Source: a virus (lineage: Duplodnaviria > Heunggongvirae > Uroviricota > Caudoviricetes). From it: 10,715 nucleotides of DNA. This document shows, one piece after another, positions 1 through 10,715 of this stretch (the stretch's first letter is position 1; the number at the start of each line of letters is the position of its first letter). The stretch lies in the IMG/VR virus record IMGVR_UViG_2609460059_000002; one strand, 5' to 3'. The notes below the pieces were generated by a model. The model worked only from the letters and a program-made list of their open reading frames with translations, did not search any database and had not been told where the DNA came from. Made by a program: the position numbers and the translations under genes.

Positions 1-291
1 ATGCTGCTGTTCTACCTGGAAGCGGCGTCCAGCGGGCTGGCTGGCGGTGCGCTGGGATGTATTGCCGGGTGGGGGCTGGCGAAAGCGATTGGCGTCATGC
101 TCTTCGACGCGCCGCTTAATTTTGCCTGGATTGTGGTGCCGTGCGTACTGGTGATTGCGGTACTGATTGCGTTGATCGGCACCTGGTTCCCGGCCCGGCG
201 GATTGCCCGGCTGGTCTGTATGGAGTTTCTTTTTTCTTTATACTCTCTTCACGGTGTTTTTTATACTGGTGTTAAATGGTATGGGATATGA
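1..291 (+). CDS. 3'-terminal fragment of an FtsX-family ABC-transporter permease gene (start lies upstream of the window); recognisable sequence ends near 216, and the open frame then runs on to 291 through unrelated AT-rich DNA
   Basis: Translation shows hydrophobic TM segments followed by the FtsX-type C-terminal motif IGTWFPARRIARL. The usual final residues after this motif are absent and replaced by low-complexity F/L/S/Y-rich sequence. Composition drops sharply from GC-rich to AT-rich at about 217-222. Confidence 0.45.
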   Translation: MLLFYLEAASSGLAGGALGCIAGWGLAKAIGVMLFDAPLNFAWIVVPCVLVIAVLIALIGTWFPARRIARLVCMEFLFSLYSLHGVFYTGVKWYGI

Positions 292-481
292 TTTTCTTAC
301 ATCATTTGCAACAGTGGCTGCATGTATTAATAATATGGGATTAGGTTTTGGGGCTACTGCATCGTCATTCGGAGTGCTTAATGACATTGCAAAATATTTA
401 ATGTGCATAGCTATGATTCTTGGTCGCCTTGAAATTTATCCTGTTATTATATTGTTTTCAGGTTTTTTTTGGCGCTCCTAA
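221..481 (+). pseudogene. 5'-truncated remnant of a TrkG/TrkH-like potassium uptake protein gene (C-terminal ~70-85 codons only)
   Basis: Frame-2 translation ends with ...NNMGLGFGATASSFGVLNDIAKYLMCIAMILGRLEIYPVIILFSGFFWRS, which from memory matches the conserved TrkH/TrkG C-terminus (GRLE...FWR end). There is no plausible N-terminal region or start for a ~480 aa transporter; the track start at 203 is a TTG inside the permease fragment. Confidence 0.5.
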
Positions 482-567
482 TATATGGCTGATTTATAAT
501 TGTGAGTTTAATATTATATTGACTCACTCATTGATCCAATACCTAACTTTACCAGCAACACCTCCGC

Positions 568-591
568 CCCCAGTAGCACTGGCTGCTGGGG
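568..591 (+). promoter_or_regulatory. GC-rich hairpin (CCCCAG-N12-CTGGGG) followed by a T-rich tract, about 30 nt upstream of the ParB-like gene start; possible terminator/attenuator or 5'-UTR structure
   Basis: Perfect 6-bp inverted repeat seen directly in the sequence (568-573 / 586-591), then tgcgTTTTATT. Confidence 0.3.
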
Positions 592-618
592 TGCGTTTTA
601 TTCATAAAGCAAGGCTGT

Positions 619-1410
619 ATGAGCGAGAAATTGAAGATCGTCTATCGCCCTTTACAAGAACTGTCTCCGTATGCACACAACGCCAGGACACACAGCCCTG
701 AGCAGGTGGCACAACTGGTAGAAAGCATTAAGCAATTCGGCTGGACTAATCCGGTGCTGATTGATGAAAAGGGCGAAATTATTGCTGGTCACGGTCGCGT
801 TATGGCGGCTGAAGTGCTCAAAATGGATTCCATTCCGGTCATCGTTCTGTCTGGTTTGATGGATGATCAGAAAAAGGCGTACCGCCTGGCAGATAATCGC
901 CTGCCGATGAATGCTGGCTGGGATGAAGATCTGTTACGGATGGAGCTGTCGGACCTAATCAATGCTGATTTTGATGTCTCCCTGACAGGCTTCAGCCCGA
1001 CAGAAATTGATGAACTGTTGACGGATGTTTTGCCCGGTACAGAAAATGAGGAGGAGCCGTATACGACGAAAATTGATACGCCTGTTTATGAGCCGTCGGG
1101 CGGTAAACCGGATATCAGTGAACTGTACGACGATACGAAAACTCAGGAGCTGATCAGCCGGATACGTTCGGCGTCTCTTGAGCCTGATATTGAGAAATTC
1201 CTCCTGTGTGCGGCAGAACGTCACACGGTGTTTAATTTCAGCAGAATTGCGGACTATTACGCTCACGCCCCCGCTGAAATTCAGTGTTTTTTCGAGGAGT
1301 CGGCGCTGGTGATCATTGATTATCAGCAGGCTATTGAAAATGGATTTGTCCGGATGACGCAGCGCATGGTGGAGATCATGCATGGTGGTGAGGAGGAGGA
1401 ATATGCGTGA
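619..1410 (+). CDS. ParB/Srx-fold (ParB N-terminal nuclease-like domain) protein, 263 aa, with a C-terminal region of unknown function and an acidic tail
   Basis: ATG at 619 with AAGG 4 nt upstream. The N-terminal ~110 aa carry the ParB-N signature layout (...LIDEKGEIIAGHGRVMAAEVL..., conserved G-x-x-R-x-x-A arginine motif). Stop TGA at 1408-1410 overlaps the next gene's start. Confidence 0.8.
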   Translation: MSEKLKIVYRPLQELSPYAHNARTHSPEQVAQLVESIKQFGWTNPVLIDEKGEIIAGHGRVMAAEVLKMDSIPVIVLSGLMDDQKKAYRLADNRLPMNAGWDEDLLRMELSDLINADFDVSLTGFSPTEIDELLTDVLPGTENEEEPYTTKIDTPVYEPSGGKPDISELYDDTKTQELISRIRSASLEPDIEKFLLCAAERHTVFNFSRIADYYAHAPAEIQCFFEESALVIIDYQQAIENGFVRMTQRMVEIMHGGEEEEYA

Positions 1411-2335
1411 TGATTTTTGCGCCTTTATTCTGACTCACGGGCGACCGGACAAAGTTCTGACTTACCGGACGTTGCGTCGTGCTGGCTATACCGGGAAAAT
1501 TTTTATCGTTGTTGATGATGAAGATAAGACACGGCATCAGTACATGGCTGAATTTGGTGAACAGGTGCTGGTGTTTTCCAAAGCCGATATCGCCAGTCGT
1601 TTTGACGAAGCCGATAATTTCGGTGACCGCCGCTCAATTTTTTACGCCCGTAATGCCTGTTTCGACCTGGCAAAACTGGTCGGGTGTAAATACTTCATTC
1701 AGCTCGATGATGATTATCACGAGTTCCAGTTTCGGGTGGATCGCAACTATGACCAGGCCTATTTTCCGATAAGGAAACTGGATGCGATCCTTTCTGAAAT
1801 GCTGGCGTACTACGAATCAATACCTGCTCTTTCCATCGCTATGTCGCAGGGCGGGGATTTTCTTGGTGACAATGGCGGCCATGCTTCGTGGGTAAAACGC
1901 AAGGCAATGAACAGCTTTATCTGTTCGGTTGACCGACCGTTCTCATTCATGGGGCGCATTAACGAGGATGTGAATACGTACACGAATCTCGGTCGCCGTG
2001 GTGAATTGTTTATGACGATCGGTGCTGTCCAGTTAGGGCAGAAACAGACGCAGAAAAACAGCGGCGGAATGACCGAGCTGTATCTGGATTCCGGAACCTA
2101 CGTTAAAAGTTTTTACTCCGTCATGTATGCGCCGTCGTGCGTAAAAATCTCACTGATGGGAGCCAGCCATAAACGCATTCACCATCAGGTCACCTGGAAC
2201 AACGCTGCAGTAAAAATCCTTCACGAAAAATACAGGAAGAAGACACCCTGCATATCAATAGGGGTGACAAATGATTCCGTATTCGAAAGTCGAGTCTCTG
2301 GCAGCGTGCCGGATGACTGCACAACAAATCGCTGA
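1403..2335 (+). CDS. Hypothetical protein with GT-A-fold glycosyltransferase-like motifs (310 aa); candidate nucleotide-sugar transferase, possibly DNA-modifying
   Basis: ATG at 1403 is preceded by GAGGAGGAGG and overlaps the upstream stop in ATGCGTGA, indicating translational coupling. The N-terminus FILTHGRPDKVLTYRTL...KIFIVVDDED resembles the first beta-alpha-beta of GT2-type enzymes. A DXD-like motif FIQLDDDYHEF lies at nt 1706-1714. The track start at 1382 lacks an RBS. Confidence 0.55.
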   Translation: MRDDFCAFILTHGRPDKVLTYRTLRRAGYTGKIFIVVDDEDKTRHQYMAEFGEQVLVFSKADIASRFDEADNFGDRRSIFYARNACFDLAKLVGCKYFIQLDDDYHEFQFRVDRNYDQAYFPIRKLDAILSEMLAYYESIPALSIAMSQGGDFLGDNGGHASWVKRKAMNSFICSVDRPFSFMGRINEDVNTYTNLGRRGELFMTIGAVQLGQKQTQKNSGGMTELYLDSGTYVKSFYSVMYAPSCVKISLMGASHKRIHHQVTWNNAAVKILHEKYRKKTPCISIGVTNDSVFESRVSGSVPDDCTTNR

Positions 2336-2522
2336 CGTTCTGGATGTTGATCTGAACCGACTGAAAGAAAATCGGGAAGCAATGACAGATTTTTATGCGG
2401 CCATCCGTAAGGGCAGAGCGAAAGGTGAAGCCGAGTTACGGGCGGCATTGTTTAAGCTTGCCAGAAAAGGGGATGCCTTTGCTCTGCGCGAACTACTCAG
2501 GGTGGATAAAAATCAGGACTAA
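2271..2522 (+). CDS. Small (83 aa) putative helix-turn-helix DNA-binding protein immediately upstream of terS; possible packaging accessory or regulatory protein
   Basis: ATG at 2271 with GGGGTGA upstream. Contains an HTH-like segment MTAQQIADVLDVDLNRLKE followed by a basic helix. Stops at TAA 2520-2522, 3 nt before the terS ATG. Overlaps the 3' end of the upstream gene by 65 nt, so the start is uncertain (alternative ATG at 2313). Confidence 0.5.
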   Translation: MIPYSKVESLAACRMTAQQIADVLDVDLNRLKENREAMTDFYAAIRKGRAKGEAELRAALFKLARKGDAFALRELLRVDKNQD

Positions 2523-2525
2523 CTG

Positions 2526-3620
2526 ATGAGCAGACCGGACTGGGGGGCGTTGCAGCAGGAGTATATTGCTGAATACACCCGCTCCGGTATATCTCCGGTG
2601 GCATGGTGTGAAGCAAGGGGACTGAATTACGCAACAGCCCGTCGTTACATCAAAAAACCTCCGAAAAATGCGCAGACAGAAATGCGCAAAACTGCGCAAA
2701 AAAGTGCGCAGAAAAAATCTGCGCAGACTGCACAAAAGCGGAACGAAAAATCTCAGGAAAAAAAGCCAGTATTCGATGCGGGCCTGAATGAGGGCGACGC
2801 GGAGGAATTTTCGTTCTGTCCCGATGAATTCGGCATTTCTGACCAGCAGGCTAAGTTTGCGATGCTTGTTGCTCAGGGGAAAAAGCCGACAGAGGCGTAC
2901 CGACTAGCCGGTTATGAGGGGCAAGGTGCGACAGCTAACAGCAACGCCAGTCGTATGCTTAGAAATGCCAGGGTTTTTCGCGCTATCAGCTACTTCCGCA
3001 ATCAGTACCAGAAACGCTATACCGCAGACCTGGATTTACTGGTGAGTCAGTTGATGGCCATTGTCCTGGCCGACCCCAATCAGCTTGCACAATTTCGCCG
3101 TGTTAACTGCCGTTATTGCTGGGGCGAGAATCATCTCTACCAGTGGCGCGATATAGCAGAATTCGACAAGGCAGCGGCGCAGGCTTCCAGAGATGGCAAA
3201 CCCGAACCGGAATATGGAGGCCTCGGCTTTGTTGATAACGCCATACCCAATCCGGACTGCCCGAAGTGCTGCGGTGAGGGAACGGGACAGCTTTATATGG
3301 CTGATACCACTCTGCTTGATGGGGATGCGCGGCAATTATATGCAGGGGCAAAACTCGGAAAATTCGGCGTTGAGATCCTGCTGGAGGATAAGGCTGCCGC
3401 CCGGCGTGAATTGTTGCGTTTGCTTTCTGCTGGTGGGGCTTTATGTGCAGATAAGCGGCTACAGGAACTGGAAATTGAACGGCGCAGAATGGAAAACCAG
3501 AAGCTGCGCAAAGAGATCGAAACGGTGGAAGATAATGAACATCCCCAGCCTGTGGCGATCAATATTAATGTGGTTGATGCCAGAGTAAGGAGTGATGAAG
3601 ATGATCTCTCCGACGCTTAA
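2526..3620 (+). CDS. terS: Terminase small subunit (unusually long, 364 aa): N-terminal HTH, A/Q/K-rich linker, terminase-small-subunit-type DNA-binding domain, Cys4-type zinc-ribbon-like motif, C-terminal coiled coil
   Basis: The N-terminus MSRPDWGALQQEYIAEYTRSGISPVAWCEARGLNYATARRYI is HTH-like. The internal segment FCPDEFGISDQQAKFAMLVAQGKKPTEAYRLAGYEG...SRMLRNARV matches the conserved phage small-terminase domain as I recall it. Sits directly upstream of, and overlaps, the large terminase gene. Confidence 0.8.
   Translation: MSRPDWGALQQEYIAEYTRSGISPVAWCEARGLNYATARRYIKKPPKNAQTEMRKTAQKSAQKKSAQTAQKRNEKSQEKKPVFDAGLNEGDAEEFSFCPDEFGISDQQAKFAMLVAQGKKPTEAYRLAGYEGQGATANSNASRMLRNARVFRAISYFRNQYQKRYTADLDLLVSQLMAIVLADPNQLAQFRRVNCRYCWGENHLYQWRDIAEFDKAAAQASRDGKPEPEYGGLGFVDNAIPNPDCPKCCGEGTGQLYMADTTLLDGDARQLYAGAKLGKFGVEILLEDKAAARRELLRLLSAGGALCADKRLQELEIERRRMENQKLRKEIETVEDNEHPQPVAININVVDARVRSDEDDLSDA
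2669..2725 (+). repeat. Cluster of five copies of the palindromic hexamer TGCGCA spaced 10-15 bp apart inside terS (encodes the A-Q-K-rich linker); candidate pac-type recognition repeats
   Basis: TGCGCA at 2669, 2683, 2693, 2705 and 2720, each embedded in A-rich context (aaTGCGCAgac, aaTGCGCAaaa, cTGCGCAaaaa, gTGCGCAgaaa, cTGCGCAgac). Confidence 0.5.
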
Positions 3621-4902
3621 TGTGCCTCAGGCGCGATTTCTTTCAATGCCCCATAAATTTAAAGCCTATATTGCTGGTTTTGGCTCGGGCAAAACATGGG
3701 TTGGGTGTGGCGGCATATGCAAGGGGATTTGGGAGCATCCAGGTATAAATCAGGGATATTTTGCGCCAACGTATCCCCAAATTCGCGATATTTTTTACCC
3801 TACAGTGGAAGAAGTTGCTGCTGACTGGGGATTGAACGTAAAAATTAATGAGGGAAATAAAGAGGTTCACTTTTATTACGGACGCCAGTATCGGGGAACC
3901 ACTATCTGCAGATCGATGGAGAAGCCACAAACGATCGTCGGTTTCAAAATTGGTAATGCGCTGGTGGATGAACTGGACATTTTGCCGAAGGAAAAAGCCA
4001 GAACGGCGTGGCGCAAGATAATTGCGCGTATGCGTTATAAGATTGATGGACTTCGCAACGGTATTGACGTTACAACCACGCCGGAAGGATTCAAATTTGT
4101 CTACGAGCAGTTTGTTAAAGCCGTGCGTGAAAAAACAGAGCTGGCCTCACTGTATGGTCTGGTGCAGGCATCTACTTTCGATAATGAAAAGAACCTGCCA
4201 GCAGATTACATTCCTTCGCTTCTTGAATCATACCCTCCAGAGCTGATTAAAGCCTATCTTCGAGGACAGTTTACTAACCTGACAAGTGGTACTGTTTACC
4301 ATCAGTTTGACCGGAAACTGAATAATTGCGAAGAAGTGGAGCAGCCAGGGGAGCCGATTTATATTGGGATGGATTTTAACGTTGGAAAGATGGCGGGGAT
4401 CGTCCATGTGCTGCGTTTGGGGCTTCCATGTGCGGTAACTGAAATCATCAATGCCTACGATACGCCGGATATGATCCGCATCATTAAAGAACGCTTCTGG
4501 CTGTATGACGGGAATGATTACCGGAAAGTGAGGGAGATTTATATTTATCCAGATGCTTCCGGAGATTCCAGAAAATCAAGTAACGCAAGTACGACGGATA
4601 TAGCCCAGCTTAAGCAGGCTGGTTTTAACGTTGTGGTGAACAGCTCGAACCCGCCAGTAAAAGATCGCGTTAACTCAATGAATGCAATGTTCTGCAATGC
4701 CAATGGTGAGCGTCGCTATAAAGTTAATGTGAAGCGTTGTCCGGTATATGCCGAATCTCTGGAGCAACAGGTCTGGGATGATAAGGGGGAGCCTGATAAA
4801 AAATCTGGCAATGATCACCCGAATGATGCCGGAGGTTATTTCATCGTTAAGCAATTCCCTATTGTCAAACCGACCGGAAGAGTCACATCACTTCGGATTT
4901 AA
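3601..4902 (+). CDS. terL: Terminase large subunit (ATPase/nuclease)
   Basis: Walker A-like motif AGFGSGKTW near the N-terminus; size about 433 aa. TAAGGAG at 3586-3592 gives the best spacing for ATG 3601 (in-frame alternatives GTG 3592 and ATG 3595). Overlaps the terS 3' end by 20 nt. Stop TAA 4900-4902. Confidence 0.88.
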   Translation: MISPTLNVPQARFLSMPHKFKAYIAGFGSGKTWVGCGGICKGIWEHPGINQGYFAPTYPQIRDIFYPTVEEVAADWGLNVKINEGNKEVHFYYGRQYRGTTICRSMEKPQTIVGFKIGNALVDELDILPKEKARTAWRKIIARMRYKIDGLRNGIDVTTTPEGFKFVYEQFVKAVREKTELASLYGLVQASTFDNEKNLPADYIPSLLESYPPELIKAYLRGQFTNLTSGTVYHQFDRKLNNCEEVEQPGEPIYIGMDFNVGKMAGIVHVLRLGLPCAVTEIINAYDTPDMIRIIKERFWLYDGNDYRKVREIYIYPDASGDSRKSSNASTTDIAQLKQAGFNVVVNSSNPPVKDRVNSMNAMFCNANGERRYKVNVKRCPVYAESLEQQVWDDKGEPDKKSGNDHPNDAGGYFIVKQFPIVKPTGRVTSLRI

Positions 4903-4904
4903 TT

Positions 4905-6311
4905 ATGGCTGATATATCAACACCCAACCTCGACTATAACGATATGCTGGAGGCGTGGGATATTAACGACGCATTGATGGGCGGTACGCTTGAAATGCGC
5001 AGGCAGGGGGAAAATTATCTCCCCAAATGGCCTAATGAAGATGAAGACGCTTATAAAAAACGCCTGTCTGTGGCTACGCTACTTCCTGTGTATGAAGAAA
5101 GCATCAAACAAAATATTGGGCGCATATTTGCAGAGCCGACAGTATTGAGTGAGGAAACGCCGGAAAAAATCAGGGAATATGCAGAAAATATCGACATGGA
5201 GGGGAGCCGACTGGATGTGTGGGCGCAGCAATTTTTCAGTCTCGCATTTCAGTATGGTGTGGCACATGCGCTGGTGGACTATCCACGAACGGATATGAAA
5301 GAGATTCGGACAAAAGCCGATGAAAACGCGGCCGGTGGTCGCCCGTACGTTACGATGCTGAATCCACGCCAGGTTATTGGATGGAAATCGAAAGTTGAAA
5401 AAGGGAAAGTTGTTCTCACTGATTTGCGTATAAAAGAGGTCATCATTATTGATGGTGATGATTTCGGGCAGAAGAAGGTGGAGCAGATCCGCCATATTAT
5501 GCCCCGTCGAGTTGAAATTTATCGACGCAGCGAAGGTACTAATGGCGAATCTGTCTGGACGCTTCATGAGTCATGGAATACCAGCCGTGATGATATTCCT
5601 CTGGTAACACTGTATACGAAGAAAACAGGGTTTATGCGTGGTACACCGCCATTGCTTAATCTTGGCTTGCTGAATATCAAGCACTGGCAAAGCCAGAGCG
5701 AGCAGGACAATATTCTTCATGTTGCCCGCGTTCCATTGCTGGTGGCCTACGGGCTGGACAGGAATGAAGAACTGACGGTTGGTGCATCCACCGCTACGAT
5801 TTTTGAGGACAGAACAAAAAATGGCCTCGAATATGTTGAACATAGTGGCGCAGCGATAGAATCTGGCGAAACATCACTTGAGAAGCTGGAAAATCAGATG
5901 CGTCATGCCGGCGCTAAACTTCTGCGGGCTGAAAATACATCCACCAAATCTGTTGATCAGACTAATGAAGAGCGGATGCAGGAACACTCGCCGCTTTATA
6001 CAATGGCGAACTCCCTCGAAGATGCCCTCGATAATATTCTCCAGATAATGGCGGAATGGAGCGGAGAGAGTTGCGGTGGCAATGTGGATGTGCGCACTGA
6101 ACTGGATGTATCTGCCCAGGTGTTTGACTCATCCTCCGCGCTGGCTGTTCAGTCATTGCGTCAGGGCGGTGATATACGTCAGATTGATGCGGTTCGGGTG
6201 TTGCAGGCGTTGAAATTTATCGATCAGGATTCCCGTCCAGAGGAAGTGATCGATGAATTAAAAAATCAGAGTGTAATGCTGATGGAAATCAATGATGCAA
6301 ACCGTGAATGA
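4905..6311 (+). CDS. Portal protein (468 aa)
   Basis: Canonical position between the large terminase and the Mu F-like head morphogenesis gene, with typical portal size. ATG is 2 nt after the terL stop (TAATTATG). No motif-level confirmation is possible by eye. Confidence 0.7.
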   Translation: MADISTPNLDYNDMLEAWDINDALMGGTLEMRRQGENYLPKWPNEDEDAYKKRLSVATLLPVYEESIKQNIGRIFAEPTVLSEETPEKIREYAENIDMEGSRLDVWAQQFFSLAFQYGVAHALVDYPRTDMKEIRTKADENAAGGRPYVTMLNPRQVIGWKSKVEKGKVVLTDLRIKEVIIIDGDDFGQKKVEQIRHIMPRRVEIYRRSEGTNGESVWTLHESWNTSRDDIPLVTLYTKKTGFMRGTPPLLNLGLLNIKHWQSQSEQDNILHVARVPLLVAYGLDRNEELTVGASTATIFEDRTKNGLEYVEHSGAAIESGETSLEKLENQMRHAGAKLLRAENTSTKSVDQTNEERMQEHSPLYTMANSLEDALDNILQIMAEWSGESCGGNVDVRTELDVSAQVFDSSSALAVQSLRQGGDIRQIDAVRVLQALKFIDQDSRPEEVIDELKNQSVMLMEINDANRE

Positions 6312-7407
6312 ACGGCTGCGTGATGAATCAATTGCTCATGCAGTCTGGATATCCCGCTATAGCACTGGTGTGGCTGCCAGAATGGTGAAAATACTGAATG
6401 ACAGCGATGCGGAGCTTACAGCTCGCCTGCTGGTAGCACTGGACAGCCTCGATCCTGGTAGTTTTACCGTTACGCGCCTGGAGTCACTTCTGGCGAGTGT
6501 CAGAGAGGTTAACCGCGCTGCTATTAACAGCATGTTTACCAGTCTCTCCGGAGAGCTGAACGAGCTGGCAATTTATGAGGCTGGTTATCAGTTAAGTCTG
6601 TTTGATTCTCTGCTACCTGATTTTGTTGCTGATGTTCACCCTCTGGTTGGTATCTCTTCTGATGCACTTTACGCCGCTGCAATGGCGCGACCATTCCAGG
6701 GACGACTGCTCAGTGAGTGGGCCTCAGATCTTGAGGCGGATCGGCTCAGACGCATAACAAATACGGTGCGTCAGGGTTTTTTGCTGGGGGATACCAATGA
6801 GCAGATCGCAAGAAAAATTCGGGGACATGTCAGTAAGGGATTTCAGGATGGTGCATTGCAGATGAGCCGGGCTAATGCGGCCAGCATTGCAAAAACAGCG
6901 GTTGGACATCTTGCTGCTACTGCTCGTGAGAGTTTTGCACGCGCGAATAATGATTTGATTAAGGGTAAGCAATGGTTATCAACGCTTGATAATCGTACTA
7001 CGCCACAATGTCGAATCAGGGATCGCCTCAAATATACGCTGGATAATAAACCTGTAGGTCACAGCGTGCCTTATTTGCAGGGGCCGGGAAAAATTCATTT
7101 CTGCTGCCGCTCAACGGAAACGTTCATTCTGAAATCAGCGAAGGAACTGGGTATTGATGTTCGTGATATTTCCCCGGTTGAGCGGGCCAGCATGGATGGC
7201 GTGGTGGCCGGAGATACAACCTACAGGGAATGGTTTTTGCGTCAGCCTTACACCAGACAAAAACAGATTGTGGGGGAAACCCGGGCAAAGCTGATTCGGG
7301 ATGGTGGTATGTCGCCAGATGAATTTTACACCGATAAAGGCGAATGGCTGACGCTGAAGCAACTCCGTGAGCGTGATGCACAGGTATTCAGAAAAGCAGG
7401 GATTTAA
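6292..7407 (+). CDS. Phage head morphogenesis protein, Mu F / SPP1 gp7 family (minor head protein)
   Basis: Contains the family signature W-x-S/T-x-x-D-x-R-T-x-P-x-C as WLSTLDNRTTPQCRIRDRL. Overlaps the portal 3' end by 20 nt. Stop TAA 7405-7407. Confidence 0.78.
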   Translation: MMQTVNERLRDESIAHAVWISRYSTGVAARMVKILNDSDAELTARLLVALDSLDPGSFTVTRLESLLASVREVNRAAINSMFTSLSGELNELAIYEAGYQLSLFDSLLPDFVADVHPLVGISSDALYAAAMARPFQGRLLSEWASDLEADRLRRITNTVRQGFLLGDTNEQIARKIRGHVSKGFQDGALQMSRANAASIAKTAVGHLAATARESFARANNDLIKGKQWLSTLDNRTTPQCRIRDRLKYTLDNKPVGHSVPYLQGPGKIHFCCRSTETFILKSAKELGIDVRDISPVERASMDGVVAGDTTYREWFLRQPYTRQKQIVGETRAKLIRDGGMSPDEFYTDKGEWLTLKQLRERDAQVFRKAGI

Positions 7408-7426
7408 ATAAATCATTTATTACAAC

Positions 7427-7453
7427 AGGCTACCTTCGGGTGGCCTTTTTTAT
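7427..7453 (+). terminator. Intrinsic-terminator-like hairpin with UUCG tetraloop and U-tract, between the Mu F-like gene and the scaffold gene
   Basis: aGGCTACC-TTCG-GGTGGCCt is an 8-bp stem including one G-U pair, loop TTCG, followed by TTTTTTATT; it starts 20 nt after the stop at 7407. Confidence 0.55.
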
Positions 7454-7511
7454 TGCTGCGATCCGGATGGTGAGCAGCGTAACTGTCAGAAGACTTAAAC
7501 CAGGTACTAAT

Positions 7512-8276
7512 ATGAAACTGAAAACGGTCGAGATTAACGGAAAACAATACGCAGAAATTGATACTGCTGGCCTGCCAGTCTATGTGCACGACGATGGTAA
7601 AGAAATCGGCTTCGATGCACCGCTGGCGACAAAAAAAATTACAGAGCTTAATGGCGAGGCAAAAAATCATCGCCTGGCTAAAGAAGCTGCAGAGGAAAAA
7701 CTGGCTAAGTTTGCCGCTATCGAAGACCCGAAGAAGGCGATTGAGGCACTGGAAATGCTGTCAAAAATCGACCAGAAAAAGCTGATCGATGCGGGACAGG
7801 TTGACCAGGTTAAGGCAGAAATTACGAAAAATTTTCAGCAGCAATTAGATGAAGAAAAGCAACACTCTCAGATGCTGGAGAAGCAGCTTTACGATTCTAT
7901 GATTGGCGGTAGTTTTGCGGGTTCAAAATATATTGCCGATAAAATTGCGATCCCGGCAGATTTATTACAAGCCCGCTTCGGACAGGCATTCAAAGTGGAA
8001 GAAGGGAAGATCGTTGCTTATGACGCTTCCGGCAACAAAATTTATTCCCGCGCGAAGCCAGGAGAACTGGCGCAGTTTGATGAGGCGCTGGAGTTCCTCG
8101 TCGAAAATTACCCTCAGAAAGACTACATCCTGAAAGCCAGTGGCAACAATGGCTGCGGCTCCCGTCCGACACAGCATGATATTGGTCAGAAAACGATGAA
8201 ACGCTCTGCTTTTGATGCACTGGATGTTGCCGGTAAGCAAAACGCACTGAAAGACGGTATCACAATCGTTGATTAA
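7512..8276 (+). CDS. Putative scaffolding protein (254 aa), charged and predicted coiled-coil rich
   Basis: Lies between the Mu F-like and major capsid genes. E/K/Q/A-rich helical sequence (EAKNHRLAKEAAEEKLAKFAAIEDPKKAIEALEMLSKIDQKKLIDAGQVDQVKAEITKNFQQQLDEEKQ). ATG 7512 is preferred over the track's GTG 7440, which lies inside the terminator hairpin. Confidence 0.6.
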   Translation: MKLKTVEINGKQYAEIDTAGLPVYVHDDGKEIGFDAPLATKKITELNGEAKNHRLAKEAAEEKLAKFAAIEDPKKAIEALEMLSKIDQKKLIDAGQVDQVKAEITKNFQQQLDEEKQHSQMLEKQLYDSMIGGSFAGSKYIADKIAIPADLLQARFGQAFKVEEGKIVAYDASGNKIYSRAKPGELAQFDEALEFLVENYPQKDYILKASGNNGCGSRPTQHDIGQKTMKRSAFDALDVAGKQNALKDGITIVD

Positions 8277-8374
8277 TACATTTGCCAGCTTCCGGATGGG
8301 AACTGGTGTCAGGGCTGGATAGCTCACTACTCAATCAATTCACAATTACGCAAATTTTTAAGGAATATTTAATT

Positions 8375-9514
8375 ATGGCTGGAAATACCCTGACCGGGTT
8401 GATCCCGACTATTTACACCGCCCTGGATGTTGTATCCCGTGAGCAGGTAGGTTTTATCCCTGCGGTAGCAAAAAACGCAAAAGCTGACGCCGCAGCAAAA
8501 GATCAGACGGTAACCGCGCCAGTTGCGCCTGAGGCGAGAACCGAAGATATCGTACCGGGGCCGTCAGCTCCGAATACCGGTGATCAAAATATTGGCACTG
8601 TTGATGTGAAAATTACTAAATCCAAAATGGCACCGGTTAAATGGAATGGTGAAGAACAACTGGCTCTTGGCCCTTCAGGGACTTACAACACCATTCTGGC
8701 TGATCAGTTCAAGCATGCTTTTCGCGCCCTTGCAAACGAGGTTGAGGCTGATCTTGGTGCGTTGTATTTCGGTGCTTCCCGCGCCGTGGGAACCGCAGGG
8801 ACAACGCCGTTTGGTGTTAAAGATGATCTTTCTGATGCTGCTCTGGCTCGTCAGGTTCTGGAGGATAACGGCGCACCGACAACCGATCTGCAGATGGTGC
8901 TTGGCTCCACTGCCATTGCTAATTTGCGCGGAAAACAGTCTGTACTGTTTAAAGTGAATGAATCCGGCACTGAACAGCTACTGCGTGAGGGCGTGTTGGG
9001 GCGTCTGGAGGGATTCAATATTCACAGTTCGGCAGGTGTAAAACGAGCGCCAAAGGTTGCTGCAACTGGTTATCTCGTGAATGGCGAGAAAAAAGAAGGC
9101 GATGTTCTTATTTCCATTGATACTGGTTCGGGGAGTATTTCTGCAGGTCAGATTGTTACGTTCGTTGGCGATCCGAATCAGTATGTTGTGGCAGCAGCGA
9201 CCAGCAATCTGATTACTCTTGCAGCGCCCGGACTGCGTCAGGATCTGGCCGATGATACTGCAATCACAGTTGTTGGCTCCTTTACTGCAAATATGGCGTT
9301 TGATCGCAACGCGTTTCTGCTGGCATCCCGTACTCCGGCAATGCCGGAAGGTGGCGATAATGCTGATGATGTAATGAATGTTACGGACCCGATTTCAGGG
9401 ATTACGTTCCAGATTGCACTGTATCGTCAGTATCGCCAGGTGCGCTATGAAGTTGGACTGGCATGGGGTGTTTCATCAGTGAAGCCGGCACATGGTTGTC
9501 TGATTCTTGGTTAA
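8375..9514 (+). CDS. Major capsid protein (379 aa)
   Basis: Position after the scaffold gene and typical size. ATG 8375 has AAGGA 11 nt upstream; the track's 8282 start is a TTG with no RBS. Followed immediately by a terminator-like hairpin, as is common after capsid genes. Confidence 0.7.
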   Translation: MAGNTLTGLIPTIYTALDVVSREQVGFIPAVAKNAKADAAAKDQTVTAPVAPEARTEDIVPGPSAPNTGDQNIGTVDVKITKSKMAPVKWNGEEQLALGPSGTYNTILADQFKHAFRALANEVEADLGALYFGASRAVGTAGTTPFGVKDDLSDAALARQVLEDNGAPTTDLQMVLGSTAIANLRGKQSVLFKVNESGTEQLLREGVLGRLEGFNIHSSAGVKRAPKVAATGYLVNGEKKEGDVLISIDTGSGSISAGQIVTFVGDPNQYVVAAATSNLITLAAPGLRQDLADDTAITVVGSFTANMAFDRNAFLLASRTPAMPEGGDNADDVMNVTDPISGITFQIALYRQYRQVRYEVGLAWGVSSVKPAHGCLILG

Positions 9515-9523
9515 ACATTCAAA

Positions 9524-9547
9524 CGGGGCTTCGGCCCCATTTTTAAT
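9524..9547 (+). terminator. Intrinsic-terminator-like hairpin (GGGGC-TTCG-GCCCC) with U-tract, directly after the major capsid gene
   Basis: 5-bp G/C stem at 9525-9529 / 9534-9538, TTCG tetraloop, then ATTTTTAAT; begins 10 nt after the capsid stop. Confidence 0.55.
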
Positions 9548-9556
9548 GGAGGGCAT

Positions 9557-9733
9557 ATGGCCGGATTAACTAAAGAGCAAAGAGCACAGCGTGAAGCCGC
9601 ACAAAAAACGCAAATTGAGTTAGTGGTTATGGTGACCGATTATCAGATGTTTCCCGGCGCACCAACTATCGCTAATGTTCATCCTGATGAAGTTGACAAC
9701 TGGAAAGCTATGGGCTGGAAAACTCAGGAGTAA
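9557..9733 (+). CDS. Small hypothetical protein (58 aa), not in the supplied ORF track; possible head accessory protein
   Basis: ATG 9557 is preceded by GGAGGG; translation MAGLTKEQRAQREAAQKTQIELVVMVTDYQMFPGAPTIANVHPDEVDNWKAMGWKTQE; stop TAA 9731-9733. It fills the gap between the capsid terminator and the next gene, whose ATG is 3 nt downstream. Confidence 0.5.
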   Translation: MAGLTKEQRAQREAAQKTQIELVVMVTDYQMFPGAPTIANVHPDEVDNWKAMGWKTQE

Positions 9734-9736
9734 CAC

Positions 9737-10132
9737 ATGATCACTTACGTGACCTGTGATGACGTTGATAATGCGTTTGGGAACGCCTGGACGAGTGAGA
9801 ACGCTAAAAATAAAGCTGTTTTAATGGCTAATGCCTGGCTTAATGGCTTCAACCTGAAAATTAACCCATCCCGTATTCCGGAAGAGGTAAAACTTGCGGG
9901 AGCATATGCAGCCAGAATTGCCTCATTCGGTAAGTTGTTTCAGCAGAAAAATGATTCTGGCGTTGTTATCAGTAAAGCCGTGTCGGCTGACGGGGTCAGT
10001 GTATCGAAATCATTTGCTGAGTTGCCAGCAAACAGCACTGCATTGCTTGAACCCGATTTACAGCTTGCGATAGCACTGCTGAAACCGTACGGACTTAGTC
10101 GCTCACAAGTCAGGGTTGTGAGGGGGGGATAA
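9737..10132 (+). CDS. Putative head-tail connector / head completion protein (131 aa)
   Basis: Position downstream of the capsid gene in an SPP1/HK97-like gene order; its stop overlaps the next start (TAATG). Assignment is by synteny only. Confidence 0.5.
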   Translation: MITYVTCDDVDNAFGNAWTSENAKNKAVLMANAWLNGFNLKINPSRIPEEVKLAGAYAARIASFGKLFQQKNDSGVVISKAVSADGVSVSKSFAELPANSTALLEPDLQLAIALLKPYGLSRSQVRVVRGG

Positions 10133-10515
10133 TGGGGCTTCGTGAAGAGATTCAGTCAGAGGTTGCCGCTGCTTTTGATGAGGATTTAGCGGACGCCGTG
10201 AGTGATTTTTCTGGTTCTTACGTTACGCACCGGCACTGGGATCCTGTGACGGAAACTGGCGGCGAATCCACCGCAATCTATACCGGGCGAGGCGTGTTGA
10301 CACGTTATAAGCTGGGCAGAATTGATGGGATTAATATTTTGCATGGTGACCTTAAATTAACCGCTCTGGTATGCGAGGTTACGGATAAACCCGCTGTCGA
10401 CCATATTATTGAGATTTATGATCCTGTATCAAGGCAGTTACAACGATACGAGGTAATTACAGCGAGTGTAGATCCTTCCGCATCAGTTTACTCTATCCAG
10501 TTAAGGAGAGCGTAA
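10132..10515 (+). CDS. Putative head-tail joining (adaptor/stopper-like) structural protein (127 aa)
   Basis: Translationally coupled to the upstream gene (ATG within TAATG at 10130-10134) and to the downstream gene. Assignment is by synteny only. Confidence 0.45.
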   Translation: MGLREEIQSEVAAAFDEDLADAVSDFSGSYVTHRHWDPVTETGGESTAIYTGRGVLTRYKLGRIDGINILHGDLKLTALVCEVTDKPAVDHIIEIYDPVSRQLQRYEVITASVDPSASVYSIQLRRA

Positions 10516-10715
10516 ATGGCAAAGGCATGGGATATAGAACCGTCAATATTTGCCGGGATGATTGAGGAAGATGTGGGGCTGAAGATTCGCTACATCGCTA
10601 TGCAGATTCTTACTGCTATTGATATTGCTGCTCCGGTTGATACCGGACGTTTCAGAAATAACAACCTGGTGTCGTTACAGCATCCCGATTTTGGTATATC
10701 TGATAACGTGGATCC
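10516..10715 (+). CDS. 5' part of an HK97 gp10-family head-tail joining / tail completion protein (CDS continues beyond the window)
   Basis: ATG 10516 follows AAGGAGAG and lies directly after the upstream TAA. Translation MAKAWDIEPSIFAGMIEEDVGLKIRYIAMQILTAIDIAAPVDTGRFRNN contains the P-x-D-T-G-x-(L/F)-R motif typical of the HK97 gp10 family as I recall it. Confidence 0.55.
   Translation, partial: MAKAWDIEPSIFAGMIEEDVGLKIRYIAMQILTAIDIAAPVDTGRFRNNNLVSLQHPDFGISDNVD

Follow-up and report, generated by a model that had tools for sequence, protein, structure and literature searches.

We have analyzed the joint that lies near the left end of a 10,715-bp stretch of DNA (hereafter the window). The window is the entire draft contig JFFL01000027.1 of E. 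coli JA23 (GCA_000599765.2), and its position 1 is the first base of that contig. At G213 a fragment of a plasmid ABC permease gene passes directly into the 3′ end of trkG, a gene of Rac-type prophages. The conclusion that emerges is that this joint is very probably an artefact of the draft short-read assembly, i.e., a chimeric read or a mis-join at the end of the contig, and not part of the structure of the JA23 genome. Both halves are identified by sequence identity, and the joint between them is sharp, lies 213 nt from the contig end and is unique.

A preliminary description of this DNA had read the same region as a recombination scar. It preferred a deletion of the left arm of the prophage and offered an assembly or chimeric junction as a fallback. 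Its anatomy of the region is retained here, and it is the fallback that we favor; the preferred deletion is not sustained.

E. coli JA23 is a bloodstream isolate that was sequenced as MiSeq 2x250 bp paired reads and assembled with the A5 pipeline. Its coverage of 28x was the lowest among the six strains pooled on one MiSeq run (PMC4271156). Within the A5 pipeline the contig builder IDBA "occasionally" yields misassembled contigs, the contigs are "scaffolded and extended" by SSPACE, and the QC step places scaffold breaks near a false adjacency, not exactly at it (PMC3441570).

Results

The left part of the window is a fragment of a plasmid permease gene

The features on either side of the joint are as follows.

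1 to 213, + strand: fragment of an FtsX/MacB-type ABC transporter permease gene (WP_000964653.1) of F-type plasmids; 213/213 identity, Pfam FtsX
1 to 291, + strand: chimeric ORF of 96 aa (71 from the permease and 25 from trkG read out of frame); RefSeq WP_032272687.1, "FtsX-like permease family protein"
212 to 214, no strand: breakpoint, placed by three-way alignment with the plasmid and E. coli 042 trkG
213 to 481, + strand: 3′ end of trkG, a Rac-type prophage gene; 100% match to E. coli 042, APEC O1, DLL7555 and others
482 to 618, + strand: native trkG-ynaK intergenic spacer; contiguous 100% match to Rac-type prophages
619 to 1410, + strand: ynaK-type gene with a ParB/Srx N-terminal domain; first intact gene of the contig

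The first 213 nt of the window correspond to codons 348-418 of a permease gene of 427 codons, with 100% identity, and begin at the contig end. The same 213/213 nt are found in pSK1144 and in >830 other records. Among E. coli genomes the segment is present in 838 records at 852 places, 843 of them on plasmids and nine chromosomal, and in PLSDB it is carried by 836 plasmids, mostly conjugative. The encoded residues 1-70 match Pfam FtsX (PF02687, profile positions 44-117 of 120) with 34.9 bits against a cut-off of 25.5. The profile match and the nucleotide identity together bear out the FtsX-like permease fragment of the preliminary description.

The permease gene is incomplete, with only codons 348-418 lying in the window. 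Its N-terminus is absent because position 1 is the end of the contig; the MacB_PCD domain (native residues 18-232) is missing, as are the last nine residues. The match ends 30 nt (nine codons plus the stop) short of the native end of the gene, and the native C-terminus reads ...PARRIARLYPVEVLYGR, also given as ...RIARLYPVEVLYGR, before that stop. Frame 1 of the window reads MLLFYLEAASS...WFPARRIARL (71 residues), and then continues through 25 out-of-frame residues, VCMEFLFSLYSLHGVFYTGVKWYGI, to a stop codon at 289-291. The earlier observation that the permease frame loses its terminal residues after the motif PARRIARL and runs on as junk thus corresponds to nine residues lost and 25 read out of frame.

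The first base of the contig begins an in-frame ATG (window 1-3), which is Met348 of the permease. We treat this as a coincidence, and not as the start of a gene. Because the contig starts on an in-frame ATG, the fragment mimics a complete 96-aa gene for ORF finders and annotation pipelines. In an exact look-up, the 96-aa chimeric protein WP_032272687.1 is recorded from JFFL01000027.1 only.

The native permease coding sequence is found at 2960-4243 of the plasmid locus (L001), as the fourth gene of an 8-kb operon. The operon encodes an FTR1-family iron permease, a P19-like iron transporter, an Fe-S protein, two FtsX/MacB-type ABC permeases, an ABC ATPase and a TlpA-like thioredoxin, and resembles the Ftr1-P19-associated gene cluster of Campylobacter. 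The stub in the window belongs to the first of the two ABC permease genes of this iron-uptake operon. While that gene is 100% identical to window 1-213, the window holds 71 of its 427 codons and none of the neighboring operon genes. The outer end of the stub sits mid-operon in single-copy plasmid sequence, and a search of the plasmid operon revealed no repeat or IS at either the contig start or the breakpoint.

In other draft or metagenome assemblies we found three proteins (P0168, P0169 and P0173) in which the C-terminal part of the permease is accompanied by unrelated N-terminal sequence or by frameshifts. Such aberrant or truncated copies of the permease, which come from noise in assembly or gene calling at the ends of contigs, are thus no rarity in public databases.

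The right part of the window is a Rac-type prophage segment

In the window, the 3′ end of trkG agrees at 269/269 nt with the gene in E. coli 042 and others, and the first 1,189 nt are not present. Frame 2 (215-481) comprises 88 codons plus a stop, ends in FFWRS, and is identical to the C-terminus of TrkG. It matches Pfam TrkH (PF02386) with 83.5 bits over profile positions 406-500 of 502. There is no full-length trkG with a start codon, since 88 of the 485 codons are present and the first 397 are all absent. The TrkG/TrkH-like C-terminal fragment that had been recognized in another frame is thereby confirmed, by the reading in frame 2, the profile match and the identity to trkG, and its assignment as a passenger gene of Rac-type prophages is upheld by the 100% match to these elements.

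The ynaK-type gene that lies beyond the spacer opens a normal prophage packaging and head module running to 10715, so that the gene order of the window is trkG 3′ end, spacer, ynaK, terminase, portal and head genes. Window 213-700, containing the end of trkG, the spacer and the start of ynaK, is 100% identical in E. coli 042, APEC O1, DLL7555 and many others, and over window 213-10715 the identity to Rac-type prophages is 99.1-100%. In its content and order window 213-10715 is thus the same as the trkG-ynaK segment of the Rac prophage (K-12 Rac, with 042, APEC O1 and DLL7555 as fuller relatives), but in contrast to those relatives it keeps only the last 269 nt of trkG.

Four complete chromosomes show just one or two differences from the window over 213-10715. 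Comparison with intact related prophages, which the preliminary description had put forward as a check, gives a clear result. In relatives with 99.99-100% identity to window 213-10715, trkG is intact and the left arm, lysis genes included, is retained. Their trkG spans the full 485 aa (1,458 nt; in DLL7555 at 3406931-3408388 of CP186931), with the holin, lysozyme and Rz genes for lysis upstream of it.

Between the trkG stop (481) and the ynaK start (619) there is a terminator-like hairpin CCCCAGTAGCACTGGCTGCTGGGG (568-591), followed by a T-run TGCGTTTTAT, the two together occupying window 568-601. The hairpin is native to Rac-type prophages; it was picked out by a consensus scan only, in which the site count was no higher than in shuffled sequence.

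Within window 619-2335 the ynaK-type gene (263 aa) overlaps by 8 nt a gene of 310 aa, the product of which matches Pfam PF20691 "TAGT" (TET-associated glycosyltransferase). The two genes are directly upstream of the small terminase gene, and may be a DNA-modification pair inside the Rac-type packaging module. For DLL7555 (L017, 9407-9664) RefSeq lists ynaK as a pseudogene of 258 nt; the DNA is identical to that of the intact 792-nt ORF in the window. The YnaK of K-12 is itself truncated, and the pseudogene annotation in DLL7555 would follow if K-12 YnaK had served as the naming reference.

The sole difference between the window and the closest complete genome, DLL7555, is at position 8716, which is T in the window and G in DLL7555. 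The position lies in the P22-type major capsid gene, and the variant 379-aa protein is unique to JA23. T8716 is also present in the independent Logan contig SRR1824516_609, and its occurrence in both assemblies indicates that it is a real strain marker.

The joint is sharp and lies within one read of the contig end

The base composition changes abruptly across the joint, from a GC fraction of 0.60-0.66 at window 1-225 to one of 0.33-0.39 at 201-475. The abrupt switch from GC-rich to AT-rich DNA at a sharp junction, as previously described, is therefore real and is seen in both the GC fractions and the three-way alignment. It had been placed at 217-222, but the alignment puts the true breakpoint at G213. 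The window tracks the plasmid gene through G213 and trkG from G213, with at most one base common to both parents, and the break is thus located either between 212 and 213 or between 213 and 214. The same alignment reveals no IS end, att-like site, useful microhomology or inserted extra sequence at the joint. The permease and trkG fragments share the same orientation, and both are cleanly truncated.

The distance of 213 nt from the joint to the contig end is less than one 250-nt read. Continuation beyond one read length is not found on both sides of the joint, the left side extending for 213 nt, with the contig end lying in unique sequence. The joint therefore has two of the properties of an assembly chimera, lying within one read of a contig terminus, with each half identical to a separate, intact locus.

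Both ends of the contig lie in single-copy DNA

The Logan contig SRR1824516_609 (2.8 kb, from a k=31 assembly) is identical to window 7906-10676, and since it includes the strain-specific T8716 it comes from the same strain. It stops 39 nt short of the right end of the window (10676, compared with 10715). The right end of the draft contig falls mid-gene, and the last 213 nt (10503-10715) are single-copy in 732/732 genomes that carry them. This suggests that the right contig end was set by a lack of read coverage there rather than by a repeat.

In the nearest complete genomes the 5′ portion of trkG that the window lacks is single-copy, and a repeat boundary inside trkG is therefore excluded as the cause of the contig break. 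We also considered the 213-nt stub as a (k-1) graph overlap mirrored at the other end of the contig, but obtained no support for it, the last 213 nt, single-copy in the 732 genomes, having no repeat signature. With both contig ends and the 5′ part of trkG being single-copy, and with the Logan contig stopping nearby, we deduce that the breaks reflect thin data rather than repeats.

The joint is absent from the collections searched

The joint was not found in any of 5,426 complete E. coli genomes, including the 711 that carry at least 80% of the window. The joint was also absent from PLSDB, INPHARED, IMG/VR, the GTDB representative genomes and the JGI metagenomes.

The full-length fusion protein was absent from ~15 billion proteins, a collection that apparently does not include the PacBio assembly of JA23 (JMJB00000000). 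The native permease and native TrkG proteins are each found on at least 1000 contigs of the same collection. The capsid variant is recorded only in the Illumina contig and the Logan contig, from which JMJB00000000 seems to lie outside the protein collection, and the negative protein look-ups are accordingly silent on that assembly. A homology search with the out-of-frame tail peptide gave no carrier among the representatives of 90% clusters, which alone were visible, and the peptide is recorded for JFFL01000027.1 only. The protein P0017, a cluster mate of the chimeric protein, was considered as a second carrier of the joint and rejected, as it has the native C-terminus and no joint. For the YnaK protein, exact look-up listed 2,711 blocks, of which the 24 with the longest contigs were read.

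A real, strain-specific recombination would be unique too, and uniqueness alone is therefore no exclusion of it. Thus the uniqueness of the joint does not discriminate against a strain-specific real event.

Discussion

A number of observations lead us to favor an artefact of assembly. The foreign stub, at 213 nt, is shorter than a 250-nt read, and is located at the very end of the contig. It terminates in a single-copy operon, where a real joint should have assembled onward for kilobases. Both halves are 100% identical to abundant intact loci that are normally on different replicons, the parents have at most 1 bp in common, and there is no IS end. The joint is absent from all the collections searched, and genomes that are only one or two bases apart from the window over 10.5 kb keep an intact trkG and left arm. 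Lastly, the A5 paper itself admits misassemblies, extension by SSPACE and inexact QC breaks (PMC3441570). The window, judged here from the assembled sequence, is similar to chimeric or mis-joined contig ends in short-read drafts (IDBA/SSPACE/A5QC, PMC3441570), in that two unrelated loci, each intact elsewhere, are brought together with no homology, the foreign part being shorter than one read, at a contig terminus and in a low-coverage assembly.

We infer a mechanism based on chimeric reads and extension. The contig would be a normal stretch of Rac-type prophage with its true left end inside trkG, probably at a thin spot of the 28x data set. To this end would have been attached a foreign stub of less than one read, from an F-type plasmid of the strain or the library. 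The likely route is by one or a few chimeric library fragments, arising for example from blunt fragment-to-fragment ligation in a ligation-based library, a process that would leave no microhomology. Contig building by IDBA, or the SSPACE "extend" step of A5, might then have incorporated the chimeric reads; alternatively, the stub may be the residue of an imprecise A5 QC break at a mis-join.

During assembly with a plain de Bruijn graph, a thinly covered chimeric path would normally be pruned when the true path competing with it is well covered. For the artefact to arise, coverage must therefore have failed locally in trkG, or a permissive extension step must have been satisfied with very few reads, and we infer that one of the two happened.

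Could the joint nevertheless be real? It might have arisen in JA23 by a strain-specific illegitimate recombination between the iron-uptake/ABC operon of an F plasmid and a Rac-type prophage, through plasmid integration, duplication or translocation. We consider this unlikely. In its favor, the sequence sits in a deposited assembly that passed A5 QC, and a trkG path with good coverage would otherwise be expected to prevail in the graph. If the intact plasmid permease were also present there would be a two-copy repeat and the contig would stop shortly past the joint, and such a two-copy permease region would explain a contig end some k-1 bases beyond it. The permease segment has nine chromosomal places, and AR_0013 carries the operon in ynbD. 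In the chromosome of AR_0013 (L018, 3856998-3897210) a large F-plasmid segment containing pemIK, tetA, the mer operon, the iron-uptake/ABC operon, traX and finO is inserted in ynbD, between IS3/IS629 and group II intron copies. This IS-mediated integration shows that the iron-uptake operon can be chromosomal, but it is bounded by IS3/IS629 and is not beside a Rac prophage, whereas the joint in the window contains no IS sequence, exhibits no homology and has at most 1 bp in common between its parents. Moreover, there is no Rac prophage in the ttcA-uspF region of AR_0013 (the Rac attachment region, L019), which is empty, and we have therefore rejected AR_0013 as a precedent for an integrated plasmid beside Rac. 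A real event is further opposed by the lack of the joint in any other genome, plasmid, phage or metagenome contig searched, by the intact loci of the closest relatives, by a stub of less than one read, and by the location of both contig ends in single-copy DNA, which indicates data-driven breaks. Were the joint real, which we doubt, a Rac-type prophage (or the chromosome at that place) would have become fused to the F-plasmid iron-uptake operon independently of both homology and IS elements.

Deletion of the left arm of the prophage, from the integrase to the lysis genes together with the 5′ part of trkG, and extending into a neighboring chromosomal FtsX-type permease gene to leave a fixed scar, is highly improbable. 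The common orientation and clean truncation of the two gene fragments are in keeping with such an event, as is a window without left-arm genes. However, the permease is plasmid-borne in 843/852 places, where it is contained within an 8-kb operon that does not adjoin Rac, and the chromosomal copy that was examined is IS-integrated with no Rac at ttcA. It is thus not the flanking chromosomal gene that it had been supposed to be, and the two parents do not normally share a replicon in an arrangement that a deletion could join. The preliminary description had also taken the absence of integrase, regulatory, replication and lysis genes to imply a deletion. The window is a complete contig that ends at this point, so that the missing upstream genes are uninformative, and near-identical relatives keep the left arm. 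The scar is in none of the 711 of 5,426 complete genomes carrying most of the window, nor was the joint found elsewhere in the searches. Neither premise of the deletion therefore stands: the supposed chromosomal neighbor is a plasmid gene, and the absence of upstream genes says nothing in a window that is a whole contig. We attach the lowest probability, close to negligible, to a cross-sample or low-frequency template chimera, in which the plasmid half came from a different library in the pool, or from recombinant DNA that was rare in the culture, such that the joint exists in a DNA molecule but not as the consensus structure of the genome. Six strains were indeed pooled on one MiSeq run, and the plasmid operon is common in clinical E. 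coli, but this is a sub-case of the artefact that we prefer, is indistinguishable from it with the available data, and creates no separate biological feature.

Both fragments in the window belong to genes that were known before, and the genome most probably lacks the joint; the biological weight of the finding is correspondingly small. Its significance is rather for the quality of data. RefSeq and UniRef now list the chimeric 96-aa product as a singleton "FtsX-like permease family protein" (WP_032272687.1), and scans that treat contig-terminal joints as rearrangements will yield false "scars". Where a joint lies closer than one read length to the end of a contig, supporting reads should be required before a rearrangement is called. 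A true joint in JA23 would be of modest interest, as an example from one strain of illegitimate recombination between plasmid and prophage; it would show a plasmid-prophage hybrid, or a phage in the act of acquiring plasmid cargo beside its packaging module, at the site of the passenger gene trkG.

Follow-up and report, generated by a model that had tools for sequence, protein, structure and literature searches.

What does the gene that lies between ynaK and the terminase genes of an E. coli Rac-type prophage encode, and on what does its product act? The window, that is, the whole stretch of DNA analysed (10,715 nt; IMG/VR record IMGVR_UViG_2609460059_000002), is a full-length E. coli Rac-type prophage with the gene order trkG, ynaK, TAGT (TET-associated glycosyltransferase), terminase. 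An initial annotation had called the TAGT product uncharacterised, had seen in it a GT-A-like enzyme, and had raised glycosylation of DNA conditionally. Phage TAGT genes that stand alone, without hydroxylated-base enzymes and with undefined function, were counted in 288 of 753 phage genomes (PMC13216743), and GT genes stand alone in about 65% of GT contigs (Pyle et al.). The present locus places one stand-alone TAGT gene in the tractable setting of an E. coli Rac-type prophage.

A TAGT-family protein with a GT-A fold and intact catalytic motifs

The TAGT gene (1403..2335; this and all other features below are on the + strand) starts with ATG at 1403-1405, ends with TGA at 2333-2335 and encodes 310 amino acids; an identical 933-nt CDS is present in the RefSeq annotation of E. 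coli 042. The Pfam family PF20691 (TAGT) matched the protein with a score of 124.7 bits (cut-off 27.5; E 6.3e-36), residues 8-222 aligning to profile positions 4-205 of 205, and PHROG 842 matched it with an E value of 1e-103. Newer RefSeq annotation names the E. coli protein 'GREB1-related protein'. No PADLOC or NCBIfam model matched TAGT, nor did the TAGT profile match any PDB sequence; relatives were found in 1334 clusters (50% identity) at E values up to 0.001.

The AlphaFold2 (AF2) model of the protein (pLDDT 80.7, pTM 0.79) bore out the GT-A fold that had been claimed. In the Foldseek comparison the top PDB matches were all GT-A enzymes (AvpGT, ThuS/SunS, SpsA and GnT-I; E 2e-5 to 1e-3), generic matches with TM 0.3-0.48, and viral 'TAGT domain' models matched with E 3e-26 and TM 0.78-0.85. 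Two acidic motifs end strands E32-38 and E97-101 of the model, as the GT-A fold expects. The first, IFIVVDDED (strand beta-2, aa 33-41, 1499..1525), is probably the nucleotide-binding element of the fold; the initial annotation had recognised it, but the span it gave, 1508-1525, covers VVDDED only. The second is DDD (aa 102-104, 1706..1714), the DXD metal and sugar-nucleotide motif, lying within QLDDDYHEF (aa 100-108, nt 1700-1726); this longer motif had also been read correctly, but had been placed at 1706-1714, which is exactly DDD. R83 (1649..1651) is the conserved Arg of the published R...DDD...ED set, and N187-E188-D189 (1961..1969, in NEDVNTY) is the counterpart of the 'ED(Y/F)' catalytic motif of the family. 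The set R...DDD...ED(Y/F) is thus present, with V190 at the third position and Y193 three residues on.

Among 60 homologues of 59-82% identity, D38, D41, R83, D102, D103, D104, Y105, N187, D189, V190 and Y193 were invariant and E188 was at least 90% conserved. Among 41 more diverse homologues (~40% identity), the central D of DDD, N187 and D189 were invariant, and the flanking Ds and R83 were at least 90% conserved. Loss of DDD conservation had been named beforehand as a result that would count against the assignment; DDD was kept across the family down to ~40% identity. A motif scan of the protein found none of SGGKDS, DPPY/NPPY or FxGxG, as the initial annotation had said, and no SPPY. Its word 'uncharacterised' holds in that we found no functional study of the ParB-TAGT pair, ynaK, HHTV-2 modification or any branch member in the literature. 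The protein is not, however, unclassifiable, because it matches PF20691, its model is GT-A and its motifs are conserved: it belongs to the curated family TAGT, has the GT-A fold and retains its catalytic motifs.

Two further parts of the protein were modelled with pLDDT < 50. The conserved loop T216-Y233 (TQKNSGGMTELYLDSGTY, 2048..2101), of low confidence at residues 217-233, has T216, Q217, G221, G222, M223, T224, Y227, G231, T232 and Y233 invariant in the 60 homologues and is probably a mobile lid above the active site. The C-terminal tail of ~21 aa (2270..2332; pLDDT < 50 at residues 292-310) overlaps the next ORF (2271-2522); it is present in the E. coli copies and missing in most homologues, which are ~287-289 aa long (90% query coverage).

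Of 5426 complete E. coli genomes, 996 carry the gene. K-12 has a deletion of this region; with TAGT missing and ynaK reduced to an 87-aa stub, it could serve as a clean test host. Rac is often defective, and this K-12 deletion, together with shortened TAGT copies in some genomes, is what an inactive relic carried with the prophage would look like. Such a relic is hardly credible, however, given that all catalytic motifs are intact and kept in the sets of 60 and 41 homologues, that 869 E. coli genomes carry 80% or more of the TAGT sequence, mostly with identities of 95% or higher, and that E. coli prophages and archaeal viruses alike keep the pair. Of the genes of the block, TAGT also evolves most slowly (mean p-distance 0.47; partner 0.58, TerL 0.79).

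The partner protein YnaK and its linkage to TAGT

A terminator-like hairpin after trkG (568..591), found by consensus scan, would form the upstream boundary of a ynaK-TAGT-terminase block. The partner gene ynaK (619..1410, 263 aa) ends with a stop codon at 1408-1410 that overlaps the TAGT start within ATGCGTGA, and a Shine-Dalgarno-like sequence for TAGT, GAGGAGGAGG (1390..1399), lies within the ynaK 3' end. Because of the 8-nt gene overlap, TAGT is likely to be translationally coupled to ynaK. Downstream lie the genes of the terminase small subunit (2526..3620) and large subunit (3592..4902), a pair identified by Pfam Terminase_2, Terminase_6N and Terminase_6C.

The N-terminal domain of YnaK (aa 1-135, 619..1023) has the ParB/Srx fold: Pfam finds ParB_N, and the Foldseek matches were ParB-CDP, Noc, KorB, PadC and Srx. 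GHGR (aa 57-60, 787..798) occupies the Box II NTP-binding position, with G57, G59 and R60 invariant and His replacing the Glu of GERR, which is the CTP-hydrolysis residue in Myxococcus ParB (PMC13229309). The domain also matches the N-terminal part of methyltransferase models (PHROG 498, E 2.5e-50; PADLOC MTase_II, E 1.8e-38). The ParB-like neighbour is paired here with a glycosyltransferase and not with a methyltransferase or PAPS-reductase-like protein, in agreement with the initial annotation.

The C-terminal domain (aa 146-263, 1054..1407) consists of a conserved peptide, PYTTKIDTPVYEPS (1057..1098), followed by a helical acidic domain. The Tyr/Thr-rich peptide reads Y148-T-T-K-I-D-T-P-V-Y157-E-P-S; Y148, K151, P155, Y157 and P159 are invariant in close homologues, and in the distant partner set Y157 alone is invariant, the other four being at least 90% conserved. 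It is predicted to be disordered (pLDDT < 50 for residues 136-169), and the single-chain model of the domain was poor. The domain has no Pfam family and no PDB match; the matches of its profile to PDB sequences were confined to the ParB_N columns of the profile.

With a pI of 4.46 and a net charge of about -26, YnaK is a strongly acidic protein; it has no HTH domain, ParB_N being all that Pfam finds, and is for these reasons a poor fit to a DNA clamp. Canonical ParABS partition was rejected on the same two features and on the lack of any ParA gene annotated in 43 kb of the Rac prophage region. The TIGR00180 score of YnaK was 36 against a cut-off of 58, and no convincing parS-like repeats were found around ynaK-TAGT-TerS.

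Among related loci, the partner ORF directly adjoins or overlaps TAGT in 87 of 88, 73 of 75 and about 64 of 67 cases; annotated genomes of E. coli, Lactobacillus, Porphyromonas and haloarchaeal viruses show overlaps of 8-29 nt. The C-terminal partner domain adjoins TAGT in 107 of 112 dereplicated loci; 88 of the 112 (~79%) have ParB_N as well, and in up to 19 the C-terminal domain alone is the neighbour. Stand-alone homologues of this domain (~123-143 aa) lie directly upstream of TAGT, and split partner forms occur as well. The constant partner of TAGT is therefore the acidic C-terminal domain (~110 aa) and not the ParB-like N-domain. The pairwise distances of TAGT rise with those of the partner (r 0.54-0.58, Mantel 0/999), but the mirror-tree comparison is only moderately informative because partner and TerL also correlate (r 0.60). 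Of 61 dereplicated related loci, 47 have a TerL gene, from one of several terminase families, no more than 3 kb downstream. Beyond partner and terminase, no family recurs in more than 15 of 78 dereplicated loci. Some proteins join TAGT to another GT, to class I SAM methyltransferases or to a sulfotransferase, and a sugar-nucleotide epimerase/dehydratase lies near the module in 5 loci. At one locus, L245, the gene two places upstream encodes a C5 DNA methylase. A P-loop NTPase fused to TAGT was considered as a substitute for ParB and rejected, as the fusion still follows a ParB_N gene; no separate copy of this NTPase domain was found in 244 loci. The module occurs in viruses of Gram-negative and Gram-positive bacteria, Bacteroidota and haloarchaea, and two complete small phages, c5 and phi jlb1, carry the same ynaK-TAGT pair.

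These neighbourhoods bear on the possibility of a cell-envelope or small-molecule glycosyltransferase unrelated to DNA, acting in seroconversion, in TarP-like teichoic-acid modification or on nucleotides and metabolites. Prophage GT-A enzymes often modify surface polymers. TAGT, however, lacks a transmembrane segment (its highest 19-aa Kyte-Doolittle window is 1.08), and no Gtr-type flippase or polyprenol genes were among the recurrent neighbours, which are partner and terminase only; a GtrB/TarP-type envelope enzyme was rejected on these grounds. The hosts, moreover, share no common envelope acceptor, and the ParB-type partner would be unexplained. We therefore consider such a role very improbable, even though the PDB structure ranked first was TarP for related phage GT-A models (Pyle et al., bioRxiv 10.1101/2023.12.21.572611) and, in the present case, AvpGT, which was crystallised together with the nucleoside Ara-A.

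The acceptor could also be a protein, most plausibly YnaK itself at the Y148-Y157 peptide, or neighbouring terminase or virion proteins, so that enzyme and substrate would be encoded as a coupled pair. Glycocin S-glycosyltransferases and the self-glucosylating glycogenin are analogues of such an arrangement. The peptide is conserved though predicted disordered, and the peptide-glycosylating ThuS and SunS, plus glycogenin, are among the structural matches of TAGT, but those GT-A matches are generic. The acidic partner looks unlike a DNA binder and the module heads a structural operon; on the other hand, glycosylated YnaK has no evident role, and the ParB-fold NTPase domain that the putative substrate carries in ~79% of loci would be left unexplained. 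The family member GREB1 has been reported to O-GlcNAcylate ER-alpha (PMC7968844), whereas the characterised phage members act on DNA. On balance a protein acceptor is the chief competitor of the reading preferred below, but appears unlikely.

Phage DNA as a candidate acceptor

The annotations of the 042 Rac prophage, phage c5 (31.8 kb) and phi jlb1 (38 kb) list no TET/JBP or thymidylate-synthase-like gene, nor any alpha-GT, beta-GT or dCMP hydroxymethylase gene. Among the recurrent neighbours in the 78 dereplicated loci there was likewise no TET/JBP oxidase or hydroxymethyl-pyrimidine pathway, a survey that rare or very divergent ones could escape. The tight synteny with the partner domain and the lack of annotated oxidising or hydroxymethylating genes are both observed.

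We propose, with about an even chance of being right, that ynaK and TAGT form a late-expressed two-protein module that glycosylates phage DNA with no oxidation step beforehand. The soluble, catalytically intact TAGT enzyme would pair with the product of the overlapping ynaK gene, whose acidic C-terminal domain would be a TAGT-specific activating or adaptor subunit and whose ParB/Srx-fold N-domain would be an NTP-binding accessory of the type that serves other DNA-modifying enzymes. With a nucleotide-sugar and a divalent metal, the complex would glycosylate the phage DNA after its replication and just before it is packaged, and the sugar might protect or mark the DNA. We infer the late expression because the pair heads the packaging operon. 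Unlike in the characterised relatives, no phage-encoded TET/JBP dioxygenase or hydroxymethylase would be involved, so the acceptor would have to be a canonical or host-modified nucleotide.

Several observations argue for DNA as the target. R83, DDD and NED fit the R...DDD...ED set of DNA glycosyltransferases, the ParB_N domain matches the N-terminal part of methyltransferase models, and ParB-fold partners are needed by phage T-dioxygenases and DpdA. Partner overlap, adjacency and correlated divergence point to a joint function, and the TAGT fusions and the nearby epimerase/dehydratase genes are consistent with tailoring of a glycan. The characterised phage TAGT members act on DNA (PMC13216743, PMC13390438). 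Against this stand the lack of an annotated source of hydroxylated bases in Rac, c5 and phi jlb1, the acidic partner without HTH, the GHGR in place of GERR at Box II and the protein target reported for GREB1.

A more specific and tentative version is that YnaK (the C-terminal domain with or without ParB_N) and TAGT are a self-sufficient pair that puts sugar directly onto a canonical nucleotide of dsDNA. We know of no GT-A enzyme that glycosylates canonical DNA directly. If true, glycosylation of a canonical nucleotide with no preceding methylation, oxidation or hydroxymethylation would represent a type of DNA modification not known until now. Rac-type prophages in ~1/5 of E. coli genomes would have it, as would phages of Firmicutes, Bacteroidota, Actinobacteria and haloarchaea, and the ParB-fold domain would tie the modification to the packaging stage.

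Alternatively, TAGT might act as its characterised relatives do, on 5-hydroxymethyl-pyrimidines or on sugars attached to them, supplied from elsewhere: by the hmC/hmU DNA of a superinfecting phage, as a form of prophage interference, or by a divergent oxidase in the same phage. Pyle et al. raise the possible hypermodification of invading genomes by prophage GTs. The presumed late-operon location argues against interference, as expression in lysogens would not be expected, and exclusion of hmC phages is implausible in the virulent-type small phages and the archaeal virus that keep the module. As to a divergent oxidase, thousands of contigs were retrieved with 5mYOX profiles without TET/JBP Pfam annotation (PMC13229309; Pyle et al. 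group), and the C5 DNA methylase of L245 could be in keeping with such a pathway, but no candidate oxidase recurs in the 78 dereplicated loci and none is annotated in Rac of 042, c5 or phi jlb1. In addition, the T4-like relative in phage Aeh1 (24.7% identity; a tblastn search from it did not reach the T6 enzyme) has no YnaK-type partner, and the partnered TAGT branch is for that reason a distinct type. We regard this classical role as improbable here.

For the preferred reading, DNA as target, the consequence would be glycosylation without base oxidation beforehand, and a further client of ParB-fold proteins beside dioxygenases, DpdA and methyltransferases; if the partner is the target, the genes would be a new phage protein-glycosylation pair. 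With either target, gene pairs now annotated as 'hypothetical' or 'partition protein', which number in the thousands, would need new annotation, and the partner domain with TAGT provides a minimal two-gene unit for expression, mutation and assay.

Comparison with known systems

The TAGT family was reportedly defined by Iyer et al. in 2013 and is said to owe its name to its association with TET/JBP dioxygenases and hydroxymethyl-pyrimidines. GREB1 has the TAGT-domain family in common with the protein studied here; it is a large eukaryotic protein for which we know of no ParB-type partner. The T2/T6 beta-glucosyl-HMC-alpha-glucosyltransferase shares PF20691, and PHROG 842 bears its name; its AF3 model has the GT-A fold (PMC13216743). 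The T-even enzyme puts a second glucose on glucosyl-5hmC, alongside a pathway of alpha-GT/beta-GT and dCMP hydroxymethylase (PMC13390438, PMC13216743), whereas no such genes co-occur with TAGT in Rac, c5 or phi jlb1. The motif set R...DDD...ED is common to phage 5hmC glycosyltransferases and the trypanosome base-J glucosyltransferase JGT (bioRxiv 10.1101/2023.12.21.572611). The 5mYOX(TET)-associated phage GT-As (Burke 2021; Pyle et al. 2024) and JGT thus resemble our protein in fold and motifs, but their third motif is EDY/F and here it is EDV...Y, and they act on 5hmC/5hmU made by a neighbouring dioxygenase, of which none is annotated or recurrent here.

The closest parallels to the pair are ParB-assisted modules, in which a ParB/Srx-fold protein is encoded with a modifying enzyme or fused to it, the first arrangement being present here. 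Phage T-dioxygenases need a ParB-fold partner on dsDNA, and in ParB176, the partner of 5mYOX176, a disordered linker joins an N-terminal nucleotide-binding domain to a C-terminal domain, no DNA-binding domain being recognisable (PMC13229309). YnaK has the same layout, the client being a glycosyltransferase and not a dioxygenase. ParB_N-methyltransferase fusions are enriched in prophages (PMC12704722), and the YnaK N-domain matches the N-terminal part of methyltransferase models (E 1e-38 to 1e-50); the catalytic partner differs. Likewise, DpdA, which acts in 7-deazaguanine DNA modification, requires the ParB-fold partner DpdB (PMC10164549). DpdB has a DGQQR motif and a C-terminal domain different from that of YnaK, and the catalytic partners differ, but in DpdA-DpdB a ParB-fold NTPase serves a base-modifying enzyme, as we propose for YnaK and TAGT.

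The TAGT gene and its product

The TAGT (TET-associated glycosyltransferase) gene, at window positions 1403-2335 on the plus strand, is an ORF of 310 codons whose ATG start is preceded by GAGGAGGAGG; its first 8 bases (ATGCGTGA) include the stop codon of the upstream gene, ynaK. The identical CDS is annotated by RefSeq in E. coli 042. The initial annotation had called the protein uncharacterised, but it belongs to a curated family, matching Pfam PF20691 (TAGT) with 124.7 bits against a cut-off of 27.5. It also matched PHROG 842, which is named T2/T6 beta-glucosyl-HMC-alpha-glucosyltransferase (E 1e-103), and its newer RefSeq name is 'GREB1-related protein'. Two motifs singled out earlier are both present, IFIVVDDED (aa 33-41) and DDD (aa 102-104, nt 1706-1714, within QLDDDYHEF at nt 1700-1726), but the former occupies nt 1499-1525 and the range first assigned to it takes in VVDDED only. 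A motif check of the protein found neither methyltransferase nor PAPS-reductase signatures, in agreement with the earlier description.

Residues R83, D102, D103, D104, N187 and D189 are invariant among homologues at 59-82% identity, and in a set at ~40% identity R83, DDD, N187 and D189 are either still invariant or conserved to at least 90%, so that the DDD motif is conserved as the GT-A proposal expected. The same R...DDD...ED set was described in GT-A DNA glycosyltransferases of phages and in the base-J glucosyltransferase of trypanosomes (Pyle et al., bioRxiv 10.1101/2023.12.21.572611). The proposed GT-A fold was likewise recovered in an AlphaFold2 model built from 60 homologues (mean pLDDT 80.7, pTM 0.79), whose best PDB matches were exclusively GT-A enzymes (AvpGT, ThuS/SunS, SpsA, GnT-I, LARGE1 and glycogenin), with modest TM-scores of 0.3-0.48. 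Among predicted viral structures, the best matches were 'TAGT domain' proteins (E 3e-26, TM 0.78-0.85). The loop T216-Y233, strongly conserved and modelled with low confidence, is probably a mobile lid. The protein is mildly basic (pI ~8.4), and no transmembrane segment was found in it. Judged from its sequence, the TAGT product is a soluble GT-A enzyme of the TAGT family with intact catalytic motifs; both the family and its fold were already known.

A partner domain paired with TAGT

The overlapping gene ynaK (619-1410) encodes a protein of 263 aa in three parts: an N-domain (aa 1-135) of the ParB/Srx fold, recognised as ParB_N by Pfam and matched by Foldseek to ParB-CDP, Noc, KorB, PadC and sulfiredoxin; next, a linker for which disorder is predicted; and last, a helical region at the C-terminus. 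Models of methyltransferase families match the N-domain over their N-terminal part (PHROG 498, E 2.5e-50; PADLOC MTase_II, E 1.8e-38). The C-terminal domain carries the motif YTxKIxxPxYEP ... FLxxAAxRHxxFNYxKIADYYAHA ... SALVIID ... AIxxGY, and has neither a Pfam family nor a sequence relative in the PDB. Our literature search found no paper characterising the TAGT-YnaK pair or describing this domain.

The partner ORF abuts or overlaps the TAGT start in 87 of 88 related loci, in 73 of the 75 with TAGT at ~40-47% identity, and in ~64 of another 67 loci. The two genes share 8-29 nt in the annotated genomes of E. coli, Lactobacillus phages phi jlb1 and c5, a Porphyromonas phage (TAGT identity only 27%) and the haloarchaeal virus HHTV-2, and TAGT and ynaK are probably translationally coupled. 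When only YnaK residues 145-263 were used as the query, many stand-alone proteins of ~130 aa were retrieved. Their genes lie directly upstream of TAGT and overlap it, on contigs whose called genes lack ParB_N, and Vibrio phage pv27 (191 kb) has the same arrangement; split partners, with a ParB_N ORF followed by a separate C-terminal-domain ORF, were also found. We counted neighbours in 112 loci dereplicated at 85% TAGT identity, each with at least 1 kb of upstream sequence. The C-terminal domain in any form lies directly upstream of TAGT in 107, with ParB_N in 88 and without detectable ParB_N in 19 (an upper bound); the remaining 5, including the relative in the T4-like Aeromonas phage Aeh1, have neither. 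The C-terminal domain is therefore the constant partner, and its pairing with TAGT is near-obligate.

Within the block TAGT has diverged least: its mean p-distance is 0.47, compared with 0.58 (partner) and 0.79 (the large terminase subunit, TerL). Its distances correlate with those of the partner (r 0.54, Mantel 0/999), no more strongly than partner distances do with those of TerL. That the TAGT gene is a mere relic is hardly credible, as this fits the conservation data poorly. In several lineages, one partner gene is followed by TAGT genes in tandem or by a double GT-A protein made by fusion (L002 2207-3938; P0146, P0148; L177, L178, L220), which suggests stepwise building of a disaccharide.

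Genomic setting and neighbouring genes

Window positions 213-3700 are 100% identical to E. coli chromosomes, in the order trkG, ynaK, TAGT, a small ORF and the small and large terminase subunits; the locus is a full-length Rac-type prophage. In the cryptic Rac of K-12 the stretch from mid-ynaK through ydaY is deleted, leaving an 87-aa ynaK stub. The TAGT gene is present in 996 of 5426 complete E. coli genomes, over at least 80% of its length in 869. A strong terminator-like hairpin (568-591; 10-bp stem, 7 GC pairs, T-rich tail) separates the trkG moron from ynaK, and after it the ynaK-TAGT block is continuous with the packaging genes, from which we infer late expression.

Positions 1-213 match with 100% identity an ABC-transporter (FtsX-type) permease gene that 832 E. 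coli genomes carry on plasmids, and the chromosomal 3' end of trkG is matched from base 213 onward. The junction at the window start is therefore chimeric and reflects either misassembly or a genuine rearrangement. Downstream, an 83-aa ORF (2271-2522) overlaps the part of TAGT that encodes its C-terminal tail, specific to E. coli, and precedes the 364-aa small terminase subunit, TerS (2526-3620). It aligns to positions 145-218 of 319, inside another TerS family, PHROG 309, and TerS function may be split over the two ORFs. The palindromic hexamer TGCGCA occurs 8 times in the window, 5 of them within 57 bp (2669-2725) at 10-15 bp spacing, where the 5' part of the TerS gene encodes a run rich in lysine, glutamine and alanine; the cluster may represent a pac or TerS recognition array or simply repetitive coding sequence.

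Across 78 dereplicated loci, the only widely recurring families are TAGT (78), the partner (73) and the terminase subunits. In 47 of 61 eligible loci, TerL lies on the TAGT strand and starts within 3 kb downstream (median gap 460 nt), and the terminases are of several unrelated types (T4-like Terminase_6, lambda GpA, TerL_ATPase). A terminase follows ParB_N-carrying partners in 60 of 67 loci versus 6 of 16 for C-terminal-domain-only partners (Fisher p 4e-5, uncorrected for relatedness of the loci); thus, the ParB-fold domain tracks the packaging-proximal position. Several C-terminal-domain-only partners sit in replication modules (DnaB, primase, helicase). One such context encodes a C5 cytosine DNA methylase two genes ahead of the stand-alone domain gene and TAGT (L245 3868-4614), and N6/N4 methylases lie upstream in L252.

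A classical TAGT role, on hydroxymethyl-pyrimidines from another source, is distinctly unlikely. No oxidase or hydroxymethylase recurs near the module in the 78 loci, c5 (31.8 kb) and phi jlb1 (38 kb) have none annotated in their complete genomes, and no TET/JBP dioxygenase or thymidylate-synthase-like hydroxymethylase is annotated in the 43-kb Rac region of strain 042; the module also occurs in virulent-type and archaeal viruses. ParA is likewise not annotated in the 042 region. The same Rac region (L001) has a homologue of the epoxyqueuosine reductase QueH (13261-13926, early/nin region, ~7 kb upstream of the module) and lacks other 7-deazaguanine genes. In a single metagenomic lineage, a radical SAM gene (L250 80-1042), whose product could be a candidate for acceptor preparation, directly precedes ParB_N and a P-loop-NTPase-TAGT fusion, followed by a lambda-type terminase.

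TAGT-family proteins are also fused to a second GT-A domain, class I SAM methyltransferases, a sulfotransferase or a P-loop NTPase domain; in the two types looked up, P-loop NTPase and methyltransferase, a partner-sized upstream gene is kept, with annotated ParB_N in the former. An NAD-dependent sugar-nucleotide epimerase/dehydratase lies ~4.3 kb downstream of the module in five loci (L147 14299-15267). These fusions and the nearby enzyme point to frequent extension or decoration of the sugar. Some module-carrying phages have extra sugar genes in the structural region, and L006 and L007 have two GT2 glycosyltransferase genes after the capsid gene (L006 15837-16894).

Possible acceptors and related systems

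There is, in our judgement, about an even chance that TAGT and YnaK act together to glycosylate replicated phage DNA. In the proposed complex of the two proteins, the C-terminal domain of YnaK, which is acidic, would activate the mildly basic enzyme or hold it in place; the ParB-fold domain would link the enzyme to DNA, NTP state or packaging stage; and a sugar would pass from a nucleotide-sugar to the DNA. The ParB-fold domain frequently attached to the partner is of a type also fused to DNA methyltransferases, with NTP binding predicted, and ynaK-TAGT stands at the head of the packaging operon. A first weak point is that canonical DNA lacks a hydroxyl acceptor, so that such chemistry would, to our knowledge, be new. 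A second is that YnaK looks unlike a DNA binder: its pI is 4.46 and its net charge ~-26, strong acidity is found in all 61 homologues examined, and Pfam detects no HTH domain in it.

Glycosylation of a protein, possibly of YnaK's own Tyr/Thr-rich peptide, is unlikely, yet that peptide is conserved and predicted to be disordered, the structural analogues include SunS/ThuS with their peptides and the self-glucosylating glycogenin, and GREB1 was reported as a protein O-GlcNAc transferase (PMC7968844). An envelope or small-molecule target is very improbable.

Other DNA-modifying enzymes already offer precedents for a helper with a ParB fold: phage T-dioxygenases are ParB-dependent and need their own ParB on dsDNA (PMC13229309), DpdB is a ParB-like ATPase partner of DpdA (PMC10164549), and ParB-methyltransferase fusions are abundant in prophages (PMC12704722). 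In the literature, stand-alone TAGT or GT-A genes are described as frequent and still without an explanation: those of 'yet-to-be defined function' were reported in 288 of 753 phage genomes (PMC13216743), and ~65% of GT contigs lacked a neighbouring 5mYOX (a phage TET-like dioxygenase) or ThyS, with ParB-like proteins mentioned among the neighbours (Pyle et al.). In contrast to the TET/JBP association that gave the family its name, what is new here is a TAGT-family member paired instead with a dedicated two-domain partner.

Follow-up and report, generated by a model that had tools for sequence, protein, structure and literature searches.

Five copies of the palindromic hexamer TGCGCA are crowded into the small-terminase gene (terS) of an Escherichia coli prophage, and the question raised by this locus is whether such an array serves as a signal for the packaging of phage DNA or reflects the codons of a repetitive stretch of protein. 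The prophage DNA is that of the IMG/VR record IMGVR_UViG_2609460059_000002, whose 10,715 nucleotides were analysed as a whole and are referred to below as the window. Known pac sites, such as those of P22, SPP1 and P1, are typically located in or beside terS, and to our knowledge pac sites have been defined experimentally in only a handful of phages. In the literature on pac sites, small-terminase repeats, PacA, the pac of Stx phages and Yersinia phage, no description of this array or of its family was found, nor any paper in which termini of packaging, binding by TerS or cleavage had been mapped, either for the prophage or for the family of HTH–array pairs.

The terminase genes and their products

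The gene terS (2526–3620, plus strand) encodes a small terminase of 364 aa, in which a PacA-like N-terminal HTH is followed by a disordered linker and by a DNA-binding and oligomerisation core of the SF6/SPP1-type Terminase_2 family. The assignment to this family was obtained with the Pfam profile PF03592, which matched aa 122–321 with 35.1 bits (curated cutoff 26.1), the HTH being followed by the oligomerisation core. The protein was also matched over its full length by phrog_51, 'terminase small subunit' (E 1.7e-76), its relatives in GenBank are annotated with the same name, and a profile search of the PDB retrieved the TerS of SF6 (3zqp, E 5.6e-9) as well as 4zc3 and 2cmp. The core carries an insertion with four Cys residues.

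The AF2 model was built from a shallow alignment and is confident for the two HTH regions only, the core beyond aa 160 being poorly modelled. The first region (aa 1–45, encoded by 2526–2660, plus strand) consists of three helices with pLDDT values of 73–82, and the segment T37-A38-R39-R40-Y41-I42-K43-K44 is its putative recognition helix. The second, an HTH of the SF6/SPP1 G1P type (aa ~99–160, encoded by 2820–3005, plus strand), starts the Terminase_2 core, shows pLDDT values of 77–90 and is the DNA-binding domain matched in the PDB profile search. Between them, the linker (aa 49–94) has pLDDT values below 50. The Foldseek comparison with the PDB gave nothing significant, the top match being the SF6 DNA-binding domain at the second HTH, with E ~1.

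The large-terminase gene terL (3592–4902, plus strand) shares its first 29 nt with the end of terS, and its product was recognized by Terminase_6N (E 3.7e-33) and Terminase_6C (E 5.8e-11) of Pfam. It shares 43–52% identity with the TerL proteins of Kagunavirus and of Jersey-like siphoviruses; in the PDB no match was found by sequence. This Terminase_6N/6C TerL, a portal of the DUF4055 family and a protein resembling MuF make up a gene set similar to that of known headful phages.

Structure of the hexamer array

The exact copies start at 2669, 2683, 2693, 2705 and 2720 of the plus strand, all within terS, and TGCGCA occurs only three further times in the other 10.6 kb of the window. When the window was simulated 500 times with a first-order Markov model, at most three TGCGCA were found per 57 nt, and at most four copies of any hexamer. 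These counts and simulations bear out the original prediction that five copies at 2669–2725 are far above chance. Tandem Repeats Finder delimited the array to 2664–2737 (plus strand) as a 36-nt repeat of ~2 copies, which encodes linker residues ~47–70. Five exact hexamers and a degenerate one are packed in 66 bp of A-rich DNA (43% A in the array), with spacings of 14, 10, 12, 15 and 9 bp.

Four of the copies share one reading frame, namely the first (2669–2674, aaT GCG CAg, N-A-Q), the third (2693–2698, acT GCG CAa, T-A-Q), the fourth (2705–2710, agT GCG CAg, S-A-Q) and the fifth (2720–2725, tcT GCG CAg, S-A-Q). The second copy (2683–2688) is read in a different frame, aTG CGC Aaa, and encodes M-R-K; in relatives it is preceded by a GTG or TTG codon, or the copy is lost (TGTGCA, TGCGTA). 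The statement made earlier that the hexamers encode an A-Q linker is thus correct for the four copies of the type xxT GCG CAx and fails for the copy at 2683. The sixth hexamer (2729–2734) is the decayed TGCACA with one mismatch, and many close relatives have an exact TGCGCA at the same position.

Selection at the DNA level

The possibility had been left open that the repeat was driven by the protein. Selection would then act on a flexible linker rich in A, Q and K that arose by tandem duplication, the hexamers being inherited codons. In agreement with it, all copies but one of the five give A-Q in a segment rich in K, Q and A, the 36-nt repeat has ~2 copies, and the preferences observed in the flanks (a purine at +1, an A-rich left flank) follow from the codons for Gln and Lys. 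The codons themselves do not account for the hexamers. When terS nt 121–420 was resampled with synonymous codons, a mean of 0.85 TGCGCA was expected against the five observed, and only 6 of 20000 resampled sequences reached five; in homologues 5–9 copies were observed against 0.5–1.0 expected. The T in the wobble position before GCG is retained across AAT, ACT, AGT and TCT codons. The dipeptide A-Q is encoded as T|GCG|CA in 179 of 191 occurrences in the linker, compared to 13 of 102 elsewhere in TerS, which is the opposite of an A-Q linker kept with synonymous codons that destroy the hexamer.

The comparison of homologues proposed with the original prediction gave the same answer, the hexamer being kept at the DNA level where the linker diverges. 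Homologues of ~40% identity retain 4–10 copies and use all three reading frames; those of Klebsiella (40% identity) contain nine TGCGCA, encoding A-Q, L-R-T and C-A, and in Pmp11, a phage of Pasteurella, a related hexamer, TGCGAA, lies mostly in a Cys-Glu frame (NCETNCESNCET). The copies in other frames, in the window and in homologues, encode M/L/V-R-K/T, C-A or C-E, and the hexamer is still present where the linker peptides are unalignable between lineages. Among close relatives individual copies are freely lost, yet at least four are kept in every sequence, and no clear extra conservation of the hexamer columns was seen in this group (pairwise diversity 0.068, compared to 0.086 in the spacers). 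The excess over codon expectation, the use of three frames and the change of the hexamer together with an HTH residue (see below) led us to reject the codon-driven linker repeat, which is hardly tenable as an explanation; the evidence shows that the TGCGCA repeat is selected as DNA and is not a by-product of the protein sequence.

Correlation of the hexamer with the N-terminal HTH

The N-terminal HTH (aa 1–45) is proposed to be the reader of the hexamers. Among 126 distinct sequences, TGCGCA accompanied the HTH with A-R-R-Y in 91 of 91 cases and TGCGAA or TTCGCA the HTH with A-K-R-Y in 34 of 34, the median count of the non-cognate hexamer being 0. With one genome per species, the rule held for 13/13 sequences with K and 62/67 with R. 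Two loci (L215 and L078) have near-identical HTHs, in which 3 of 44 residues differ, R39K included, and they carry different hexamers. The switch between R and K may have occurred independently only once or a few times in evolution. The PacA of P1 is also A-R-R-Y and yet its hexamer is TGATCA; therefore residue 39 alone does not set the specificity. Four TerS from Alteromonadales have the A-R-R-Y HTH and no TGCGCA array within 1.2 kb, so that the HTH is not always accompanied by this array.

The array follows the HTH also where the C-terminal parts of TerS are unrelated (RothC, Pmp11, phiARM81mr and Vibrio douglas 12A4), the carriers of the pair ranging in length from 235 to 366 aa, and it is found after the extra HTH even where there is no Terminase_2 core. 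As judged from these sequences, the HTH and its array pass as a unit from one TerS core to another. In a reverse search, 79 of 120 viral contigs with a triple-TGCGCA array had the HTH directly upstream.

Where terS is broken, the hexamers appear to decay. In Rac-SA53 the HTH has been lost through a fusion deletion and two intact hexamers remain; two of the four window-exact hexamers covered are mutated, which at ~10% overall divergence is not significant alone. A Photorhabdus terS pseudogene has one intact TGCGCA left, compared to five or more in its relatives. This decay was counted in favour of a pac function.

Comparison with P1 and other packaging systems

The N-terminal HTH of TerS aligned with aa 1–70 of P1 PacA in hhalign with a probability of 93.4% (E 2.5e-7). 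The two PHROG families are reciprocal, the N-terminus of the window TerS matching phrog_1711, the PacA family (E 6e-6), and P1 PacA matching phrog_370 (E 1.9e-4); pairwise BLASTP gave a weak match confined to the HTH (E 0.12). These profile comparisons indicate that the N-terminal HTH of TerS is homologous to the N-terminus of PacA.

In P1, TGATCA/G hexamers are located at nt 194–228 and 324–347 of pacA, flanking the annotated pac cut at nt 276–285, and packaging drops ~9-fold upon synonymous recoding of the pacA hexamers (PMC10028697). The window resembles P1 in having a cluster of hexamers of the form TG-NN-CA inside the small-terminase gene, directly after the codons of the PacA-like HTH, with irregular spacing (9–15 bp here, 7–15 bp in P1) and with more than one reading frame in use. 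The two-cluster layout of P1 is seen in Klebsiella-type relatives (gene nt 138–196 and 360–398). Unlike P1, which has 4 + 3 copies around the cut, the window contains one cluster of 5–6 copies; no second P1-like cluster was found in it, the one-mismatch hexamers downstream being unenriched (64 observed, 72 expected) and unclustered. The hexamer is TGCGCA and not TGATCA/G, and GATC, the Dam site, is absent from 2500–3000; therefore no methylation switch is expected in the phage of the window. A scan with the IHF consensus WATCAANNNNTTR gave no match on either strand of 2300–3300, a result that leaves room for a weak site. The remainder of TerS, a Terminase_2 core of the SF6/SPP1 type, is unrelated to the C-terminal part of PacA, and the TerL of Terminase_6 type is a further difference from P1. 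The original suggestion of a pac site analogous to that of P1 is strongly supported by the comparative evidence and by the homology of the HTH to PacA, and it is from these that we infer it.

The Terminase_2 core places the window TerS in the same family as the G1P proteins of SPP1 and SF6. The TerS of SPP1, whose pac site comprises pacL, pacC and pacR, binds repeated boxes in bendable DNA rich in A-tracts, where the region of its own gene begins. Unlike the window protein, those of SPP1 and SF6 have no PacA-like N-terminal HTH, and the boxes are not TGCGCA hexamers. The O protein of phage lambda, a DNA-binding protein, has its repeated sites (the ori iterons) in that part of its own gene which encodes a linker, beside A-rich DNA. 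This is an analogy only, concerning initiation of replication and not packaging, an unrelated protein and longer iterons. An enterobacterial headful-packaging phage with the pac recognition sequence inside the small-terminase coding sequence is P22, where it lies within gene 3 (PMC11260489). Unlike the array in the window, it is a single asymmetric site of ~22 bp, and the TerS fold family and the mode of recognition also differ.

Proposed role in the initiation of packaging

The data are best explained if the TGCGCA array provides DNA recognition in the pac site of this E. coli prophage and is read by the HTH of TerS, an explanation to which we assign a probability of about 0.7. The array would most likely be a recognition site of the P1 style, without Dam sites and with a single cluster, and with a hexamer and a terminase different from those of P1. 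Several N-terminal HTHs of an oligomeric TerS (aa 1–45, with the helix ...TARRYIKK) would bind one hexamer each, and TerS would assemble on concatemeric phage DNA within terS, directly after the HTH codons. The bound TerS would position TerL (3592–4902), presumed to be the nuclease and the motor that cuts near the TerS-bound array, for a first cut nearby, from which headful packaging would start. The array would be tolerated inside the gene because the disordered linker that it encodes accepts A-Q, M/L/V-R-K or C-A. In this scheme we infer the binding of HTH to hexamer, the cut triggered by binding, where that cut falls and which way packaging proceeds. As a proxy for packaging termini we took the positions at which GenBank and IMG/VR records start; none fell at the array, and they look conventional or arbitrary.

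It is unlikely that TerS binds the array for another purpose, such as regulation of terS and terL or storage or nucleation of TerS, with pac located elsewhere. All the evidence for the partnership of HTH and array would fit any function that involves TerS binding, the array lies inside the terS–terL transcription unit, and in the window only one cluster is seen, with no evident region for the cut. However, the hexamers that accompany PacA in P1, the only homologous arrangement studied experimentally, form a pac site, no sigma-70-like promoter site was found in 2200–3000, and the position within terS is typical of known pac sites. The palindromic copies could also pair and so form cruciforms, antisense terminators or hairpins in the mRNA with an effect on its translation or stability. 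The RNA of the array folds at -31.7 kcal/mol (z = -5.4), other arrays of the TGCGCA class reach z values of -3.3 to -4.2, and four terminator-like hairpins with T-runs are predicted on the minus strand of the array, compared to 1.1 expected. Non-palindromic arrays in direct orientation show no such excess (Pmp11, z -0.6 and +0.2; Yersinia, -0.8; P1, -1.6), and they share the position and the HTH rule with the TGCGCA arrays. Since these sister arrays are without excess structure, RNA structure is regarded as a by-product of palindromy, and a structural function as very improbable.

A recombination junction, or a repeat hitch-hiking at the boundary where HTH and core are shuffled, would require no binding function at all. 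Among relatives, HTH and array are much less diverse than the downstream part of terS (0.02–0.09 compared to 0.15–0.18), whole hexamer copies are gained and lost, and in Rac-SA53 and Actinobacillus pPE4 the matched region starts within the array or past it (query 408 and 550), pointing to mosaic boundaries nearby. Such an origin is given little credence, as it leaves unexplained that the identity of the hexamer follows residue 39 of the HTH, that 4–10 exact copies persist across unalignable linkers and that a functional counterpart exists in P1; recombination at such sites probably follows from the repeats rather than being their function.

It is tempting to speculate that HTH and array form a portable, self-contained cassette of packaging specificity, in which a PacA-type HTH with a code at residue 39 is followed directly, within its own gene, by 4–10 copies of its hexamer, and that this cassette is exchanged among unrelated TerS cores of Enterobacterales, Pasteurellaceae, Vibrionaceae and Aeromonadaceae. 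For this tentative extension the odds fall a little short of even. Under such a code Arg39 of the recognition helix would read TGCG-C-A and Lys39 would read TGCG-A-A.

Distribution and significance

A pac function would account for the odd composition of the TerS linker, and a pac site readable from sequence would predict the start of packaging and of lateral or generalised transduction in the prophages that carry the HTH module. The pairing of R39 or K39 with C or A at position 5 of the hexamer would offer a natural switch in specificity with which to study DNA reading by small terminases. Were the cassette real, the sequence would suffice to predict pac specificity and with it the transduced DNA, and one residue together with recoding of the array would reprogram them.

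Of 5426 complete E. coli genomes, 883 contain the terS segment, among them that of E. coli 042 (NC_017626), with terS at ~1,555,409. The HTH module recurs in prophages of enterobacteria, Pasteurella, Vibrio and Aeromonas, which number in the hundreds, and in ~200 records of Stx-converting phages. In relatives of the 933W type, which are Shiga-toxin phages, the homologous HTH is followed by repeats that contain GATC. Repeats of the TGCGCA type were also observed in a replication-protein gene (locus L190).

The hexamer array in the terS gene

The terS gene of the window (ORF 2526-3620, 364 aa; Pfam Terminase_2, with a full-length match to phrog_51, 'terminase small subunit') contains five exact copies of the palindrome TGCGCA, at 2669, 2683, 2693, 2705 and 2720, and after the fifth a one-mismatch copy, TGCACA at 2729; many close relatives have an exact TGCGCA there. 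Elsewhere in the 10.7 kb of the window there are only three further copies. The coordinates in the original prediction were correct, as was its view that the cluster is not random: a Markov simulation of the window (n = 500) gave at most three TGCGCA, and at most four copies of any hexamer, per 57 nt. Downstream of terS lie TerL (3592-4902; Terminase_6N/6C), a DUF4055 portal and a MuF-like head protein. Near-identical DNA is carried by Rac-like E. coli prophages with trkG and ydaW/ydaY-type genes, and the terS segment was found in 883 of 5426 complete E. coli genomes.

An AlphaFold model of TerS, built from a shallow alignment, consisted of three confident helices at aa 1-45 (pLDDT 73-82), a low-confidence linker at aa 49-94 (pLDDT <50) and a second, confidently modelled helix-turn-helix (HTH) at aa 99-160, which by sequence profile matches the DNA-binding domain of the SF6 small terminase (3zqp, E 5.6e-9; also 4zc3 and 2cmp). 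The array codes for linker residues ~47-70, and the pLDDT pattern together with the SF6 match bears out the earlier view that a linker joins two DNA-binding domains. The model was poor around aa 195-248 (3108-3272), a likely zinc-ribbon insertion within the Terminase_2 core, in which C195, C198, C245 and C248 (CRYCWG...CPKCCG motifs) are invariant in 23 of 23 aligned homologues.

Selection at the DNA level

Four of the window copies lie in the frame xxT-GCG-CAx and encode A-Q, as predicted for a repetitive linker, but the copy at 2683 lies in another frame (aTG-CGC-Aaa) and encodes M-R-K. The codons before the four A-Q copies are AAT, ACT, AGT and TCT, the wobble T being constant and the first two bases variable. 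When the synonymous codons of terS nt 121-420 were resampled 20000 times, weighted by the window's own codon usage, TGCGCA occurred 0.85 times on average versus five observed, and only 6 resamples reached five; for seven TGCGCA-class and seven TGCGAA-class homologues, 5-9 copies were observed versus 0.5-1.8 expected. Among 57 distinct family sequences, the linker A-Q dipeptides keep the hexamer rather than dropping it by synonymous codons (179 of 191 are written T-GCG-CA, versus 13 of 102 elsewhere in TerS), and all three reading frames are used (183, 27 and 14 hexamers). In view of the resampling, the use of all frames and the contrast in A-Q codons, a codon-driven linker repeat, the second explanation originally offered, was rejected. 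The array is under DNA-level selection, and the peptide is dictated by the DNA repeat, not the DNA by the peptide. In TerS proteins of Klebsiella prophages (~40% identity) the nine copies encode A-Q, L-R-T and C-A, and TGCGAA, the related hexamer of Pasteurella phage Pmp11 and relatives, is mostly read as Cys-Glu, with the resulting linker NCETNCESNCET.

Among close relatives the hexamer columns are not clearly better conserved than the spacers (diversity 0.068 vs 0.086), and individual copies are lost, copy 2 to TGTGCA or TGCGTA, copy 4 to TGCGCG and copy 6 to TGCACA, others being deleted. Since each close relative retains at least four, the copies look redundant. Two broken terS genes, a fusion without the HTH in Rac-SA53 (1417-2445) and a frameshifted pseudogene in Photorhabdus cinerea (~1321-1410), contain hexamers that have decayed to single-mismatch forms. 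This is consistent with function-dependent maintenance, although two cases are anecdotal and several other frameshifted terS copies retain hexamers.

The N-terminal HTH and its hexamer

The N-terminal HTH of TerS has a homologue at the N-terminus of P1 PacA (hhalign probability 93.4%, E 2.5e-7, 39 columns); it matches the PacA family phrog_1711 (E 6e-6), and reciprocally PacA matches phrog_370, the N-terminal family of the window protein (E 1.9e-4). The array is linked to this module. It lies directly 3' of the HTH also in TerS proteins that resemble the window protein over the first ~45 residues only and are otherwise unrelated, for example those of Klebsiella RothC (247 aa), Pmp11 (240 aa), Aeromonas phiARM81mr (291 aa) and Vibrio douglas 12A4 (297 aa), and types of 235, 250 and 284 aa. 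In the reverse search, viral contigs were scanned for TGCGCA-N3-10-TGCGCA-N3-10-TGCGCA; among the first 120 loci listed, a PacA-like HTH stood immediately upstream in 77, two more ended at the HTH, at least four belonged to other TerS families of HTH type and had the array at the equivalent position, and the remainder consisted of tandem repeats in coding DNA or of arrays between genes. Four viral contigs (L164, L181, L210 and L209) encode small terminases of other families, whose N-terminal HTH is different, and have three TGCGCA right 3' of this HTH, in frames giving V/L-R-x or N-A-Q/K-C-A (e.g. '...DYRAG..SLR.IA...ES.IRRRAK...' and '...ATAKKFGVSDNTVKKI'); the HTH-then-hexamer arrangement may be wider than the PacA-like family.

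The type of hexamer co-varies with a single residue of the third helix. In 126 distinct sequences drawn from collections of phages and viral contigs, A-R-R-Y occurred with TGCGCA in 91 of 91 and A-K-R-Y with TGCGAA/TTCGCA in 34 of 34, the median count of the non-cognate hexamer being 0; with one genome per species the figures were 62 of 67 and 13 of 13. A frequent form of TGCGAA is the 12-bp palindrome TGCGAATTCGCA. Different hexamers accompany some HTHs that are separated by just 3 of 44 residues (V22I, R39K, K44I), as at loci L215 and L078. The Pasteurellaceae HTHs, ~50% identical to either enterobacterial class, retain K44 yet combine K39 with TGCGAA, which leaves residue 39 as the sole position in perfect step with the hexamer. 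The independent R/K switches were probably few, one to a few, and P1 PacA, with A-R-R-Y as well, reads TGATCA; the rule is therefore a correlation within the subfamily and not a universal code. Exceptions are four Alteromonadales loci (L301, L348, L366 and L374, from Colwellia, Shewanella, Parashewanella and Psychrosphaera), whose TerS has an A-R-R-Y HTH and in which the TGCGCA array was absent within 1.2 kb. At L374, four AAGTTAAA repeats stand 3' of the HTH in place of TGCGCA.

Comparison with P1 and 933W, and possible function

The hexamer-built pac site of P1 is textbook knowledge. In the annotated P1 record, TGATCA/G hexamers occur at pacA nt 194, 201, 213, 228 and 324, 336, 347, with the mapped cuts at nt 276-285 and an adjoining IHF site. 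P1 pac is described as a 161-bp part of pacA whose seven hexamers contain Dam sites, and recoding these hexamers synonymously lowered the P1 titre ~9-fold (PMC10028697). The arrangement in the window, an HTH followed just 3' by irregularly spaced hexamers in coding DNA, is the same in kind, and Klebsiella-type relatives even have two clusters (nt 138-196 and 360-398). This likeness, the PacA homology and the co-variation with the HTH argue for the predicted pac site; several P1-specific features are absent, since the window has a single cluster, no GATC (2500-3000) and no match to the IHF consensus (2300-3300, both strands).

The TerS of Stx phage 933W (NC_000924, 2501-3307) has an HTH 53% identical to the HTH consensus query from enterobacterial relatives, with the recognition helix TARTRIKM. 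This homologous HTH is followed at ~2633-2680 by IDHEIDHKTDHEIDHD, four YGATCAT repeats with an exact 12-bp period and, as in P1, a Dam GATC site in each, and then by one or two TGCGCA. The arrangement is found in ~200 Stx phage records; as the repeats are all in one reading frame, DNA-level selection is not proven for 933W.

As a mechanism, several of the HTH domains in a TerS oligomer would each occupy one array hexamer on concatemeric DNA, and the A-tract-rich spacers (43% A) may aid wrapping or bending; TerL would thereby be placed for an initiating cut nearby, and headful packaging would then proceed. We infer TerS-hexamer binding, cleavage, the cut site and the packaging direction.

The array could instead act through RNA or DNA hairpins. 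Its plus-strand RNA is unusually stable in the window (z -5.4), and the minus strand of 2669-2736 has four intrinsic-terminator-like hairpins, formed by neighbouring palindromic hexamers followed by T-runs, versus 1.1 expected, which could block antisense transcription. Excess structure is, however, gone from the direct-repeat TGCGAA-class arrays (Pmp11, z -0.6 and +0.2; Yersinia, z -0.8), so the hairpins follow from palindromy and are not what is conserved, those of the minus strand probably being a by-product. A recombination junction would account for the mosaic boundaries near the array but not for the co-variation of the hexamer with the HTH. TerS might also bind the array for a role other than packaging, such as autoregulation, which the P1 precedent makes less likely than a pac site.

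As far as the literature shows, the fusion of a PacA-type HTH to SF6/SPP1-type and other TerS cores, the non-Dam hexamers TGCGCA and TGCGAA, the R39/K39 correlation and the wide distribution of the module, including the 933W GATC variant, have not been described; no terminus, binding or genetic data were found there for TerS proteins with a PacA-like HTH and hexamer array.

Neighbouring genes and unrelated repeats

Between the lysis/trkG region and terS lie genes for a ParB_N-domain protein (619-1410; phrog_620) and a TET-associated-glycosyltransferase-like protein (1382-2335; Pfam TAGT, E 6.8e-36; phrog_842), which may be a DNA-modification or DNA-handling pair beside the packaging genes; the window showed no TET/JBP gene, nor is one annotated in a related phage record. 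The 83-aa ORF immediately 5' of terS (2271-2522) matches an internal part (positions 145-218 of 319, E 8e-23) of phrog_309, another small-terminase family, and may encode a further small protein that binds DNA or resembles TerS. The array does not depend on this ORF, because Klebsiella and PHB10 relatives keep the array with no forward-strand gene directly 5' of terS.

In the viral locus L190, TTTGCGCA/TTTACGCA repeats (2952-2979) lie within the gene of a replication-type HTH protein and resemble iterons placed inside an initiator gene, the arrangement of lambda O and ori. In a high-GC viral contig (L093), a promoter-like unit, TATGCGCAT...CTTGCGCAA...GCTTGCGCATC-TATAAT, stands between genes at 4593-4626 and again, 870 bp further on, at 5463-5496; it looks like an operator or iteron system of the TGCGCA type with no relation to terS.

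What the first reader, a model, noticed from the sequence alone, without database searches (positions are those of the whole stretch)
2526..3620. Atypically long, multi-domain small terminase with a Cys4 zinc-ribbon-like motif
At 364 aa this TerS is about twice the usual size. It combines an N-terminal HTH, a low-complexity basic linker, a second terminase-type DNA-binding domain, a CxxC...CxxCC cluster (CRYC at nt ~3108-3119 and CPKCC at ~3258-3272) and a C-terminal coiled coil. A metal-binding element in TerS could mediate oligomerisation or TerL docking. Together with the separate 83-aa HTH protein upstream, the DNA-recognition part of packaging appears unusually elaborate.
Basis: seen in the sequence. 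Interest (0 to 1): 0.4.

Follow-up and report, generated by a model that had tools for sequence, protein, structure and literature searches.

The report
Zinc-knuckle small terminase with embedded pac-like repeats
This is the genuine DNA-packaging "small terminase" of a common E. coli Rac-type prophage; it carries a strictly conserved four-cysteine (probably zinc-binding) module typical of a large, structurally unsolved terminase subfamily, and its "low-complexity linker" turns out to be the translation of a DNA repeat array that is probably the site the protein itself recognises to start packaging.

Summary
The ORF (2526-3620, 364 aa, 40.9 kDa) and the CRYC/CPKCC motifs are exactly where stated. 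It is a real TerS of an intact Rac-type prophage, matched in 906 of 5,426 complete E. coli genomes.

C195, C198, C245 and C248 are invariant in every intact homologue down to ~25% identity. The fifth cysteine, C249, is not conserved. They form two knuckles (CxxCxG and CPxCxGxG) in an ~85-95-residue insertion in the SF6-G1P-type core. About 1,200 sequence clusters share this module, including phages F116 and Bcep22. The module models confidently but has no solved structural counterpart. I could not measure Cys-Cys distances or test metal binding.

The unusual length comes from an extra N-terminal helix-turn-helix plus linker, present in about a quarter of the subfamily.

Unexpectedly, the linker DNA holds five TGCGCA repeats within 57 bp. 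They are kept beyond what the peptide requires and occur in all three codon phases. Across 44 helix-turn-helix variants the motif co-varies perfectly with one recognition-helix residue: Arg with TGCGCA, Lys with TGCGAA. This is a candidate portable pac-recognition cassette, with tight linkage as the main caveat.

TerL docking by the cysteine module is untested and not favoured.

The parts
2526..3620 (+). terS: small terminase, 364 aa, 40.9 kDa
   Evidence: ORF. Pfam Terminase_2 above its cut-off. phrog_51 matches full length. PGAP annotates it 'terminase small subunit'.
2526..2654 (+). N-terminal three-helix HTH (residues 1-43); recognition helix ...NYATARRYIK with Arg39
   Evidence: AF2 helices 6-20, 24-30 and 35-38, pLDDT ~90-96. 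Homologous to the N-termini of other TerS families in Stx, Klebsiella, Yersinia and Pasteurella phages. Residue 39 co-varies with the downstream repeat motif.
2655..2771 (+). Flexible basic linker (residues 44-82, pI 10.6)
   Evidence: Low pLDDT, ~50-80. Composition. Peptide sequence is poorly constrained among close variants.
2669..2734 (.). Hexamer repeat array: TGCGCA at 2669, 2683, 2693, 2705 and 2720, plus a degenerate TGCACA at 2729. Candidate binding sites of the N-terminal HTH and candidate pac site.
   Evidence: 5 of the window's 8 copies lie within 57 bp. Copies occur in two codon phases. Synonymous-codon resampling P = 5e-5. The same position holds arrays in 236 related loci. Reverse search from the DNA motif recovers the HTH.
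2772..2834 (+). Acidic connector (residues 83-103)
   Evidence: 7 D+E, 0 K+R, pI 4.1. Partly low pLDDT.
2835..3005 (+). G1P/SF6-type TerS DNA-binding HTH domain (residues ~104-160)
3006..3086 (+). End of the first long core helix (model helix 148-181) leading to the conserved ADPNEL motif
   Evidence: DSSP of the model. Aligns to SF6 G1P up to chain residue 103.
3087..3311 (+). Cys4 module (residues 188-262), inserted in the oligomerisation core
   Evidence: Pfam match covers 200 residues against 111 profile positions. ~95 profile positions replace ~13 SF6 residues. It is the most conserved part of the family. Sub-model pLDDT 94.7. No PDB fold match.
3108..3125 (+). Knuckle 1: C195-R-Y-C198-W-G200
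   Evidence: C195, C198 and G200 are invariant in 120 sequences at 25-55% identity.
3258..3281 (+). Knuckle 2: C245-P-K-C248-C-G250-E-G252 (CPxCxGxG); C249 is not conserved
   Evidence: C245, C248, G250 and G252 are invariant. C249 is Cys in 16 of 141. All apparent exceptions are truncated or chimeric sequences.
3312..3533 (+). Beta-hairpin (272-286) and long C-terminal helix (289-336), which includes the second core helix
   Evidence: DSSP. Profile positions 189-224 align to SF6 G1P 117-152. The heptad pattern is weak.
3534..3617 (+). Acidic, disordered C-terminal tail (residues 337-364). A TerL-contact role is inferred only.
   Evidence: pLDDT below 60. pI 4.1. A flexible C-terminal moiety is general in TerS (PMC9611059).
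2271..2522 (+). Upstream 83-aa ORF (PGAP aa from nt 2313): a TerS-like HTH domain without an oligomerisation part
   Evidence: phrog_309 'terminase small subunit', E 8e-23. 35% identical to the N-terminus of the 129-aa TerS of Pasteurella phage Pmp13. That homology extends upstream of PGAP's start.
3592..4902 (+). terL: large terminase, overlapping the end of terS
   Evidence: Pfam Terminase_6N and Terminase_6C. PGAP's start corresponds to nt 3601.

Best explanation
The ORF is the functional small terminase of an intact Rac-type lambdoid prophage, assembled from separable modules.

(1) Core. This is an SF6/SPP1 G1P-type TerS: an HTH DNA-binding domain (residues ~104-160), a helical oligomerisation core, a long C-terminal helix and an acidic tail.

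(2) Cys4 module. An ~85-95-residue, loop-rich module is inserted between the first core helix and the beta-hairpin that precedes the second core helix. Two invariant knuckles, CxxCxG (C195, C198) and CPxCxGxG (C245, C248), most likely chelate one structural Zn2+. The metal would rigidify a domain that decorates the TerS ring. This module defines a very large proteobacterial-phage TerS subfamily of headful (pac) packagers.

(3) N-terminal cassette, the part that makes this protein long. It is a three-helix HTH on a flexible basic tether. The DNA that encodes the tether carries five to six TGCGCA hexamers. I infer that these hexamers are the HTH's own binding sites and act as the specificity element of the pac site. 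The flexibly tethered N-terminal HTHs of the presumed TerS ring would capture the array. The G1P-type HTHs would then add sequence-independent DNA contacts, and TerL would cut nearby.

Shown: homology, domain order, the insertion point, Cys invariance, DNA-level selection on the repeats, and motif/helix-3 covariation.

Inferred: zinc binding, ring geometry, HTH-array binding, and pac function.
For: TerS identity and context:
- Family matches and annotation.

Cys4 module:
- C195, C198, C245, C248, G200, G250 and G252 are the only invariant columns in 120 sequences at 25-55% identity.
- 133 of 133 intact relatives keep all four Cys; the 8 exceptions are truncated or chimeric.
- Knuckle spacing varies from 46 to 66 residues while the knuckles stay fixed.
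- The module is the best-conserved segment of the family.
- The module models at pLDDT 94.7 with one strand immediately before knuckle 1 and one immediately after knuckle 2.
- Nine of the ten sub-threshold sequence hits fall on the second knuckle (CPxCxGxG); they include known Zn proteins such as anti-TRAP, phage Q, UvrA and DnaJ.
- The subfamily is large (1,217 clusters at E<=1e-10) and includes F116, phiC725A, Bcep22, BcepB1A and PEp14.
- phiC725A is a headful packager. Its read coverage peaks from position ~23,500 (PMC5217972), which lies inside its terS Cys-module coding region at 23,443-23,790.

Repeat array:
- 5 of 8 TGCGCA copies in the window lie within 57 bp.
- Synonymous-codon resampling gives P<=5e-5 in five independent genes.
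- Copies occur in all three codon phases, encoding different peptides.
- 24 Arg-type HTH peptides all have TGCGCA arrays and 20 Lys-type all have TGCGAA arrays.
- The pairing persists at 37-60% HTH identity and locus GC of 0.38-0.60, with unalignable spacers.
- The cassette occurs on TerS cores with and without the Cys module.
- Starting from the DNA motif alone, at least 67 of 120 arrays have the Arg-type HTH just upstream and none has the Lys type.

Precedents: P22 pac lies inside terS and P1 pac has seven hexanucleotide repeats (PMC11260489).
Against: - No metal analysis was possible.
- Model coordinates are not exposed, so Cys-Cys distances could not be measured.
- The module is net acidic in this protein (pI 4.9), so a DNA-binding role for it is doubtful and its actual function is open.
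- The Arg/Lys codon lies only ~13-25 nt from the array. In three close pairs the "switch" is a recombination breakpoint just 5' of helix 3, not a point mutation. Linkage plus concerted evolution of repeats could therefore produce much of the covariation.
- Motifs for the resampling test were chosen after seeing them.
- No binding, cleavage or virion-end data exist for this phage.
Confidence: 0.65

Rival explanations
1. One reading: the Cys4 element is the TerL-docking or ring-oligomerisation surface of TerS.
For: The module is inserted in the oligomerisation core and is the most conserved part of the family, as expected for an interaction surface. All six sampled partner TerLs fall in the broad phrog_2 clade.
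Against: Partner TerLs are so divergent that BLASTP finds no similarity between ours and F116's, and four of the five partner TerLs scanned (from other phages) have no Pfam match, while the module stays 35-55% identical. In BcepB1A and Bcep22, terS is not adjacent to terL. In characterised TerS proteins the TerL contact is usually assigned to the flexible C-terminal region (my own knowledge; PMC9611059 describes a flexible C-terminal moiety). No multimer modelling was possible, so oligomerisation remains open.
Confidence: 0.25
2. The four cysteines bind iron (rubredoxin-like Fe(Cys)4) or form a redox-sensitive disulfide switch, rather than a purely structural zinc site.
For: CxxC...CPxC pairs also occur in rubredoxins (my own knowledge). 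Nothing in the sequence data distinguishes Zn from Fe. Position 194 is an additional Cys in 42 of 141 homologues.
Against: Both knuckles have the CxxCxG(xG) spacing typical of DnaJ-type zinc centres rather than rubredoxin's CxxCG (my own knowledge; weak hits). No redox partner or function is suggested by the packaging-gene context.
Confidence: 0.12
3. The TGCGCA array has no DNA-level function. It is a slippage-generated low-complexity coding tract, and the Arg/Lys-to-motif association is only linkage between neighbouring sites.
For: Copy number varies from 3 to 10. The tract is flanked by poly-A runs prone to slippage. Helix 3 and the array are inherited as one block, with breakpoints just upstream.
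Against: In-frame slippage cannot place the same hexamer in three codon phases within one gene. Hexamers persist while the spacers become unalignable across lineages with 37-60% HTH identity and very different GC. Codon choice is strongly biased toward the motif. Arrays found from DNA alone are overwhelmingly next to this HTH.
Confidence: 0.15
4. The array is bound by the HTH but serves autoregulation of terS/terL expression, or acts as a recombination hotspot for module exchange, rather than as pac.
For: The sites lie inside the coding region near the 5' end of the late packaging operon. The cassette boundaries coincide with recombination breakpoints.
Against: pac sites of P22, P1 and phiC725A lie in or next to terminase genes. 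The binding domain is part of TerS itself, whose known role is pac recognition.
Confidence: 0.15

Closest known systems
SF6/SPP1 G1P small terminase (Pfam Terminase_2, PDB 3ZQP/3ZQQ/2CMP)
   Different: About 95 profile positions carrying the Cys4 module replace ~13 residues of G1P. There is an additional N-terminal HTH plus linker and a longer C-terminal helix. The protein is 40.9 kDa against 16 kDa for G1P.
TerS of Pseudomonas phages F116/phiC725A and Burkholderia phages Bcep22/BcepB1A (same Cys-module subfamily)
   Same: Same Terminase_2 core with the inserted CxxCxG...CPxCxGxG module, 39-47% identical over the module. phiC725A is experimentally a headful packager with its coverage maximum starting inside terS.
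   Different: They are 260-272 aa and lack the N-terminal HTH cassette. No TGCGCA-type array is evident in their genes.
Bacillus phages Sam46/Sam112 TerS (FtsK-gamma + Terminase_2; PMC8190038)
   Same: A second, sequence-specific DNA-binding domain is fused N-terminal to a Terminase_2 core, and it was proposed to recognise short repeated sites.
   Different: The extra domain here is a different three-helix HTH with no FtsK_gamma match. Its candidate sites lie inside the gene itself.
pac sites of P1 (seven hexanucleotide repeats) and P22 (22 bp inside terS)
   Same: A packaging-recognition element built from repeated hexamers (P1), and a location inside the terminase small-subunit gene (P22) (PMC11260489).
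   Different: The motif differs (TGCGCA/TGCGAA). The array lies under a protein linker and is readable in any frame. It travels with its cognate HTH between TerS cores. pac function is not shown here.
DnaJ-type CxxCxGxG zinc centres; herpesvirus terminase zinc fingers (pUL28, pUL56)
   Same: Two CxxCxG(xG) knuckles about 50 residues apart, as in DnaJ zinc centre I (my own knowledge; sub-threshold hit). Among terminase recognition subunits, zinc fingers are so far described only for herpesviruses (PMC9611059).
   Different: There is no significant sequence or fold similarity and no homology to pUL28/pUL56.

Membership tests
Terminase_2 / G1P-type small terminase | Sequence match to the family model above the curated threshold | tested here: met
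   PF03592 scores 35.1 bits against a cut-off of 26.1. Family profile against SF6 G1P gives E 9e-17.
Terminase_2 / G1P-type small terminase | G1P-like helix-turn-helix DNA-binding domain | tested here: met
Terminase_2 / G1P-type small terminase | Gene placed with terL, portal and head genes in a packaging module | tested here: met
   terS overlaps terL, followed by DUF4055 (probable portal) and a Mu F-like head protein.
Terminase_2 / G1P-type small terminase | Ring oligomer that binds pac DNA and activates TerL | not testable with these tools
   No multimer prediction or biochemistry is available.
Cys4 zinc-knuckle / zinc-ribbon-like module | Four ligands in two CxxC knuckles, invariant among homologues | tested here: met
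   C195, C198, C245 and C248 are invariant in 120 of 120 diverse and 133 of 133 intact sequences.
Cys4 zinc-knuckle / zinc-ribbon-like module | The four sulfurs lie within chelating distance in 3D | not testable with these tools
   The model is confident (pLDDT 94.7) but coordinates are not exposed. Only topology is visible: strand-knuckle ... knuckle-strand.
Cys4 zinc-knuckle / zinc-ribbon-like module | Fold similarity to a known zinc-ribbon or DnaJ Cys-rich domain | tested here: not met
Cys4 zinc-knuckle / zinc-ribbon-like module | Stoichiometric bound metal | not testable with these tools
   Requires ICP-MS or a PAR assay.
pac site embedded in terS (P22/P1-like) | Located in or next to the small-terminase gene | tested here: met
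   The array at 2669-2734 lies inside terS.
pac site embedded in terS (P22/P1-like) | DNA sequence conserved beyond coding needs | tested here: met
   Resampling P<=5e-5 in five genes. Three codon phases are used. The motif persists across deep lineages.
pac site embedded in terS (P22/P1-like) | Specific TerS binding and the first packaging cut nearby | not testable with these tools
   Indirect evidence only: helix-3/motif covariation and the phiC725A coverage maximum inside terS.
Two-DBD TerS of the Sam46 type (FtsK_gamma + Terminase_2) | The extra N-terminal DNA-binding domain is an FtsK_gamma winged helix | tested here: not met
   No FtsK_gamma hit in Pfam. The only hit is a sub-threshold IS66 TnpA-type HTH match: 20.3 bits against a cut-off of 28.

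The most novel reading that the evidence does not exclude
The N-terminal HTH plus the hexamer array encoded under its own linker is a portable, self-contained pac-recognition cassette. It has a simple read-out (Arg39 with TGCGCA, Lys39 with TGCGAA) and recombines onto unrelated TerS cores, re-targeting packaging specificity in one step. Separately, the Cys4 module defines a major zinc-dependent structural class of phage TerS that has never been described or solved.
Probability: 0.4. Interest if true: 0.75.

Novelty: new variant of a known kind. Interest (0 to 1): 0.58.

Why it matters
How small terminases pick out viral DNA is still described as "elusive and controversial" (PMC9611059). Solved TerS HTHs bind DNA with little sequence preference (PMC4737164).

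This gene family offers a natural matched pair of recognition helix and repeat motif, sitting inside the gene. It can be tested by simple gel shifts, motif swaps and synonymous recoding. It also bears on the specificity of transduction by a prophage matched in about 17% of complete E. coli genomes.

Independently, a strictly conserved, probably zinc-binding domain exists in over a thousand TerS sequence clusters, including those of the classic transducing phage F116. It is absent from every solved TerS structure and from two recent packaging reviews (2022, 2026), so current structural models of TerS do not cover a large part of phage diversity.

Tried and rejected
- Fold searches of the isolated module to tie it to a known zinc fold: nothing found.
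- Sequence-profile search of the module against PDB and Pfam: only sub-threshold knuckle hits.
- TerL co-evolution test: inconclusive. All partner TerLs hit the broad phrog_2 family but are mutually unrecognisable.
- "A single R39K substitution switches the array" (L188 versus L152): rejected. The DNA alignment shows a recombination breakpoint just 5' of helix 3, so the Fitch count of 7 switches counts recombination events, not mutations.
- [quoted passage not shown]: not relied on. Every such variant comes from Logan auto-assemblies only, and homopolymer errors plus my seeing only intact ORFs could explain the pattern.
- The idea that the helix-3 codons themselves seed the motif (TCT GCG AAA = TGCGAA): true in only some lineages, so it is not a general explanation.
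- Literature searches for zinc in phage TerS, or for TGCGCA with terminase, found nothing relevant.
Full report
**1. Observation**

The ORF 2526-3620 (+) is present, starts with ATG and encodes 364 aa, or 40.9 kDa. Cysteines lie at residues 28, 98, 195, 198, 245, 248, 249 and 307. CRYC maps to nt 3108-3119 and CPKCC to nt 3258-3272, exactly as stated. Two or more CxxC motifs arise in only 0.85% of 20,000 shuffles of the protein.

**2. Identity and context**

Pfam Terminase_2 matches above its curated cut-off (35.1 against 26.1 bits). The match covers residues 122-321 but only profile positions 19-129, which signals an insertion. PHROG 51 ("terminase small subunit") matches full length.

The gene overlaps a Terminase_6-type terL and is followed by DUF4055 (probable portal) and Mu-F-like head genes. 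Window positions 213-10715 are 99.98% identical to a prophage in E. coli CH4811 that is flanked by trkG, ynaK and ydaY, which makes it an intact Rac-type lambdoid prophage.

The 1.5-kb region around terS is matched in 906 of 5,426 complete E. coli genomes and is annotated "terminase small subunit" by PGAP. The protein itself is therefore not new to databases.

**3. The cysteines**

An exhaustive search of representatives clustered at 50% identity, using residues 95-330, found 1,651 clusters at E<=1e-3 and 1,217 at E<=1e-10.

- In a MAFFT alignment of 141 sequences, C195 and C198 are present in 141 of 141. C245 and C248 are present in 134 and 135 of 141.
- All 8 exceptions are truncated, frameshifted or chimeric sequences, so the intact members are 133 of 133.
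- In 120 full-length sequences at 25-55% identity to the query, the only invariant columns are C195, C198, G200, C245, C248, G250 and G252.
- C249, C28, C98 and C307 are not conserved.
- The region around the knuckles (ADPNEL..RR.NCR[YH]C.G..H.YQW...E...P..GG.GF....PNP.CP.C.GEG....DT..L) is the most conserved part of the whole family.
- The distance between the knuckles varies from 46 to 66 residues.

**4. Structure**

AlphaFold2 with the 120-sequence alignment gives mean pLDDT 86.5, with ~95-98 across residues 100-300. The predicted elements are:

- N-terminal helices 6-20, 24-30 and 35-38;
- a low-confidence linker;
- an HTH domain;
- a long helix 148-181;
- strand 188-193, the loop-rich Cys region with helix 210-222, and strand 253-258;
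- a beta-hairpin at 272-286;
- a helix 289-336 and a disordered tail.

Coordinates are not exposed. Zinc binding remains an inference from motif type, invariance and cytoplasmic location.

**5. How typical is it?**

Most relatives are 240-260 aa. The Cys module occurs in the annotated TerS of cultured phages including Pseudomonas F116, phiC725A, Skulduggery and Itty13, Burkholderia Bcep22, BcepB1A, BcepIL02 and DC1, Erwinia PEp14, and Klebsiella, Yersinia, Acinetobacter, Serratia and Xanthomonas phages.

phiC725A is experimentally a headful packager. Its read-coverage maximum starts at position ~23,500 (PMC5217972). That lies inside the Cys-module coding part of its terS, at 23,443-23,790.

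A 2022 TerS review mentions zinc only for herpesvirus pUL28 and pUL56 and gives TerS protomers as ~15-21 kDa. A 2026 packaging review does not mention zinc or cysteine at all. Targeted literature searches found nothing. The module thus appears undescribed, although it is widespread.

**6. Function of the module**

Partner TerLs are highly divergent. BLASTP detects nothing between ours and F116's. Four of the five partner TerLs scanned have no Pfam match, although all hit the broad phrog_2 family. In Bcep22 and BcepB1A, terS is not adjacent to terL.

The module in this protein is net acidic (pI 4.9), apart from the conserved RR.NCR patch. I therefore favour a structural zinc site that stabilises a ring-decorating domain. 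The domain's partner (DNA, a neighbouring protomer or TerL) is not determined, and TerL docking is the least supported option.

**7. Why this protein is long**

An N-terminal extension of 60 or more residues occurs in 37 of 141 relatives. Here it is a three-helix HTH (residues 1-43) plus a basic linker (residues 44-82).

The HTH is shared at 40-60% identity with the N-termini of TerS proteins that have other cores, in Stx phages, Klebsiella RothD and Pasteurella Pmp11. A precedent for a Terminase_2 TerS with an added N-terminal DNA-binding domain is Bacillus phage Sam46/Sam112, which carries an FtsK-gamma domain (PMC8190038).

**8. The linker is a DNA repeat array**

Under the linker, TGCGCA occurs at 2669, 2683, 2693, 2705 and 2720, with TGCACA at 2729. 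That is five of the window's eight copies within 57 bp. One copy is in a different codon phase (aTG CGC Aaa).

At the same position in relatives:

- Klebsiella ST16-OXA48phi5.1 has six TGCGCA in all three phases, encoding TAQ, PAQ, LRT and KCA.
- Yersinia vB_YenM_29.18 and Klebsiella RothD have TGCGAA(T), often as TGCGAATTCGCA palindromes.
- Pasteurella Pmp11 has nine TGCGAA in two phases.
- Stx phage AU5Stx1 has four 12-bp units containing GATCAT, followed by two TGCGCA.

Resampling synonymous codons while holding the peptide fixed gives P<=5e-5 for the observed motif counts in five genes, and 0.016 for AU5Stx1. The motifs were chosen after inspection.

Three scans of viral contigs gave 236 loci, 143 distinct DNA variants and 46 HTH peptides.

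- All 24 peptides with ...A-R-RYIK have TGCGCA arrays of 3-8 copies, with 0-1 TGCGAA.
- All 20 peptides with ...A-K-RYIK have TGCGAA arrays, typically 4-9 copies, with 0-1 TGCGCA.
- Fisher's exact test gives 5.7e-13, not corrected for relatedness.
- All four combinations of HTH type and core type (with or without the Cys module) exist.
- Copies are mostly 7-15 bp apart and use all three codon phases.

In the reverse direction, 120 viral-contig stretches have three closely spaced TGCGCA. At least 67 encode this HTH just upstream. All 67 are Arg type and none is Lys type, and several of the remainder carry diverged Arg-type HTHs.

**9. Caveats on the array**

HTH pairs that differ only at residue 39 are not point mutants. 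The DNA is identical up to codon ~35 and then diverges through helix 3, the array and the core. Helix 3 and the array are therefore one tightly linked block, and linkage can explain part of the covariation.

Against pure linkage, the pairing and the hexamers persist across lineages with 37-60% HTH identity, locus GC of 0.38-0.60 and unalignable spacers.

Close E. coli variants in which the linker is read in other frames through compensating poly-A indels come only from Logan assemblies and may be artefacts. I do not rely on them.

**10. Interpretation**

pac sites inside or beside terminase genes are well established. P22 pac lies within terS, P1 pac has seven hexanucleotide repeats (PMC11260489), and phiC725A packaging starts near its terminase genes. 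The SF6 G1P-type HTH binds DNA largely without sequence specificity (PMC4737164).

I therefore propose that the tethered N-terminal HTHs provide specificity by binding the TGCGCA array inside terS, and that the G1P-type HTHs and the ring then load the DNA for TerL. This is inference, and autoregulation or a recombination role are alternatives.

**11. The upstream ORF**

The 83-aa ORF (2271-2522) matches phrog_309 "terminase small subunit". It is 35% identical to the N-terminal HTH of the 129-aa TerS of Pasteurella phage Pmp13, which pairs with a Terminase_3 TerL. It looks like the DNA-binding domain of another TerS family without an oligomerisation part. Its role is unknown, and it is absent from the Klebsiella and Yersinia relatives.

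**12. Verdict**

The protein is an already-annotated TerS, but two features are apparently undescribed: a strictly conserved Cys4 module defining a large unsolved TerS class, and an HTH plus in-gene hexamer-array cassette that is a strong, directly testable candidate for pac recognition.

Noticed in passing
window 2640-2790; loci L014-L018: Close E. coli variants (P0010, P0021, P0024, P0027, P0037 and others) translate the linker in the +1 or +2 frame. They do so through compensating 1-2-nt indels in poly-A runs, while the TGCGCA copies are essentially all kept. All such variants come only from Logan auto-assemblies, so homopolymer errors plus ascertainment may explain them.
   Followed up: partly
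window 1-212 versus 213-481: The first 212 nt encode the C-terminus of an FtsX-type permease (Pfam PF02687) and are not part of the CH4811 prophage. From nt 213 onward the sequence is a 3' fragment of trkG (TrkH family). This could be a deletion or rearrangement junction, or a chimera, at the left edge of the window.
   Followed up: partly
window 619-2335: A ParB/Srx-like protein (263 aa) and a TET-associated glycosyltransferase (TAGT; PGAP calls it 'GREB1-related') sit immediately upstream of the packaging genes, with no TET/JBP gene in the window. This may be a DNA-modification module. Pasteurella phage Pmp13 also has a ParB-like gene in a similar position upstream of its terS (L002).
   Followed up: no
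window 2271-2335: Homology of the small upstream ORF to Pmp13 TerS begins at residue 2 of the 83-aa reading. That is upstream of the ATG at nt 2313 that PGAP and the Logan gene calls use (69 aa). The longer ORF, which overlaps the TAGT gene by 65 nt, may be the real one.
   Followed up: partly
L012 2501-3307 (Stx1 phage AU5Stx1 terS): After a related N-terminal HTH (...TARTRIK) there are four tandem 12-bp units, each containing GATCAT (which includes a Dam GATC site), followed by two TGCGCA copies. This is reminiscent of the Dam-sensitive hexamer repeats of P1 pac (my own knowledge).
   Followed up: partly
L348, L367 (IMG/VR contigs): TGCGCA arrays also follow HTH-like segments in other proteins: a 246-aa protein with '...SEATARGYISKL...', and a 167-aa TerS-like protein with '...RATAKKFGVSDNTVKK...'. 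The hexamer/HTH pairing may therefore extend beyond this cassette.
   Followed up: no
L001 7420-7677 versus window 619-1410: PGAP annotates ynaK in CH4811 as a pseudogene fragment missing its C-terminus. The window, which is 99.98% identical over this stretch, has an intact 263-aa ParB-like ORF there. This may be an annotation artefact.
   Followed up: no
proteins P0007, P0031, P0032, P0124, P0126: Database entries fuse this TerS to tail-fibre, TAGT, Mu-F-like or TerL sequences. These are probably assembly or gene-calling chimeras. They account for the apparent 'Cys-less' homologues.
   Followed up: partly
homologue alignment, column of residue 194: The residue just before the first ligand is itself Cys in 42 of 141 homologues (CCRxC), and His203 is conserved in 101 of 141. 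These are possible alternative or additional ligands.
   Followed up: no
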